DNA of 64,000 nt from Anaeromyxobacter sp. (GTDB taxonomy: Bacteria > Myxococcota > Myxococcia > Myxococcales > Anaeromyxobacteraceae), in contig JASGJN010000022.1 in assembly GCA_049840735.1 (NCBI GenBank), positions 640,001 through 704,000 on the forward strand, read 5' to 3'. Position numbers and translations under genes: made by a program. Under the pieces are notes generated by a model. It was not told where the DNA came from, made no database searches, and was given only the letters and a program-made list of their open reading frames with translations. Below, in pieces: positions 1-64,000 of the stretch (the stretch's first letter is position 1; every line of letters begins with the position of its first letter).

Positions 1-1546
1 GTGCGCGGTCCGGGGCAGGAGAGGGGAGTTCCACCCCAAGACCTGGGTGCTCCGGTTCACCGACGGCGAAGGCCAGGCGGTCCGCTACCGCTTCCTCTGC
101 TTGAGCCGGAACCTGACCTCCGACACCTCCTGGGACACGGCGCTGGCGCTGGAGGGGGAGCTCGTCGGGCGAGCCAACGCGTTCGGCAGGAACCACCCGC
201 TGGGCGCCTTCATCGAGGCGCTCCCCGGCCTGGCGCTGGGGGACGTCTCCCTAGCGCTCCGGCAGGAGCTGCTGCGCATCGCCTATGAGCTGCGCCGGGT
301 ACGGTTCGAGCCACCCGCGCCGTTCCGCGACGGAATCGTCTTCGCCCCGCTGGGCATCGACGGTCACCGGAGCCTAGACCTCGGTGCCGAGGACGCGCAG
401 CGCCTGCTGGTCGTGTCACCGTTCGCGACGTCTTCCTTCCTGGAGCGCGCCGCCAGGGCACGCGAGAACGTCCTCGTCTCGCGGCAGGAGACCCTGGATG
501 AGCTGCCGCCCCAGACCCTGGGACGCTTCCAGCGCGTGTACGTGATCGACGAGGAGCCGTTCCGGGCGCCGGACCAGGGGCAGGCTGACGGGCGTGCGGC
601 GAGGGCCGAGGAGCGGTCAGGGCTCCACGCCAAGCTGTTCGTCGTGGACGGGAGCGGGGGCGCGTCGGTGTGGACCGGCTCGGCCAACGCATCGGACGCC
701 GCGTTCGAGCGCAACGTCGAGTTCATGGTCGGGCTGTCCGGCAGGAAGGGTGAGGTCGGCACCCAGGCGCTGGTGGGCGAAGGGGAGGAGACGCTTCGCA
801 CCGTGCTCCTCGAGTACGCGCGCCCCGACGCCCCGCGCGCGCCAGACCCGCAGGCCACTCGCAACGAGGAGCTGGTCGAGGAGGTGCGGCGAACGCTCGC
901 GCAAGCGGGGCTCCGCCTCGCGGTGGAAGTGGATGGAAGCGGACTCCATGCCCTGCGCCTGGACGCACCCGGCGAGCTCGCGCTCCCAGACGAGGTCCAG
1001 GTCCGGGTGTGGCCCGCCACGCTGCAGGAGGGTCGCGCCGAACGGCTGTTGCGGGGCAACGGTGTCCCGGCAGCGCTCGTCTTCAGGCCGCTCTCGCCGG
1101 CGCAGCTGACGGCGTTCGCCTGCTTCGAGGTGTGCGCGGGAGCGGGCGAGCAGGCGCGCGCCGCACGGTTCACCCTCCTGCTCCCGCTGGCAGGCGGGCC
1201 CGCGGACCGGCTCCAGGACCTGCTGGCCACCGTGCTCGAGGACGGCGCTCACCTGGTCCGCCTCCTGATGCTGCTGCTGACGGACCAGGAGCTGGACCCG
1301 GCGGGCGCCGCCGACGCGTTGCGGCTCGGCAGCCTGCGCGATCTCGTGGACGGATCGGAGGCGACGTCCGGCGCCTTCCCGCTGCTCGAGGAGCTCCTCC
1401 GGACCGCGGCCCGGAATCCCGCCCGGCTCGGGGCGGTCCATTCCCTGGTCCAGGATCTCAGGCGCACGGAGCGGGGTCGTGCGCTCCTGCCCCCGGAGTT
1501 CGACGGCGTCTGGGATGCGATATGGGCTGCGCGGGGTGGGACATGA
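1..1546 (+). CDS. Phospholipase D-family (two HxK motifs) nuclease-like protein, 5'-truncated by the window edge
   Basis: The frame is open from position 2 and reads CAVRGRRGEFHPKTWVLRF...LSRNLT (first HxK motif), later SGLHAKLFVVD...WTGSANAS (second). Its stop TGA overlaps the helicase ATG (ATGA at 1543-1546). Confidence 0.8.
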   Translation, partial: CAVRGRRGEFHPKTWVLRFTDGEGQAVRYRFLCLSRNLTSDTSWDTALALEGELVGRANAFGRNHPLGAFIEALPGLALGDVSLALRQELLRIAYELRRVRFEPPAPFRDGIVFAPLGIDGHRSLDLGAEDAQRLLVVSPFATSSFLERAARARENVLVSRQETLDELPPQTLGRFQRVYVIDEEPFRAPDQGQADGRAARAEERSGLHAKLFVVDGSGGASVWTGSANASDAAFERNVEFMVGLSGRKGEVGTQALVGEGEETLRTVLLEYARPDAPRAPDPQATRNEELVEEVRRTLAQAGLRLAVEVDGSGLHALRLDAPGELALPDEVQVRVWPATLQEGRAERLLRGNGVPAALVFRPLSPAQLTAFACFEVCAGAGEQARAARFTLLLPLAGGPADRLQDLLATVLEDGAHLVRLLMLLLTDQELDPAGAADALRLGSLRDLVDGSEATSGAFPLLEELLRTAARNPARLGAVHSLVQDLRRTERGRALLPPEFDGVWDAIWAARGGT

Positions 1547-4500
1547 GAAGGGGCGAGAAGCCGGACCTGGCGCGCGTCATGGCGGGGCTCAAGGACTTCC
1601 AGCGCCGGTCGGTGGAGTACATCGTCGAGCGTCTGTACGACGCTCCTGACCGGGTCGACAGGTTCCTCCTGGCCGATGAGGTGGGGCTCGGCAAGACCAA
1701 GGTCGCGCGGGGCGTCATCGCGCACGCGCTGCACCGGCTCTGGGAGCCGGTCGAGCGCATCGACGTCATCTACGTCTGCTCCAACGCCACCATCGCCCGG
1801 CAGAACGTCAACCGCCTGCAGCTCGGGATGGAGGATGACTTCTCGAGCGCCTCGCGGCTCACCCTGCTCCCCCTGCACCTCCGGGACCTGTCGACACGCA
1901 AGGTGAACTTCGTCTCCTTCACCCCGGGGACGTCCTTCGAGCTCAGCTCGAGCACCGGGATCCGGCACGAGCGCATGCTGATCCACCGCCTGCTCTCGGA
2001 CGGGTGGGGGCTGCGCGGCACCGGGCCGCGGAACCTGCTGCAGGGAGAGGTCGATCGCGCACGCTGGCGTCGAGACCTCGCGTGGCTCGAGGAAGAGCTC
2101 CGGAAGGAAGGACAGGGGATCGACCCGGCGCTGGCGGACAACTACCTGCGCGCGCTCGGAGGCGAGCCCGGTCTGCGCGCCCGCTTCGAGGACCTGGCGA
2201 GCCAGTGCGCCCGGACCAAGGAGTTCCCGGACGAGCTTCGGCCGCACCGGAACGAGCTCATCGGGAGGCTCCGGAAGATCCTGGCCAGGACCTGCATCAA
2301 GGAGCTCCAGCCCGACCTCGTGATCCTGGACGAGTTCCAGCGGTTCAAGTCGCTGCTGGCGGGGGCCGAGGCAGCAGAGGAGGATCGAGAGGCCGCCGAG
2401 CTGGCGGCAGACCTCTTCGCCTTCCAGGGCGAGGCCGGACGCGCCAAGGTGCTGCTGCTTTCGGCCACGCCGTACAAGATGTTCACGCTGTCGCACGAGG
2501 CCGAGGACCACTACTCGGACTTCCTGGCCACGACCGGCTTCCTCCTCGAGTCCAAGGAGGAGGTCGCAGCGCTCGAGGCGGATCTCTACGGCTACCGCGA
2601 CGCCCTCTGCGGAGCGGCGAGGGGAGCGGAAGCGGTCCGCTGCAAGGAGCAAGTCGAGCAGCGGCTTCGTCGCGTCATGTCACGCACGGAGCGGCTCAGC
2701 GCCGGCGTGGACCAGAACGGCCTGGTGGCGGAGCGGAGGACCACGGCTGGCGCGGTGACCCCGGACGACGTCATGGGGTACTGCCGCCTGGATGAGGTCA
2801 TGCGCGAACTCGACGGCGGCGAGCCGGTCGAGCTGTGGAAGTCCGCCCCGTTCCTCCTGAGCGTCATGGACGAGCACTACAAGCTGAAGAGCCGCTTGCG
2901 GCTCGCCCTGCGCGAGCGGCACCCGGCGGTCTGGGCAGCCCTGGAGCGCGCCCGGGGCACGCTGCTGGATCCCAGCCAGGTGGAGCAGTATGCGCCCATC
3001 GAGGGCGGGAACGCGCGGGTGCGGGCGCTGCTCGAGGCCACGGTTCGAAACGGTGGCTGGAAGCTGCTCTGGCTGCCGCCCTCGTTGCCTTACTACACGC
3101 TCGCCGGCCCATGGGCAGATCCGGGCGTGCGCGACTTCACGAAGGCGCTGGTGTTCTCGGCCTGGCACGTGGTGCCAAAGGCCATCGCCATGCTGGCGAG
3201 CTACGAGGCGGAGCGGCTGGCGGTGCAGGGCGGGGCGGGGGAGCCGTTTGTCTACGAGGAGCTCGGCGAGCGCATCCGCGGCACCATCCGGATCACCGAG
3301 AAGGACGGCAAGCTCGGCGGTCTCGCGTCCATGTCGCTGGCCTACCCGTGCGCCACGCTCGCCCGCGCCGTCGATCCCCTGCTGGCCAGGGGCGCGGCCG
3401 GAGGTGAGCTACCTGACGCCGCGGTGAGCCTCGACCGGGCGCGCGCGCTGCTGCAGGAGGTCCTGCGCCCGGAGATCGAGGCGGCGGCCGTGCGCGGTGG
3501 GCCAGTGGACGAGGACTGGTACTGGGCGGCGCCGCTCCTGCTGGACCTGCGGCGTACCCCCGCGGCGATCCGGTGGTTGATGGAGCCCGACCCGAAGCTC
3601 GCCTGGCAGGCCGTGGTGGGCGAAGGGGAGGGCGAGGATTCGCTCTTCCGCAAGGGCATCGCCCGGCTGCGTGAGTTCGCGCGCCAGCCCTGGGACCTGG
3701 GGCGACCGCCGCCCGACCTGGCGGACGTCGTGGCCTCCATGGCGCTGGGGTCACCCGCGGTGGCGCTGCTCCGGGCGCTGGGCAGGCAATGGCCGCAGCA
3801 GGCGGACGCTCCAGCGCTGCTGGCCGCAGCGGCCATCGGAGCCATGGGCTTCTGGCGCATGTACAACCGCCCTGAATCCGTGCTCGTGCTCCGCGCCTGG
3901 GATGCGCGCGAGCCTCACTGGAATCGAGCGCTCGACTACGGCGTTGCCGGGAATCTGCAGGCGGTGCTCGACGAGTACGTGCATGCGCTGCGGGATCACC
4001 TGGGCCTGACGGAGCAGGGGGCGTCCGCTGCCCTCGATATGGGCCGGAAGGTCGGCGACACCGCCTCCCTCGCGGCCGTTCGGCTCTCGTACGACGTGTT
4101 TGCTTCCATGCCCGACGGGCCGGAGAAGGCTGGACCGCAGGTCAAGCATCTCCGCGCCCGCTACGCGCTCCGCTTCGGCCAGGGACGTGATCCGAGCGAT
4201 GACGCTGGCGGCCAGGACACGCGGGACGGCCAGGTTCGTGACGCCTTCAATTCCCCGTTCCGCCCCTTCGTGCTCGCCTCCACGAGCGTCGGCCAGGAGG
4301 GTCTCGACTTTCACCTCTACTGCCACGCGATCTACCACTGGAACCTGCCGGGCAACCCGGTCGATCTCGAGCAAAGGGAGGGGCGAATCCATCGGTTCAA
4401 GGGACACGTGGTCCGGCGGAACGTGGCGAATGCGAACCGCGCACGGTTCGACGGAGGAGACCCCTGGGCCACCCTGTTCGAGGACGCTGCCAGCGGCTCC

Positions 4501-4818
4501 GAGCGAAGGAGCGAGCTGGTGCCGTACTGGGTCTTCCCTGGCCCTTACCGGATCGAGCGGCATGTTCCGCTCCTTCCCCTGTCCCGCGACCGCCAGCGCT
4601 TCGACGACCTCCGGCGCAGCATGGCGCTCTACCGGCTCGCCTTCGGACAACCGAGGCAGGAGGACCTCCTGCGCGTCCTGTCAGCGGAGACGCTGCCGGC
4701 CGCCGAGCAGGGGGACTGGCAGATCGACCTGGCGCCGCGCGAGCGCCGGGGCGACGCGCCCGCGCCCGGCATGTCCGGAGTTCGGTCAGGGGAAGCGTTG
4801 CGACGAGCGCCCGACTGA
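1543..4818 (+). CDS. Large SF2 helicase (about 1090 aa)
   Basis: Motifs LKDFQ, LADEVGLGKT (Walker A), ILDEFQ (Walker B), LLSATP, STSVGQEGLDFH and NPVDLEQREGRIHR. Start placed at ATG 1543, translationally coupled to the upstream gene. Confidence 0.9.
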   Translation: MRRGEKPDLARVMAGLKDFQRRSVEYIVERLYDAPDRVDRFLLADEVGLGKTKVARGVIAHALHRLWEPVERIDVIYVCSNATIARQNVNRLQLGMEDDFSSASRLTLLPLHLRDLSTRKVNFVSFTPGTSFELSSSTGIRHERMLIHRLLSDGWGLRGTGPRNLLQGEVDRARWRRDLAWLEEELRKEGQGIDPALADNYLRALGGEPGLRARFEDLASQCARTKEFPDELRPHRNELIGRLRKILARTCIKELQPDLVILDEFQRFKSLLAGAEAAEEDREAAELAADLFAFQGEAGRAKVLLLSATPYKMFTLSHEAEDHYSDFLATTGFLLESKEEVAALEADLYGYRDALCGAARGAEAVRCKEQVEQRLRRVMSRTERLSAGVDQNGLVAERRTTAGAVTPDDVMGYCRLDEVMRELDGGEPVELWKSAPFLLSVMDEHYKLKSRLRLALRERHPAVWAALERARGTLLDPSQVEQYAPIEGGNARVRALLEATVRNGGWKLLWLPPSLPYYTLAGPWADPGVRDFTKALVFSAWHVVPKAIAMLASYEAERLAVQGGAGEPFVYEELGERIRGTIRITEKDGKLGGLASMSLAYPCATLARAVDPLLARGAAGGELPDAAVSLDRARALLQEVLRPEIEAAAVRGGPVDEDWYWAAPLLLDLRRTPAAIRWLMEPDPKLAWQAVVGEGEGEDSLFRKGIARLREFARQPWDLGRPPPDLADVVASMALGSPAVALLRALGRQWPQQADAPALLAAAAIGAMGFWRMYNRPESVLVLRAWDAREPHWNRALDYGVAGNLQAVLDEYVHALRDHLGLTEQGASAALDMGRKVGDTASLAAVRLSYDVFASMPDGPEKAGPQVKHLRARYALRFGQGRDPSDDAGGQDTRDGQVRDAFNSPFRPFVLASTSVGQEGLDFHLYCHAIYHWNLPGNPVDLEQREGRIHRFKGHVVRRNVANANRARFDGGDPWATLFEDAASGSERRSELVPYWVFPGPYRIERHVPLLPLSRDRQRFDDLRRSMALYRLAFGQPRQEDLLRVLSAETLPAAEQGDWQIDLAPRERRGDAPAPGMSGVRSGEALRRAPD

Positions 4819-4902
4819 CCACCGGATTCTGGTTGCCCCAGGGCTGGCCAGTCCGGAACGACGTCCGGTCTTCCTGCGGTCCGCGCCGACCGGCCGAAAC
4901 GC

Positions 4903-4938
4903 CGAAGCCCCCGCCAGCTTTCGCCGGCGGGGGCTTCG
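4903..4938. terminator. GC-rich hairpin between the convergent helicase gene and tRNA cluster
   Basis: 13-bp perfect stem CGAAGCCCCCGCC / GGCGGGGGCTTCG directly downstream of tRNA-Arg. Confidence 0.65.
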
Positions 4939-4944
4939 TTCTAG

Positions 4945-5018
4945 CGGGCCCTAGAGGATTTGAACCTCTGGCCTTCGGATTCGTAGTCCGACGCTCTATC
5001 CAACTGAGCTAAGGGCCC
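4945..5018 (-). tRNA. tRNA-Arg(ACG)
   Basis: Reverse complement GGGCCCTTAGCTCAGTTGGATAGAGCGTCGGACT-ACG-AATCCGAAGGCCAGAGGTTCAAATCCTCTAGGGCCCG folds as a cloverleaf. It is followed by CTA, not CCA. Confidence 0.95.
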
Positions 5019-5055
5019 AACTCTCTCTGTCGTGCTGCCACTGCTGCAACCGAAC

Positions 5056-5147
5056 TGGCGGAAAGGGAGGGATTCGAACCCTCGATACAGGTCACCCCGT
5101 ATACTGGTTTAGCAAACCAGCGCCTTCGGCCTCTCGGCCACCTTTCC
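5056..5147 (-). tRNA. tRNA-Ser(GCT)
   Basis: Reverse complement GGAAAGGTGGCCGAGAGG...CTGGTTT-GCT-AAACCAG..., long variable arm, GGTTCGAATCC, CCA end. Confidence 0.95.
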
Positions 5148-5172
5148 AGAACCTCTTCCCTTCCCTCACAGC

Positions 5173-5262
5173 TGGCGGAGGAGGAAGGATTCGAACCTTC
5201 GGAGGGCGTGAACCCTCAGCGGTTTTCAAGACCGCCGCCTTAAACCGCTCGGCCACTCCTCC
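5173..5262 (-). tRNA. tRNA-Ser(TGA)
   Basis: Reverse complement GGAGGAGTGGCCGAGCGG...GCGGTCT-TGA-AAACCGC..., long variable arm, GGTTCGAATCC, CCA end. Confidence 0.95.
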
Positions 5263-5330
5263 GAATCCTGCCTCGTTCAGCCTGGTTCCGCTGGCCGGGC
5301 GCCAGAGGCGGCCGACCGTTGGAGCGGGAC

Positions 5331-5359
5331 GATATACGGCACTGCCGAGCGGGGATCAA
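5331..5359 (-). promoter_or_regulatory. Possible sigma70 promoter for the tRNA cluster
   Basis: Minus strand reads TTGATC-17 bp-TATATC about 70 bp upstream of tRNA-Ser(TGA). Confidence 0.35.
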
Positions 5360-6077
5360 GGGGTCTGTGCAGGGGAACGGACGGGCATCAGGTCGCGGGG
5401 GTGAGGGGCTGCTCCGGGACCTCGGACCCTGGACTGCGGCGTGCTGGAAGCTGCAGCCGGGGACCAGCTGAGTCGCAGGCGCGGCGCTGTCGCCTGAACA
5501 GACAGGCGCGCAGGGCGCCGCTGGGAGAGGAAGAAGGAAGATGCGGTCGTCGTGGCCGTGCCGTACGAGCCTACGCAACTGCTCCGGGACCGAGGGGGCT
5601 GGGCCGGAACCGCGCGTTACTTCGTGACGATCACCTCTGCCGATCGGGTGGGGCGCCTTCCCGGCGGAGGCTGCAGGGCCAGTGACGGCCGCATCGCGGA
5701 GGAGGATGCGGAGATCGTCCACGGCGAGCATGTGGTGCTCGTGAGATTCGCCACAGAAAACAGCCTTTTAAGGGGGGCCGGTGGCGGCAAGGGCATCCGC
5801 CTGTTCCCGCGGCGACGGGGATGGCGGCGCGAGGGGAGGCCGGACAGCAGCGTTCAGTGGTTCGCTGGAAGCGCGTTCAGTCCACTTGTCCGCTTTGATT
5901 CGAGGGCGCAGGAGCAGCGAGCGCCCGTCCGGCTGGGCCTGCGGCAGGCGCTGACGCTGGCCCGCCGCCGCTGCCCCGGGGGCGCCGGCGGCGGGCGCGT
6001 CCCCGGCCCCCGCCGGACCTGCGTCCTCTTGGCTTTCCTTCCGCCTGCGGCGATCATCGCTCCCTGCCGGGGGTGAC

Positions 6078-6746
6078 ATGAAGCTGCTGCTGGTGGAGGA
6101 CGAGGAGCGGGTGGCCCAGGTGCTATCCCGCGGCCTCACCGAGGAAGGTCACCAGGTGGACGCGGTGGGGCTCGGGCTCTCGGCCCGGGACCAGGCGCTC
6201 TCCATCGCCTATGACGTGATCCTCCTCGACTGGGCGCTCCCGGACATGGACGGCGTCTCGGTGCTTCGCGAGTGGCGCCAGCGCGGCCTGCGCACGCCGG
6301 TCCTGCTGCTGACCGCGCGAGGGGCCACCGGCGAGAAGGTCACCGGGCTGCGGGCGGGGGCCGACGACTACCTGGTGAAGCCGTTCGACTTCGACGAGCT
6401 GCTGGCGCGCATCGAGGCGCTGCACCGGCGCGGCTCGGGCCACGGCGCGGCCACGCTGGGCCCCATCGCGCTCGATCCGCGCCGCCGCGCGCTCGTGAAG
6501 GGGGCGGTCTCCGAGGCGCTCACGGCGCGCGAGTACGGCCTGCTCTCCGAGCTGGCCTCGCACGCGGGCGAGGTGCTCTCGCGGTCCAAGCTCATCCAGG
6601 CGGTGTGGGGCACGGGGTTCGAGGGCAACCCCAACGTGGTCGACGTCTACGTGGGCTACGTCCGCACCAAGCTCGAGCGCATCGGCGCGGGCGAGGTCCG
6701 GATCGAGTCGGTGCGCGGCGTGGGCTACCGGCTGGTCGTGCCCTGA
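6078..6746 (+). CDS. OmpR-family response regulator
   Basis: LLVEDE...LLDWALPDMDG...GADDYLVKPF receiver; winged helix ending NVVDVYVGYVRTKL...VRGVGYRL. Confidence 0.95.
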   Translation: MKLLLVEDEERVAQVLSRGLTEEGHQVDAVGLGLSARDQALSIAYDVILLDWALPDMDGVSVLREWRQRGLRTPVLLLTARGATGEKVTGLRAGADDYLVKPFDFDELLARIEALHRRGSGHGAATLGPIALDPRRRALVKGAVSEALTAREYGLLSELASHAGEVLSRSKLIQAVWGTGFEGNPNVVDVYVGYVRTKLERIGAGEVRIESVRGVGYRLVVP

Positions 6747-6759
6747 CGCGGGGTCCTCC

Positions 6760-8164
6760 ATGAAGCTCGCGGTCCGGCTGTGGACGCTCGGCGCGGTGGT
6801 CCCGGTCCTGGGGATGCTGGGCGCGCTGGCCGTGGGCGGCACCTTCTTCCGCAACCACCTGCTCGAGGAGGTGGACGCGGCGCTCCTCTCGCAGGCGGCG
6901 GTGGAGTCGGTCAGCCTCTTCGACGGCCCCGCGGGCGCGGCCCACATCCACGTGACGTTCTCGCCGTTCCGCGACGAGGTCCGGCACATCGCGCCGGCGG
7001 CCGCGCTCTACGACTCGACCGGCCGCGTGCTCATGCGGTACCCCGCCATGTCGGAGGCGGTGGGCGCCACCGACCACAGGCTGGAATCCGGCGACGCTGC
7101 CGGCCGCGCCGGTGCTGGCCACGCGCGCGGGCCCGAGCGGGATCGACTACCGGGTCCTCTCGGTCCGGCTCACCAGCCCGCGCGGCGAGGCCCACGCGCT
7201 GCAGCTGGCGGCGGCGCTCTCCAGCGTGGACGCGGCCGTGGACGCCTTCGCGCGGGTCGGGCTGGGCATGACGCTGGCGCTGGGGCTGGCGCTGGTGGTG
7301 CTGCAGACGTACCAGGCCCGCCGGCTCTCCGCGCGCGTGGGGGCGCTGACGCGCCACATGGCGGCGCTGCGCGAGGGGAACCTCTCGGCGGTGGCGCCGC
7401 ACGAGCTGGCGGGGGACGAGATCGCCGAGCTGTCGCGGGTGGTGGAGGAGGCCACCGGGCGGCTACGCCAGGCGCGCGAGGCGCAGGACCGGCTGGTGGC
7501 GGACGCGGCCCACGAGCTGCGCACGCCGCTCACGCTGATGCGCACCTCCATCGACGTGGCGCTGCGCCGGCGCCGCGAGGCCTCCGAGCTGGTGGCCTCG
7601 CTGGAGGAGACGCGGCGCGAGGTGGACCGGCTGGCGCGGCTCTCCACCCGCCTGCTGGACCTGGCCACCGCGGGCCGCGGCCACTGGGACCGGCAGCCCT
7701 GTGACCTGGGGCAGGTGGTGGCCGAGGCGGCGGAGGCCATCCGCGCCGAGGCGGAGGCCAAGGCGGTGCTGGTCGAGGTGGAGGCGCCGGCGCCGCTGCC
7801 GGCGCTGCTGGACGCGCACGGCATCCGTCAGGCGGTGGACAACCTGCTGGCCAACGCGGTCAAGTTCAGCCCGCAGGGCGGCCTGGTCCGCGTGGCGGTG
7901 CTGCGCGAGGGGGAGCTGGCGCGCGTGCTGGTCCGAGACGCGGGGCCGGGCATCCCGGAGGCGGAGCGCGAGCGGGTCTTCCGCCCCTTCGAGCGCGGCG
8001 ACAAGCGGGCGCCGGGCGCGGGGCTGGGGCTGGCCATCGTCCGCGAGATCGCCCGCGGCCACGGCGGCCGGGCCTACGCGGCGCCGGCGGAGCGCGGCGC
8101 CGAGGTGGTGCTGGAGCTGCCGGCGCTGCCGCAGGGGACCTGGGTGGCGCGCGCGGCGGGGTAG
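6760..8164 (+). CDS. HAMP sensor histidine kinase (one frameshift at about 7085)
   Basis: Two TM segments, H-box AAHELRTPL, N-box NLLANAVKF, DAGPGI, GLGLAI. Removing one A from GAATC at 7084 joins the two ORFs. Confidence 0.9.
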
Positions 8165-8174
8165 GGGACGCCGG

Positions 8175-8609
8175 TCAGCGGCCCTCGACCGGCGCCTGCG
8201 CCTGCCCGTGCAGCCGGCACCCCGCCTCCCGGCACCGCCCGGTGAGCCGCAGCCGGTTCCTGGCGAACGCCCGGTAGCCGAGGTCGAGCAGCCAGCGCAG
8301 CCCGGGCCAGCGGGTCACGGCCACGACGCGCCTGAACCCCACGGCGGCGTACAGCTGCCGGAAGACCTCCACGCCCTCGATCACCGTCCCGTCCGGCAGC
8401 CGGCCGTGGATGCGGGCCATGAGCGCGTCCCAGGGGACGCCCACGGCGGCCGCGTCGAAGCCGGGCGCGGCGATGTCGGTGAAGGCGATCCGCCCCTGGC
8501 CGTCGAGCCTGCGCAGCATGCGGATCTCCCGCATGCAGAGCGGGCAGGCGCCGTCGAAGAAGACCTCGATCCGGTGCGCGGGGGCGTCCACGAGGCTGTA
8601 CATGCCCAT
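8175..8609 (-). CDS. DCC-family (DUF393) thiol-disulfide oxidoreductase
   Basis: FFDGACPLC (DxxCxxC) and C-terminal YRAFARNR. Start uncertain (8603 or 8609). Confidence 0.85.
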
Positions 8610-8769
8610 GTGGATCGGCCGGCGCAAGCCGGCGTGACAGCGGAAGCGGAGTTCGTCACCCGCCGCAGGGGCAGGTGACGATCCACAGGTAGAGCCAGCC
8701 CAGCAGCGCCGCGGCCGCGGCCGCTCCGAGCGCGGCCCAGAGCCACCTCCTGGGCCGCCCCGCCAACGG

Positions 8770-10119
<1,350 letters not shown>

Positions 10120-10184
10120 CTAGCATTAGTCTTTAACGAATCGGCGGGCAAGGGGTCTGTCTCATCGTGACCCCGGGGCGGCAC

Positions 10185-10821
10185 ATGGCCGAAGACGGCG
10201 AGAGCAGGCGACCAGCGCTGCGGGTGGTGCCGGGTGGCGCCACCCCGGCGAGGCGCGAGGAGGAGGCGCTCCTGGCGGCCTTCCTGGTCGGCGACGACGA
10301 GGCCTTCGGGGCCCTGGTCCGGCGCCACCAGGGGCTCTGCCTGGCCATCGTGCGGCGCTACGCCAGCAGCCCGGAGGACGCCCGCGATCTCCTGTCAGCG
10401 CGCCTTCCTCCGCGCCTTCGAGCACGCGCGCCGCGCGCTGCGCCGCACGCCCCGGGAGCCCATCCCCTTCCGGCGCTGGCTCATCCGCATCGCGGTCAAC
10501 CTGGCCCGCAACCACCGCCGCGACGCGGCCCGCTTCCGCCCGGCGCCGCTGGAGGCGCTGGAGGGCACCGCCTCCGTCGCCGCGCCCGGGCTGGCCGCGC
10601 CGGAGCGGCTGGAGCGCGAGGAGCGCGAGGCCCGGGTCCGCGCCGCCGTGGCCGCGCTGCCCCGCCGCCAGCGCGAGGTGCTGACCCTCCGCGTGGACGG
10701 GGAGCTCCCGTTCGCCGACATCGCCGAGGCGCTCGGCATCACCGAGAACGCCGCCCGCGTGAACTTCCACCACGCCGCCCGGCGCCTGCGCGAGCAGGTG
10801 CTCGAGGAGGAGCAGCCGTGA
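10185..10821 (+). CDS. ECF RNA polymerase sigma factor (frameshift at about 10391)
   Basis: GDDEAFGALVRRHQ..., then FRRWLIRIAVNLARNHRR and a region-4 HTH LPRRQREVLTLR...FADIAEALG in the shifted frame. Confidence 0.85.
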
Positions 10822-11347
10822 CCCCCGGGAACGCCGCCTGCCGCGACGTCGAGCAGCTCCTCTCCCTCCGCGCCGCCCGCGCCCTCGATCCGGCCGGGAC
10901 GGCCCGCCTGGACGCCCACCTGGCCGGCTGCCCGGCCTGCCAGGACGAGGCCCGCGCGCTGGAGGCGCTGCTCGGCCTGGTGAAGCTCCCGCCGCCCTCC
11001 GAGGCCGAGCGCCGCGTCCTGGCCGACCTGCCCGCCCGCGCGCTGGCCGAGATCCACCGCCGCGACCGCCGCGCCGGCCTGGTGAAGCGCTGGGCGCTGG
11101 CGGCCGGCCTGGCAGCGGCCGTGGTGCTGGCGGTGCTGGCGCCGGTGTTCCTGCGCCACGCGCCCACGGTGACGCCGGAGGAGCTGGCCGCCGCGCAGCC
11201 GGCGCCGCCCGCCTGGCAGGAGCCCGATTGGACTCGATTTGGGACGACACGCAGGTCCTGGAGTGGGATGCCGCCGCGAGCAGCGGCGACGCGGCGACCG
11301 GCGCCGACACGGTGCTGGCCGTCTATGACGTGGGGGTGGGCAACTAG
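10818..11347 (+). CDS. Zinc-binding (zf-HC2) transmembrane anti-sigma factor (frameshift at about 11229)
   Basis: C...HLAGCPAC (HxxxCxxC) followed by a TM helix; start overlaps the sigma stop (GTGA). Confidence 0.8.
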
Positions 11348-11381
11348 GCCCGCCCCTTCACCGACAGGAAAGGAAGAGGAC

Positions 11382-12057
11382 ATGAGGAGCTTCCTCATCG
11401 CGCTGATGCTCTGCCCGCTGGCGGCGCTGGCCCAGGGCCAGCCGCCGCAGGCCCCCGCCCCGAAGCCGGGGGACGCGCCGACCGCCCGGCTTCACCAGAA
11501 GGACCCCGAGCAGGCGGAGAAGCGGATGCGGCTGGCCCGCACGCTGGGCCTGGCCGAGGCGCTCGACCTCGACACCGCCCAGGCGCTCAAGATGGGCGAC
11601 ACGCTGGAGAAGTACGACGCCCGCCGCAAGGCGGTCCGGCAGCAGGCGGCCGAGGCGCGCGACGCGCTCCGCCGCGCCGCCCGCGGCGAGAAGGCCGCGC
11701 CGGCCGACGTTGACAACGCCATCAAGTCGCTGCTGGCCGCGCGCGACCAGCTGACCGCCATCGACAAGGAGATGCTGGGGGCGATCACCAAGGACCTGAC
11801 CCCGGAGAAGAAGGCCCGCGCGGCGCTCTTCCTGGGCAGCTTCCGGGATCGCATCGAGAAGCGCGTGGTCCGCATGGGCCCGGGCGGCCCGATGGGTCTC
11901 GGGGATCGGGCCGGGCGGCCCGGGCATGCGGCACGGCATGGGCCAGGGCGGCATGCAGATCGAGCGCCGGGTCGCCGCGGGCGGCCCGGACGGCGACGAC
12001 GACCAGCTCGCGGTGTGCATGGACGGGGACTGCCCGTTCGACGACGACGAGCCGTAG
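11382..12057 (+). CDS. Exported Spy/CpxP-like helical protein (frameshift at about 11904)
   Basis: Good RBS, signal peptide, ALDLDTAQ and LTPEKKA (LTxxQ-like) motifs; typical third gene of ECF loci. Confidence 0.65.
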
Positions 12058-12068
12058 CCGGGTCGTCC

Positions 12069-12149
12069 CCCGTTCATCCTTCGACTCCGCGCCCCGGCGT
12101 GTCGCGCTCCCAGCGCGATGCCCGGGGCGCTACGCTCAGGACGAACGGG
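12069..12149. repeat. REP-like palindromic element (long form)
   Basis: CCCGTTCATCC-TTCGACTCCGC-[hairpin]-GCTACGCTCA-GGACGAACGGG. Confidence 0.8.
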
Positions 12150-12253
12150 TGGGTCCCGCGATCAGCCCGGACTGTCGGGGCGCCCACGGTCAGGCGAACG
12201 GATTCCTGCGCGGTTGTGCAGCCACCCCAGGCCGGGGTTAGACTCGCCGCCGT

Positions 12254-13051
12254 ATGCCCGCCCCCTCCGGCCCGCGGCTCGCGGTGGTGACCGGCGCCTC
12301 CGCCGGGATCGGACTGGCCCTCGCGCAGCTCATCTCGCGCGAGGGCCGTCCCGTCCTGGCCGTGGCCCGGCGGGCGGAGCGGCTGGAGGCGCTGGCGGAC
12401 GAGGCCCGGCGGCTGGGGTACGCGCCCATCACCCCGCTCGCCGAGGACGTGACCGCCCCGGGCGCGCCAGCCCGGATCGCCGCGGCGGCGGCCGCCCAGG
12501 GGGGCGCCGCCTGGCTGGTCAACAACGCCGGGTTCGGCGTCTACGGCCGCTTCGAGGGCTCGGATCCGGAGCGGGTCGCGGCCATGCTCCGCACCAACTG
12601 CGAGGCGCTGGTGCTGCTCACCCACGCCTTCCTGCCCGCGCTCCGGGGGGCGCCGGACGCCTTCGTGCTCAACGTGGCCTCCGCCGCCGCCTTCCAGCCC
12701 ACGCCGTACATGACGGCCTACGGCGCCACCAAGGCCTTCGTCCTCTCCTTCACCGAGGGGCTGGCCGAGGAGCTGCGGGGCGCCGGGGTGGGCGTCGGGG
12801 CCTTCTGCCCCGGTCCGGTGGCCACCGAGTTCGGGCGGGTGGCCGGCACCGGCGAGCGCTTCGGCACGCCCCCGGGGATGCTGGACGCGGCCCAGGCCGC
12901 CCGGCAGGCCCTGGCGCAGCTGCACCGGCGGGAGGTGGTGCGCGTGCCGCATCCGATCTACAAGCTGACGGCGGCGGTCTCGCGGCTCCTCCCCCGGGCC
13001 GTGCTCCGCCGCGTGTCCGGCCGGCTCCACCGGCCGACGGAGGGCGCATGA
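12254..13051 (+). CDS. Short-chain dehydrogenase/reductase
   Basis: TGASAGIG, NNAG and YGATK motifs. Confidence 0.95.
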   Translation: MPAPSGPRLAVVTGASAGIGLALAQLISREGRPVLAVARRAERLEALADEARRLGYAPITPLAEDVTAPGAPARIAAAAAAQGGAAWLVNNAGFGVYGRFEGSDPERVAAMLRTNCEALVLLTHAFLPALRGAPDAFVLNVASAAAFQPTPYMTAYGATKAFVLSFTEGLAEELRGAGVGVGAFCPGPVATEFGRVAGTGERFGTPPGMLDAAQAARQALAQLHRREVVRVPHPIYKLTAAVSRLLPRAVLRRVSGRLHRPTEGA

Positions 13052-13845
13052 GCCGCAGGCGTGGTGGTGGCAAGGATCCGGAGCCGTCCGGTGGCGTCCC
13101 CGCGGTCTACGAGGGGCCGGAGGTGCTCTCCGCGCTGCTGGAGCGGGCGGGCTCGCCCAGCACCACCGAGGAGGTGGTGGCCATCTTCACCCGCGCCCAG
13201 AAGGCGGGCGAGCCGCGGGCGGCGATCATCCCCACGCTGTTCCCGGCGGAGCCGCGCTTCACCACGCCGGAGGACGCGCGCCGGCTCTACGGCAACCTGT
13301 TCGGCCTCTGGGCGCGGCTGGCCTCCGGGCTGGGTGCCCACGACGACGCGCCGGAGGTGGTGGACGAGCCGGCCGCGCCGCCCGAGCTGCCGGAGCGCGG
13401 CAGCCAGCGCGGCGACACGCTCGCGCCGGAGGTGGTGGAGGCGGTCTGGAAGCACCTGGCCGCGTCCCCGCCGCGCGAGGTGCAGCGCCGGCGCGACCGG
13501 TTCGTCAACGCGCAGCCCGACCTCATCGCCTGGCTGGAGGGGGCGCCGCTGCCCGAGGTGGGCGGGGTGGCGGCCCACGACCTGGCCTTCGAGGCCTGGG
13601 CCATGTTCGACCAGGCCTTCGGCGAGCGGCTGCGCACCGTGGAGTACCGCGACCTCCGCTCACTCGAGGCCGAGCCCCCGCCGCTGGGCGAGCTCCAGCC
13701 GGCGCTGGCGGCCTACGTGGCCGAGCAGCTGGACACCATGGCCGACGAGAACCCGCCGCTGGGGCCGGAGGACCGGGCCCAGCTCGAGCGCGCGCTCGCC
13801 GCGGTAGGTGCGGCGCTCACCGGCGCGGTCGTCGAACCGTCGTAG
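13048..13845 (+). CDS. Hypothetical protein
   Basis: ATGA coupling to the SDR gene, GC3-rich codon pattern, plausible composition; no motif recognised. Confidence 0.75.
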   Translation: MSRRRGGGKDPEPSGGVPAVYEGPEVLSALLERAGSPSTTEEVVAIFTRAQKAGEPRAAIIPTLFPAEPRFTTPEDARRLYGNLFGLWARLASGLGAHDDAPEVVDEPAAPPELPERGSQRGDTLAPEVVEAVWKHLAASPPREVQRRRDRFVNAQPDLIAWLEGAPLPEVGGVAAHDLAFEAWAMFDQAFGERLRTVEYRDLRSLEAEPPPLGELQPALAAYVAEQLDTMADENPPLGPEDRAQLERALAAVGAALTGAVVEPS

Positions 13846-13944
13846 TCGCCGGGTGGGGTTTGGCGGTAGCATCCAGGGTCGAGGGAGTTCGCTCCCGGTC
13901 ACATCGCCCGGGAGCGCCGTCCGCCCGCAGGAGTCGCCCGCGCC

Positions 13945-15114
13945 ATGCTCAACATCGCCCTGTTCGGTCCACCCGGAGCCGGGAAGGGGACGCAGTCCGA
14001 GTTCCTCATCAAGCGGTACAACCTCTTCTACATCTCCACCGGCGACCTGCTGCGGAAGGAGATCGCGCAGAGGTCGCGGCTGGGCCTGGAGGCCCAGAGC
14101 ATCATCGCCAGCGGCGGGCTGGTCTCGGACGAGATCATCGTCCAGATCATCGAGAAGACCATCACCGAGAACACCAGCTGCAACGGGTTCCTCTTCGACG
14201 GCTTCCCGCGCACCTACATCCAGGCCTACATCCTGGAAGGCCTGATGGAGAAGCTGCACACGCAGCTCAACTGCCTCATCAGCCTGGACGTGCCGGAGGA
14301 GGTCTCGGTGCAGCGCCTCCTGGAGCGCGGCAAGACCTCCGGGCGCAGCGACGACAACGAGGCGGTCATCCGCAACCGCCTGCGCGAGTACAACCAGAAG
14401 ACGCGCCCTGTGCTGCAGTTCTACAAGGACCGCGGCATGTACGCCGAGGTGGACGGCGCGGCCAGCATCGAGGAGGTGAACGAGCAGATCACCCGCATCA
14501 TCGGGGCCGAGCTCTCCAAGCGGCTCTTCAACGTGGTGCTGTTCGGCTACCCGGGCTCTGGGCGCGGCTCGCAGGGCAAGGCCATCGCGAAGAAGTACGG
14601 CCTCGAGTACCTGGCCACCGGCGCCATGCTGGAGCACGAGATCCGCGAGGGCACCGAGGCCGGCAGGAAGATCGCCGCGCTCTACGAGAGCGGCCAGCTG
14701 GTGCCGGACGACATCGTGGTGCCGCTCATCGAGAAGAAGCTGGCCACCTGCAAGGGCGTGAACGGCTTCGTCTTCAAGGGCTTCCCGCGCACGCTGGTCC
14801 AGTCCTACATCCTCGACGGCCTGCTCAAGAAGCACCGCTCCTCCATCTCGCGCATCATCGAGCTGGAGGTGCCGACCCTGGAGCTGATCCGGCGGCTGGA
14901 CGAGCGCTCCAAGACGCCGGCCTGCATGCCCTACGACACCAGCACCTCCAAGATCGTCAACCGCCTGCGCGAGCATGAGGCCAAGACGGTGCCGGTGATC
15001 GAGAAGTACAACCAGGGCCACGCGGTCACGAAGATCGACGGCACGGGCACGTTCGACGAGGTGTTCGGGCGGACGTCGGTGGCCATCGAGGAGGGGCTGC
15101 GGACGATGCGGTAG
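13945..15114 (+). CDS. adk: Tandem two-domain adenylate kinase, copy 1
   Basis: Domain 1: GPPGAGKGTQ, STGDLLR, DGFPR, GRSDD. Domain 2: GYPGSGRGSQ, ATGAML, KGFPR. Confidence 0.9.
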   Translation: MLNIALFGPPGAGKGTQSEFLIKRYNLFYISTGDLLRKEIAQRSRLGLEAQSIIASGGLVSDEIIVQIIEKTITENTSCNGFLFDGFPRTYIQAYILEGLMEKLHTQLNCLISLDVPEEVSVQRLLERGKTSGRSDDNEAVIRNRLREYNQKTRPVLQFYKDRGMYAEVDGAASIEEVNEQITRIIGAELSKRLFNVVLFGYPGSGRGSQGKAIAKKYGLEYLATGAMLEHEIREGTEAGRKIAALYESGQLVPDDIVVPLIEKKLATCKGVNGFVFKGFPRTLVQSYILDGLLKKHRSSISRIIELEVPTLELIRRLDERSKTPACMPYDTSTSKIVNRLREHEAKTVPVIEKYNQGHAVTKIDGTGTFDEVFGRTSVAIEEGLRTMR

Positions 15115-15217
15115 TTCCCCTCGCTGCGACCCGGTTTCGCCCGCCGGGAGCCTCCCGGGCGGGGCAGAGCGCTGCGACTGATTGCCGCATCGGGGTACAA
15201 CGGGCTAGTTTGCCGAA

Positions 15218-16384
15218 ATGCTCAACATCGCGCTCTTTGGTCCGCCGGGCGCCGGCAAGGGGACTCAGTCCGAGTACCTCATCAAGCGCTACAACCTGTT
15301 CTACATCTCCACCGGCGACCTGCTCCGGAAGGAGATGTCCGAGAAGACGAAGCTCGGGCTCGAGGCGCAGAGCGTCATCGCCCAGGGTGGCCTGGTCTCG
15401 GACGAGATCATCGTCCAGATCATCGAGAAGACCATCACCGAGAACACCAGCAGCGACGGCTTCCTCTTCGACGGCTTCCCGAGGACCTACGTCCAGGCCT
15501 ACATCCTCGAGGGCCTGATGCTGAAGCTGAACACCTCGCTCCACCGGCTCATCAGCCTGACCCTGCCGGAGGAGCTGGCGGTGCAGCGCCTGGTCTCGCG
15601 CGGCAGGACCTCGGGCCGGAGCGACGACAACGAGCAGGTCATCCGCAACCGGCTCCGCGAGTACAACCAGAAGACGCGGCCGGTGCTCAACTTCTACCGG
15701 GCCAAGGGGATGGTCTCCGAGGTGGACGGCAGCGAGGGCGTCGACGACGTCCGCGAGCAGATCACCCAGATCATCGGCGCCGAGCTCTCGCGGCGGCTCT
15801 TCAACGTGGTGCTGTTCGGGCCGCCGGGCTCGGGGCGCGGCTCGCAGGGCAAGGCCATCGCCAGCAAGTTCGGCCTGCAGTACCTGGGCTGCGGCGCCAT
15901 GCTGGAGGACGAGATCCAGCGCGGCACCGAGCTGGGCAAGAAGATGCTGCCCTTCTTCCAGAGCGGCCAGCTGGTGCCGGACGAGATCGTGGTGCCGCTC
16001 ATCGAGCGGAAGCTGGAGCAGACCCGCGGCGTGAAGGGGTTCGTGTTCAAGGGCTTCCCGCGCACGCTGGTCCAGTCCTACATCCTGGACGGTTTGCTCA
16101 AGAAGCACGGCGCGTCGATCAACAAGATCATCGAGCTGCAGCTCCCGACGCTGGAGCTGGTCCGCCGGCTGGACGAGCGGAGCAAGAGGAAGGCGAAGCC
16201 CTTCGACGCCTCCACCACCATGATCGTGAACCGGCTCACCGAGCACGAGCTCAAGACCATGCCGGTGATCGAGAAGTACGCCCAGCGCCACGGCGTGACC
16301 AAGATCGACGGCACGGGCACGTTCGACCAGGTCTTCGACCGCGTGGCGGTGGCGATCGAGGAGGGGCTGCGGAGCATGCGGTAG
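15218..16384 (+). CDS. adk: Tandem two-domain adenylate kinase, copy 2
   Basis: Colinear paralogue of 13945-15114 with the same motif pattern. Confidence 0.9.
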   Translation: MLNIALFGPPGAGKGTQSEYLIKRYNLFYISTGDLLRKEMSEKTKLGLEAQSVIAQGGLVSDEIIVQIIEKTITENTSSDGFLFDGFPRTYVQAYILEGLMLKLNTSLHRLISLTLPEELAVQRLVSRGRTSGRSDDNEQVIRNRLREYNQKTRPVLNFYRAKGMVSEVDGSEGVDDVREQITQIIGAELSRRLFNVVLFGPPGSGRGSQGKAIASKFGLQYLGCGAMLEDEIQRGTELGKKMLPFFQSGQLVPDEIVVPLIERKLEQTRGVKGFVFKGFPRTLVQSYILDGLLKKHGASINKIIELQLPTLELVRRLDERSKRKAKPFDASTTMIVNRLTEHELKTMPVIEKYAQRHGVTKIDGTGTFDQVFDRVAVAIEEGLRSMR

Positions 16385-16388
16385 GGGC

Positions 16389-16733
16389 CCCTGGCCTTCG
16401 ACTCCGCGCCCGCTTCGCGGGCGCTACGCTCAGGCCGAACGGATCAAGCCCGGGCCGAACGGATCGAGCCCGGGCCGCCGAACGGATCGAGTCCGGGCCG
16501 AACGGATCGAGCCCGGGCCGAACGGATCAAGCCCAGGCCGAACGGATCGAGCCCGGGCCGAACGGATCAAGCCCCGGGCCGAGCGGATCGAGCCCGGGCC
16601 GCCGAACGGATCAAGCCCGGGCCGAACGGATCGAGCCCGGGCCGAACGGATCGAGCCCGGGCCGAACGGGCTGGCCCCCGTTCGGCCTGAGCGTAGCCGT
16701 CGCCTCGGGCGACGGCGGAGTCGAAGGCCAGGG
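16389..16733. repeat. Inverted pair of REP-like elements enclosing 11 tandem copies of a 20-bp unit
   Basis: Outer inverted repeats CCCTGGCCTTCGACTCCGC / GCGGAGTCGAAGGCCAGGG; unit GGCCGAACGGATCRAGCCCG repeated from about 16433 to 16669. Confidence 0.9.
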
Positions 16734-16742
16734 ACCTGCCCG

Positions 16743-17534
16743 CTACGCCCCCAGCCCATCCACGAACGCGCCCAGCGCCGCGTTGAACGCGGCCGGCTGC
16801 TCGAGGTTGGAGAGGTGCCCGGCGCCGGGGATGCGGACCAGCTTCGCCCCCTTCGCCACCGCGGCCATCTTCTCGGCCTCGGCGGGCGGCGTGCCCTTGT
16901 CCTCCTCGCCCACCACGATCAGCACCGGGCAGGCCACGCCGGCCAGCGTGGCGGTCGAGTCCGGGCGGCGGGCCATGCCGCGCTGGGCGGCGGCGACGCC
17001 GGCGGGCGTGCCGGCGTGGACGAGGTGCCGGACCTCCTTCACCACCGCCGGGTCCGGCGCGGCCCGCAGCAGCTTCGGCACCATCTCGTCCGCCACCCAG
17101 CCCAACCCCTTCTCCAGCGCGGTGCGGGCGAAGGCCTCGCGGCCGGCGCGCGCCTCGTCGCCGTCGGCGGCCGCCTTGGTGTCGCAGAGCGCCAGCCCGC
17201 GGAAGAGGCCGGGCGCCTGCCGGTACAGCTCCAGCGCCACGTAGCCGCCCATCGACAGCCCGGCCACCGCGGCGCGCTCGAGGCGCAGGTGGCCCAGCAG
17301 CGCCCGCACGTCCTCGGCCACCAGCGCCATGTCCAGCACCTCGGGCGGCGTGGCGCTCCGGCCCAGCCCGCGGTAGTCGAGCGCGACCACCCGGTGCCGC
17401 CCCTGCAGCGCCCCCACCTGGCCGGCCCACATCCCGGAGTGGAGCGGGAAGGCGTGCAGCAGGAGCACGGCGTCCGCGCCCCGGCCGGCGTCGAGGAAGT
17501 GCAGCTCGGTTCCGTTGAGGTGCGCGACGGGCAT
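16743..17534 (-). CDS. Alpha/beta-fold hydrolase
   Basis: LLHAFP, GLSMGG nucleophile elbow, GEED, AGHLSN. Confidence 0.9.
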   Translation of the reverse strand: MPVAHLNGTELHFLDAGRGADAVLLLHAFPLHSGMWAGQVGALQGRHRVVALDYRGLGRSATPPEVLDMALVAEDVRALLGHLRLERAAVAGLSMGGYVALELYRQAPGLFRGLALCDTKAAADGDEARAGREAFARTALEKGLGWVADEMVPKLLRAAPDPAVVKEVRHLVHAGTPAGVAAAQRGMARRPDSTATLAGVACPVLIVVGEEDKGTPPAEAEKMAAVAKGAKLVRIPGAGHLSNLEQPAAFNAALGAFVDGLGA

Positions 17535-17681
17535 GCGCTGCGTTCTACCATCCGCCCGCTCCGCCGGCGGGCCCGGACGGGGTTCCGGCCCGTCCGCGCT
17601 GCGGCGAATCCCGCGGACCGGCCCGACCTTCCGCGTTATGACAGGTGCCCGGCCCGCAGGGGCCTCGGCACAGGGGATCGG

Positions 17682-19136
17682 ATGACCGGACAGGCACCAC
17701 AGGGCGGGCAGCGGGAAGGGGTGGGCTACTTCGCCCGCTTCGGCGTGACCGAGGCCATGATCGCCCAGACCCTCTCCGCGGCGCTCTCGCGCGGCGGGGA
17801 GCACGCCGACGTGTACTTCCAGCACCGCGTCGGCTCGGACCTCGGGCTGGAGGACGGCGCCGTCAACCGGGCCTACGCCTCGGTGGAGCTGGGCGTGGGC
17901 GTACGGGTGGTGAAAGGCGACCAGACCGGCTACGGCTACACCGAGGACCTCTCGCTCCCGGCGCTGCTGGAGTGCGCGCGCACCGCCGCGGCCATCGCCG
18001 ACGGCCCCTCGCGCCCCGGCCCCGCCCGCTTCCACGTGGGCGTGGACCTGCCCGACCGCTACCCGCTGGTCCGCCCCTGGGACCAGGTCCGCCCGGAGGA
18101 GAAGCTGCCGCTGGTGGCCGGCATCAACGAGCGCGCCTTCGCCGCCGACCCGCGCATCAAGAAGGTGAACGTCTTCCTGCGCGACGAGAGCGGGGCGGTG
18201 CTGATCGCCGACTCCTCCGGCCGCATCGTCGAGGACGCGCAGCCCATGACGCTGCTCTACGTCTCGGTGCTGGCCGAGCAGGGCAGCCGCCGCGAGCAGA
18301 ACGGTTACAACGTGGCCGGCCGCGCCGGGTTCGAGTTCTACACGCCGGACCGGCTGGACCGCGTGGTGCGCGAGGCGGTGGCCCGCACCACGGTGCTCTT
18401 CGAGGCCGGCCCGCCGCCGGCCGGCGAGATGCCGGTGGTGCTGGCGGCCGGGTCGTCCGGCATCCTGCTGCACGAGGCCATCGGCCACGGCATGGAGGCC
18501 GACTTCAACCGCAAGGGCGTGAGCATCTACGCCGACAGGATCGGCAAGCCCATCGCCAGGCCCTTCGTGAACATCGTGGACGACGCCGCCAACGCCGGCG
18601 CCCGCGGCGCCATCAACGTGGACGACGAGGGGAACGCGGCCGGCACCACGCGGCTGGTGGAGAACGGCGTGCTGGCCACCTACCTGCACGACGCCATCTC
18701 GGCCCGCCACTACGGCGTGACGCCCACCGGCAACGGCCGGCGCGAGAGCTACCGCCACCCGCCGCTGCCCCGCATGCGCTCCACCTACATGCTGCCCGGC
18801 CCGCACCGCACCGAGGAGATCATCGCCTCCGTGAAGAAGGGCATCTACTGCGCCAACTTCTCCAACGGCCAGGTCAACATCGGCGCCGGGGACTTCACGT
18901 TCTACGTGAAGAACGGCTTCCTCATCGAGGACGGGAAGCTCACGCGCCCGGTCAAGGACGTGAACATCATCGGCAACGGCCCCAAGGCGCTGGAAGAGGT
19001 GGACATGGTCTCGGACGACCTCGCCATCGACGAGGGCGGCTGGACCTGCGGCAAGGACGGGCAGAGCGTGCCGGTCTCGCAGGGCCTGCCCACGGTGCGC
19101 GTGGCGAAGATGACCGTCGGCGGGCGGGGGAGCTGA
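17682..19136 (+). CDS. tldD: TldD metalloprotease subunit
   Basis: LLHEAIGHGMEAD zinc motif, TGNGRRESY...PRM, CGKDGQSVPV. Confidence 0.93.
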   Translation: MTGQAPQGGQREGVGYFARFGVTEAMIAQTLSAALSRGGEHADVYFQHRVGSDLGLEDGAVNRAYASVELGVGVRVVKGDQTGYGYTEDLSLPALLECARTAAAIADGPSRPGPARFHVGVDLPDRYPLVRPWDQVRPEEKLPLVAGINERAFAADPRIKKVNVFLRDESGAVLIADSSGRIVEDAQPMTLLYVSVLAEQGSRREQNGYNVAGRAGFEFYTPDRLDRVVREAVARTTVLFEAGPPPAGEMPVVLAAGSSGILLHEAIGHGMEADFNRKGVSIYADRIGKPIARPFVNIVDDAANAGARGAINVDDEGNAAGTTRLVENGVLATYLHDAISARHYGVTPTGNGRRESYRHPPLPRMRSTYMLPGPHRTEEIIASVKKGIYCANFSNGQVNIGAGDFTFYVKNGFLIEDGKLTRPVKDVNIIGNGPKALEEVDMVSDDLAIDEGGWTCGKDGQSVPVSQGLPTVRVAKMTVGGRGS

Positions 19137-19137
19137 C

Positions 19138-20463
19138 ATGGCCGCGAGCCTGCTCGAGCTGTCCCGCCAGGCGGCGGCGCTGGCCCAGCGCAAGGGCGCC
19201 CAGGAGGCGGCGGCCGGCTGCTACTCGGCTCGCCACGTGGAGGTGGCCTGGCGCGACGGCCAACTGGAGAAGGTCACCGAGGCCACCACCCGCGGCCTGG
19301 GGCTGGACCTCTACGTGGACGGCCGCTACGCCTCGGTCTCCACCAGCGACCTGCGGCCGGACGCGCTGGAGCGCTTCGTGGAGGACGCGGTGGCCCTGGC
19401 CCGCCGCCTCTCCCCCGACCCGCACCGCCGCCTGCCCGACCCGGCGCTCTACGCCGGCCAGGCCGAGGTGGACCTCGACCTGGAGGACCGCGGCCACGCC
19501 GCGCTCGACGCCGAGGCGCGCCGCCGCGCGGCGCAGGTCATCGAGGCCTCGGCGCGGGCGGTGCCCGGCGCCGGCGCCATCCTCTCGGTCACCACCGGCG
19601 TCTCGGACAGCGTAGGGGAGAGCGCGCTGGTCCACACCAACGGCTTCGAGGGCAGCCGCCGCGCCACCGACTTCTGGATCTCCGCCGAGGTGACGGTGAA
19701 GGACCCGGACGGCCGCAGGCCCGAGGAGTACGCCTCCTCCGGCGCCCGCCACCGCGAGGATGTCGAGCCGCCGGAGGTGGTCGGGCGCCGCGCGGCCGAG
19801 CGGGCCCTGGCGCGCATCGGCTCGGTGAAGGAGAAGTCGGCGCTGGTGACGCTGGCGGTGGACGCGCGCGCCTCGGGGCGGCTCGCGGGCGCGCTCTTCG
19901 GCCCCCTGGCCGCCTCGTCGATCCAGCAGAAGCGCTCCTTCATGGAGGGCAAGGTCGGGCAGGCGCTGGGCAGCCCGCTGCTCGACATCCGCGACGAGCC
20001 GCTGGTGCGCCGCGGCCTGGCCTCGCGCCGCTACGACGGCGAGGGGATGGCGGCGCGCCCGTTCCCGGTCTTCGAGGCCGGCACGCTGCGGAACCTGTAC
20101 GTGGACTGCTACTACGGCCGGAAGTTGGGGCTCGCGCCCACCACCGGGCGCGCCTCCAACCTGGCCTGGAGGCTGGGCGACCGCTCGCCGGCCGAGCTGC
20201 TCTCCGCCATGGGCGAGGGCATCCTCGTGACCGGCTTCCTGGGCGGCAACTCCAACTCCACCACCGGTGACTTCTCGCTGGGCGTGCGCGGCTTCATGGT
20301 GCGCGGCGGGCAGCCCGCCGAGCCCATCGGCGAGATGAACGTCTCGGGCAATCACCTGGAGCTGTGGCGCCGGCTGGCGGCGGTGGGCAACGACCCCTAC
20401 CGCTACTCGGCCATGCGCACGCCCACGCTGGTGTTCGAGGGGGTGCAGATCGCCGGCACCTGA
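19138..20463 (+). CDS. pmbA: PmbA/TldE family protein
   Basis: Directly follows tldD; YDGEG, TTGDFSLG and EMNVSGN motifs; lacks the HExxxH motif. Confidence 0.88.
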   Translation: MAASLLELSRQAAALAQRKGAQEAAAGCYSARHVEVAWRDGQLEKVTEATTRGLGLDLYVDGRYASVSTSDLRPDALERFVEDAVALARRLSPDPHRRLPDPALYAGQAEVDLDLEDRGHAALDAEARRRAAQVIEASARAVPGAGAILSVTTGVSDSVGESALVHTNGFEGSRRATDFWISAEVTVKDPDGRRPEEYASSGARHREDVEPPEVVGRRAAERALARIGSVKEKSALVTLAVDARASGRLAGALFGPLAASSIQQKRSFMEGKVGQALGSPLLDIRDEPLVRRGLASRRYDGEGMAARPFPVFEAGTLRNLYVDCYYGRKLGLAPTTGRASNLAWRLGDRSPAELLSAMGEGILVTGFLGGNSNSTTGDFSLGVRGFMVRGGQPAEPIGEMNVSGNHLELWRRLAAVGNDPYRYSAMRTPTLVFEGVQIAGT

Positions 20464-20512
20464 TCGGTCCATGGGTTTGCCAACGCGCGGCGTCGTCCAC
20501 ACTCCTTGTGTG

Positions 20513-20869
20513 ATGGCCTGCGTGCTGGTCGTGGACGATGAGGCGGACATCCGCCAGGCGGTCTCCGAGATCCTGGCGGACGAGGGCTACGTGGTGGTCG
20601 GGGCGCGGGACGGCGCCGAGGCGCTGGCCCAGGCGCGCGCCGCGCACCCGTCGCTGGTGCTCCTGGACCTGATGATGCCGCGCATGAACGGCTGGGAGTT
20701 CCGCGAGGCGCAGCGGCAGGATCCGGAGCTGGCGAAGATTCCGGTGGTGGTCCTGTCAGCCCTGGCCCGCGACAAGGGCATCGACGCCAGCGGCTACATC
20801 GAGAAGCCGTTCGACCTGGACGACCTGCTCACCGCCGTCCGGCGTCATACGGGGCCCCCCTCGGCCTGA
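20513..20869 (+). CDS. Single-domain response regulator
   Basis: VLVVDDE...LLDLMMPRMNG...KPF. Confidence 0.9.
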   Translation: MACVLVVDDEADIRQAVSEILADEGYVVVGARDGAEALAQARAAHPSLVLLDLMMPRMNGWEFREAQRQDPELAKIPVVVLSALARDKGIDASGYIEKPFDLDDLLTAVRRHTGPPSA

Positions 20870-21291
20870 ACCCGCCGCGCTGGTGGACCACCAGCAGCGC
20901 AGGCGGCTTGCGCCCTGGCGTCAGCGCCGCCGCGCCGGCGCGCGCCGCCTCCACCGCCCGTGCGACCTGGTCGGCCGCCGCCGGCTCGGCCTCCAGCGCC
21001 TCGCAGGCGGAGGCCAGCACCTCGCCGACGAGCCGCCACTCGCCGTCCAGATCCTCGGCCGCGCCGCCGGCCACCCGGAGGACGCCCACGACCTGCGCCC
21101 AGACGCGCTCGGGCTCGTGCCCCTGCACCAGCGCCTCGCCGGTGCGGGCCAGGAAGTCCTCCACCAGCCCGTCGAATCAGGCCGGGGAAGATCATGGGCC
21201 GCGCCTGCAGCCGCGCCGCCCGCCAGATGCGGGCCAGGTCGAAGGCGGAGGCCCGCAGGGCGTCTCCGGCGCGGCGCGCGTCCAGCCTCAC
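20829..21291 (-). CDS. Hypothetical protein (frameshift at about 21175)
   Basis: GTG start overlaps the upstream stop; removing one base at GAATC 21174 gives a continuous ...PGLIDGLVEDFLAR... frame. Confidence 0.6.
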
Positions 21292-21950
21292 GCCACACCT
21301 CCCTGCTCGAGCAGCCAGGCGATCGAGGCCTCGGCCTCGCGCTGCAGGCCGGGCAGGTCCTCGCCGCAGAGGTGGGTCGCCCCGGGGAGCGGCGTGAGCC
21401 GGCGCGGTCCGGCCGAGCCGGCCAGCGCGGCCGCCACCTCCGCCGGCGTCCCGAACTCGTCGCGCTCCGCCTGCACCACCGCCAGCGGCCGCCTCACCGC
21501 CCGCACGTCGGCCGCGTCGCGCGCGGCGTCCAGGTCGGCGTCGGCGGAGCGGAGCGCGAGCCCGGCCAGCAGGAGGCCGGCCACCCCGGGCCGCGCGCTG
21601 CCGGCCTTCACCGCCATCCAGGCGCCGAAGGAGAAGCCGCACACCAGGAGCGGCGCGCCGGGGTGGGTGGCCTCCAGCGCCTCCAGCGCCGCGCGGGCGT
21701 CGTCCGCCTCGCCGCGGCCGCCGTCGTAGGCGCCGGCGCTCCGGCCCACCCCCCGGTAGTTGAACCGCAGCGAGCGCCCGCCGGCAGCGCGCACCGCCTT
21801 GGCCAGCCGGTAGGTGGCGTGGTTGTGCATGGTGCCGCCGAACCGGGGGTGCGGATGGCAGACGAGCGCCAGGAACCGGGCGTCCTCCGGCCCTTCCAGC
21901 AGCGCTTCGATGCGGCCCGCGGGCCCCGTCAGGTCCACCTGCACTGGCAT
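21288..21950 (-). CDS. Alpha/beta hydrolase (HPHP-GGTM type)
   Basis: CHPHPRFGGTMHN, RFNYRGVGRSAG, GFSFG. Confidence 0.9.
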   Translation of the reverse strand: MPVQVDLTGPAGRIEALLEGPEDARFLALVCHPHPRFGGTMHNHATYRLAKAVRAAGGRSLRFNYRGVGRSAGAYDGGRGEADDARAALEALEATHPGAPLLVCGFSFGAWMAVKAGSARPGVAGLLLAGLALRSADADLDAARDAADVRAVRRPLAVVQAERDEFGTPAEVAAALAGSAGPRRLTPLPGATHLCGEDLPGLQREAEASIAWLLEQGGVA

Positions 21951-22024
21951 CCCCCAAAACCGGCCGGACTCTATAGCAGATTCACCCTCCGCCGGTTCCC
22001 TGCCTTTTGCTAGGTTGGACGGCC

Positions 22025-23305
22025 ATGGAGGGGCTTGGCCCGCTGGAGATGTTCGGTTCGGTCGCGGCGCTCGCGGCGCTGGTTGCCCTGCGCGCGGTCG
22101 CCGCAGCCCTGGAGGCCGCCCTGGTGGCGCTGGGCGTGCCGCGTGCGCAGGCCCTGGGCACGGCGCCGGACGCGAGCCGCCGGGCCCGCGCGCTGGCCGC
22201 GCTGATGCTGGACCGCGAGGTCACGGCCTTCACCATCCGCTTCACCACCGCCTTCAGCATGCTGCTGCTGGGGCTGCTGGCCGGCACCGAGGCGGCGTGG
22301 CTGGTCCCCCGGGGCGGCTGGTGGGGCGGTCTGGTCGCAGCCGTTGGGGTGGGGCTGCTCACGCTGCCCATCTCGGCGCTGGCCCGCAGCCTGGGGGCGG
22401 CGCACGGCGAGCCGGTGGCCCTGGCGCTGGCCCGGCCCTTCCGGCTGCTCCGCAAGCTGCTCAGGCCGCTGGCGCGGCTGGTGATGGCCTGCACCTTCGG
22501 CCAGGGGCGCTTCTCCATGCCGGCGCCGCCGCTGGACGAGATGGAGCGGGCGCTGGCGGAGTACGCGCGCGCCGACGAGGGCGCGGCAGCCGGCAGCGCC
22601 ACCACCACCAGCGAGCTCATCCACCGCGTCTTCGAGTTCAAGGAGAAGGTGGCGCGCGACCTGATGGTGCCGCGCACCGACGTGGTGGCGGTGGAGGGCT
22701 CCACGCCGGTGCCGGAGATCATCCAGCTCCTGGCGGAGGAGGGTCACTCGCGCATGCCGGTCTACCGGGAGAGCCTGGACCGGATCGAGGGCGTGCTCCA
22801 CGCGCGCGACCTGGTGCCGCTCCTGGCGCACCCGGAGCTGATCGTGCTGCGCGACCTGCTCCGGCCGGCCCACTTCGTCCCCTGGTCGAAGCCCATCGAC
22901 CAGCTGCTGCGGGAGATGCAGCGGCGCAAGCTGCACATGGCCTTCGTGGTGGACGAGTTTGGCGGCGTGATGGGCATCTGCACCATCGAGGACGTGCTGG
23001 AGCAGATCGTCGGCGAGATCCAGGACGAGTTCGAGGAGGACGAGGACCGGCTGGTGGAGGCGCACGCCGACGGCACCTTCACGGCGCAGGGCGCCGCGCC
23101 GGTGGCCGAGTTCAACCGCGTCACCGGCGCCGGGCTGCCCGAGGACCAGGACTTCGAGACGGTGTCCGGGTTCGTGAGCTCGCTGGCCGGCGCCATCCCC
23201 GCCCGCGGCGACCGCCTCCACTGGAAGGACTGGGCCTTCACGGTGGCGGAGGCGGACCCGCGCAAGGTCACCAAGGTCCGCGCCGCGCGCGTGAAGCGGG
23301 GGTGA
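22025..23305 (+). CDS. CNNM/CorB-type hemolysin-family protein (TM-CBS-CorC)
   Basis: TM region, LMVPRTD, HSRMPVY, VVDEFGG...TIEDVLEQIVGEIQDE. Confidence 0.9.
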   Translation: MEGLGPLEMFGSVAALAALVALRAVAAALEAALVALGVPRAQALGTAPDASRRARALAALMLDREVTAFTIRFTTAFSMLLLGLLAGTEAAWLVPRGGWWGGLVAAVGVGLLTLPISALARSLGAAHGEPVALALARPFRLLRKLLRPLARLVMACTFGQGRFSMPAPPLDEMERALAEYARADEGAAAGSATTTSELIHRVFEFKEKVARDLMVPRTDVVAVEGSTPVPEIIQLLAEEGHSRMPVYRESLDRIEGVLHARDLVPLLAHPELIVLRDLLRPAHFVPWSKPIDQLLREMQRRKLHMAFVVDEFGGVMGICTIEDVLEQIVGEIQDEFEEDEDRLVEAHADGTFTAQGAAPVAEFNRVTGAGLPEDQDFETVSGFVSSLAGAIPARGDRLHWKDWAFTVAEADPRKVTKVRAARVKRG

Positions 23306-23306
23306 G

Positions 23307-23864
23307 GTGAGCATGACCGGTCCCTTCCTGGTGGGCGAGAAGGTGTCGCTGCGGCCGCTGGACGCCACCGACGCGCCGCGGCTGGTCACGCTGCTCAACG
23401 ACCCGGCGGTGCGCCGGAACCTGCGCCTGGACCGGCCGGTGTCGCTGGCGGCCGAGCACGAGTTCATCGCCGCGCTGGCCCGCGCCACCGACCAGGTGGT
23501 GCTGGGCGTGGCGGCGCGCGACGACGGCCGGCTGCTGGGCGTGACCGGCCTGCACCAGCTGGGCGACGCGGCCCGGCAGGCCGAGTTCGGCATCTTCCTG
23601 GGCGGGCCGCAGGAGTGGGGCAAGGGCTTCGGCCAGGAGGCGACCCGGCTGATCGTGGACTACGGCTTCGGGACGCTCAACCTGAACCGCATCTGGCTGC
23701 ACGTGAACGCCGGCAACCAGCGCGGCGTGCGCGCCTACCAGAAGGTCGGCTTCAAGACCGAGGGCGTGCTGCGGCAGGCCTCGTTCCGCGACGGCGCCTA
23801 CCAGGACGTGGTCGCGATGGCGATCCTGCGGGAGGAGTGGGCGCCGCCCGGGCGGCCGGGGTAG
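23307..23864 (+). CDS. RimJ/RimL-type GNAT acetyltransferase
   Basis: WGKGFGQEA, LNLNRIWL, YQKVGFKTEG. Confidence 0.9.
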   Translation: MSMTGPFLVGEKVSLRPLDATDAPRLVTLLNDPAVRRNLRLDRPVSLAAEHEFIAALARATDQVVLGVAARDDGRLLGVTGLHQLGDAARQAEFGIFLGGPQEWGKGFGQEATRLIVDYGFGTLNLNRIWLHVNAGNQRGVRAYQKVGFKTEGVLRQASFRDGAYQDVVAMAILREEWAPPGRPG

Positions 23865-23872
23865 AAGGGGGG

Positions 23873-24166
23873 ATGTACGCGCTCGCCATCATCCGTTACC
23901 GCAAGCCGCTCGAAGAGGTCCTCAAGGTCGTCGACGCCCACCGCGCCTACCTGCGCGAGCTGAAGGCCAGGGGGACGCTGGTGACCTCCGGGCCGTTCGA
24001 GCCGCGCTTCGGCGGCGCGCTGCTGCTGCGCGTGCCGGACGAGGACCCCGACCCCGCCCTGCTGGCCGTGCGCGACGGCGATCCGTTCGTGCAGCACGCG
24101 GTGGCGCAGTACGAGCTGTTGCCCTGGCTGCCGAACATCGGGAAGGAAGACCTGGACCGGGCCTGA
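23873..24166 (+). CDS. YciI family protein
   Basis: HRAYL...SGP...GG...DPF motif pattern. Confidence 0.85.
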   Translation: MYALAIIRYRKPLEEVLKVVDAHRAYLRELKARGTLVTSGPFEPRFGGALLLRVPDEDPDPALLAVRDGDPFVQHAVAQYELLPWLPNIGKEDLDRA

Positions 24167-24226
24167 GCGGCGCCGAGGGCGGGGCGGGCACGGTTCATGT
24201 GCGCCGGGCGCCGCCGGAACCGGTCA

Positions 24227-24280
24227 GCCTGAGCGTAGCCCCAGCGTAGCCCCGCCGGAGGCGGGGCGGAGTCGAAGGCT
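24227..24280. repeat. REP-like element (reverse orientation)
   Basis: CCTGAGCGTAGC-(partial duplication)-hairpin-GCGGAGTCGAAGG. Confidence 0.75.
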
Positions 24281-24335
24281 GGGACCGGGTTGAAGGCGGC
24301 GGAGCCTCCGGCGGGGCGTGCTAAGGTTCGCGGCC

Positions 24336-25716
24336 ATGACCGAGAACCGTTCGCGCCGAGGCGCCGGGCTACTACCGCTGGCTGGTGCTGCTGGCCTGCA
24401 GCATCGCCATGTTCGGCAACTACTACGTCTTCGACGCGCTCTACCCGGTCACCGACGCGCTGCAGTCGCAGCTCGGGTTCACGCACCAGGACGTCGGCGT
24501 GCTCGACACCGCCTACAACGTCGCGGCGCTGGTGGCGCTGCTGGGCGGCGTCTTCCTCATCGACCGGCTCGGCACCATCCGGTCGGCGGTGCTCTTCGCG
24601 GCCATCGGCGCGCTCGGCACGGCCGGCATCGCCTACGGTCCCGAGCTCCTCTCCGCCAATCCGGCCTGGGGCATGATCGGGGGCCGCTTCGTCCTGGGCC
24701 TCGGCTCCGAGCTGTTCATCGTCGCGGCCACCACCGTGGTGGGGCGCTGGTTCAGCGGGAAGACGGTCGCCACCGCGCTGGCGGTGCAGCTCCTCATCGG
24801 CCGGCTCGGGTCGGTGGTGGCGGACAAGTCCCCCGGCCTGGCGAAGTCCCTCTTCACCGGCTGGCAGCCGCCGTTGATCGCCGCGATGGGCCTGGGCCTG
24901 GTCTGGCTCGTCTTCGCGATCATCTACGCGCTGCTCGAGGCGCGCGCCGCCAGGGTCTACGGCGTGAGCCAGGGCGGCACCACCGACAAGCTGGTCCTGG
25001 CCGACATCCTGGCCTTCAACCGCTCCTACTGGTGGGTGGTCGGCCTCTGCGTGGCCTTCTACGCCACCATCTTCCCGTTCCGGACCCATGCCAACGACTA
25101 CCTGATCCAGGTGCACGGCCTCACCAACGAGGCGGCCGGCAACCTCAAGTCGCTGGTGCCCCTGATCTCGATGTTCGGCATGCCGCTCTTCGGCATCCTG
25201 GTGGATCGGATCGGCAAGCGCGCGCTGCTGATGACGGTGGGCTCGTTCCTGCTCGCCTCCTCGTTCCCGCTCATCGTCTACTGGCACACCGGCGTGGCCG
25301 TCCCGGAGATCGCCACGCCGGCGTTCTGGTTCGTCCCCAAGTTCGTGCTCATCTCGGCCGGCACGCCGCTGGGGTTAGCGATCACCCACTGCATGCTTGG
25401 CCTCGCCTTCGCGCTGGTGCCAGCGGTGCTGTGGCCTGCGGTCACGTACCTCGTGCCGGAGAAGCGGCTCGGCTCGGCGTACGCCCTCATGACCTTCCTG
25501 CAGCAGCTGCTCTGGGGCGGCATGAGCTGGGGCATCGGCGCGGCCAACGACCTGGCCGGCGCCAGCGCGGCCCACCCGGAGGGCTGGCGCTACGCCATGT
25601 GGGCCCTCTCGCTGCTCAGCCTGAGCGCGTTCGTCTTCTCCTTCCTGCTCTGGCGCGACGAGCGCGGGGCGCACTCGCACGGGCTGGAGGCGCGGGCGCC
25701 GAAGCAGGCCGCGTAG
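24336..25716 (+). CDS. MFS transporter (frameshift at about 24345)
   Basis: About 12 hydrophobic segments; IDRLG and VDRIGKR loop motifs; removing one A joins MTETVRAEAPGYYRWLVL. Confidence 0.9.
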
Positions 25717-25781
25717 GCCCCCTTTCGCGAAGGCAGGCTCGGCGGCCCCGGGATCACCGGCGGGGCCCGCCTGTCAATTAT

Positions 25782-25810
25782 TTGCCATCGCGATCCCGGG
25801 GTCGTATGCT
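25782..25810 (+). promoter_or_regulatory. Probable sigma70 promoter of pomYZX
   Basis: TTGCCA-17 bp-TATGCT, 86 bp upstream of the pomY ATG. Confidence 0.55.
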
Positions 25811-25895
25811 GCGATATCGACGCAAGATCCTGTGATCTGGACAGGATCCAGGTGTGGGTGGCGGGCCCGGCAACCGGCGGGCACTGGGCGGGTGA

Positions 25896-27629
25896 ATGGC
25901 GGACGGCGTGGACGCAGGGACGGCCTTGGCGATCGATCCGGAGGAGCTGCTCCGGAGCGCGCTGGAGAAGATCGTCTTCTTCGAGTGCCGCGTCTCCCAG
26001 CTCGAGTCCGAGCTGCTGGCCGCCCGCACCACCGCGGAGCGCGCGCGGGCCGACGCGGCCGCGGCGCGCCGGCACGAGGTCGAGCTGGAGCAGACGGCGG
26101 CGGCCGAGCGCGGCGCGCGGGGCGACCTGCAGGCCCGCGCCGACGACCTGGGCGAGCGGGTCCGGCTCCTGGAAGGCGAGCGCGAGCGGCTGCTGGCGGG
26201 GCTGGTGGAGCGCGCCCGGGTGGGCGGCGCCCCCGGCTCGGACGGCGCGCCCGGGCCGGAGGAGGGCGGCGCCGACCTGGCCGGCTTCATCGCCGAGCTG
26301 CGCGCCGAGATCGTGGCCCTGCGGGCCTGGAAGGCGGCGGCCGAGGTCGCCGGCTACCGCGGCGAGCCGGGCGCGACGGTGGTCCGGCTGCCGGTGCACG
26401 AATCGGTGCCGGCGCTGGCCGGGCGGTTCGAGTCGGAGGGGCGGGTGGGGCTCTCCGGGCGCGACACCGACCGGATGAAGGGCCTGCTGGGCACGCAGGC
26501 CGACCGCGTCCTCTACGAGCGCTCCATGGACGACCTCAAGGCCGCCGACGCCCGCACCCGCCTGCGCGCGGTGCGCGCGCTGGAGGCGCTGGGCTCCAAG
26601 GCCGCGGCGCCGCTGCTGGCCGCGGCGCTGGGGCGCGAGGCGGACGAGGGCGTGAAGGCCGCCATCCTGGGCGCGCTGGCCCGCTTCAAGGAGCCGTTCG
26701 CGGCCGAGCTGGCGGCGCGCGAGCTCGGCGACGCGCGCCCGGCGGTCCGCATCGCGGCGCTGGAGACGCTGGCCGCGGTGGCCCAGGACTCCTCCGAGGC
26801 GCGCCTGGCCGAGGCCATGGCCGACCCGAGCCCGCTGGTGCGGCGCCGGGCGGCGCTCCTGCTGGCATTCACGCAGGGTGAACGGTCCGAGGCGGCGCTG
26901 GCCGCCGCGCTGGGCGACCCGGACCGCGGCGTGGCCCGCGCGGCCGCCGCGGCGCTCTCCGGCCGGCCCACCGCCCGCGCCCAGGGGGCGCTGGCCCGCG
27001 CCCTGGAGCACCCGGAGGCCTCGGTCCGCGAGGCGGCCGGGCGGGCCCTGTCGCGGGTGTCGGGCGAGGCGGTGCCGGTGGACGGCCCCGCGCCGGCGCG
27101 CCGCGCGGCGTCCCGGCGGATCGCGGAGAAGCTGGCGGCGATGGACGCGCCGGCGCTGCGGGAGGCGGTGCTGGCGGCGACCGCGACGCCGTTCGCGGCG
27201 GCCGTGCGCCCTTCGGCTCCGGTCGCTGCGCCCGTTCGTCCTTCGACTCCGGCGCGGGCCAGCGTGCCCGCGCAGCCCACCACCCGCGCCTGCGCTCAGG
27301 ACGAACGGATGGCCGTCCGTCCTGCGGCTGGGGTCACGACAGCCGTTCGTGCTGAGCCCTTCGAAGAGCTCAGGGCAGGCGGAGGAGCACGAAGGGTGGA
27401 GGCCCCCGCCCGCACCGCCGTGGCGGTGATGGTGCAGGAGGCCGCCCCCGCGGCCGGCACCGACCTCGAGGCCGTGGTGGCCGAGGTCCGCATGTCGCTC
27501 CGCGGCTGCACCGCCGCCGACCTCGGCGCCGTGCTGGGCCTGGCCGGCGGCCAGGTCGAGGCCGCGCTCGCCACCCTCTCCGCCCGCGGCACGATCGTCC
27601 AGCGCGGCGCCCGCTGGTTCATGGCCTAG
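25896..27629 (+). CDS. pomY: PomY-like protein (coiled coil, HEAT repeats, low-complexity linker, C-terminal small domain)
   Basis: Architecture and position upstream of a ParA ATPase and a PomX-like gene match the myxobacterial pom cluster. Confidence 0.75.
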   Translation: MADGVDAGTALAIDPEELLRSALEKIVFFECRVSQLESELLAARTTAERARADAAAARRHEVELEQTAAAERGARGDLQARADDLGERVRLLEGERERLLAGLVERARVGGAPGSDGAPGPEEGGADLAGFIAELRAEIVALRAWKAAAEVAGYRGEPGATVVRLPVHESVPALAGRFESEGRVGLSGRDTDRMKGLLGTQADRVLYERSMDDLKAADARTRLRAVRALEALGSKAAAPLLAAALGREADEGVKAAILGALARFKEPFAAELAARELGDARPAVRIAALETLAAVAQDSSEARLAEAMADPSPLVRRRAALLLAFTQGERSEAALAAALGDPDRGVARAAAAALSGRPTARAQGALARALEHPEASVREAAGRALSRVSGEAVPVDGPAPARRAASRRIAEKLAAMDAPALREAVLAATATPFAAAVRPSAPVAAPVRPSTPARASVPAQPTTRACAQDERMAVRPAAGVTTAVRAEPFEELRAGGGARRVEAPARTAVAVMVQEAAPAAGTDLEAVVAEVRMSLRGCTAADLGAVLGLAGGQVEAALATLSARGTIVQRGARWFMA

Positions 27630-27637
27630 GGGAACAC

Positions 27638-28582
27638 ATGGAGAACGTCCGCTACACCGCGAAGCGCCTGGCCGAGATCCTCTCCGCGACCGAGAAGCAG
27701 GTCGTGAAGGAGCTGGGCCGCAAGGACGGCTTCGGGCCGGAGGACCTGGCCAACCTGCGCGTCAAGCTGAAGCGCACGCCGCCGGCCTTCCCGCCGCGCG
27801 TCCAGCTCTTCCTCAACTTCAAGGGCGGCACCGGCAAGACCAGCCTCTCCTCCTCCTACGCCTACCGGCTGGCGGAGAAGGGCTACCGGGTGCTGATGAT
27901 CGACCTCGACAGCCAGGGGCACGCCACCAAGTGCCTGGGCCAGGAGGGCTCGAGCTTCACCGCCACGCTCCACGACGTGCTCATCCGCCGCAGGCCGCTG
28001 GCCGAGGTGACGGTGCCGACCGGCATGCCGAACCTCGCGCTGGTCCCGGCCAACCTGGCCATGAGCACCATCGACCTGGCGCTCATGCCGCTGGCCGGGC
28101 GCGAGTTCCGGCTGCGCAACGCGCTGGAGGCGGTGAAGGGACAGTACGACTTCGTGGTGCTGGACGCGCCGCCGTCCTTCGGCCTGCTCAACCTGAACGC
28201 GCTGATGGCGGCCTCCGACCTGATCATCCCGGTGCTGGCCGACTTCCTCTCCTATGACGGCCTGCGGCTGCTCTTCGAGACCATCCAGGGGCTGGAGCAG
28301 GACCTCTCGCACCAGCTCGAGAACATCTTCATCGTGGTGAACGCCTTCAACCAGACGTTCAAGATCGCGCGCGAGGCGCTGGAGGCGCTGCGCACCCACT
28401 ACGCCGACTACCTGCTCGACACGGTGGTCCGGCAGTGCACCAAGTTCGCCCAGGCCTCCAGCGAGGGCTGCCCGATCTTCGGCTACGACCCGGACTCGAA
28501 GGGCGCGAACGACATCGACACCGCCCAGACCGAGATCCTGGGCCGGATCCAGGCCGCCGCGCGCGCGGCGGCGGGAGCGTAG
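27638..28582 (+). CDS. pomZ: ParA/MinD-family ATPase PomZ
   Basis: KGGTGKT deviant Walker A, IDLDSQG, LDAPP; lies between pomY-like and pomX-like genes. Confidence 0.85.
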   Translation: MENVRYTAKRLAEILSATEKQVVKELGRKDGFGPEDLANLRVKLKRTPPAFPPRVQLFLNFKGGTGKTSLSSSYAYRLAEKGYRVLMIDLDSQGHATKCLGQEGSSFTATLHDVLIRRRPLAEVTVPTGMPNLALVPANLAMSTIDLALMPLAGREFRLRNALEAVKGQYDFVVLDAPPSFGLLNLNALMAASDLIIPVLADFLSYDGLRLLFETIQGLEQDLSHQLENIFIVVNAFNQTFKIAREALEALRTHYADYLLDTVVRQCTKFAQASSEGCPIFGYDPDSKGANDIDTAQTEILGRIQAAARAAAGA

Positions 28583-28585
28583 GAC

Positions 28586-29539
28586 ATGCGCAAGGCCTTC
28601 GACGCCAACGTCCCGAAGCTGAAGCCCCGGCTCAAGGGGGCGGCCACGGCTGCGCCGGTCATCGAGGACGCGGTGGAGTCCCCGCCGCTGGCGCTGCGGA
28701 CGCAGGAGCCGGAGGTCGAGGCCGTTCGCCAGGTCGCTGAGCCCATCGCTCGTGGTTCGACAGGCTCACCACGAGCGGAGTCCGTTCGTGCTGAGCGTAG
28801 CTCGCCGCAGGCAAGCGGAGTCGAAGCACGAACGCAGGAGCCGGTCGAACCGACCGTCCCCACCTCCGACGTGGGCGACCGCCGCGACCGCCTGCAGAAG
28901 ATCAAGAAGCGGGTGGCCGAGGCCGCCCGCCCGGCGCCGCGCATCGAGCCGGTGCCGGCCGATCCTGCCCGCGCCGCCGAGAGCGTGCTGGGGCTGGTCC
29001 ACGACCTGGAGGCCGAGCTGCACCGGGCCCGCGAGCGCGAGGAGGCGCTCCGGACCGACCTGGACGGCGCGCGCGTCGAGCTGGCCCGCGCGGCCGGCGA
29101 GGCCCGCGGCGCCAGCGAGAAGCTGGTCGGCGCCGAGCGCGAGCTGGACGAGAAGCGCACCGTGCTGAACGAGCTGTTGGCCGAGATGGGCGCGCTGGAG
29201 GAGGAGCGGGACGAGGCCGTCCGCCGCGCGCAGGCCATGGCCGCGCTGGACGAGGAGCGGGCCCGGCTGCTCGACGAGGTGACCCGCCGCGCCGACGAGG
29301 AGTCGAAGCTGCGCGCCGAGCGCGAGGCCGAGGTGGAGCGGCTCAGCGAGGAGCTGCGCGCCGGGGCCGCCGACGGCGCCCGCCTGCGCAACGCCGTGGG
29401 CGAGCTGGCCCGCGAGCGCGACGGCCTGGCCAGCGAGCTGGACCGCCTGCGCGCCGAGCGCGACGAGCTGGCCTCGGCCAAGCGCGCGCTGGAGCAGGTG
29501 CACGCCGCGCTGGCGCAGGCGCGGGCGCGGCTGGGGTGA
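28586..29539 (+). CDS. pomX: PomX-like ATPase-activating coiled-coil protein
   Basis: N-terminus MRKAFDANVPKLKPRLK resembles the M. xanthus PomX N-terminal peptide as I recall it (K13/R15 in register); disordered linker then long coiled coil. Confidence 0.8.
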   Translation: MRKAFDANVPKLKPRLKGAATAAPVIEDAVESPPLALRTQEPEVEAVRQVAEPIARGSTGSPRAESVRAERSSPQASGVEARTQEPVEPTVPTSDVGDRRDRLQKIKKRVAEAARPAPRIEPVPADPARAAESVLGLVHDLEAELHRAREREEALRTDLDGARVELARAAGEARGASEKLVGAERELDEKRTVLNELLAEMGALEEERDEAVRRAQAMAALDEERARLLDEVTRRADEESKLRAEREAEVERLSEELRAGAADGARLRNAVGELARERDGLASELDRLRAERDELASAKRALEQVHAALAQARARLG

Positions 29540-29581
29540 CCGGCGAGCGGGCCTGCTCTCCCGCCCGGGGTGAGCACCGAG

Positions 29582-31012
29582 CTACTGCTGCGCCGCCTTC
29601 CGGTCGATGGGCGTCACCTTCCGGTCGCGCAGCGTGTCCAGCGCGTCGAAGGCGGCGTACTTGTAGGCCTCGCCCAGCGTCGGGTAGTTGAAGACCGCCT
29701 CGGCGAAGTAGGAGAGGTTCCCGCCCAGCGTCATGACGGCGTGGCCGAGGTGGACCAGGTCGGAGGCGTGCGGGCCGATGCAGTGCACGCCCAGGATGCG
29801 CTGGTCGGCGGGGTCGGCCAGGAGCTTGAGGAAGCCCACCGCCTCGCCCACCAGGTTGGCCCGGGCGTTGCCGGTGAGCGTGGTCCGCCCCACCACGTAG
29901 TCGCGCCCCTTGGCGCGCAGCGACTCCTCGGTCTCGCCCACCGAGGAGATCTCCGGGATGGTGTAGATGCCGACCGGCAAGAGGTCGTGCAGGCCGCCCG
30001 GGCGGTCGGCCACGCCGCAGGCGTGGCGCATGGCCACGCGCCCCTGCTCCATGGAGGTGGACGCCAGGCCGGGGAAGCCCACCAGGTCGCCGGCCGCGTA
30101 GATGTGCGGCACCGCGGTCTGGAAGTGCTCGTTCACCTCCAGCAAACCGCGCGCGTTGGCGGTGAGGCCGGCCGCGGCCAGGTTGAGCGCCTCCACGTTG
30201 CCGATGCGCCCGGAGGCCACCAGCACCTTCTCCGCCACCAGCCGCGAGCCGTCCGCCAGCGTGACCAGCACGTCCCGCTCGCCCGGCTCCAGCTTCGTGG
30301 CCCGCGTCTGCTGGTAGGGCTCGATGCCGGCCAGGGCGAACAGGTCCTGCATGGCCAGCGACACCTCGGCGTCGAGCCAGGGCAGCAGTCGCTCCTTGGA
30401 GTCGATGATGGAGACGCTCACGCCCAGCGCGGCGAAGATGGAGGCGTACTCGCACCCGGCCACGCCGCCGCCCAGGATGGCCAGCGAGCGGGGGATGCGA
30501 TCCAGCAGCAGGATCGAGTCCGAGTCGTACACGCGGACGTGATCGATGGGGTACTGCGGCGGGTGGAAGGGGCGGGTGCCGGTGGCGAGCAGCACCGTCT
30601 CGGCACGCAGGTCCTGGAAGCCGCCGTCCGGCACCGAGACGCGCAGCGTGTTCCCGTCCCCGAAGGACGCCGTGCCCCGGAACTGCTCCACGCCGGCGCG
30701 GTTGAGCGCGCTGCGGATGCGCGAGTGCTCGCGGGCGGTGACCAGGCCGCGGCGGCCCATCAGCTCGGGGATGGTCACCTGGCCGGAGACGCGCAGCTCG
30801 AGGCCGTGGGCGTCGCGGCTGCGGGCCTGCTGGATGGCCAGCGCGGTCTCGCGCAGCGCCTTGGAGGGGATGGTGCCGGTGTTGGCGGAGGCGCCCCCGG
30901 GCACGGCCTCCTTCTCGACCAGCGCGACCTTCTTGCCCAGCGCCGCCGCCTGGACCGCGCCGTTCTCCCCGGCCGGGCCGGAGCCGATCACCACCACGTC
31001 GTAGCTCAGCAT
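29582..31012 (-). CDS. sthA: Soluble pyridine nucleotide transhydrogenase
   Basis: GSGPAG, NTGTIPSKALRE (no redox CxxxxC), GIYTIPEIS, FNYPTLGEAYK. Confidence 0.9.
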   Translation of the reverse strand: MLSYDVVVIGSGPAGENGAVQAAALGKKVALVEKEAVPGGASANTGTIPSKALRETALAIQQARSRDAHGLELRVSGQVTIPELMGRRGLVTAREHSRIRSALNRAGVEQFRGTASFGDGNTLRVSVPDGGFQDLRAETVLLATGTRPFHPPQYPIDHVRVYDSDSILLLDRIPRSLAILGGGVAGCEYASIFAALGVSVSIIDSKERLLPWLDAEVSLAMQDLFALAGIEPYQQTRATKLEPGERDVLVTLADGSRLVAEKVLVASGRIGNVEALNLAAAGLTANARGLLEVNEHFQTAVPHIYAAGDLVGFPGLASTSMEQGRVAMRHACGVADRPGGLHDLLPVGIYTIPEISSVGETEESLRAKGRDYVVGRTTLTGNARANLVGEAVGFLKLLADPADQRILGVHCIGPHASDLVHLGHAVMTLGGNLSYFAEAVFNYPTLGEAYKYAAFDALDTLRDRKVTPIDRKAAQQ

Positions 31013-31066
31013 GCGACGTACCTCATAGTGCGGACCGGCTCCGGATTCGATATTCTCTGCAATTCC

Positions 31067-32218
31067 GTGCGGAACGTCCCGAAGAACCCTGCCCTGGGCA
31101 GGATCCCCAAGAACCTGGCCGTGGAGCTGGAAGAGCGGCGCAAGGCGCTCCAGGCCGCGGGCCGCCGGCTGTTCGACTTCGGCCTGGGCGACCCCCGCGA
31201 GCCCACCCCCCCGTTCCTGCGGGAGAGGCTGCGGGCGGCCGTCCCCGAGGTCTCGCAGTACCCCAGCGCCTTCGGCACCCCGGCCCTGCGCCAGGCGGCG
31301 GCCGGCTACCTCCAGCGCCGCTTCGGCGTGGCGGTGGACCCGGAGAAGCAGGTGGTGGCCTGCGCCGGCGCCAAGGAGGGCATCTTCCACCTGCCGCTGG
31401 CCTTCGCCGGCGACCCGGCGCGCCGCAAGGTGATCATCCCCGACCCCGGCTACCCGACCTACGAAGCGGGGGCGCTGCTGGCCGGCCTCGAGCCGGTGAA
31501 GGTCCCGCTCGACCGCGCGCACGGCTTCCTGATCGAGCCGGAGGCGCTCGGCGAGGCGCTGCTGCGGGAGACGCTGCTGTTCTGGATCTCCTACCCGCAC
31601 AACCCCACCGGCGCCCTGGCCTCGCGCGACTACCTCGCGCGCGTGGGGGCCGCGGCGGTGAAGCACGGCTTCATCGTCTGCTCGGACGAGTGCTACGCCG
31701 ACGTCTACTTCGGCGCCCCGCCGCCCTCCATGCTGGAGGTGCAGGTGGAGAACACGCTGGTCGTCCACAGCTGCTCCAAGCGCAGCGGCATGACCGGTTA
31801 CCGCAGCGGCTTCATCGCCGGTGACGCCGACCTCATCGCCCAGCTCCGCACCCTGCGCAGCCACCCCGGGGTGGCCTCGCCCGAGTTCGTGCCCGCGGCC
31901 GCCGCGGCGGCCTGGGCCGACGACGTCCACCCGGCGGAGCGGCGCGAGATCTTCCGGCAGAAGCGCGATCGGTTCCTGCGCTTCTTCGCCGAGCAGGGGC
32001 TCTCGGTGGACGCCTCCGAGGCCACGCTCTACCTGTGGGTGCGGGTGCCGAGGGGCGAGACCTCGGCGTCGTATGCGCTCAGGTTGCTGGACGCCGGCAT
32101 CGTGCTGGCGCCCGGCACCGCGTTCGGCGCGGCCGGCGAGGGGTACGTGCGGGTCTCGCTGGTGCCGACGCTGGCCGAGTGCGACGAGGCCATCGCGGCG
32201 TGGCGGGCGGTGCGCTGA
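31067..32218 (+). CDS. dapC: Succinyldiaminopimelate aminotransferase (class I/II PLP)
   Basis: YPHNPTG, SDECY, SCSKRSGMTGYRSG; first gene of the dap operon. Confidence 0.85.
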   Translation: MRNVPKNPALGRIPKNLAVELEERRKALQAAGRRLFDFGLGDPREPTPPFLRERLRAAVPEVSQYPSAFGTPALRQAAAGYLQRRFGVAVDPEKQVVACAGAKEGIFHLPLAFAGDPARRKVIIPDPGYPTYEAGALLAGLEPVKVPLDRAHGFLIEPEALGEALLRETLLFWISYPHNPTGALASRDYLARVGAAAVKHGFIVCSDECYADVYFGAPPPSMLEVQVENTLVVHSCSKRSGMTGYRSGFIAGDADLIAQLRTLRSHPGVASPEFVPAAAAAAWADDVHPAERREIFRQKRDRFLRFFAEQGLSVDASEATLYLWVRVPRGETSASYALRLLDAGIVLAPGTAFGAAGEGYVRVSLVPTLAECDEAIAAWRAVR

Positions 32219-32230
32219 TGACTTTCGAGG

Positions 32231-32324
32231 CCGCTCGCCTTTCGACAGGCTCAGGGCGAGCGGTGGGAGCGGCATCGTCGGTGGCAGTCATCCGCTCGTG
32301 GTGAGCTTGTCGAACCACGAGCGG
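32231..32324. repeat. Two short-form REP-like palindromes in opposite orientation
   Basis: CCGCTCGCCT-TTCGACAGGCTCA-GGGCGAGCGG and CCGCTCGTGG-TGAGCTTGTCGAA-CCACGAGCGG. Confidence 0.8.
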
Positions 32325-32343
32325 TGCTGAGAGAGGGAGCGGA

Positions 32344-33168
32344 ATGGCGGACTGGGTCGAGATCGAGAAGAAGGTCGCAGCGGCGTTCGCGGACCGCACC
32401 AGGCTTTCGGACCCCGCCCACAAGGCGGCGGTGCTGGAGGCGCTGGCGGGGCTGGACCGCGGCGAGCTGCGCGTGGCCGAGAAGCAGGGCGCCGAGTGGA
32501 AGGTGAACGCCTGGGCGATGCAGGCGGTGAACCTCTACTTCGCCATCACCGGGATGGAGACCACCGACTTCGGCCCGTTCCAGGTGCGGGACAAGATCCC
32601 GCTCAAGAAGGACCTGGAGGCGGCCGGCGTGCGGGTGGTGCCCGGCGGCGTGGCCCGCTACGGCTCGCACCTCGAGCCCGGCGTGGTGCTGATGCCCGGC
32701 TTCGTCAACATCGGCGCCCGCGTCGGCGCCGGCACCATGGTGGACACCTGGGCCACCGTCGGCTCCTGCGCGCAGGTGGGCAGGAACGTGCACCTGGCCG
32801 GCGGCGTGGGCATCGGCGGCGTGCTCGAGCCGCCTGGAGCCCGCCCCAACATCATCGAGGACGGCGCCTTCATCGGCAGCCGCTGCATCATCGTGGAGGG
32901 CGTGATCGTCGAGGAGGAGGCGGTGTTGGGGGCCAACGTGGTCATCACCGGCTCCACGCCCATCATCGACGTCACCGGGCCGCAGGAGGTCGTCTACAAG
33001 GGCCGCGTCCCGGCCCGCTCGGTGGTGATCCCCGGCACCCGCACCAAGCAGTATCCGGCCGGCGCCTACAACATCCCCTGCGCGCTGATCGTGGGGAGGC
33101 GCAGCGCCTCCACCGACAAGAAGGTCTCGCTCAACGCCGCCCTGCGCGACTTCGAGGTGCAGGGGTGA
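32344..33168 (+). CDS. dapD: Tetrahydrodipicolinate N-succinyltransferase
   Basis: DKIPLK, RVVP, TMVDTWATVGSCAQVG, GGVLEP. Confidence 0.95.
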   Translation: MADWVEIEKKVAAAFADRTRLSDPAHKAAVLEALAGLDRGELRVAEKQGAEWKVNAWAMQAVNLYFAITGMETTDFGPFQVRDKIPLKKDLEAAGVRVVPGGVARYGSHLEPGVVLMPGFVNIGARVGAGTMVDTWATVGSCAQVGRNVHLAGGVGIGGVLEPPGARPNIIEDGAFIGSRCIIVEGVIVEEEAVLGANVVITGSTPIIDVTGPQEVVYKGRVPARSVVIPGTRTKQYPAGAYNIPCALIVGRRSASTDKKVSLNAALRDFEVQG

Positions 33169-34268
33169 GCGAGGCGGCGGCACCGCTCTCGCCGCTGGGC
33201 GAGTCGCTGGCCATCCGGACCGAGGCCCTCTGCGGCGTGCGGTCGGTGATCGGCGAGGAGCGCGCGCTCTGCGACCGGGTCGAGGCCTGGGCGCGGGCGC
33301 GCTTCCCGGCGGTCCGCCGCGTGAAGGACTCGCTGGTGGTCCAGGTGGACGGCCCGGCCACGCCCGGCCGGCCGCGCCTGGCGCTGTGCGGCCACCTCGA
33401 CACCGTGCCCATCCCGGCCGCCGACGCCGGCCACCCGCCGCGCCGCGAGGGCGGCCGGCTGGTGGCGCCGGGCAGCTCGGACATGAAGGGCGGCCTGGCG
33501 GTGATGATGGAGCTGGCCGAGCGGCTGCCGCGCGCGGCCCGCTTCGCCGATCTGGTGCTGGTCTTCTACGCCCGCGAGGAGGGGCCGTTCCTGGAGAACG
33601 AGCTGGGGGACGTGCTGCGCGAGGCGGACGAGCTCGGCGGCACCGACCTGGCGCTCTGCCTGGAGCCGACCGACAACGTGCTGCAGCTGGGCTGCGTCGG
33701 CTCCATCCACGGCACGGTGGTGTTCGACGGGCGCTCGGCCCACTCGGCCCGGCCCTGGCAGGGCGAGAACGCCGTGCACCGGGCCGGCGCGCTGCTGGCC
33801 GCGCTGCACGCGCGGGCGCCGCGCGAGGCCGTCTCGGGCGGCCTCACCTACCGCGAGGTGATGAGCGTCACCCGCATCGAGGGCGGGCGCGCGCGCAACG
33901 TGGTGCCGGATCGCTGCACGCTCAACGTGAACTACCGCTTCGCGCCGGACAAGGCGCTGGACGCAGCCGCGGCCGAGCTGGTGGCGCTGGGCCAGGCGCA
34001 CGGCGCAAAGGTGGAGCTCACCGACCTCTCGCCGGCCTGCCCCGCCTACGCCGACCACCCGCTGGTGCGCCGGCTGGCCGAGCGCACCGGCGCGCCGCTG
34101 GAGCCGAAGCAGGCCTGGACCGACGTGGCCCGCCTGGCCGCCGCCGGCATCCCGGCCGTCAACTTCGGCCCCGGCGCCACCGCCCAGGCGCACCAGCAGG
34201 GCGAGTGGGTCGCGCTCGACGCGCTGGAGCGCGGGTACCAGCTGCTGGAGCGGTTCCTGGCGGCGTGA
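33165..34268 (+). CDS. dapE: Succinyl-diaminopimelate desuccinylase (M20 family)
   Basis: GHLDTVP, DMKGG, REE, AHSARPW, WTDVA, AHQQGE; coupled to dapD. Confidence 0.9.
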   Translation: MSEAAAPLSPLGESLAIRTEALCGVRSVIGEERALCDRVEAWARARFPAVRRVKDSLVVQVDGPATPGRPRLALCGHLDTVPIPAADAGHPPRREGGRLVAPGSSDMKGGLAVMMELAERLPRAARFADLVLVFYAREEGPFLENELGDVLREADELGGTDLALCLEPTDNVLQLGCVGSIHGTVVFDGRSAHSARPWQGENAVHRAGALLAALHARAPREAVSGGLTYREVMSVTRIEGGRARNVVPDRCTLNVNYRFAPDKALDAAAAELVALGQAHGAKVELTDLSPACPAYADHPLVRRLAERTGAPLEPKQAWTDVARLAAAGIPAVNFGPGATAQAHQQGEWVALDALERGYQLLERFLAA

Positions 34269-34491
34269 TCCGCCGCGAGAGCGCCTGTCGGGCGGGAGGC
34301 GTCCTGGTGTCCGCGGCAGGTCGCCCGGCCCCTCCCGCGCCGGCTGCGCGCTCGCCGTGGAAGCCCAGCCTCCACCGGGACGCCCGGGCCACTCCCGGCT
34401 GGCCGAGCAGGCGCAGTGAGTGGTGCACATGCTTGCGCGGCCTCGCGAGCGACGCCGTCCTCTCCTTCCCCGCCCGCCAGGCGGAGACGCC

Positions 34492-35013
34492 ATGTCCCGC
34501 CGTCCGCTCCAGCTGCTCACCCTCGCCCTCGCGCTCGGCGCCCCTGCGAGCGCCCTCTCGCAGGGCATCTTCTCGCCGCAGACCTTCTCCGCCCGGCTGA
34601 ACGGGTTCAAGGAGGTCCCCACGCTGTCGACCCAGGGGTTCGGGACGTTCTCGGCCGACATCACCGTGGGTGACGCGGGGCCGACCATCGCGTGGACGCT
34701 GACGTTCAGCGGGCTCTCGGCGCCGGCCAGCGCGGCCCACATCCACCTCGGCCAGCCCGGCGTTGCGGGCGGCATCGCCGTGAACCTGTGCGGCGCAGGG
34801 AGCGCTCCCGCCTGCCCTGCCGAGGGCAGCGTGACCGGCACCATCGACGCCACCTCCGTCGTCGGCCCTGCGGAGCAGGGCATCGCTCCCGGCGAGCTGC
34901 AGGAGCTCCTGGTGGCCATGGTGGTCGGCGCCACCTACGTCAATGTCCACACCGCCACGTTCCCAACGGGCGAGATCCGCGGCCAGATCGGCCCGGATCT
35001 GCTGGGCAACTGA
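34492..35013 (+). CDS. Exported CHRD-domain protein
   Basis: Signal peptide, EVP, AAHIH, YVNVHTATFPTGEIRGQI. Confidence 0.9.
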   Translation: MSRRPLQLLTLALALGAPASALSQGIFSPQTFSARLNGFKEVPTLSTQGFGTFSADITVGDAGPTIAWTLTFSGLSAPASAAHIHLGQPGVAGGIAVNLCGAGSAPACPAEGSVTGTIDATSVVGPAEQGIAPGELQELLVAMVVGATYVNVHTATFPTGEIRGQIGPDLLGN

Positions 35014-35165
35014 GCGCCGGCCTCGCTCCGCCCCTCGGCGGCTGGCGAAGTGCGGCATCCCGGGGCCCCGCATGCGCCCCCATGCGGGACCTGAATCTGG
35101 CATCGCTGCGGTTACACATCCGCGACCAACCTCGCGCCACCGATGCCGGCCAAGGAGCCCCAGCC

Positions 35166-35771
35166 ATGAAGCGTCTTGCCCTCGTCGTCCTCTCGCTCGC
35201 CCTCCTGCCCGCCGCGGCCCTGGCCCAGGCCTCGACCTGGGACCTCGACTCCGCCCACACCCACTCCGCGTTCACGGTGCGTCACCTGGTGATCACCAAC
35301 GTGCGCGGCGAGTTCGGCAAGACCACCGGCAAGGTGGTGCTGGACGAGAAGGACGTCACGAAGTCCACGGTCGAGGCCAGCATCGACGCCACCACCATCG
35401 ACACGCGCGAGCCGAAGCGCGACGCGCACCTCAAGTCGCCGGACTTCTTCGACGTGGAGAAGTACCCGGCCATCACCTTCAAGAGCACCAAGGTGGAGAA
35501 GGCGGGCAGCGGCCTCAAGGTGACCGGCGACCTGACCATGCACGGCGTCACAAAGCAGGTGGTGCTGGACGTGGCCGGGCCGACCGCGGAGATCAAGGAT
35601 CCCTGGGGCAAGACCCGCCGCGGCATCGCCGCCACCACCACCGTCAACCGCAAGGACTTCGGCCTCAACTGGAACAAGGCGGTCGAGGCTGGGCCGGTGG
35701 TCGGCGACGAGGTGAAGATCGAAATCGAGGCCGAGCTGGTGAAGGCGGACGCCGCGGCCGCGGCAAAGTAG
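35166..35771 (+). CDS. YceI family protein
   Basis: Signal peptide, DSAHT...VRHL, RDAHLKSPDFFDVEKYPAITF. Confidence 0.93.
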   Translation: MKRLALVVLSLALLPAAALAQASTWDLDSAHTHSAFTVRHLVITNVRGEFGKTTGKVVLDEKDVTKSTVEASIDATTIDTREPKRDAHLKSPDFFDVEKYPAITFKSTKVEKAGSGLKVTGDLTMHGVTKQVVLDVAGPTAEIKDPWGKTRRGIAATTTVNRKDFGLNWNKAVEAGPVVGDEVKIEIEAELVKADAAAAAK

Positions 35772-35775
35772 CGAC

Positions 35776-35827
35776 GCCCTTCGACTCCGCCGCGGCCTGG
35801 GCCGCGGCTACGCTCAGGGCGAACGGG
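35776..35827. repeat. REP-like element (forward)
   Basis: GCCC-TTCGACTCCGC-hairpin-GCTACGCTCA-GGGCGAACGGG. Confidence 0.8.
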
Positions 35828-35858
35828 TTCAGGCCCGTTCGCCCTGGCCCTCTTCAGC

Positions 35859-36584
35859 TCAGCGCGCCGCCAGCTGCCCCGCCGCGTCCGCGCGCATCGC
35901 GTCCAGGTCCACCCGGCCGCGCACGCCGGGGACGTGGCCGCGGGCGTGCCACTGCCAGAGCACCCAGCGGTCGGCGGGCTCGGGCCGGGGCTCGCGCAGG
36001 AGGTCGCGGATCCAGAGCACGTTGTCCACCTCGGCGCCGCGGATGAAGGCGCCATAGGCCTCGCCGGTGACGTACAGGATGGGCCGGACGCCGCGCTCGC
36101 GCTCCACCAGCTCGGAGAACGCGGCCAGCTCACGCCGGACCTGGTCCGAGGCCGGGCGGCGCCTGCAGTTGCCGCCGAACTCGAGGTCGATGGCCGGCGG
36201 CAGCTGATCGGGATCGGCGGGCACGGTGGCCAGGAAGTGCCGCGCCTGCGCCTCGCCCCCGCTGCAGAAGCTGAAGAAGTGGTACGCGCCGGTCCGCAGG
36301 CCGGCCGCGCGGGCCTCTCGCCAGTTGCCTTCGAACTCCGGGTCGGTGAAGTCGCCGCCCTCGGTGGCCTTGACGTAGGCGAACCCCATGCGCGGCTGGG
36401 CCGCCACCTGCGCCCAGTCAATCTCGCCCTGGTGGTGCGAGACGTCGACGCCCAGCACCGGGAACCGGTCCGGATCCGGCCGGGCCAGGCTCCACCAGCC
36501 GGTCGCGAGGGCGAGCACGGCCAGGCCTGTGAGGGTGGCGAGGTGGACGGCGAGCCAGGCTGCGGGGGAGAGGCGGAGGCGCAT
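35859..36584 (-). CDS. GH25-family muramidase with N-terminal membrane anchor
   Basis: GVDVSHHQG, KATEG, GAYHFF, PPAIDLE, VDLD. Confidence 0.92.
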   Translation of the reverse strand: MRLRLSPAAWLAVHLATLTGLAVLALATGWWSLARPDPDRFPVLGVDVSHHQGEIDWAQVAAQPRMGFAYVKATEGGDFTDPEFEGNWREARAAGLRTGAYHFFSFCSGGEAQARHFLATVPADPDQLPPAIDLEFGGNCRRRPASDQVRRELAAFSELVERERGVRPILYVTGEAYGAFIRGAEVDNVLWIRDLLREPRPEPADRWVLWQWHARGHVPGVRGRVDLDAMRADAAGQLAAR

Positions 36585-36748
36585 GGACGAGGGCCATAGC
36601 AAGCGGCGTTCCCCGGGGCCGGGCGGCGGGATCCCGAGTGAATCCGGTCCGCCGCGCCCGCCGGGGCGTCGCGGCCGGACCACGCTGTGGCAGCCCGGCG
36701 TGGTTGCGCTGACACGTCTTCAGTGGAAACCCCGGACTGCCCTGGCCC

Positions 36749-36798
36749 CCGTTCGCCCTGAGCGTAGCCGCCGCCAAGCGGCGGCGGAGTCGAAGGGC
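36749..36798. repeat. REP-like element (reverse)
   Basis: CCGTTCGCCC-TGAGCGTAGC-hairpin-GCGGAGTCGAA-GGGC. Confidence 0.8.
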
Positions 36799-36834
36799 AG
36801 GGGCAGAAAGGCCGTCCTCGCCTACCATGCCCAG

Positions 36835-38359
36835 GTGCCCCCAACGTCCTCCTCCGCCCCCGCCCGCTGGGCCCGCCGCCTGGTCCTGCTCCGCGCCGCG
36901 CTCGCCCTGGCGCTGATCGCCGCCCTCCTGCTCGGCCCGGGCGCGCTGGTAATCCACGGCCTCGCCACCACGCCGCGCGAGCCGGGAATCTCGCCCTTCG
37001 CGCTGCGGCTGTTCCGCTCGCTCACGCCGCGGTACGAGCGCTGGGCCCGGGAGCGGGTGGCGAGCGGGGTCGCGGCCCAGCTGCCCACCACCAACATCTC
37101 CGGCACCGAGTGGCCGGTCTACGGCTCTGCCTTCTACCTGGCCAGCGTGGTGGCGCTGCAGGAGGCCTGGGAGGCCGACCCGTCGAATCCTGTCCGAGGC
37201 ACCCGCGAGGACGGCGCGCGAGGCGGTGGAGGCCGCCACGGCGCTGGTGATCGACCCCGGCCACGCCGGCTGGGTGAAGCGTCACTGGGGGTCGCTCTAC
37301 CTCGAGCGCGAGAACGTCTTCTACCGGAGCCTGGTGATCTGGGCCCTGACCAGCCACGCCCGGCTCACCGGGAGCGCCGAGCACCTGGCGTTGCTGCGCG
37401 AGCAGGCCGAGGGGCTGGCCGGAGAGCTGGAGGCCTCGCCCCACGGCCTGCTGGACGACTATCCCGGTCAGTGCTTCCCGGCCGACGTGATGACGGCGGT
37501 CTTCGCCATCCGCGAGGCCGACCGCGTGCTGGGCACCGATCACTCCGCCTTCGTGGAGCGCGAGCGGCGGGCCTTCCAGGGCAAGGCGCTGGACGACCGC
37601 GCCCTGATCCCGTACTGCGCCTCGGCCAGCAAGGGCATCGCGGCCCATGACGCGCGCGGCAGCACCAGCGGCTCGGCCTCGATCTACGCGCCGGCGCTCT
37701 ACCCGGAGCTGGCGCGCGGCTGGTACGAGGGGAACCGGCAGCACCTCTGGCAGCAGCGCTGGGGCGCGGTCGCGTTCCGCGAGTTCTACCGCGAGACGCC
37801 CGATCGCGAGTGGTACTGGGACGTGGACGCCGGGCCGGTGCTGGGCGGCCACGGCTTCGCCGCCAGCGCCTTCGGCCTGGCCGCGGCGCGCGCCAACGGG
37901 CGGCTGGACGACGCCTACCCGCTCACGCTGGAGCTGATCGCCGTGAGCTGGCCGCTGCCGGACGGCTCGCTGGCCGTCCCGCGCCTCATCTCCGACGCCA
38001 CCGACGCGCCGCTGGCCGGCGAGGCCGGGATCCTCTTCATGCTGACCCGCCCCGAGCCGCGGGTGGTGAAGGTGGCGGAGGGCGGGGTGCCGCCTTTCGT
38101 CTGGGCGGCGCTGGCCTGCTACCTCGTGCCCGGCACGCTGGGCGTGGCCTGGGCGGTGTGGCGGGCCCGCCGCGCGCTGCGCCGGCTTCGCGAGCGCCGC
38201 CTGCCGGCGGGCTGGGTGCAGGTGGCGCTCATGGCGGGCGCGCTGCTGGCGGTGGTGCCGCTGGCGTGGTGGAGCGTGCCGGGGGCGGTGGGGGTGTGGG
38301 TCCTCGGCGGCGCGGGGCCGGTCACGTGGAAGGAGGCGCCGAGGCGGACTCCGGGTTAA
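36835..38359 (+). CDS. Membrane-anchored protein, possibly linalool dehydratase/isomerase-like (frameshift at about 37186)
   Basis: N- and C-terminal TM segments; DYPGQCFPAD, FREF and DVDAGP motifs recall the linalool dehydratase-like helical-barrel family. Confidence 0.55.
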
Positions 38360-38388
38360 GCTGCGGATTCACCCGGAGAGGAGCACCC

Positions 38389-39994
38389 ATGCCGCCTCGT
38401 CGACCGCGCTGGACCCCGCTCGCGCTGGCCGCGCTCGTTGCTTGCGGAGGTGGGGGCTCCGGCGGAGCTCCGGTCGACCCAGGCGCCGGCCCCTACTACC
38501 CGCTGCCGCTCATCCCGCTCGACGTGCCGCCCACCGCCGAGGCCGCGCGGGCGCTCATCACCGGGCGAGCCTACGTGGTCGACGCGGTGAACGGCAGCGA
38601 CGCCACCGGCGACGGCTCCCCCGCACACCCCTGGCAAACGCTGGCCCGGGCGCAGGCGGCGGCCGTGGGCGGCGACGGGATCCTGCTGCGCCCCGGGAGC
38701 TACGGGGTCTTGTCCGACGACCGGACCGACCGGACCGCCTGGCTGGTGGTGATGGCGGAGCGCGCCGACCGCCCCGCGCCGGAGCTCTTGGGCATCGACA
38801 TCTCGCCGGCGGCGCCCGGCGCCTCGCGCCTGCTCTTCCACGGCCTCCGCATCACCACCGCCTGGGTGGACCCCGGCGGCGACCCGCAGGACCCGGCCTC
38901 CACCGCCTCCAGCTACCAGGACACCGGCTACCCGGTGGTGATCCAGGACGCCACCGACGTGAAGCTGCACGCCTGCGAGGTGGTGGGGACGAGCAAGTAC
39001 CTGACCCCGGCCGGCGTCTGGCTGCAGCGGGCGGCGCGCGTCACCATCGCCGGGTGCGAGGTGCACGAGGTCGGCCGCGCCGTCCAGTACGACGCCACGC
39101 ACGACCTGCTCGTCCACGGCAACCACCTGCACCGGCTCACCGGCACGGCCGTCTACAGCGCCAACGACCAGAGCGGCCACATCCAGGTGGAGCGGAACCA
39201 CATCCACGACTCCAACTATGATTTTGGCGACGACTGGTGCGTGCGGGCGGTGGGCCAGAACCCGCACGGCTCCGCCGTCTCCATCCGCAGCAGCGGCGTG
39301 CTGGTCCGCAACAACGTCATCCACGACGGCTTCAACTCGGCCGGGATCATGACCTACGGCGACTCCGCCGAGCGGTTCGACGACCTGGTGCTCGAGAACA
39401 ACGTCCTCTACGACATCCGCAACACCTTCGTGCTGCGGCTCTACGAGGCCGGGCACGACGTCTGGATCCGCAACAATACCCTGGTCGGCCACCTGCGCTC
39501 GGCCAGCTCGACCTCGGCCATGCGCTACGAGACGGCGCTGGCGCTCCACTCGCTGGCGCAGGGCGAGGACGGCTCCGGGGTGCACCTGCAGAACAACGTG
39601 CTGGTGGGCAACGTGGACCTGGGCGGCTGGGCGGCGGCGGTGGACCAGGCGCACAACGTGGCCTACGCGCTGGAAGGCGCCTCGTCGGACTCGCTGGTGG
39701 TGCTGCCGCGAGTGGACCACGCCAGCTACTTCGAGGACGGCTTCTTCGTGGGGCCGGTGGACCTCAGCTGGACCACGCAGCCCAACCCAAACGACCCCGG
39801 CGAGCTCAACCCCGTCGGCCACGGCCAGCTGATCGACTGGCGTCTGGCGCCCGGGGCCGTGGCGGTCGGCTTCGGCGATCCGCTGCTCCAGGCCCATCGA
39901 CAGCCTGGGCGGGCTGGACGCGGATGGGGTCGTGCTCGACGACGGGGCGCCGCGGGGGGAGCCGGCGCACGATGCGGGGGCGTATCAGCGGTAG
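38389..39994 (+). CDS. Right-handed beta-helix lipoprotein (frameshift at about 39892)
   Basis: Lipobox LVAC, YVVDAVNGSD...GDGSPAHPWQTL, repeated xxNNxI turns; shifted frame ends DAGAYQR. Confidence 0.8.
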
Positions 39995-40035
39995 GGGGGC
40001 ATCCGCTTCGATGACTCCCTGGATCGCGCCTGCGA

Positions 40036-40758
40036 TCAGGGCGGATCCAGTGGGACCGGCAAGTGACCTCGCCAGGCTGCGATCTGCCACCGGACGCTTC
40101 GGAGTGCGATCGTGCCGCGCCTCAGCAGCGTTGGTCGAGCGTTGGCCTTCGACGAGAGCGAGCAGAGGATCTCGTTTGCGGCAGCGAGCCGTTCCTGCAG
40201 GGAAGTGGCCTCGAGTACACGCTGCTTCAGCGCCGGGGAGGTGCGCGCGTTGGCGACCGCCATGTCGATCAAGTGTCCTGGGTCGGCGATCCGTGCACAG
40301 GTAACGACCCAGGAGAACGGCGCGGACTCCGCGTCCTGCAGCAGGAGCTCGAGGGTGCGTGCTCGGAACTCGGCCAGATCCGCGACGGTCGCCGTGGGCT
40401 CGTCATCGAGCGCCGCGATGTTCACGGACAGATAGGGAGAGCGTTGCACGAAGGACGTCACGTGAACGCGCGCAAGTCCCTGGATCGTGCAGGACAGGCG
40501 GCGTTGCTCCCTGCGCGTCCGCACGATCCTTGCCAGCGTCCCCACCGTGAGCAGTTCGGCGTCCAGGTGGTCTGGGGGCGCGGAGCGCGCCACGACCACC
40601 AGCGGCCCATCGCAGGCCAGGGCGGCTTCGGCTGCGGCCATGGTCTTGGGGGTTGCCAGCGACACGGGCAGCTGGCCCGCAGGGAAGAGGACAGTACCAA
40701 CCAGCGGAAGAAGCGGTACGACTGCTGGAATGTCGGATCGTTGAATCAGCGTGATCAC
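40036..40758 (-). CDS. Stand-alone Lon protease N-terminal (substrate-binding) domain protein
   Basis: VPLLPLVGTVLFP, VGTLARI, QGLARV, KQRVLEATSLQERL; no AAA+ or protease domain. Confidence 0.75.
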   Translation of the reverse strand: MITLIQRSDIPAVVPLLPLVGTVLFPAGQLPVSLATPKTMAAAEAALACDGPLVVVARSAPPDHLDAELLTVGTLARIVRTRREQRRLSCTIQGLARVHVTSFVQRSPYLSVNIAALDDEPTATVADLAEFRARTLELLLQDAESAPFSWVVTCARIADPGHLIDMAVANARTSPALKQRVLEATSLQERLAAANEILCSLSSKANARPTLLRRGTIALRSVRWQIAAWRGHLPVPLDPP

Positions 40759-40896
40759 TGCGTCCTATCCTATCAGGTCTCGTCTGGGGGCGACCGCGGC
40801 GCGGCCGCTGGGTCCGCCGCGCGGACCGCGGCGGCGTGTGCCGCCGCACGCTGGCGTGCGTTTCCTGGCGGCACTGGGCTTGCTCAGGGCCCTGCC

Positions 40897-41574
40897 ATGC
40901 CCCGCGCCTGCGAGACCTCCCCTCCCGACCTGCCCCGCGAGCGGCTCATCGCGGCCGGCCCGCGCACCCTCTCCGACGCCGACCTGGTGGCGCTCATCCT
41001 GGGCACCGGCGCCGCCGGGCGCTCGGCGCGGGAGGTGGCGCTGGCGCTGGTGCAGGCGGTGCCGCTGCCGGAGCTGGCCTGGTCGCCGCCGGACGTGCTG
41101 GCCGCCTGGCCCGGCATCGGCCTGGCCCGGGCCGCGGCGCTCGCGGCCGCCTTCGAGCTGGGCCGGCGCGGCGCCTGGTCACCGCCCCACCGCGGCGAGC
41201 GCTGCCTGGATCCCGGCCGCGTGAACGAGCTGATGCGCCCGGCCGCCTTCGCCGAGCGCGAGGGCTTCCACGTGATCCTGCTCGACGTGCGCGGGCGCCT
41301 GCAGCGGGCGGTGCAGGTGGCGGAGGGCTCGCTCTCGCAGTGCCCGGTCTCCCCGCGCGACGCGCTGCGCCCGGCGGTGCGGGAGGGGGCGCACGGGGTC
41401 ATCTTCGTGCACAACCACCCCAGCGGCAATCCCTCGCCCAGCGCCGACGACGTCGACCTGACCGAGCGCCTCCGCGCCGCCTCCGAGCTGGTGGGGGTGC
41501 TGGCCAGGGATCACGTGATCGTGGCAGCGGGAGGGTACTTCTCGTTCGTGGAGGCGGGGAGGTGGAGGAGGTAG
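40897..41574 (+). CDS. radC: RadC/JAB-domain protein
   Basis: PRERL...LSDADLVALILGTG, GIGLARA, HNHPSGNPSPSADD, DHVIV. Confidence 0.93.
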   Translation: MPRACETSPPDLPRERLIAAGPRTLSDADLVALILGTGAAGRSAREVALALVQAVPLPELAWSPPDVLAAWPGIGLARAAALAAAFELGRRGAWSPPHRGERCLDPGRVNELMRPAAFAEREGFHVILLDVRGRLQRAVQVAEGSLSQCPVSPRDALRPAVREGAHGVIFVHNHPSGNPSPSADDVDLTERLRAASELVGVLARDHVIVAAGGYFSFVEAGRWRR

Positions 41575-41641
41575 CGCTGATAGGGGAAGCCAGAGGAGCC
41601 GCTACACGGGCTCGGAAAGCTCAGCCTGAGCCAAGCCGCTC

Positions 41642-42139
41642 TCAGGGAGACCTCAGCAGAGAGGTTTCGATCTGAATGGCAACCGTCTCGACTGCCCGAA
41701 TCAGTCCCTCCAGTCGCTGCTTCTCGGCCTCGAGTGGAGCCAGGTCGGCTGCGAGCCGAGCTCGCGCGCCATCACGCGACGTAACCTGTATCGCCCGAAT
41801 GAACCTACCCAGTCCGCCACCGCCCCTAACCATCGAGCCGCGCGCGCGGACCTTCGCGGTGTACTCGGCACGAATGGATCTCTGTTGCTCAGATACCGAT
41901 CGCTTGGCGAGCGAGAGCTCCCTCTTCCGCAGCCGCAGTTCTTTGAGTGCCAGCCGCGCCTCGGCTGGGGTAGCCGCTGATACTTGGACCCGGTTGGCTT
42001 CGATCAGAACAAGCTGCCTGGGTGCACTGTCCACGTACCCTCCTCGTCTTCGTTTGACGCCGTACGGTCTAGATAGCCCTCTAGCGAGGGGGCTGGACGC
42101 CCGCCGGTATCCTGGCGGCCTACTTGGACTCGATCCCAT
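41642..42139 (-). CDS. Hypothetical basic coiled-coil protein (start uncertain)
   Basis: Open frame in a lower-GC patch; helical AEARLALKELRLRKRELS...GGGGLGRFIR segment. Confidence 0.55.
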   Translation of the reverse strand: MGSSPSRPPGYRRASSPLARGLSRPYGVKRRRGGYVDSAPRQLVLIEANRVQVSAATPAEARLALKELRLRKRELSLAKRSVSEQQRSIRAEYTAKVRARGSMVRGGGGLGRFIRAIQVTSRDGARARLAADLAPLEAEKQRLEGLIRAVETVAIQIETSLLRSP

Positions 42140-42428
42140 TTGACGCGCGCTGCCTCTGAGAGCAGCGTTGGCGGAGCGGGACCTTTCGAGGTACCCTGCG
42201 CGTACTCATGGACCGCGCACGCGAGTGCCGCCACGAACAGAAGCAGGTTCATGGCGCAGAGCGTACCCTGCGTCGGGCCGGCTGGTGGCCGATATTGACC
42301 GCTGCGCCGTCAACGTTCGGCGACTCCAAGGACGAGTGGGTATGGCCGCGGGCCTTGGCATCCCCGGAGCGCGGTAGCGGCAAGACCTCTGCGAAGTCGG
42401 TGACCAGGGGCGTCCGGAATCGGAGGGG

Positions 42429-42528
42429 GCTGGCCTGGTCGCCGCCGGACGTGTTGGCCGGCTGGCCCAGGCGGCGGCCTGGTGGCCGCCTTTAGCCGGG
42501 GCCGCAGCAGGTGCCTAGTCGCCGCGCG
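42429..42528 (+). repeat. Degenerate duplicate of an internal radC segment
   Basis: 42429-42453 is identical to 41073-41097 (25 bp); weaker similarity continues to about 42528. Confidence 0.75.
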
Positions 42529-42612
42529 TTCACCGCAGGTCTGCTACCATCGCTCCTCCCAGGCGGCCGGCAGGCCCTGGGGTCACACCAGGAGCGACTG
42601 CGGAGTCGTCAC

Positions 42613-42942
42613 ATGGAGCTGTCAGCCATCCCCTTCGGCACCACCGACTGGTCCACCGTGGAGCAGACCGAGCACGCCGGCGAGACCGGCCTCGCCACCT
42701 GGCGCACGCGCCGGTTCGGAGCCGTCCGCGTGCGGATGGTGGAGTACACGCCCGGCTACAAGGCCGACCACTGGTGCTCGAAGGGACACATCCTGCTCTG
42801 CCTGGAGGGCGAGCTGCACACCGAGCTGGAGGACGGACGCGTCTTCACCCTGCGCCCCGGCATGAGCTACCAGGTGGCCGACAGGGCCGAGCCGCACCGC
42901 TCCTTCACGGCGGTGGGCGCGCGGCTGTTCATCGTGGACTAG
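42613..42942 (+). CDS. DHCW-motif cupin-fold protein
   Basis: VEYTPGYKADHWCSKGHILLCLEGEL...PHRS. Confidence 0.88.
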   Translation: MELSAIPFGTTDWSTVEQTEHAGETGLATWRTRRFGAVRVRMVEYTPGYKADHWCSKGHILLCLEGELHTELEDGRVFTLRPGMSYQVADRAEPHRSFTAVGARLFIVD

Positions 42943-43000
42943 GCACGGGCTCAGGCGCGAGGTCGGTCGCGTCCCGCCGCCGGTAGGGTACGCTCGCGCG

Positions 43001-44348
43001 ATGGACCCCGGCCTCGGCCCCCTCGAGTTCATCAAGCGGCCGCCGCGCAGCGCGGCGGTGCTGTTCGGCGTATTCACGCTGGTCGCGGTCGCAGGCGTGG
43101 CCTGGACGGGCAGCCACTTCCGGACCGCCCAGGACGCGCCGGCATTCCTGGGGAGCCTGGTCGCTGCCGTCGCGCTCGGCACGCTCCTGTGGATTGGCGG
43201 GTTCCACCTCCTGGCGCTTCCACCGCGACGGCGTGGTGGCGCGGCGGATGGGGAAGACCACCGTGCTGCGCTACTCGGACGTGATTGCGTACGCCTACCA
43301 GGAGCTCGAGGGCGGCGTGCGGCTGCCGGACGTCTGGGCGATGACGCTCCACGGCCGCCGCGGCGAGCGGGTCCAGGTCCGGGTGCAGCCGGACCTGAAG
43401 CGCGAGCTGGAGCTGCCGGCGCTCCACGCTCGGCTCCTCCCGACGCTGGTGGCGCAGCTGCGCAACCTCTCGCCCGAGGGGCTGGAGTGGGGGCCGCTGC
43501 GGCTGCGGCGCGAGGGGCTGCGGCTGCCGGATGGCCGAATCGTGGCCTACGGCCCGGAGCTGGGCACACGCAGCGCGACGTCGGCCGGAGGGCGCGGGCT
43601 GGAGGTGCTGTTCCGCGGGCAGCCGGTGGCGACGCTCGAGCCTGGCACGCTCAACCTGCACCTGGGCTTCGAGCTGCTGCGGGAGCGGGTGTCGGGGCGG
43701 GCCGCCCAGGACGTGGCGCCGCGCGCGACCGCGGAGGCCAGCGCCGCGCGAACGGCCAAGGACGTCCGCGAGCGGCAGCTGGGCTGGGTGCTGGCCGTCT
43801 TCTTCCTGGTCGCGACGGTCGGGGAGGGCGCGCTGTACGTGAGCACGCAGCGCGAGCTGCGCGCGCTGGGCGAGGCCCCACGGCCGATGACCGTCGCGGA
43901 GGCGGCCCAGCTCGGCGAGGATCTGCAGTGGGTGGAGCTCTCCGAGGGGCTGGAGGTGAGGTGCGATCAAGGGCTCCAGAAGTCGAGCCAGGGCTCGGTG
44001 CTGGACACCAGCTACCTCGCCAGCGACGAAGCGGGCGCGCGCTGGTTCTACGTGAAGCTCAAGGGCGAGGCGTCCTGCGAGCAGGCCAGCGCCCCTGGCC
44101 TGGTCGGGCTCGCGAAGCGGGCGTCGTCCGGGCTGCCGGACTGGCTGAGGAAGCGCGGGCTCGCGGTCGAGCCCGGGGTCCAGCAGCTCGTGGAGCTGGA
44201 GGTGGACGGCGGACCGGAGACGGTCGGGCGGGGCCTCTGGATCTACGGCGGGGGAGCGGGGTTCTTCGCCCTGCTCCTGGGCTTCTCGATCTACGTGATC
44301 GTCTCGCGCCGCCCGCGCCCGGCAGCAGGCGGGCGCGCCCGAGCCTAG
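43001..44348 (+). CDS. Hypothetical multi-pass membrane protein (frameshift at about 43202)
   Basis: Two N-terminal TM helices in ORF 43001, continued in frame 43194-44348 with two more TM helices. Confidence 0.6.
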
Positions 44349-44860
44349 GAGCTGTCCCGAAATTCGAGCTTGAGGTTGTAGAGGAAGGCCACGGCGGCGA
44401 CCGTGGATCCGAGGTGTCGCCCCGCCGCCGGTGGTCCCGGAGGACGCGCCAGTCTTTGAGGCGAGCGAGGACGTGCTCGACCCGGGCGCGCTGTTTGCGG
44501 TGACGGCGCCAGGCGGCGTCGCGGACGATCCGGTTGTGACGGAAGACCGGGATGCGGAGGCCTCGGACTCCCCGGTATCCGCCATCGGCGAGGACGACAC
44601 GGTGGCCTCGGCAGAGCGCCTCGACGGCGGAGCCGCGGAAGTGGACGGGGTCGTTCCGATTGCCCGGGCCACCGGCGGAAGTGTCAAGGACGCGACAATC
44701 GCGGCTCCGCACCAGCACCTGGGCGTTACATGACCAGCGGAAGTTCTTGGAATTCGCTGCGCGGGCGGGCTCTCGGGAGCAGCGGGTGGGTCGGGAGAGC
44801 GTGGGCGGGGATCACCTTCGACCCACGAACGCCTTGGGCGCGCCAATCCACTGAACAAGA
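44345..44860 (-). mobile_element. Remnant of an IS5-like (DDE_Tnp_4-type) transposase
   Basis: SKNFRWSCNAQV...PGNRND...LADGGYRG...RARVEHVLARLKDWRVLRD; after a frameshift VAAVAFLYNLKLEFRDSS*. The 5' part is decayed. Confidence 0.75.
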
Positions 44861-44913
44861 TGTCAGGGCCTGGGTTCACGATGAGCGGGTGAGCGCGTCT
44901 GCCAAGCGAACCC

Positions 44914-45360
44914 GTGGTCCGAAACCGGCAGCGCCCTTGGACCCGCCGGCCCGAGGACGGGGTGTCGGTGCTCCGGCTCGCACTGGACCTCCACGACCCG
45001 GTGCAGCGACGACGGCTCGAAGGGATCTTCTCCGGGGCCTACCAGGTCCGGCGAGCGCTCCAGCGGACGGCGCGGGACCGGGTGCGGGCCTACTGGGCGG
45101 CCACGAAGGCACGGGACCGGAGTGCCTCCGAGACCCGGGCCAGGCTCGGCCTCTCGCGCGAGGCGCTGGAGCAGGCGGCCTACGCCCACCTCGACGCGGC
45201 GCCCCACCTCCGACGGAACGTCACCAAGGCGCTGGCGATGCACCTCGCCGACTCGGTCTGGACGCCGGTGGAGCGCCACCTGTTCCCGGACACGAAAGGC
45301 AAGCGGCAGGGACTTCTCCGCGTCGGGCGCTGGTTCGACTTCTCACGGCTTCCTGGCTTC
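44914..45360 (+). pseudogene. Truncated N-terminal part of a large TnpB-like / transposon-associated protein
   Basis: VSVLRLALD...RRALQR...RAYWAA...LGLSREALE...TKALAMHLADSVW...RHLF...VGRWFDFSRLPG resembles, from memory, N-termini of long actinobacterial TnpB-like proteins. Similarity stops at about 45355 and no RuvC motifs follow. Confidence 0.5.
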
Positions 45361-45387
45361 GCCAATTGGCGAATTGTGGGACAACTC

Positions 45388-46023
45388 TTAGCTACCGAGC
45401 CCGAGCCGCTCGGCAACCACTGGATCCGCCGGCAGGTAGACGCGCTCGCGCGGGAGCATCAGGCGGCTGGCGCCGTCCTTCACGTTGTCGCGCTGCTCGG
45501 CCACGAAGGACGAGATGTCCAGGATCTCCAGCGTCTCCTTCGTGCCGTACGCGGCCAGCGTGGCGCGGCGCAGCCCCAGCTGCAGCGCGCGCCGCTCGCA
45601 GGGCTGGCCGGTGGGGCGGTGGTCGGGGTCCCACTGCAGCCGGACGTCGGAGGCGGCCACCGCCGCCTGCCAGGACTTCTCGTCGGCGTAGCCGGAGCCG
45701 CGGAAGGAAGAGGGGACCGCCGCGGCCAGGAGCGCGTCGAAGAAGGTGCGCCTGAGGCGGACGGCCAGCACCACGGTCTGGTTCTCCGAGCGGCCCCAGT
45801 CGCTGCGGTACATCATCCAGAGGAAGTTGGGCTTCACCCAGCTCATCCGGTCGTAGCTGAACTCGCCCCCGAAGCGGCCGTGCTTGGCGGCGAACCGGCC
45901 GATGGCGGGCGCGTACGCCTGGTACACCACGACGGTCTCCGCGTCGTGCTGGGCCAGGATGTGCCGGCCGGTGGCGGGCCACTCGTCGCGCTGGACGAGG
46001 TAGGGGGCGGTCTCGAGCTTCAC
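45388..46023 (-). CDS. DUF4291 family protein
   Basis: VYQAY, RMSWVKPNFLWMMYRSDWG, VRLQWDPDH, RRALQLGL. Confidence 0.88.
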   Translation of the reverse strand: MKLETAPYLVQRDEWPATGRHILAQHDAETVVVYQAYAPAIGRFAAKHGRFGGEFSYDRMSWVKPNFLWMMYRSDWGRSENQTVVLAVRLRRTFFDALLAAAVPSSFRGSGYADEKSWQAAVAASDVRLQWDPDHRPTGQPCERRALQLGLRRATLAAYGTKETLEILDISSFVAEQRDNVKDGASRLMLPRERVYLPADPVVAERLGLGS

Positions 46024-46188
46024 TTCCTGGTCTCCGTGGGCGGGCGGCACGGGTACCACGAACGGCCTGTCCGCGCGACCTCGGGGCCGGAGCCCGCCGG
46101 CGGGGCGTGCGCGGCTGCACGCCCCCGGCGCAGGAGCGCGCGTTCCGCTCGCGGCGCCCCCCGGCTGAATCGGGGCCAGGAGGAAGCC

Positions 46189-46482
46189 ATGTCCCGCTCG
46201 CTCGCAGCCGTCCTGCCGCTTCGCCGCGCCCGCCATGCCGAGGAGCCACCGCGGCGCCAGCCAGAGTCCTTCGCGCTGGCGGAGTGGACGGTCCGGGCGA
46301 TAGACGTGCGCCCGCGCCGGCCGATCGTCGTCACCTGCCGCTCGGGCGAGCTGCTGGTGACCTTCGAGGGCGACGAGGTGGATCACATCGTGCCGGCTGG
46401 CGAGGCCTTCCGCATGGATCGGCCCGGCCGGCTGGTGGTGGCGGCGCTCAGGCCGAGTCGGGTGGAGGTGAGCGGGGGGTGA
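46189..46482 (+). CDS. DUF2917-like small protein
   Basis: RBS AGGAGG; CRSGELLVTFEGDEVDHIVPAGE pattern. Confidence 0.7.
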   Translation: MSRSLAAVLPLRRARHAEEPPRRQPESFALAEWTVRAIDVRPRRPIVVTCRSGELLVTFEGDEVDHIVPAGEAFRMDRPGRLVVAALRPSRVEVSGG

Positions 46483-46516
46483 GAGCGGCCTTCAACTGCC
46501 TCGGCGCTCAGGGCCT

Positions 46517-47060
46517 GGGCTTCGACTCCGCGAGCCCTGCGGGCTCGCTACGCTCAGCCCGAACGGTGTTGGCAAGGTCGGCCTTCCACGGCTCTTCTGC
46601 AGGCTCAGCCCGAACGGTGTTGGCAAGGTCGGCCTTCCACGGCTCTTCTGCAGGCTCAGCCCGAACGGTGTTGGCAAGGTCGGCCTTCCACGGCTCTTCT
46701 GCAGGCTCAGCCCGAACGGTGTTGGCAAGGTCGGCGTTCCACGGCACTTCTGCAGGCTCAGCCCGAACGGTGTTGGCAAGGTCGGCCTTCCACGGCACTT
46801 CTGCAGGCTCAGCCCGAACGGTGCTGGCAAGGTCGGCCTTCCCGGCTCTTCGGCAGGCTGAGCCCGAACGGTGTTGGCAAGGTCGGCCTTCCACGGCACT
46901 TCTGCAGGCTCAGCCCGAACGGTGTTGGCAAGGTCGGCGTTCCACGGCACTTCGGCAGGCTGAGCCCGAACGGTGTTGGCAAGGTCGGCCTTCCACGGCT
47001 CTTCGGCAGGCTCAGCCCGAACGGTGTTGGCAAAGACCGGCCTCCCCACGCCCTTCGGTC
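46517..47060. repeat. REP-like element followed by a 51-bp tandem array (9 full units plus a degenerate 10th)
   Basis: Unit GCTCAGCCCGAACGGTGTTGGCAAGGTCGGCCTTCCACGGCTCTTCTGCAG starts at 46552, 46603, 46654, 46705, 46756, 46807, 46857, 46908, 46959 and 47010. Confidence 0.92.
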
Positions 47061-47110
47061 GGCTCGGGTCGCACGGGGTTCCACGGCGGGTGCAGCCCCG
47101 CCGCCGTTCC

Positions 47111-47461
47111 TCACCCCGCCCGCAGCCCGGCCACATGCGCCTCGAGCCGGTCCCGCGCGCCGGGATCCGACATCACGCGGATGTGGGCGCCGGCCACCTT
47201 CTCCAGCGCGGCCTGGCGGAGCGCGGGCGTCGCGCCGTGGCGGGCGTCGTAGCAGATGCGGAACGCGGCCTGCGCGGCCTCCGGCTCGGGGAGCCCGCCG
47301 TCGGCCAGGCCGAAGCCGACCACCGTCAGGTCGATGCTCTCCTGCTCGGTCATCCCGTCGATCCACTGCTCGAGCGTGGGCACCGGCCGGCGGCGCAGCG
47401 CTACCCAGGCCGCGGAGGCGGCGAGCAGGACGACCACGGCGATGACCAGCGCTGTCGGCAC
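47111..47461 (-). CDS. Small membrane-anchored hypothetical protein
   Basis: N-terminal TM helix, GC3-rich codons. Confidence 0.6.
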   Translation of the reverse strand: MPTALVIAVVVLLAASAAWVALRRRPVPTLEQWIDGMTEQESIDLTVVGFGLADGGLPEPEAAQAAFRICYDARHGATPALRQAALEKVAGAHIRVMSDPGARDRLEAHVAGLRAG

Positions 47462-47575
47462 GGGCCGCAGCGTACCGCGCGCGAGCGCTCGCTCGCACGC
47501 TCGCGGCTGTCCCGTGATCGGGTGGACGGTGCGTGTGGGCGGATATCGATCCGCGCGGCTACCTGGCGCGCGTGC

Positions 47576-48932
47576 TCAGCCCTTCCAGCCCGCCTGCACC
47601 ACCACCACGTTGGCGCTGCCCTCCACGCTGCCCACCAGCCGGTCGCCGGTGGCGCCGGGCTGGTCGATGTGCGAGGTGCCCAGCATCTGCACCCGCTGGT
47701 ACACGGCGCCGAGGGAGAAGCCCTTGCCGAAGGAGGCCTTGCCGCCGGCGCCCACCAGGAGCGAGTCGCGCTCGGGCAGCGTGGCCTGGCGGTACTTGTC
47801 GGTGATGGGGCTCTGCTCGTAGGCGGCGCCGCCGAACAGGTCCAGCCAGGGCTTCGCCGCCCAGATGGCGCCCAGCGAAGCGCGGAAGGCGTTCCGGAAG
47901 CCCTGCTTCGACTGGACGTCGAGCCCGTTGGCCGGGTCGTCCGGCTTGAGCTCCACCGTGTCGAAGCGGCCCCAGGTCGTGTACTGGAAGGCGGCGTCGA
48001 GCGTCACGCCGTGGCCCAGCGCCTGCTCGGCGCTGACGGTGAGGAAGTCGGGGAAGGGGAGGTCCACCGACGAGCCGGGCTCGCCGGTGAACCCGAGCAC
48101 GGCCAGCGCGGCGGGGTCGAAGCTCTGGTGCCCCTTCACGTGCCCCTCGCTCTCGTGCCGGTAGGCCACGCCGAGGGTGGTGCCGGCGGCGGGCTGGAAG
48201 GTGAGGCCGGCGGTGATCGTCCAGCCCCAGCCGTCGCCGGTGAAGCGGGCGTAGCCGTCCGAGCCGCCGGGCGTGAGCCCCTGGCCGGCGCAGGTGCCGA
48301 GGGGATCGGGATCGCCGGCCCCGGCCGCCTGGGCCACGCAGATGGAGCCCAGGTCCAGCGCCTGCCCGATGGTGGCGTGGTCGCGCCGCGCGGCCGCGCT
48401 CACGCCGACGGCGAAGCGCGGGTCGATGCGCCAGGCCAGGGCCGGGCCGAAGGAGAGGGCGGTGATCTCCCGACTCGACCCCCTGGTAGCGGCCGTAGAA
48501 GCCGGCGTCGCGGCCGTAGTCGGTGGCCTGGCCGAAGGGCGCGGCCACGAAGAGCCCCAGCGCCAGCTGCGGCGAGAGCCGGTGGGAGGCGAAGAGCCAG
48601 GGGGAGCCGCCGGTGCCGGCGCCGTCGGCGTTCGCGCCCGGCAGCGGCATGCCGCCCTCCAGCAGCGTGGAGCCGCCGTCGGTGTAGGGGGCGGAGGCGG
48701 CGATGAGCTGCCCGCCGACCACCACCTGCGTGCCGTCCAGCGACGCCAGGATGGCTGGGTTGGCGAACAGGCCGGCCGGGTCGCGGGTGGAGGCCGCGGC
48801 CGCGCTGGCGGTGCCGTTGGAGTAGAGCCCCTGGATGTCGAGGGCGAAGCCGTTGGCCCGGGCGGCGGCCGGCGCGAGCAGCGCCACGGCGAGGAGCAGG
48901 GAGCAACGGAGCGAGGCCGTGCGCTGGTGCAT
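47576..48932 (-). CDS. FadL/OmpP1/TodX-family outer-membrane transporter (frameshift at about 48469)
   Basis: Signal peptide then NGFAL..., conserved NPA (LFANPA), APFGQATDY, QYTTWGRFD, YEQSPI...TLPERD. Confidence 0.88.
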
Positions 48933-49010
48933 GGCGAGTCCTCTCGTCGGCGGCGCCGCCGGGTCATGCCGGCGGGGCGGTGCCCGTTGGACCCGAAGGC
49001 TAGAGGGTCA

Positions 49011-49029
49011 ATCTGTACAACGTCAAGAT
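49011..49029. promoter_or_regulatory. Putative TetR operator upstream of the FadL-type gene
   Basis: Reverse complement ATCTTGACGTTGTACAGAT; imperfect palindrome matching 49703-49721 at 14 of 19 positions. Confidence 0.6.
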
Positions 49030-49688
49030 GACCGGTCGGAGCGTGGGGTCTTCCGGCCCCGGGGGCGCGCCCGGCGGGCGGGCGGCTCCGGCTCGCCGCA
49101 CAGCTGCGAGGCCAGGGCCGCCTGCAGCAGCTGCCGGGGCGGGGTGCGGGCCAGGATCGTGTGTGGGATCTGGCGGTTGGTGAGGAGCGAGACCAGGCCG
49201 TGGGTCACCGACCAGAGCCCCACCGCCACCGTCTCGGGCGGCCCGGCCGCCACCACGCCCGCCGCCTGGCAGCCGCGCACCAGGTCCACCAGCGCCTCGA
49301 AGCTGCCGTTCGCCATGGTCATGTAGTCCGGGTGATCGTGCTCCTGCTCCATGGCGTTGGAGAAGGTCACCCGGTAGAGGTCGGGCTGCTCCAGCCCGAA
49401 GCGGACCGTCTCCCAGGCGGCCTCCTGCAGCTGCCGGCGCGGGTCGCCGGCGTGCTTGCGGACCGCCCCGGCGATCCGCTCGCGCACGACCCGGAGCCCC
49501 TCGGTGGAGATGGCCGCCACCAGCGCCTCCTTGTCGGGGAAGTGCGCGTACGGGGCCGAGTGGCTGACGCCGGCGCGGGCGGCCACCCGCCGGAGGGTCA
49601 GGCTCCCCACTCCCTCGTGGGCCAGCAGCTCCGCGCCGGCGCGGATCAGCGCGTTCTTGAGGTCACCGTGGTGGTACGGCTTCCGCAT
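49023..49688 (-). CDS. TetR-family regulator (WHG-like C-terminus)
   Basis: YHHGDLKNALI...LTLRRVAARAGVSHSAPYAHFPDK; WSVTHG. Confidence 0.95.
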   Translation of the reverse strand: MRKPYHHGDLKNALIRAGAELLAHEGVGSLTLRRVAARAGVSHSAPYAHFPDKEALVAAISTEGLRVVRERIAGAVRKHAGDPRRQLQEAAWETVRFGLEQPDLYRVTFSNAMEQEHDHPDYMTMANGSFEALVDLVRGCQAAGVVAAGPPETVAVGLWSVTHGLVSLLTNRQIPHTILARTPPRQLLQAALASQLCGEPEPPARRARPRGRKTPRSDRSS

Positions 49689-49702
49689 GGGTCGCTCCGC
49701 CG

Positions 49703-49751
49703 ATATTGACAGTGTCTAGATCGTTCTCTAACGTCCAGACCACGTCAACCT
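49703..49751. promoter_or_regulatory. Putative TetR operators in the divergent promoter region
   Basis: ATATTGACAGTGTCTAGAT at 49703-49721 (core GACAnTGTC) and a weaker copy at 49733-49751 (reverse complement AGGTTGACGTGGTCTGGAC). Confidence 0.65.
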
Positions 49752-49765
49752 ACCGCGGGGAGCGC

Positions 49766-50451
49766 ATGCCGTCCATGGTCCCGAGAGGCTGCAGGTGGTG
49801 GAGGCCGCCCGGCGCCTGTCCGCCAGGGGTTACCTGGTGGCCACCGGCGGGAACCTGTCGGTCCGCCTGCCGGGCCAGGCCGCCTTCGCCATCACCCCCA
49901 CCAACCTCGACTACGGCCAGATGACCGCCGAGGACGTCTGCGTCCTCGACCTCTCGCTGACGAAGCTGGCCGGCGAGCGGGTGCCCTCCATCGAGAGCTC
50001 GCTCCACGCCGCCATCTACCAGGCGCGCCCGGACGTGAACGCGGTGGTCCACACGCACCAGGCCTACGCCAGCGCGCTGGCCCTGATCGACGCGCCCATC
50101 CCCGCGCTCTTCGACGAGCAGGTCCGCTTCCTGGGGCGCTCGGTCGAGATCGTCTCCTACGGCCCCTCCGGAACCGGCGTGCTGCGCCGCGCCGTCGCGC
50201 GCGCGGTCCGCAGCCACGCCAACGCCTACATCATGAAGAACCACGGCGCCGTCTGCCTGGGAACGGACCTGACCCGCGCCGAGAACAACGTCGAGCTGCT
50301 GGAGAAGTGCGCCCTCGCCTACCTCCTGGCGCTCTGCACCGAGCGGAAGGTCAGCAGGATCCCGCTGGTCGTCCGCGAGGTGGCCTTCCACAAGCTCCGC
50401 TCCGACCAGCGCCAGGCCGAGGCGGAGGCGCAGTCCCGAGGCACGCCGTGA
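49766..50451 (+). CDS. Class II aldolase/adducin family protein
   Basis: GGNLS, ITPT, PSIE..LH, VVHTH, NHG. The true start is probably ATG 49766 (GGGGAG RBS) with a 1-bp deletion; the intact frame runs from 49795. Confidence 0.9.
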
Positions 50452-51941
50452 CCAAAGCCCCCGCCCTGGCCTCCGCGGACGCCGCGGCCTCGGCCGCGCA
50501 GCGCTACGCCATCTCCAGCTACCACGACACCGACGAGGTCTACGCCCGGCTGAAGGAGCTGATCCGCCAGCCGCCCCGGCCGCTCCGGCGGGAGCGGATG
50601 CAGCAGGTGCTGGAGCACTTCGAGACCCGCCTGGCCGGTTCGCGCCGCCTCTCGGACGAGGCCAAGCGCTACATCCCGGGCGGCGTGCAGCACAACCTGG
50701 CCTTCAACCACCCGTTCCCGCTGGCCGTGGCGCGCGCCGAGGGGGCGCACCTCTGGGACGTGGACGGGAACCGCTACATCGACTTCCTCCAGGCGGGCGG
50801 GCCCACCGTGCTGGGCTCCAACCACGAGCCGGTCCGGCGCCAGGTGATCGAGCTGCTGGAGCGCTGCGGGCCGGTCACCGGCCTGCTGCACGAGTACGAG
50901 GCGAAGCTGGCCGCGCTGGTGCAGCGCTTCATGCCCTCCATCGAGCTGTTCCGGATGCTGGGCTCGGGCACCGAGGCGGTGATGGCCGCCGTCCGCGCCG
51001 CGCGCGCCTTCACCGGCAGGAAGAAGATCATCAAGGTGGGCGGCGCCTACCACGGCTGGAGCGACCAGCTGGTCTACGGCCTCCACGTGCCCGGCACCGG
51101 GCGGCTGGAGGCGGCCGGCATCCCGCGGGCCGCCAGCCGGCACACGCAGGAGTTCTTCCCCAACGACCTGGGCGCGCTGCGCCGCAAGCTCCGGCTCAAC
51201 CGGCTGCGCGGCGGGACCGCGGCGGTGATCCTCGAGCCGCTGGGGCCGGAGAGCGGCACGCGGCCGGTCCCGGCGGACTTCAACCGCGAGGTGCGCGCGC
51301 TCTGCGACGAGTTCGGCGCCCTGCTCATCTTCGACGAGGTGGTCACCGGCTTCCGCGTCGGCCTGGGCGGCGCGCAGGGCTACTTCGGCGTGAAGCCCGA
51401 CCTGACCGTCTTCGGCAAGTGCATCAGCGGCGGCTATCCCATGGCCGGCGGCGTCGGCGGCCGCAAGGACGTGATGCTCCGCTTCGCGGCGGGGATCGGC
51501 GGCATCGGCGAGCGCGCGTACGTGGGCGGCACCCTCTCGGCCAACCCGCTCTCCTGCGTGGCCGGGTACCACGCGCTGCTGGAGATGGAGCGGCTGGACG
51601 CGCCGGTGGTGGCGGGGCGCGCCGGCGACCGGCTCACGCGCGGCTTGCAGGAGATCATCGAGCGGAGGAAGCTGCCCTACGTGGCCTACAACCAGGGCTC
51701 CATCGTCCACCTCGAGACCTCGGGCGTCATGCTGCTGGACCTCCGCAACCCGCTCAAGCTGGCGCGCGAGCTCAAGCCGCGGAAGCACATGCTGGAGGAG
51801 ATGGGGGCGGCCTACCTGGCGGCGGGGCTGGTCACGCTGGCCGGCAGCCGCATGTACACCAGCATCGCCGACACCGACGCGGTGATCGACGACGCGCTGG
51901 GCCGCTTCGACGAGGTGCTCTCCGGCGTCGAGGGCGCCTAG
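50448..51941 (+). CDS. Class III PLP aminotransferase (GSA-aminomutase-like)
   Basis: WDVDGNRYID, SGTEA, YHG, LIFDEVVTGFR, FGKCISGG. Confidence 0.9.
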   Translation: MTKAPALASADAAASAAQRYAISSYHDTDEVYARLKELIRQPPRPLRRERMQQVLEHFETRLAGSRRLSDEAKRYIPGGVQHNLAFNHPFPLAVARAEGAHLWDVDGNRYIDFLQAGGPTVLGSNHEPVRRQVIELLERCGPVTGLLHEYEAKLAALVQRFMPSIELFRMLGSGTEAVMAAVRAARAFTGRKKIIKVGGAYHGWSDQLVYGLHVPGTGRLEAAGIPRAASRHTQEFFPNDLGALRRKLRLNRLRGGTAAVILEPLGPESGTRPVPADFNREVRALCDEFGALLIFDEVVTGFRVGLGGAQGYFGVKPDLTVFGKCISGGYPMAGGVGGRKDVMLRFAAGIGGIGERAYVGGTLSANPLSCVAGYHALLEMERLDAPVVAGRAGDRLTRGLQEIIERRKLPYVAYNQGSIVHLETSGVMLLDLRNPLKLARELKPRKHMLEEMGAAYLAAGLVTLAGSRMYTSIADTDAVIDDALGRFDEVLSGVEGA

Positions 51942-51944
51942 CGC

Positions 51945-53542
51945 GTGGCCGCCCGGCGCGTCACGCTGGCGCTCGACCTGGGCACCTCCGGCGTGAAGGT
52001 CGCGCTGGTGGACCAGGACGGCGCCGTCCTCGGCTTCGAGGGCGTGCCGGTCGAGACCCACGTCACGCCGGACGGCGGCGCCGAGCAGGCGCCGGAGGAC
52101 TGGTGGCGCGGGTTCCTGGAGGCCTCGCGCCGGCTCCTGGCGCGCGGGCTCTGCGCGCGCGGCGAGGTGGCCGCAGTCTGCTGCTCCACCCAGGGCGAGG
52201 GCACGGTGCCGGTCGACCGCGACGGCCAGCCCCTGATGCGCTGCATCCTCTGGATGGACATGCGCGGCGCCGGGCCGCTGGCCCGGCAGTTCCGCGGCCG
52301 GCTCAACCTGGCCGGCGCCTCGGCCTGGCGCGTGCTGCGCTGGATCCGCCTCACCGGCGGGATGCCCTCCATGACCGGCAAGGACCCCGCCGGCCACATG
52401 CTGCTGGTGCGCGACCGCTTCCCCGAGGTCTACGCCCGCACCCACAAGTTCCTGAACGTCCTCGACTACCTCAACCTGCGGCTCACCGGCCGCTACGTGG
52501 CCACCCACGACTCCATCCTCACCTCCTGGGTGACCGACAACCGCGACCCCGACCGGATCCGCTACCACCCGGCGCTGCTGCGGGGCTGCGGCATCGACGC
52601 CGACAAGCTGCCGGAGATCGTCCCCTGCACCGCCGCGCTGGGGCCGCTGCGCCGCGAGGTGGCGGACGCGCTGGGGCTGTCCGCGGAGGTGCAGGTGGTG
52701 GCCGGCGCCATCGACAACACCGCCGCCGCCGTCGGCTCCGGCGCGGTAGCCGACCGGGCGCTGCACCTCTACCTGGGCACGTCCACCTGGATGGCCGCCC
52801 ACGTCCCCTGGAAGAAGACCGACCTGGGGAGCGCGCTGGCCTCGGTCCCCTGCGCCCTGCCCGGGCGCTGGCTCCTCACCGCCCTGCAGGCCACCGGCGG
52901 CGGCAACCTGGCCTTCCTGCGCGACCGGATCCTCTATCACCGCGACGCGCTGCTGCAGGAGGCGGGCGTCCCGGACGTCTTCAAGATCATGGACCGGATG
53001 GCGGCCGAGGTGCCGGCCGGCGCCAACGGCGTCCTCTACACGCCCTGGATTCTGGGGCGAGCGCGCGCCGGTGGAGGACCGGACGCTGCGCGCCGGCATC
53101 CTCAACCTCTCGCTGGGCAACGACCGCGCCGACCTGGTGCGCGCCTTCCTGGAGGGCGTGGCCCTCAACTCGCGCTGGCTCCTGGGGCCGGTGCAGCGCT
53201 TCCTGGGCGGGCGGGTGGAGCGGCTGCGGCTGGCCGGCGGCGGCGCCGCGTCCGACGTCTGGTGCCGAGATCTACGCCGACGTGCTGGGCGCCGAGGTGG
53301 ACCAGGTGGAGGACCCGGTGCAGGCCAACGCCCGCGGCGCCGGCCTCATCGCCGCCGCCGGGCTGGGCTGGCTGGACCTGCGCGAGGCCGGGGCGCGCGT
53401 GCCGGTCCGGCGGACCTACGCGCCCACCGCGGCGCACCGCGCCGTCTACGACGAGCGCTACGCGGTCTTCGTGGACGCCTACCGCCGCCTGCGCGGCCTC
53501 TACCGCCGGCTCAACGCCCGGCCAGCCCCCCCGGAGCCCTGA
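51945..53542 (+). CDS. FGGY-family (xylulokinase-like) kinase (frameshifts at about 53050 and 53267)
   Basis: LDLGTSGVK, WMDMR, YLGTS, GERAP, RAFLEGVA, GGGAAS..W. Confidence 0.88.
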
Positions 53543-54761
53543 TGGCCACCGCCGTCCTCGCCGCGCCGGCCTACCCGCGTTACCGGTTCGTGGTGCTGGC
53601 GGTGTTCATGCTGGTCAACCTGACCATCCAGATCCTCTGGAGCTCGTACGCCACCATCACCGGGCTGGCGGCGCGCTTCCACGGGGTGAGCGATCTCGCC
53701 ATCGGCCTGCTGGGGATGGTCTTCATGATCGCCTTCGTGCCGCTCTCCTTCCCGGTCTCGTGGGCCATCGACCGCTTCGGCTTCCACCGCACCGTCGGGC
53801 TGGGCACCGTCCTCATGTCGGCGTTCGGCCTGCTGCGCGGGCTGGCCGGCGCCAGCTACCCGCTGGTGCTGGTGGGCTCCATCGGCATCGCCGCGGCGCA
53901 GCCCTTCCTGCTCAACGCCTGGACCACCGTGCCGGCGCGCTGGTTCCCGCCGCAGGAGCGGGCCACCGCGGTGGGCCTGGTGACCTTCGCCAACCTGGTG
54001 GGCACCGGCATCGGCTTCGCCCTCACGCCGGCGCTGGTGGCCCGCGCCTCCATCCCCTCGGTGCAGCTGCTCTACGGCGCCATCGCCGCGGTCTCGGCGC
54101 TGCTCTTCCTGGCGCTGGCCCGCGAGGCGCCGGCCGGCCAGGCCGGCCCGCTGGCGCCGGAGGCGCGGGCGCTGATGCTGGACGGGATCCGCCACGCCTT
54201 CTCGGTTCCGTCCTTCCGGCGCTACCTGGCGGTCTCGTTCGTGGGCATGGGCGTGTTCAACGGGCTGGCGCTCTGGATCGAGCCCATCATCCGGCCGCGC
54301 GGCTTCGGGGAGGAGCAGGCCGGGACGCTGGGCGCGGTCATGCTGGTGGGCGGGGTGGTGGGGGCGGTGGTGATCCCGCCATCTCCGACCGGCTCCGCCG
54401 GCGCAGGGTGTTCATCCTGGGCGGCATGGCGCTGGCCATCCCCGGCCTGCTGGGGCTGGCCTGGGCCACGACGCTGGCGGGGCTCCTGGCCGCGGTCTTC
54501 GGCCTGGGCTTCTTCCTGGTGGCCACCAGCCCGGTGGGCATGCAGTACGCCACCGAGATCACCCGGCCCACGCCGGAGGGGACCTCCAACGGCGTGGTGC
54601 AGCTGGCCGGCCAGCTCTCGGTGGTGTTCGTCTACGTGATGGAGGCGCTGCGCGGCGCGGACGGCTCCTTCACGCTGTCGCTGGTGCTGTCCGCCGCCGC
54701 GCTGGGGCTCTGCGCCCTGGCCGCCACCCGGCTCGTGGATCCACCCCGCGAGCCCAGCTGA
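53542..54761 (+). CDS. MFS transporter (frameshift at about 54376)
   Basis: About 12 TM segments, IDRFG, WFPPQERATA, SDRLRRR. Confidence 0.88.
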
Positions 54762-54773
54762 GCTGGAGACGCC

Positions 54774-55685
54774 ATGCGCCCGAGCCTGCCCCGGCCGACC
54801 CTCGCCCTGCTCCTGGCGGCGCTGCACCTCGCGCCGGCCCCCGCCGTCGCCGAGGAGGCGCAGGCGCCCCAGGGGCAGCACTGCATGGGCGAGCCGCGGA
54901 GCCGGGTCCTGCTCTCCAGCACGCTGGTGGCGCAGTCCGAGCCCATGGGGCTGGAGGAGCAGCTGCAGCTCGGCGCCTGCCGGCCGCTGCTGCGCACGCC
55001 GGGGATCCTCTTCGACCACACCAACGTGCAGGCCGGGCTGATCGTCTACGCCTCGCCGGTCTACGCCTTCCCCGGCGCCTTCGTCTCCATCGCGCCGCTC
55101 TCGGTGCTGGAGCTGCGCGCCGAGGCGGCGCCGTTCTGGGTCTGGCCCCTCGGCCTGGACGGCGCCGGCTACTTCCCGCGCGGCAGCGCGGACGAGCAGT
55201 TCGAGGACCTGCCCGCCGAGCAGGCGGAGTCGGCCAGCGGCTGGACCGCGACCTTCACCGGCACGCTGCAGGCCGAGGTGGAGCTGGCGCCGGGGCTCAC
55301 GCTCGCGGCGGTGGACGTGCTGTCCTGGTCCTTCTGGGACGTGGGGGACGCGCCCTACTACTACCACCCGCGCTACGACTTCACCTTGGCGCGGGAGGAC
55401 TGGGTGGGGAAGAACCAGGCCTTCCTGCTGGTGGGCCACCGGTTCTCGCCGACGCTGGTGGTGCGGGCCGGCGTGAACGACGAGTGGATGGGCTCGGCCC
55501 GGGCCGGGATCACCCAGAACATCCTGGCCGCAGCGCTGACCGCCGACGTGGCCGGCTGGCCGCGCCGGGGCGACCTCCTGCAGCCGTTCCTGCGCGTGGG
55601 CGGCTTCACCCACCACGAGTTCCGCACCGGGCTGGCCGTGCTGGGCGGCGTGGGGGTGACCTGGGACGTGACGCCCGGGCGGTGA
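54774..55685 (+). CDS. Exported protein, possibly an outer-membrane beta-barrel
   Basis: Signal peptide, alternating aromatic-rich strands, C-terminal GGVGVTW; 12 bp after the MFS stop. Confidence 0.55.
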   Translation: MRPSLPRPTLALLLAALHLAPAPAVAEEAQAPQGQHCMGEPRSRVLLSSTLVAQSEPMGLEEQLQLGACRPLLRTPGILFDHTNVQAGLIVYASPVYAFPGAFVSIAPLSVLELRAEAAPFWVWPLGLDGAGYFPRGSADEQFEDLPAEQAESASGWTATFTGTLQAEVELAPGLTLAAVDVLSWSFWDVGDAPYYYHPRYDFTLAREDWVGKNQAFLLVGHRFSPTLVVRAGVNDEWMGSARAGITQNILAAALTADVAGWPRRGDLLQPFLRVGGFTHHEFRTGLAVLGGVGVTWDVTPGR

Positions 55686-55720
55686 GGTGCCGGGAGCCCG
55701 GAGCCGCTCCCTGGCGCCTT

Positions 55721-55774
55721 CCCGTTCGGCCTGAGCGTAGGGCCCGCCATCCGGCGGGCCCGGAGTCGAAGGCC
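55721..55774. repeat. REP-like element (reverse)
   Basis: CCCGTTCGGCC-TGAGCGTAG-hairpin-CGGAGTCGAA-GGCC. Confidence 0.8.
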
Positions 55775-55805
55775 AGGCCTCGACTCCGGGCATCGCCGCA
55801 GACCC

Positions 55806-57155
55806 CTACAGCGGGATGGCCTTCCCGTTCACCTCGAGCGCACCCTTGGTGAAGCGCAGCTTGCTCTTCACCACCGCGCCGTCGCGCACCACGAAGCCGC
55901 GCGACACGGCCTCGTCGATGAGGCGGTCGGCCGCCTCGGGGTCGGCGGGCACGCCGGCCTCCTCGGCCTTGCTGGCCGAGATCTTCTGCACCCAGGCCAC
56001 CGGGACCACCGCGTCGGCGGTGACCGTGGCCTTGGAGATCAGGGCCATGGGCGGCTGGCCGCCGTCCTCCTCGGTCACGCCCTTCACGGCGGCGTCGAAG
56101 GAGAACTCGCCCTGCTGGCCGTCGATCACCACCACCAGCTTGTCCACGGCGTAGTGCGGCTCGCGGGACAGCAGCTTCAGCAGGTCGGGCTGGATGGCCT
56201 CGAACAGCTCGCCGGGGCCGGACGCATTCTCCCGCTCGGAGAGCGCCGCCGAGAGCTTCTTGTAGGTGACCGCGTCCACCCGGTCGATCGAGAGGTGCAG
56301 CTCCACCTTGTCGATTCGAGAGGTCGTTCACGCGGCCGCTGCCGGTGAAGCTGCTCTGGCTGGCCAGCAGCCCATCCTCGATCACGTTCTTGAACCCGAA
56401 CTCGAGGTCCTTGAAGGCCACCGCGGTGCCCTTGGTGGGTGCCGCCTCCGGATCGAACGGCGAGGCCTTGGCCGGCTCGCTGAAGTCGAACAGCTCAAGC
56501 TCGCCCTCGCCCTGGCCCGCGCCCAGGTAGTCCTGGCCGGTGGGCTCCGAGACGAGGTGGAGCTTGAAGCCGCGCAGCGTGGCGCGGCCGCCGCCGTGCT
56601 CGGCGAACTCGAACCCGGGGACCGCGACGGTGTACTCGATCGGATGGCCGAGGCCGCGCCCGTGGAACTCGCCGGTGATCCCGTCCCACTTCAGGCGATC
56701 GCCGTCCTTGTCGTAGACGAAGGCAGGGCTGTCCAGGTGGGCGGTGAAGTGGCCGGTCAGGCCCACCACGGTGCGCAGGGTGAGCGGGGACTTCTCGCCC
56801 ATCACCTCGGTCACCTTCTCCTTCACCTCGTCCGGCACCACCAGCTCGGTTCCACCACCGCGCGCCCCAGCGTGCGGAACCCAGGCAGCGGCCCGTTCAG
56901 GATCCGGCTCCGGAAGGTGATGGCGGGGGAGCCGTCGGCCGCCTTCTGGTAGCGGACGGTGACGGTGGAGGTCGAGCTGAGGAAGCCGCGCTCGAACCCG
57001 CTCTCCTCGATGATCAGCCCCGGCACCTCCTCCTGCAGCTTGTCCAGCTCGGCGGTGAGCCCGCGCTCGATGGACCTGCTCATGTACAGCGTGGTGGAGA
57101 GCCAGGCCAGGGCCAGGAACGCCACCACGGCCCCTGCGACGACGATCTTCTTCAC
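55806..57155 (-). CDS. YdgA/DUF945-like protein (frameshifts at about 56850 and 56315)
   Basis: VKKIVV plus TM anchor, FERGFLSS, NGPLP, C-terminal LEVNGKAIPL. Confidence 0.75.
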
Positions 57156-57327
57156 GTACTCCCCCTCGAGCGCGGCGCGCTCCCGGTGTGGATAGGGGGG
57201 AGAGTCTAGCCCGCCGCGGCGAGCCCCGAGGCGACGCCGGTCAGGCGCAGGTGCGGCGGTTTGTCCTGTGTCGGAGGGACGCCGGCCACGGGCGCACCGG
57301 GATCGCGGACGCACGGTCCGGATCCGC

Positions 57328-60087
57328 TCAGCGCCTTCGCGCGGTCACTTCAGCCAGCGCGGCCCGGGCGTCGGGCGCGAGCGGGCCGCGGCCGGCGGCC
57401 TTGACCGCGCGCGTGGCGAGCGTCCTGGCCCCGGCGCGGTCGCCCTGGGCGTCGGCGGCGCGCGCCGCGGCCATGAGCAGGCGCGGGTCGTCGGGCGCGC
57501 GGGCCAGGCCGCGCGCCGCCGCCCGCCTGGCCTCCCGCGGCTGCCCTTCGGCGAGCCAGGCGGCGGAGACGATGCGGAGCGCCTCCAGGTCGGCGGGGCG
57601 CGCCAGCAGCACCGCGTCCGCCGCGGCGCGGGCCGCCGGCGGGTGGCCCGCGGCCAGCTCGGCCGCCGCCAGCGAGCGGCGCGCCTCCAGGTCGGCGGGA
57701 TCGGCGCTCACCGCCTGCTGCAGCTCCGGCAGGGCGCCGGTCGCGTCGCCGCGGGCCAGCAGGAGCGCCCCCAGGGCGGCGCGCGGCTCGGGCGCGGCGG
57801 CGTCGCGGGCGATGGCCGCGCGGAAGGCGGCCTCGGCGTCGGCCCCGCGCCCCTCGGCGGCCAGCGCCTGGCCCAGCGCCACGGCGGTGAGCGGCTGCGG
57901 CGCGCGGGCCCCGGAGAGCCGCTCCAGGAGCTCGCGGGCGCGCGCGGCCTTCCCGCTGCGCAGGTCGCAGACCGCGTACCAGACGGCGGCCTCGGCCGGC
58001 ATCTTGCCGTCGCGCGCGGTCCGCTCCAGCTCGGCGCGCGCCTCCGGGATCTGCCCCAGCTGCAGCCGGGCCACGCCGCGCAGCGTCCGCAGCGTCCGGT
58101 CGTCGCCGCTCCCGGCCGCGGCCAGCGCCTCCACGTAGCGGCCCCGGGCGATGCGGGCGCGGGCCAGCAGCGCCCGGGCGTTCACGTCGCCCGGCGCCAG
58201 CACGGTGGCCCGCGCGGCGGCGGCCTCGGCCCGGTCCCAGGCGCGGGCGGCCAGCTGGACCTCGGCCACCGCCAGCAGCAGCGGCGCGCTCTCGCCCAGC
58301 CGCGCCGCCGCGCGCCCCAGCCGCGCCGCGGCGTCGGCCGGCGCGCCGGTGGCGGCCAGCACGCGCGCGCTGGCCAGCTCGAAGCGGAGCCGCAGGTCGA
58401 GCGGCGGGGTGCTGCCGGCGTCGGCCTCCACCGCGGCCAGCTCGCGGCGCGAGCCGTCCAGGTCGCGCCCCAGCGCCAGCCGGGCCTCGGCCGCGCCCAC
58501 GGCGGCGCGCGGGTAGGTGGGGTGCGCCGTGAGCGCCGTGCCGTGCCAGGTCAGCGCCGCCTCTGCGTCGCCGGCCGCCAGCGCGGCGTCGCCCAGGTCG
58601 GCCAGGGCGCGCAGCAGCGGGGGCGTGGTCTGCGCCGCCTGCTCGAGCCGGGCGCGGCCGGAGACGGCCTCGCCGCGCGAGAGCAGGATCCGGCCGCCCA
58701 GCGCCTTCACCATGGGCTCGGCCGAGTCGACCGTGAGCACCGCCTGCTCGGCCTGCTTGCGCTCGGCGGCGGAGGTGGCCAGCAGCGCCCGGGCCACCAG
58801 CGCCCCATCGCCGGCGTCGGGGTCGTCGATCAGGGCGGTGGCCAGGGCGCGGGCCTCGGCGTCGCCGTAGTCCACCGCGCGCACCGCGGCGATCTGCGCG
58901 GCCAGGGAGGTCAGCTCGGGGTTGCCGGAGCTGCGGCGCACCGCGGCCAGGAGGTCGGCGGCCTCGGCCAGCGCGCCGGCGGTGTCGCGCGCCAGCCCGG
59001 CGCGCGCGCGGGGCGCGGCCTCCTGGGCCAGCCGCTCGGTCCGCGCCGACAGGACCAGCCAGGCTCCGCCGGCCACCGCCACCAGCACGGCGGCCAGGGC
59101 CAGCCAGCGCCAGCGCCGGCCGGGCGGAGGCGCGGCGGCGTCCTCGGCCAGGAAGCGCTCGCGGACGCGCTGCTCGTACTCGGCAGTGACGCGCTGGGCC
59201 TCCTCCTCGTCCACCGCGGCCGGGCGGGCCGGAGCCGGCGCCGGCTCGGGGCGGGCGGGCGCGGCGGTGCCGGGCAGCATCGAGAGGAGCGAGCGCGGGA
59301 GCTCGTCGCGGCCCAGGCCGGCGGGCGGAGCGGACGCGCGGATGGGCGGTGGTGCGGGCGGCGGCACCGGCGGGGCCGGGGGCGCCGCCGCGGCAGGGGC
59401 CGCCGCGGGCGCGGGCTGCACGGGCCTGGCCGGCGCGGGCGCTGCGAGCGGCGCCGGCAGGGGCGCGATGGGCGTGGGGGCGCTGCTGGAGGCGGGGATC
59501 TGCACCCGCTTCAGCAGCGGGGCCTGGATGGTGACCTCCTGCGTGTCCGCGGTGCTCCGCTCCGGCTGCGGCTCCGGCCTGGGCGCGATGGGGCGGTAGG
59601 GCTCGGTGGTCTCCTCGTCCACCTGGGCGGCCGCCAGCGGGCGCGGGCGGGCCTGGGCGGCCGCCGCGCCCGCGTCTCCGCCGGCGGCGCGGCGCCGCGC
59701 CTCCTCGAGCCAGCCGCGCACGCGCGGATCGGCAGGCTGCAGCTCGGCGGCGCGCGCCAGCACCGGGAGCGCCTGGCGGTACTGGCCCTTGGCCAGGAGC
59801 GCCTCGCCGATCAGGTTGTAGGCGTAGGGCCGGGCCGGATCGATGGCGATGGCGATGTCGAACTGGTCGGAGGCTGCCGCCGGGTCGCCGCGCTCGAGCA
59901 GCGCGCGTCCCCAAATCACGCGTCCCAGGATCGAGGAGGGGTGGTGCTCCAGCCCCTGCTGGCAGACCTCGATGGCGCGCTGGGCGTCGCCCTTGTCGAG
60001 CAGCGCGCGCGCGAGCTCCACGAAGATGCGCGAGCGGGGGTCGGCGGCCAGGATCTGCTCGTATTTCTCGACGATGGAGGCGGACAT
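57328..60087 (-). CDS. Tetratricopeptide-repeat membrane protein
   Basis: N-terminal TPRs (DPRSRIFVELARALL...), Pro-rich linker, one TM helix, long Ala-rich TPR region. Confidence 0.88.
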   Translation of the reverse strand: MSASIVEKYEQILAADPRSRIFVELARALLDKGDAQRAIEVCQQGLEHHPSSILGRVIWGRALLERGDPAAASDQFDIAIAIDPARPYAYNLIGEALLAKGQYRQALPVLARAAELQPADPRVRGWLEEARRRAAGGDAGAAAAQARPRPLAAAQVDEETTEPYRPIAPRPEPQPERSTADTQEVTIQAPLLKRVQIPASSSAPTPIAPLPAPLAAPAPARPVQPAPAAAPAAAAPPAPPVPPPAPPPIRASAPPAGLGRDELPRSLLSMLPGTAAPARPEPAPAPARPAAVDEEEAQRVTAEYEQRVRERFLAEDAAAPPPGRRWRWLALAAVLVAVAGGAWLVLSARTERLAQEAAPRARAGLARDTAGALAEAADLLAAVRRSSGNPELTSLAAQIAAVRAVDYGDAEARALATALIDDPDAGDGALVARALLATSAAERKQAEQAVLTVDSAEPMVKALGGRILLSRGEAVSGRARLEQAAQTTPPLLRALADLGDAALAAGDAEAALTWHGTALTAHPTYPRAAVGAAEARLALGRDLDGSRRELAAVEADAGSTPPLDLRLRFELASARVLAATGAPADAAARLGRAAARLGESAPLLLAVAEVQLAARAWDRAEAAAARATVLAPGDVNARALLARARIARGRYVEALAAAGSGDDRTLRTLRGVARLQLGQIPEARAELERTARDGKMPAEAAVWYAVCDLRSGKAARARELLERLSGARAPQPLTAVALGQALAAEGRGADAEAAFRAAIARDAAAPEPRAALGALLLARGDATGALPELQQAVSADPADLEARRSLAAAELAAGHPPAARAAADAVLLARPADLEALRIVSAAWLAEGQPREARRAAARGLARAPDDPRLLMAAARAADAQGDRAGARTLATRAVKAAGRGPLAPDARAALAEVTARRR

Positions 60088-60252
60088 GCGGGCGCTCGGG
60101 GCGGAGCGAGCGTACCACGCAAGCTCGCCCCTCCGACCCGCCGCAGGCAAGACCACGGGGTGGGATGTCGGCGGGTGTAGACGCAGACATCCGACCACAT
60201 CAGGGCACTGGCGCCCGTGACGCAGGGTGTAACGGGCCCGGGGCGGTGCGGC

Positions 60253-60885
60253 TCACTCCACCAGCCGGTGCTTCAGCGCGTAGCGGGCGATCTCCACGGC
60301 GCTGGAGAGCCCCAGCTTCTCGGCGATGCGGGCCCGGTAGGTGGCCACCGTCCGCTCCGAGAGGTGCAGCTCGGAGGCGACCTCCTTGAGCGAGCGGCCC
60401 AGCGCCACCAGCCGCAGCACCTGCAGCTCCCGGGGCGTGAGCACGTCGTGGGTGGGGGCGGGGACGTCGCCGCCGATGGTCCCGGCCAGCCGCTCGGCCA
60501 GGGCCGGGGTGACGTACTTGCCGCCGGCCAGCGCGCGCTTCGCCGCGGCCAGGATCTCGGCCAATCCGCTGGTCTTGGTGACGTAGCCGGACGCGCCGAG
60601 CTTGAGGCAGCGCAGCGCGAACTCCTCCTCGGCGTAGGCGCTCACCACCAGCACCGGCAGGCGCGGCCACCGCTGCCGCAGGTCGGCCAGGATCTCCAGG
60701 CCGCCGCGGCCGGGCAGGTTGAGGTCCACCAGCACCAGGTCCCAGGTCCCGGACTGCAGCTGCGCGGTGGCCTCCTCGGAGGTGGCCGCCTCGCCGAACT
60801 GCGCGCCGGGCAGCTTGCCGGCCAGCGCCTGCTCGATGCCGCGCCGGGCGATCTCGTGGTCGTCGATGATGAGGACGCGGGTCAC
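60253..60885 (-). CDS. NarL/FixJ-family response regulator
   Basis: VLIIDDH, VDLNLPGRGG, LTPRELQVLRL...LSERTVATYRARI. Confidence 0.93.
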   Translation of the reverse strand: MTRVLIIDDHEIARRGIEQALAGKLPGAQFGEAATSEEATAQLQSGTWDLVLVDLNLPGRGGLEILADLRQRWPRLPVLVVSAYAEEEFALRCLKLGASGYVTKTSGLAEILAAAKRALAGGKYVTPALAERLAGTIGGDVPAPTHDVLTPRELQVLRLVALGRSLKEVASELHLSERTVATYRARIAEKLGLSSAVEIARYALKHRLVE

Positions 60886-62939
60886 GCCGCCTCCGGGTGG
60901 GCCACGGGGATGCGGGCGATCACGGTCGTGCCGCCGCCGGGCCGGGGTTGTACGTCCAGCTCGCCGCCCAGCCGCTCCGCGCGCTCGCGCATTCCCACCA
61001 ACCCCAGACCGGCCGGGCGCGGCGAGGGGAGGCCGCGGCCGTCGTCGGCGACGGTAAGCACCGCAGCGCCGTCCTGCAGCGCGACCGACAGCTGCACCTG
61101 CCGCGCGCCGGCGTGCCGCGCCACGTTGGTCAGCGCCTCCTGGGCGATCCGGAAGAGCGCCAGCTCGACCTCGGGGCCGAGCGCGAGGTCCTCCAGCGCC
61201 TCCAGCGCGCAGTCCACGCGCGCGCGGGCGTGGAAGTCGCGGCACTCCTGGCGCAGCGCCGGCACCAGCCCGAGCCGGTCCAGCGCGGCGGGCCGCAGCC
61301 GGGCCACCGCCTGGCGCACGGCGTCCACGGCCCGGCTGGCCAGGCTGGAGGCGTCCACCACGCGGTCGAGCAGCTCGCCGCTGACGCGGTCCGGCGGCAG
61401 CGCGGTCACGGTCTCCTCGACCTGGTCCAGCGCCACCCGGAGGCCGGTGAGGAGCTGCCCCATGTCGTCGTGCAGGTCGCGGGCGATGCGCGCCTTCTCC
61501 TCCTCGCGGACCGCGTCGAGCCGGCCGGCCAGCGCGCGCAGCTCCTCGCGCGAGCGCTGCAGCCGGTCGCGGGCGTGGTCGCGCTCGGCGCGCGCCCGCA
61601 GCGCGGTCAGGCCGTAGGCCAGATCGGCGCCGAGCTGCGTCATCAGCTCGCGGACCTCGCCGATGAAGGCGTGCGGCTCGCCGGCGTAGAGCGCCAGCAC
61701 GCCCAGCACCCGGTCGTCGGACACCAGCGGGATGGCCATGCAGGAGTGGTAGCCGCGGGAGCGGGCCCGCTCGTGCCAGGGCTGGAGCGCGGGGTTCGCC
61801 TCCCAGTCGTCGATGATCACCGGCGCCCCCGAGCGCGCGGCGCGGCCGGCGGGGCCCTGGCCCAGCGGCACGTCCGCCCAGGAGAGCTCGAGCCCGTCGA
61901 GGTAGCCGTCCACGTGGCCGGCCCAGGCCACCGGGCGGATGGACCGGCGCGCGTCGTCCTCCAGCCAGCCCACCCAGCACATGCGCTGGCCGCCCGCCTC
62001 CACCACGGTGGCGCAGATGGCCTGGAGGAGCTCCTGCTCGGTGGAGGCCCGGACCAGCGCCTCGTTGCAGCGCAGCAGCGTCACCAGCGCGCGGTGGGCC
62101 AGCCGCGCCCGGGCCTCCAGCGCCAGGCGGTCGGTGAGGTCGCGGACCGAGGCCACGATCACCGGCTGGCCCTGGAGGAGCTCGCTCCGCGCCGTGGTCT
62201 CGACCGGGAAGGACGTGCCGTCGCGCCGGACGTGGCGGGCCTGCAGCAGCCGGCCGGCGGGGCTGATGCTGGCCAGCAGCTTCGCCACCACGGCGTCGTC
62301 GCCCGGCGCGTCCGCCCGGAGGTCGTGCACCCAGAGGCGCAGGAACTCCTCCCGCGTGTAGCCGTAGATCGCGGTGGCGGCCTGGTTCACGTCGAGGATC
62401 TTCCCGTCCGACTTCCGGATCAGGAACAGCCCGTCCTGGGTCAGGGCCGCCAGCCGCGCGAGCCGCTGGCGCTGCGCCTCGGCCTCGTAGGCCTGGGTCT
62501 GGTCCAGCAGCACGGCCACGGCCTGCCGCCGGGAGGAGCCGGCCAGCGGCGGGACCGGGGCCGCGCTCACGGAGCCGACGCGCCAGGAGCCGTCCGGGAG
62601 CTGGAAGTGCGTCTCCACACCGTTCACCGGCAGGCCGGTCAGCGCCGCCTGCACGCCCGGGATCTCCTCGGTCCGGTAGGGCGTGGCGCGGTCGGGCCGG
62701 AACAGCTGGTACGGCAGGGCGCTGAAGGGAGCGCCCGGCGGAGGCGGAGCGCCGGTCAGGCGCTCGTAGGCCGTGTTCCATGCCAGCACGCGGGGCGGGC
62801 CGTCCGGGCCGGCCTCCACCAGCACGACCGCGATGGGGAGCGCCGCCATGGCCTGCCGGATGGCCTCGGCCTCGGCGGGGCCGGGCTGTGACCACCAGTG
62901 AACTGGGCTCGTGTCGGCTGGCGGCGCTTCCTGGGGCAT
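60882..62939 (-). CDS. PAS-PAS-GAF histidine kinase (HisKA_3 type)
   Basis: EKARIARDLHDDMGQ, QEALTNVARHA, DDGRG, GLGLVGMRER. Confidence 0.92.
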   Translation of the reverse strand: MPQEAPPADTSPVHWWSQPGPAEAEAIRQAMAALPIAVVLVEAGPDGPPRVLAWNTAYERLTGAPPPPGAPFSALPYQLFRPDRATPYRTEEIPGVQAALTGLPVNGVETHFQLPDGSWRVGSVSAAPVPPLAGSSRRQAVAVLLDQTQAYEAEAQRQRLARLAALTQDGLFLIRKSDGKILDVNQAATAIYGYTREEFLRLWVHDLRADAPGDDAVVAKLLASISPAGRLLQARHVRRDGTSFPVETTARSELLQGQPVIVASVRDLTDRLALEARARLAHRALVTLLRCNEALVRASTEQELLQAICATVVEAGGQRMCWVGWLEDDARRSIRPVAWAGHVDGYLDGLELSWADVPLGQGPAGRAARSGAPVIIDDWEANPALQPWHERARSRGYHSCMAIPLVSDDRVLGVLALYAGEPHAFIGEVRELMTQLGADLAYGLTALRARAERDHARDRLQRSREELRALAGRLDAVREEEKARIARDLHDDMGQLLTGLRVALDQVEETVTALPPDRVSGELLDRVVDASSLASRAVDAVRQAVARLRPAALDRLGLVPALRQECRDFHARARVDCALEALEDLALGPEVELALFRIAQEALTNVARHAGARQVQLSVALQDGAAVLTVADDGRGLPSPRPAGLGLVGMRERAERLGGELDVQPRPGGGTTVIARIPVAHPEAA

Positions 62940-63189
62940 GGCGAGGCCGCCCAGACATTACCGTGCGCAGCCGGCCAGGCACAGGTCGCACGGGGATGGC
63001 AGGCGGCACGTGCCCTGGGTCGCTGGTCAGGCGGGCCGATCGCTGGTCTGCAGGGCCGGCGAGGCCTGCGAACCCCCATCCAGGCGTCGCGGTGCTCCCG
63101 GTGGGGTCCCCGGGGCCGGACGGAGGGCGGGGCGGCGCGCGCCGGGCACGAGTGCTTGATCTGCCGCGGGCGGATGTTACGCTGGGTCA

Positions 63190-64000
63190 ATGACGGACTC
63201 AGGGTATGTGATTCTCCGCCTGGCCGCGCTGCTCGGGCTGGCGCTCTCGGGTTGCCAGGGCTCGACCGGCGGCAGCAGCCTCCCGCCGCTCGCCTGCGAG
63301 GCGGGCAGCTGGCCGAGCGCCGGGACGACCGGCGTCCCGGCGGGCACCCCGGCGCTGACGGTCCTGGGGAGCGATTTGCACACCAGCGTCGACGGCCAGG
63401 TGTTCGACGCCGTGGAGCTGCGGGGACGCCTCTACGTCGACCACGCCGGGGTCACCATCCGCCGGTCGCGCCTGATCGGCGACGAGTACTACGCCGTCTA
63501 CGCGACAGCGGGCGGCCACGGCCTGACCATCGAGGACTCCGAGATCCTGGGCGGCGTCCGCATCCCGGACGGCTTCACGGGCCGGCGCAACCACCTGCAC
63601 GCCCCGGCCGGCGGGACGCGCGATGATGGGTGGTTCGTGAGCGCCTCCCACGTGCTCCTGGAGGACAACCTGATCGACGGGCTGGTGGGCGGCGACGGCG
63701 CCCACCTGGACGGCATCCAGGTCGCAGGGGGCCAGGACATCACCGTGCGGCACAACCGGGTGGAGGCCGTCTCACCGCCCATCTCGGGCGGCGGCGTCAA
63801 CGCGGCCATCTTCTTCGCCGCCGACCTGGGCGCGATCAGCGACGTCACCGTCGACTGCAACCTGCTGATCGAGCAGGACGGCTACTACCCGCTCCGCATC
63901 TACGACGCGCGCGGCGCGGTGGTGGTGCGCAGGAACCGCTGGGTGAGGGGCTTCCTGGGCGCGCCGGTGCACGTGGAAGACACGGGTCTCGCCGCCTGGG
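63190..64000 (+). CDS. Beta-helix lipoprotein, 3'-truncated by the window edge (absent from the ORF track)
   Basis: My translation: (MTDSGY)VILRLAALLGLALSGC lipobox, WPSAGTTGVP, AHLDGIQ, VRHNRV; no stop before 64000. Confidence 0.75.
   Translation, partial: MTDSGYVILRLAALLGLALSGCQGSTGGSSLPPLACEAGSWPSAGTTGVPAGTPALTVLGSDLHTSVDGQVFDAVELRGRLYVDHAGVTIRRSRLIGDEYYAVYATAGGHGLTIEDSEILGGVRIPDGFTGRRNHLHAPAGGTRDDGWFVSASHVLLEDNLIDGLVGGDGAHLDGIQVAGGQDITVRHNRVEAVSPPISGGGVNAAIFFAADLGAISDVTVDCNLLIEQDGYYPLRIYDARGAVVVRRNRWVRGFLGAPVHVEDTGLAAW

Follow-up and report, generated by a model that had tools for sequence, protein, structure and literature searches.

A TetR-linked gene cluster of Anaeromyxobacter that may degrade phytosphingosine-type bases with sugar-metabolism enzymes

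The window, that is, the whole 64,000-nucleotide stretch analysed here, contains a run of five forward-strand genes that diverges from a tetR gene and, beyond it, a gene for a FadL-type channel. A Pfam search found TetR, Aldolase_II, Aminotran_3, FGGY_N/C, MFS_1 and Toluene_X at the locus, which is laid out as follows.

47576..48932, minus strand: gene for a FadL/TodX-type outer-membrane channel (PF03349, Toluene_X, in both halves)
49011..49029, unstranded: operator site 2 (genome rank 1 with a homologue-built matrix)
49023..49688, minus strand: gene for a TetR-family putative repressor (TetR_N and TetR_C_33, by Pfam)
49703..49721, unstranded: operator site 1 (genome rank 2 with the same matrix)
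49766..50451, plus strand: class II aldolase gene, FucA type (PF00596, E 1e-47)
50448..51941, plus strand: intact class III PLP aminotransferase gene, GSA-aminomutase-like branch (PF00202)
51945..53542, plus strand: FGGY kinase gene (FGGY_N/C), in the clade of kinases adjoining sphingosine-1-phosphate (S1P) lyase genes
53542..54761, plus strand: MFS transporter gene (MFS_1), FLVCR/SLC49 (choline-ethanolamine)-like
54774..55685, plus strand: gene for a signal-peptide protein, predicted outer-membrane beta-barrel (no Pfam or NCBIfam match)

The tight operon of aldolase, aminotransferase, FGGY kinase, MFS and exported protein described in the initial annotation is there in full, divergent from tetR and with junctions of at most 12 nt (overlaps of 4 and 1 nt, gaps of 3 and 12 nt). 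Several frames are broken, which that annotation had left unmentioned: fadL near 48480, the aldolase near 49780 (leaving start codon 49766 out of frame with the gene body), the kinase twice (near 53050 and again near 53269) and MFS near 54378. These frameshifts are probably assembly errors. A pseudogene reading of the cluster is unlikely because genes outside it break frame too (15 of 69 matched entries, two of them the same gene), including what we take to be pheS, pheT and hemL.

Both palindromes noticed earlier are real. Compared with its own reverse complement, site 1 agrees at 14 of 19 positions; site 2 agrees with site 1 at 13 of 19 in direct orientation and at 14 of 19 against the reverse complement. 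Judged by raw mismatches site 2 is unremarkable, as six places in the genome reach 14/19. Thirteen homologous loci supplied 21 sites for a matrix that excluded both window sites, and this matrix ranked site 2 first (22.8 bits) and site 1 second (22.2 bits) in the 6.67-Mb genome, with the third match at 12.1 bits; with a GC-weighted background the two window sites scored 30.8 and 29.9 bits and the third match 16.2. Because this homologue-only matrix places both sites at the top of the genome-wide ranking, fadL is very likely under the same TetR as the operon, lending computational support to the link first proposed between them. The tetR and fadL genes run in the same direction, and site 2 overlaps the final codons of tetR together with its stop; the fadL start follows some 80 nt further on. 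Site 1 covers a TTGACA -35-like hexamer (49706-49711), followed 17 nt on by a weak -10-like hexamer (49729-49734); these were picked by eye and score below the thresholds of a promoter scan that returned no sites.

TetR orthologues (43-67%) occur in 13 related loci, mostly divergent from the aldolase gene, and TetR-family regulators lie at most three genes away in 36 of 80 aminotransferase loci. When metagenomes were scanned for the operator, at least 125 stretches matched. Among the matches listed, many are on contigs that are low in GC and poor in genes, or beside distant TetRs accompanied by RPE65 or ABA4-like genes, those with TetR orthologues flank the aldolase, and none has fadL or ceramidase as a regulon member. 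The matrix is a ready handle for finding further members of the regulon.

The two halves of fadL score 42 and 117 bits against PF03349, both above the cut-off of 29.7. The product falls short of the NCBIfam FadL equivalog (58 of 585 bits) and matches E. coli FadL structures (E 6e-12), and an intact orthologue in another genome (G030) spans both halves (70% and 56%). FadL was rejected as a conserved operon member: it stands beside 0 of 89 related loci, the two same-genus carriers lack this FadL, and three same-genus orthologues sit elsewhere without the site (best 1.6 bits). The gene is a local recruit. The last gene of the operon, at first read as encoding an exported protein, encodes a protein with a signal peptide that is more precisely predicted to be an outer-membrane beta-barrel of an unnamed Myxococcota family (Atlas model, pTM 0.80; its TM is 0.8 with Myxococcota clusters, against about 0.6 with barrel families). 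It too is found in 0 of 89 related loci, and a supposed likeness to the secreted protein after tetR-MFS in genome G020 was dismissed (E 0.31).

The aminotransferase scores 173 bits against PF00202 (cut-off 30.5), and its PLP residues Asp296 and Lys324 are invariant in 43 homologues. Its closest characterised relative, in fold and in sequence, is the GSA aminomutase HemL (E 2e-73, compared with 3e-29 for FumI), yet it misses both curated hemL cut-offs (301 of 398 and 288 of 527) and has QHNLAF and AGG for the HemL motifs SPVRAF and SWG. A closer hemL-like gene is present elsewhere in the genome. We classify the window enzyme as a class III PLP enzyme that is not HemL; 7887 proteins are homologous to it at E < 1e-100, and many are publicly labelled glutamate-semialdehyde aminomutase.

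The aldolase matches FucA at E 1e-25 and RhaD at 0.009, and keeps the catalytic Glu73, the zinc ligands His92, His94 and His155, and the phosphate site Gly28-Asn29 and Ser71 (FucA numbering). It scores 80 of 400 bits against TIGR01086 (FucA), and lacks the marks of the AraD/SgbE L-ribulose-5-phosphate 4-epimerases, having Glu and not Asp at column 73 and departing from their ADYF segment. The best curated aldolase models score 118 and 116 bits, the PRK06557 epimerase 113, the OtnC decarboxylase 102 and MtnB 88, all below cut-off. At the aldehyde-pocket columns, Tyr113 and Phe131 of FucA (lactaldehyde) are Asp and Ser in the window; in all six single-domain homologues aligned Tyr113 is Asp and Phe131 is Ser or Pro. 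A conserved Asp-acidic pair replaces Tyr113-Met114. On this comparison the enzyme is FucA-type, not RhaD or AraD, and is predicted to work like FucA without being FucA itself, with an aldehyde pocket that appears opened relative to FucA. The F131A variant of FucA accepts bulky aldehydes, according to PMC3962088.

No curated cut-off is reached by the kinase (161 of 380 against XylB for its N-terminal piece), which stands apart from the characterised sugar kinases XylB, FucK, RhaB, AraB, LyxK and GlpK in a separate clade. In a quick tree without bootstrap, a 21-row clade (SH-aLRT 100) unites the window kinase with all nine lyase-linked kinases and leaves the six E. coli sugar kinases outside. 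Every one of 29 Myxococcota lyase loci (a count that leaves out L222) has an FGGY match adjoining the lyase, and 25 of these matches are 45-51% identical to the window-kinase orthologue; the loci are not independent, because most belong to one family. Window-type and lyase-linked kinases have in common a basic-hydrophobic segment of 33 residues (21-27 in E. coli kinases), and differ in their substrate-site motifs, QGEG/QAT in the former and QWSG/QES in the latter. The hydrophobic moment of the segment was discarded as a lipid marker, as its range (0.47-0.94) does not separate from that of sugar kinases (0.24-0.68). Action of the lyase-linked kinases on sphingoid bases is itself putative. S1P lyase was not found in this genome (94% complete), and none adjoins the window kinase.

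An intact MFS orthologue at a related locus (L001; 66% and 58% to the two window halves) matches strongly only FLVCR1/2 (E 3e-39; next family E 3e-8). Trp33 and Gln120 are invariant in nine homologues and a third column, Tyr in FLVCR, is Asn; we take Trp, Gln and Tyr to be the ligand-site residues of FLVCR.

The aminotransferase-aldolase-kinase core occurs in 53 of 80 loci (the poorly gene-called L063 was counted via tblastn) and is widespread in bacteria, its carriers spanning soil, sediment and gut lineages. Intact versions of the locus are present in Ornatilinea apprima (L001) and Actinoplanes palleronii (L042), and Dyella solisilvae is another cultured carrier. Beside three of the 80 loci, in two lineages, is a homologue of characterised S1P lyase (E 3.5e-129), and at one of them (L073) kinase, lyase, ALDH3, aminotransferase and aldolase form a single run. 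Class 3 aldehyde dehydrogenases (E 2e-95 to human fatty aldehyde dehydrogenase) adjoin seven loci, their top matches including enzymes for aromatic and steroid aldehydes and the top structural match being a steroid aldehyde dehydrogenase; SCP2-like modules also adjoin seven. Dehydrogenases of any kind are found at only 11 of 80 loci, and none is in the window cluster. With five ceramidase-like queries, nothing was found beside 89 aminotransferase loci. Strong PF04734 matches (E < 1e-40) occur in only 3 of 50 aminotransferase-carrying genomes, and the sole, weak match of this genome lies on another contig without an operator among the top matrix matches, and a ceramidase link was rejected. Lipid genes had been expected near homologues, and this is borne out for lyase, class 3 dehydrogenase and SCP2-like genes at some loci, though not for ceramidases and seldom for dehydrogenases overall; the long-chain idea survives because of this co-occurrence. 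Glycosidases flank several loci (L008, L030, L259), and therefore sugars fit as well as glycolipids there.

On balance we favour, with somewhat more confidence than doubt, a TetR-repressed uptake and catabolic unit that would convert a phytosphingosine-type base to DHAP and a fatty aldehyde. What the sequences themselves show is the genes, the operator, the conserved core, the family assignments, the catalytic residues, the kinase clade and the neighbours; the substrates, the reactions, repression by this TetR and the direction of transport are inferences. Bacteria with this gene set would probably use enzymes of sugar metabolism to degrade the long amino alcohol that forms the backbone of plant and fungal sphingolipids. 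A 4-hydroxylated long-chain base such as phytosphingosine (a 2-amino-1,3,4-triol with an alkyl tail) would pass the outer membrane by way of FadL, the downstream barrel or both, and the inner membrane by way of the FLVCR-like MFS. The aminotransferase would turn the C2 amino group into a ketone and the FGGY kinase would phosphorylate C1, in either order, with transamination first slightly preferred. The FucA-type aldolase would then cleave the resulting 5-alkyl-5-deoxy-D-ribulose 1-phosphate, releasing DHAP together with a fatty aldehyde, which for a C18 base would be pentadecanal. Presumably D-ribo-phytosphingosine would give the C3/C4 configuration that FucA cleaves (by CIP and Fischer reasoning).

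The sphingoid-type substrate is favoured because of the kinase clade, the lyase, ALDH3 and SCP2-like neighbours, the FLVCR-like MFS and the FucA-type aldolase with its opened pocket; the predominance of TetR near the loci and the operator joining the FadL channel also count for it. The long-chain amino-polyol suggested by the initial annotation gains support independent of fadL, which is itself not conserved. We count against it the absence of ceramidases, FadL and the barrel from related loci, the scarcity of dehydrogenases, the kinase motif differences, the non-independence of the lyase loci, the breadth of class 3 dehydrogenases, the overlap in hydrophobic moment and the glycosidase neighbours.

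The same reactions could instead run on a 2-amino-polyol that is small and polar, such as an amino-tetritol or a 2-amino-2-deoxy derivative of a pentitol or hexitol, with fadL under the operator by chance or for another solute. Both FGGY kinases and FucA-type aldolases belong to sugar metabolism; the curated models that score best, though below cut-off in every case, are those for xylulokinase and for ribulose-1-phosphate/fuculose-1-phosphate aldolase; FLVCR carriers transport short amino-alcohols, and the Asp-acidic pair could hold polar groups; moreover, two Dehalococcoidia loci combine aminotransferase and kinase with a RuBisCO-like protein, FadL is missing from the 89 related loci and a dehydrogenase from 69 of 80. 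We nevertheless find a small substrate rather unlikely, as it leaves unexplained the lyase-linked kinase clade, the lyase in the same operons, the SCP2-like and class 3 dehydrogenase neighbours and the predominance of TetR over sugar-type regulators, and sugar ABC or PTS families do not recur among the 251 neighbour representatives scanned. Detoxification of another lipophilic amino-polyol (branched, unsaturated, aromatic or carrying a steroid, or else a toxin or antibiotic that is an analogue of sphingoid bases) would fit the steroid aldehyde dehydrogenase match and the recurrence of the palindrome, among the metagenome matches listed, at distant TetRs controlling carotenoid/stilbene-oxygenase genes. 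FumI shows that a class III aminotransferase can use pyruvate to remove the amino group of a long-chain amino-polyol, but its substrate, hydrolysed fumonisin, lacks a C1 hydroxyl on which a kinase could act (PMC3136697). FumI is also far more distant than GSA aminomutase, and the spread over soil, sediment and gut lineages suggests an abundant natural compound, and we consider this reading distinctly unlikely. Very improbable, finally, is that the protein of aldolase fold acts as a decarboxylase, an epimerase or a dehydratase, or that the unit makes an amino-polyol from DHAP and an aldehyde. The OtnC, PRK06557 and MtnB scores do come near those of the aldolases, but Glu73 replaces the AraD/SgbE Asp; the kinase, the importer-like MFS and a repressor sited on the -35 hexamer fit catabolism, and a phosphatase is not a conserved neighbour.

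Returning to the sphingoid-base reading, PMC5234717 describes S1P lyase as the only known enzyme that irreversibly removes these bases. If the reading is true, it would be a second exit route, and three soluble enzymes and commercial phytosphingosine make testing direct. It would also give a function to the thousands of proteins labelled glutamate-semialdehyde aminomutase, and bear on how plant and fungal lipids are turned over in soils, sediments and the gut, as well as on tolerance of an antimicrobial lipid. More tentatively, and in our judgement a little short of an even chance, a lyase-independent route for sphingoid bases may be present in many bacterial phyla as well as in one archaeal assembly. 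It would adapt the folds of sugar-pathway enzymes to lipids, its parts being a clade of FGGY long-chain-base kinases in common with the lyase route, a transaminase of GSA-like type and a FucA aldolase with an opened pocket, split in several lineages into metal-bearing and pocket-forming subunits. In gut clostridia, bases without the 4-hydroxyl would be served by a further branch of transaminase, transketolase and SCP2.

We found no description of this pathway in the literature searched, which comprised few subscription papers and covered main texts. The E. coli L-fucose/D-arabinose route (FucI, FucK, FucA) and the 5-deoxyribose DHAP shunt likewise use an FGGY or other kinase to make a ketose 1-phosphate and a class II aldolase to release DHAP and an aldehyde, and the window aldolase best matches FucA and the 6BTD/4C24 entries. 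In the window, however, an aminotransferase takes the place of the isomerase, the kinase lies outside the FucK/RhaB branch, Tyr113 and Phe131 are replaced, TetR stands in for FucR, and an FLVCR-like carrier and outer-membrane channels are added. Sphingosine kinase, S1P lyase and fatty aldehyde dehydrogenase (in eukaryotes; bacterial lyases in PMC5234717 and PDB 3MAD) share with the proposed route the substrate class, C1 phosphorylation and a fatty aldehyde product, and some core loci also carry lyase and class 3 dehydrogenase genes. That lyase cuts C2-C3 to give phosphoethanolamine, whereas the proposed route would cut C3-C4 after deamination to give DHAP, with a kinase of FGGY fold and in a genome where no lyase was found.

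FumI of Sphingopyxis MTA144 also takes the 2-amino group off a long-chain amino-polyol (PMC3136697), and differs in its distant sequence, a substrate without C1 hydroxyl and the lack of a kinase-aldolase step. According to PMC11398299, the bacterial product of sphingosine metabolism is not known and other systems are expected; SphR/SphA/SphBCD of Pseudomonas aeruginosa likewise handles sphingoid bases with an outer-membrane uptake gene under the same regulator. It does so with a periplasmic oxidase, a cytochrome c and an AraC regulator, none of which is in the window. The predicted fold of SphD is shared, as a likeness by fold, with a D-threonine-aldolase-like gene that adjoins two of the 80 loci.

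A Pfam search recovered all seven genes of the initial annotation in the families named there, with tetR and fadL on the minus strand and the aldolase, aminotransferase, kinase, MFS and a final signal-peptide ORF following in that order, tightly packed, on the plus strand. Comparison with homologues placed frame breaks in four of them:

near 48480, minus strand, frame break in fadL
near 49780, plus strand, frame break at the aldolase start
near 53050 and 53269, plus strand, two frame breaks in the kinase gene
near 54378, plus strand, frame break in the MFS gene

Because 15 of 69 matched entries of the same assembly outside the cluster are also frame-broken, including what we take to be pheS, pheT and hemL, these breaks probably arose in assembly. 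The last ORF is predicted to encode an outer-membrane barrel belonging to a Myxococcota family. Just beyond fadL lies a 51-bp unit in 9.5 copies at 95% identity (46552–47033), with transposase-like remnants, recognised by eye, upstream of it (44059–44718 and 44914–45300); a DUF945 gene spread over three frames (55806–57314) is convergent with the operon.

The strongest clue to the substrate class is the FGGY kinase. Three aminotransferase loci from other genomes (L012, L013 and L073) encode a homologue (E 3.5e-129) of a characterised sphingosine-1-phosphate (S1P) lyase, whose activity is demonstrated in PMC5234717, and in L073 the kinase, lyase, class 3 dehydrogenase, aminotransferase and aldolase form one run. 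A lyase search over 301 genomes of the window’s phylum gave 116 carriers; in all 29 loci examined of the best 30 (L211–L240, mostly one family), an FGGY match adjoins the lyase. Twenty-five of these 29 kinases share 45–51% identity with the window kinase’s orthologue from the same genus, as compared with 33–37% identity between lyase-linked kinases and another aminotransferase-linked kinase.

In a quick tree of 37 kinases, the window kinase and all nine lyase-linked kinases included fell within a 21-row clade (SH-aLRT 100), and all 31 non-E. coli rows separated from the six E. coli sugar kinases (SH-aLRT 97), in agreement with FastTree. Window-type and lyase-linked kinases have in common a 33-residue basic-hydrophobic segment (21–27 residues in the E. 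coli kinases) and differ in two substrate-site motifs. The kinases beside S1P lyase are candidate non-canonical long-chain-base kinases, and this common clade is what the analysis newly contributes. Two kinase paralogues are retained in each of L012, L013 and L018, suggesting that one takes a keto and the other an amino substrate; in L073, by contrast, a single lyase-type kinase is all that is seen to serve the two branches.

The aldolase is closer to E. coli FucA (E 1e-25) than to AraD (3e-18) or RhaD (0.009), and in alignment it retains FucA Glu73 and the three histidines. Deaminated D-ribo-phytosphingosine has, by Fischer projection, the D-ribulose configuration at C3/C4, which is cleaved by FucA and not RhaD. 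In six single-domain homologues aligned, FucA Tyr113 is replaced by Asp and Phe131 by Ser or Pro; the review PMC3962088 describes the FucA lactaldehyde site as walled by Phe131 and Phe206, with F131A letting in bulky aldehydes. Many clostridial loci, like those of proteobacteria and acidobacteria, have two aldolase copies, one with the metal site and one reduced to the FDEQ/LDDM segment and the C-terminal helix. These motifs of the catalytically dead copy are complementary to the first copy and may supply the part of a shared active site that comes from the neighbouring subunit. Such split aldolases, duplicated or fused, occur in L022–L025, L028, L030, L033–L035 and clostridial loci among L047–L080.

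The aminotransferase is GSA-aminomutase-like, yet falls below hemL cut-offs and lacks hemL motifs; a gene more like hemL is found on a different contig of the genome. Against solved structures, the MFS orthologue matched the choline-ethanolamine carriers FLVCR1/2 far above any other. None of the operon enzymes belongs with FucA, HemL or the characterised FGGY kinases. The set follows the logic of the E. coli-type fucose route, with a transaminase replacing the isomerase, and no description of this pathway was found in the literature searched.

Among 8000 candidates scored, at least 7887 were aminotransferase relatives at E below 1e-100. The best 80 of 591 confirmed genome matches, many on short loci, come from Chloroflexota, Actinomycetota, Pseudomonadota, Bacillota, Acidobacteriota, Spirochaetota, others and one archaeal assembly. 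Carriers are scattered, numbering 2 among 36 same-genus genomes, 3 among 400 others of the phylum, and 10 among 301 from the phylum to which L001, another such locus, belongs. Within the best 80, the aldolase is present in 70, the FGGY kinase in 59, both in 53 and either in 76, with a window-type MFS in 20 and a window-type TetR in 11; TetR-family regulators of any kind lie at most three genes away in 36. Actinomycete loci carry an aldolase-aminotransferase fusion. A Dehalococcoidia locus (L019:7093–11464) has an FGGY kinase, RuBisCO-like protein and aminotransferase, and L020 an adjacent kinase and aminotransferase, both without aldolase.

The palindrome at 49703–49721, in the divergent tetR/aldolase promoter, matches itself at 14/19 positions and covers a TTGACA hexamer; its proposed recurrence at 49011–49029, upstream of fadL, was borne out (14/19 against the reverse complement), the second site overlapping the tetR stop. 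Each of the 13 related loci that encode a TetR orthologue has a cleaner palindrome close to its divergent promoter, once or twice, for a total of 21 sites. A matrix built from those 21 alone, window sites excluded, ranked the window sites first and second in the 6.67 Mb genome (22.8 and 22.2 bits; third, 12.1). Four of four held-out Chloroflexota loci with a TetR orthologue gave sites of 19 to 31 bits within the same intergenic gap, and the scan found none in three held-out loci without one. The ranking and the held-out test make it very probable that the site next to fadL is a genuine operator. The palindrome also serves distant TetRs (about 29–45% identity) at genes resembling carotenoid oxygenases, so the motif marks a regulator subfamily, not a ligand. 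In L089, L094, L098, L100, L107, L145, L148 and L158 it precedes oxygenase genes of the RPE65 family and an uncharacterised gene of 190 aa, the regulators being distant TetR_C_33 proteins.

The operator-linked FadL is what the window itself newly offers, and the regulon proposed earlier stands as far as the predicted operator goes; as a conserved partner FadL fails, being present, like the last ORF, in 0 of 89 related loci. FadL orthologues of three same-genus genomes lie elsewhere and lack the operator, and none was found in two same-genus operon carriers, so the channel appears to be a local recruit into the TetR regulon. Secreted unknown proteins with N-termini alike by eye (L256:6244–7089 and L084:5696–6496) follow a FadL orthologue in one genome (G008) and tetR-MFS in another (G020).

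On balance we lean towards a route in which a phytosphingosine-type base would be taken up, transaminated at C2 and phosphorylated at C1 in either order, and then split by retro-aldol reaction into a fatty aldehyde and DHAP; until its ligand binds, TetR would occupy the −35 region of each of the two transcription units. The search for neighbouring lipid genes (251 representatives of 1118 genes called, as raw, uncontrolled counts) favoured this in part: of the 80 aminotransferase loci, 7 have a class 3 aldehyde dehydrogenase, 11 an aldehyde dehydrogenase of any kind, and three the S1P lyase. Counting against a lipid are the lack of ceramidase beside 89 loci, its scarcity in carrier genomes (strong match in 3 of 50; 8 of 50 at E below 1e-10), the absence of an aldehyde dehydrogenase from the window cluster and of an S1P lyase from a search of the window genome, and glycosidases adjoining several loci. 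A small polar amino-polyol as substrate is unlikely; another lipophilic amino-polyol seems rather improbable, and a non-aldolase activity or biosynthetic use very improbable.

Beyond the phytosphingosine-type route, seven gut clostridial loci (L050, L052, L053, L056, L057, L060 and L072; e.g. L052:2937–7782) carry, near the aminotransferase-aldolase pair, a second class III aminotransferase together with a split transketolase and a pair of unknown proteins; one of the pair is SCP2-like, with SCP2 occurring in 10% of its top Atlas cluster. The set may form a transaminase-transketolase pathway acting on 2-amino-1,3-diols without the 4-hydroxyl. Phospholipase C, a weak endoglycoceramidase-like GH5, patatin, MMPL, PAP2 and acyl-CoA dehydrogenase occurred as single-case neighbours, and an operator-like site of 21 bits lies within the weak endoglycoceramidase-like GH5 gene near the L030 cluster (L030:15195).
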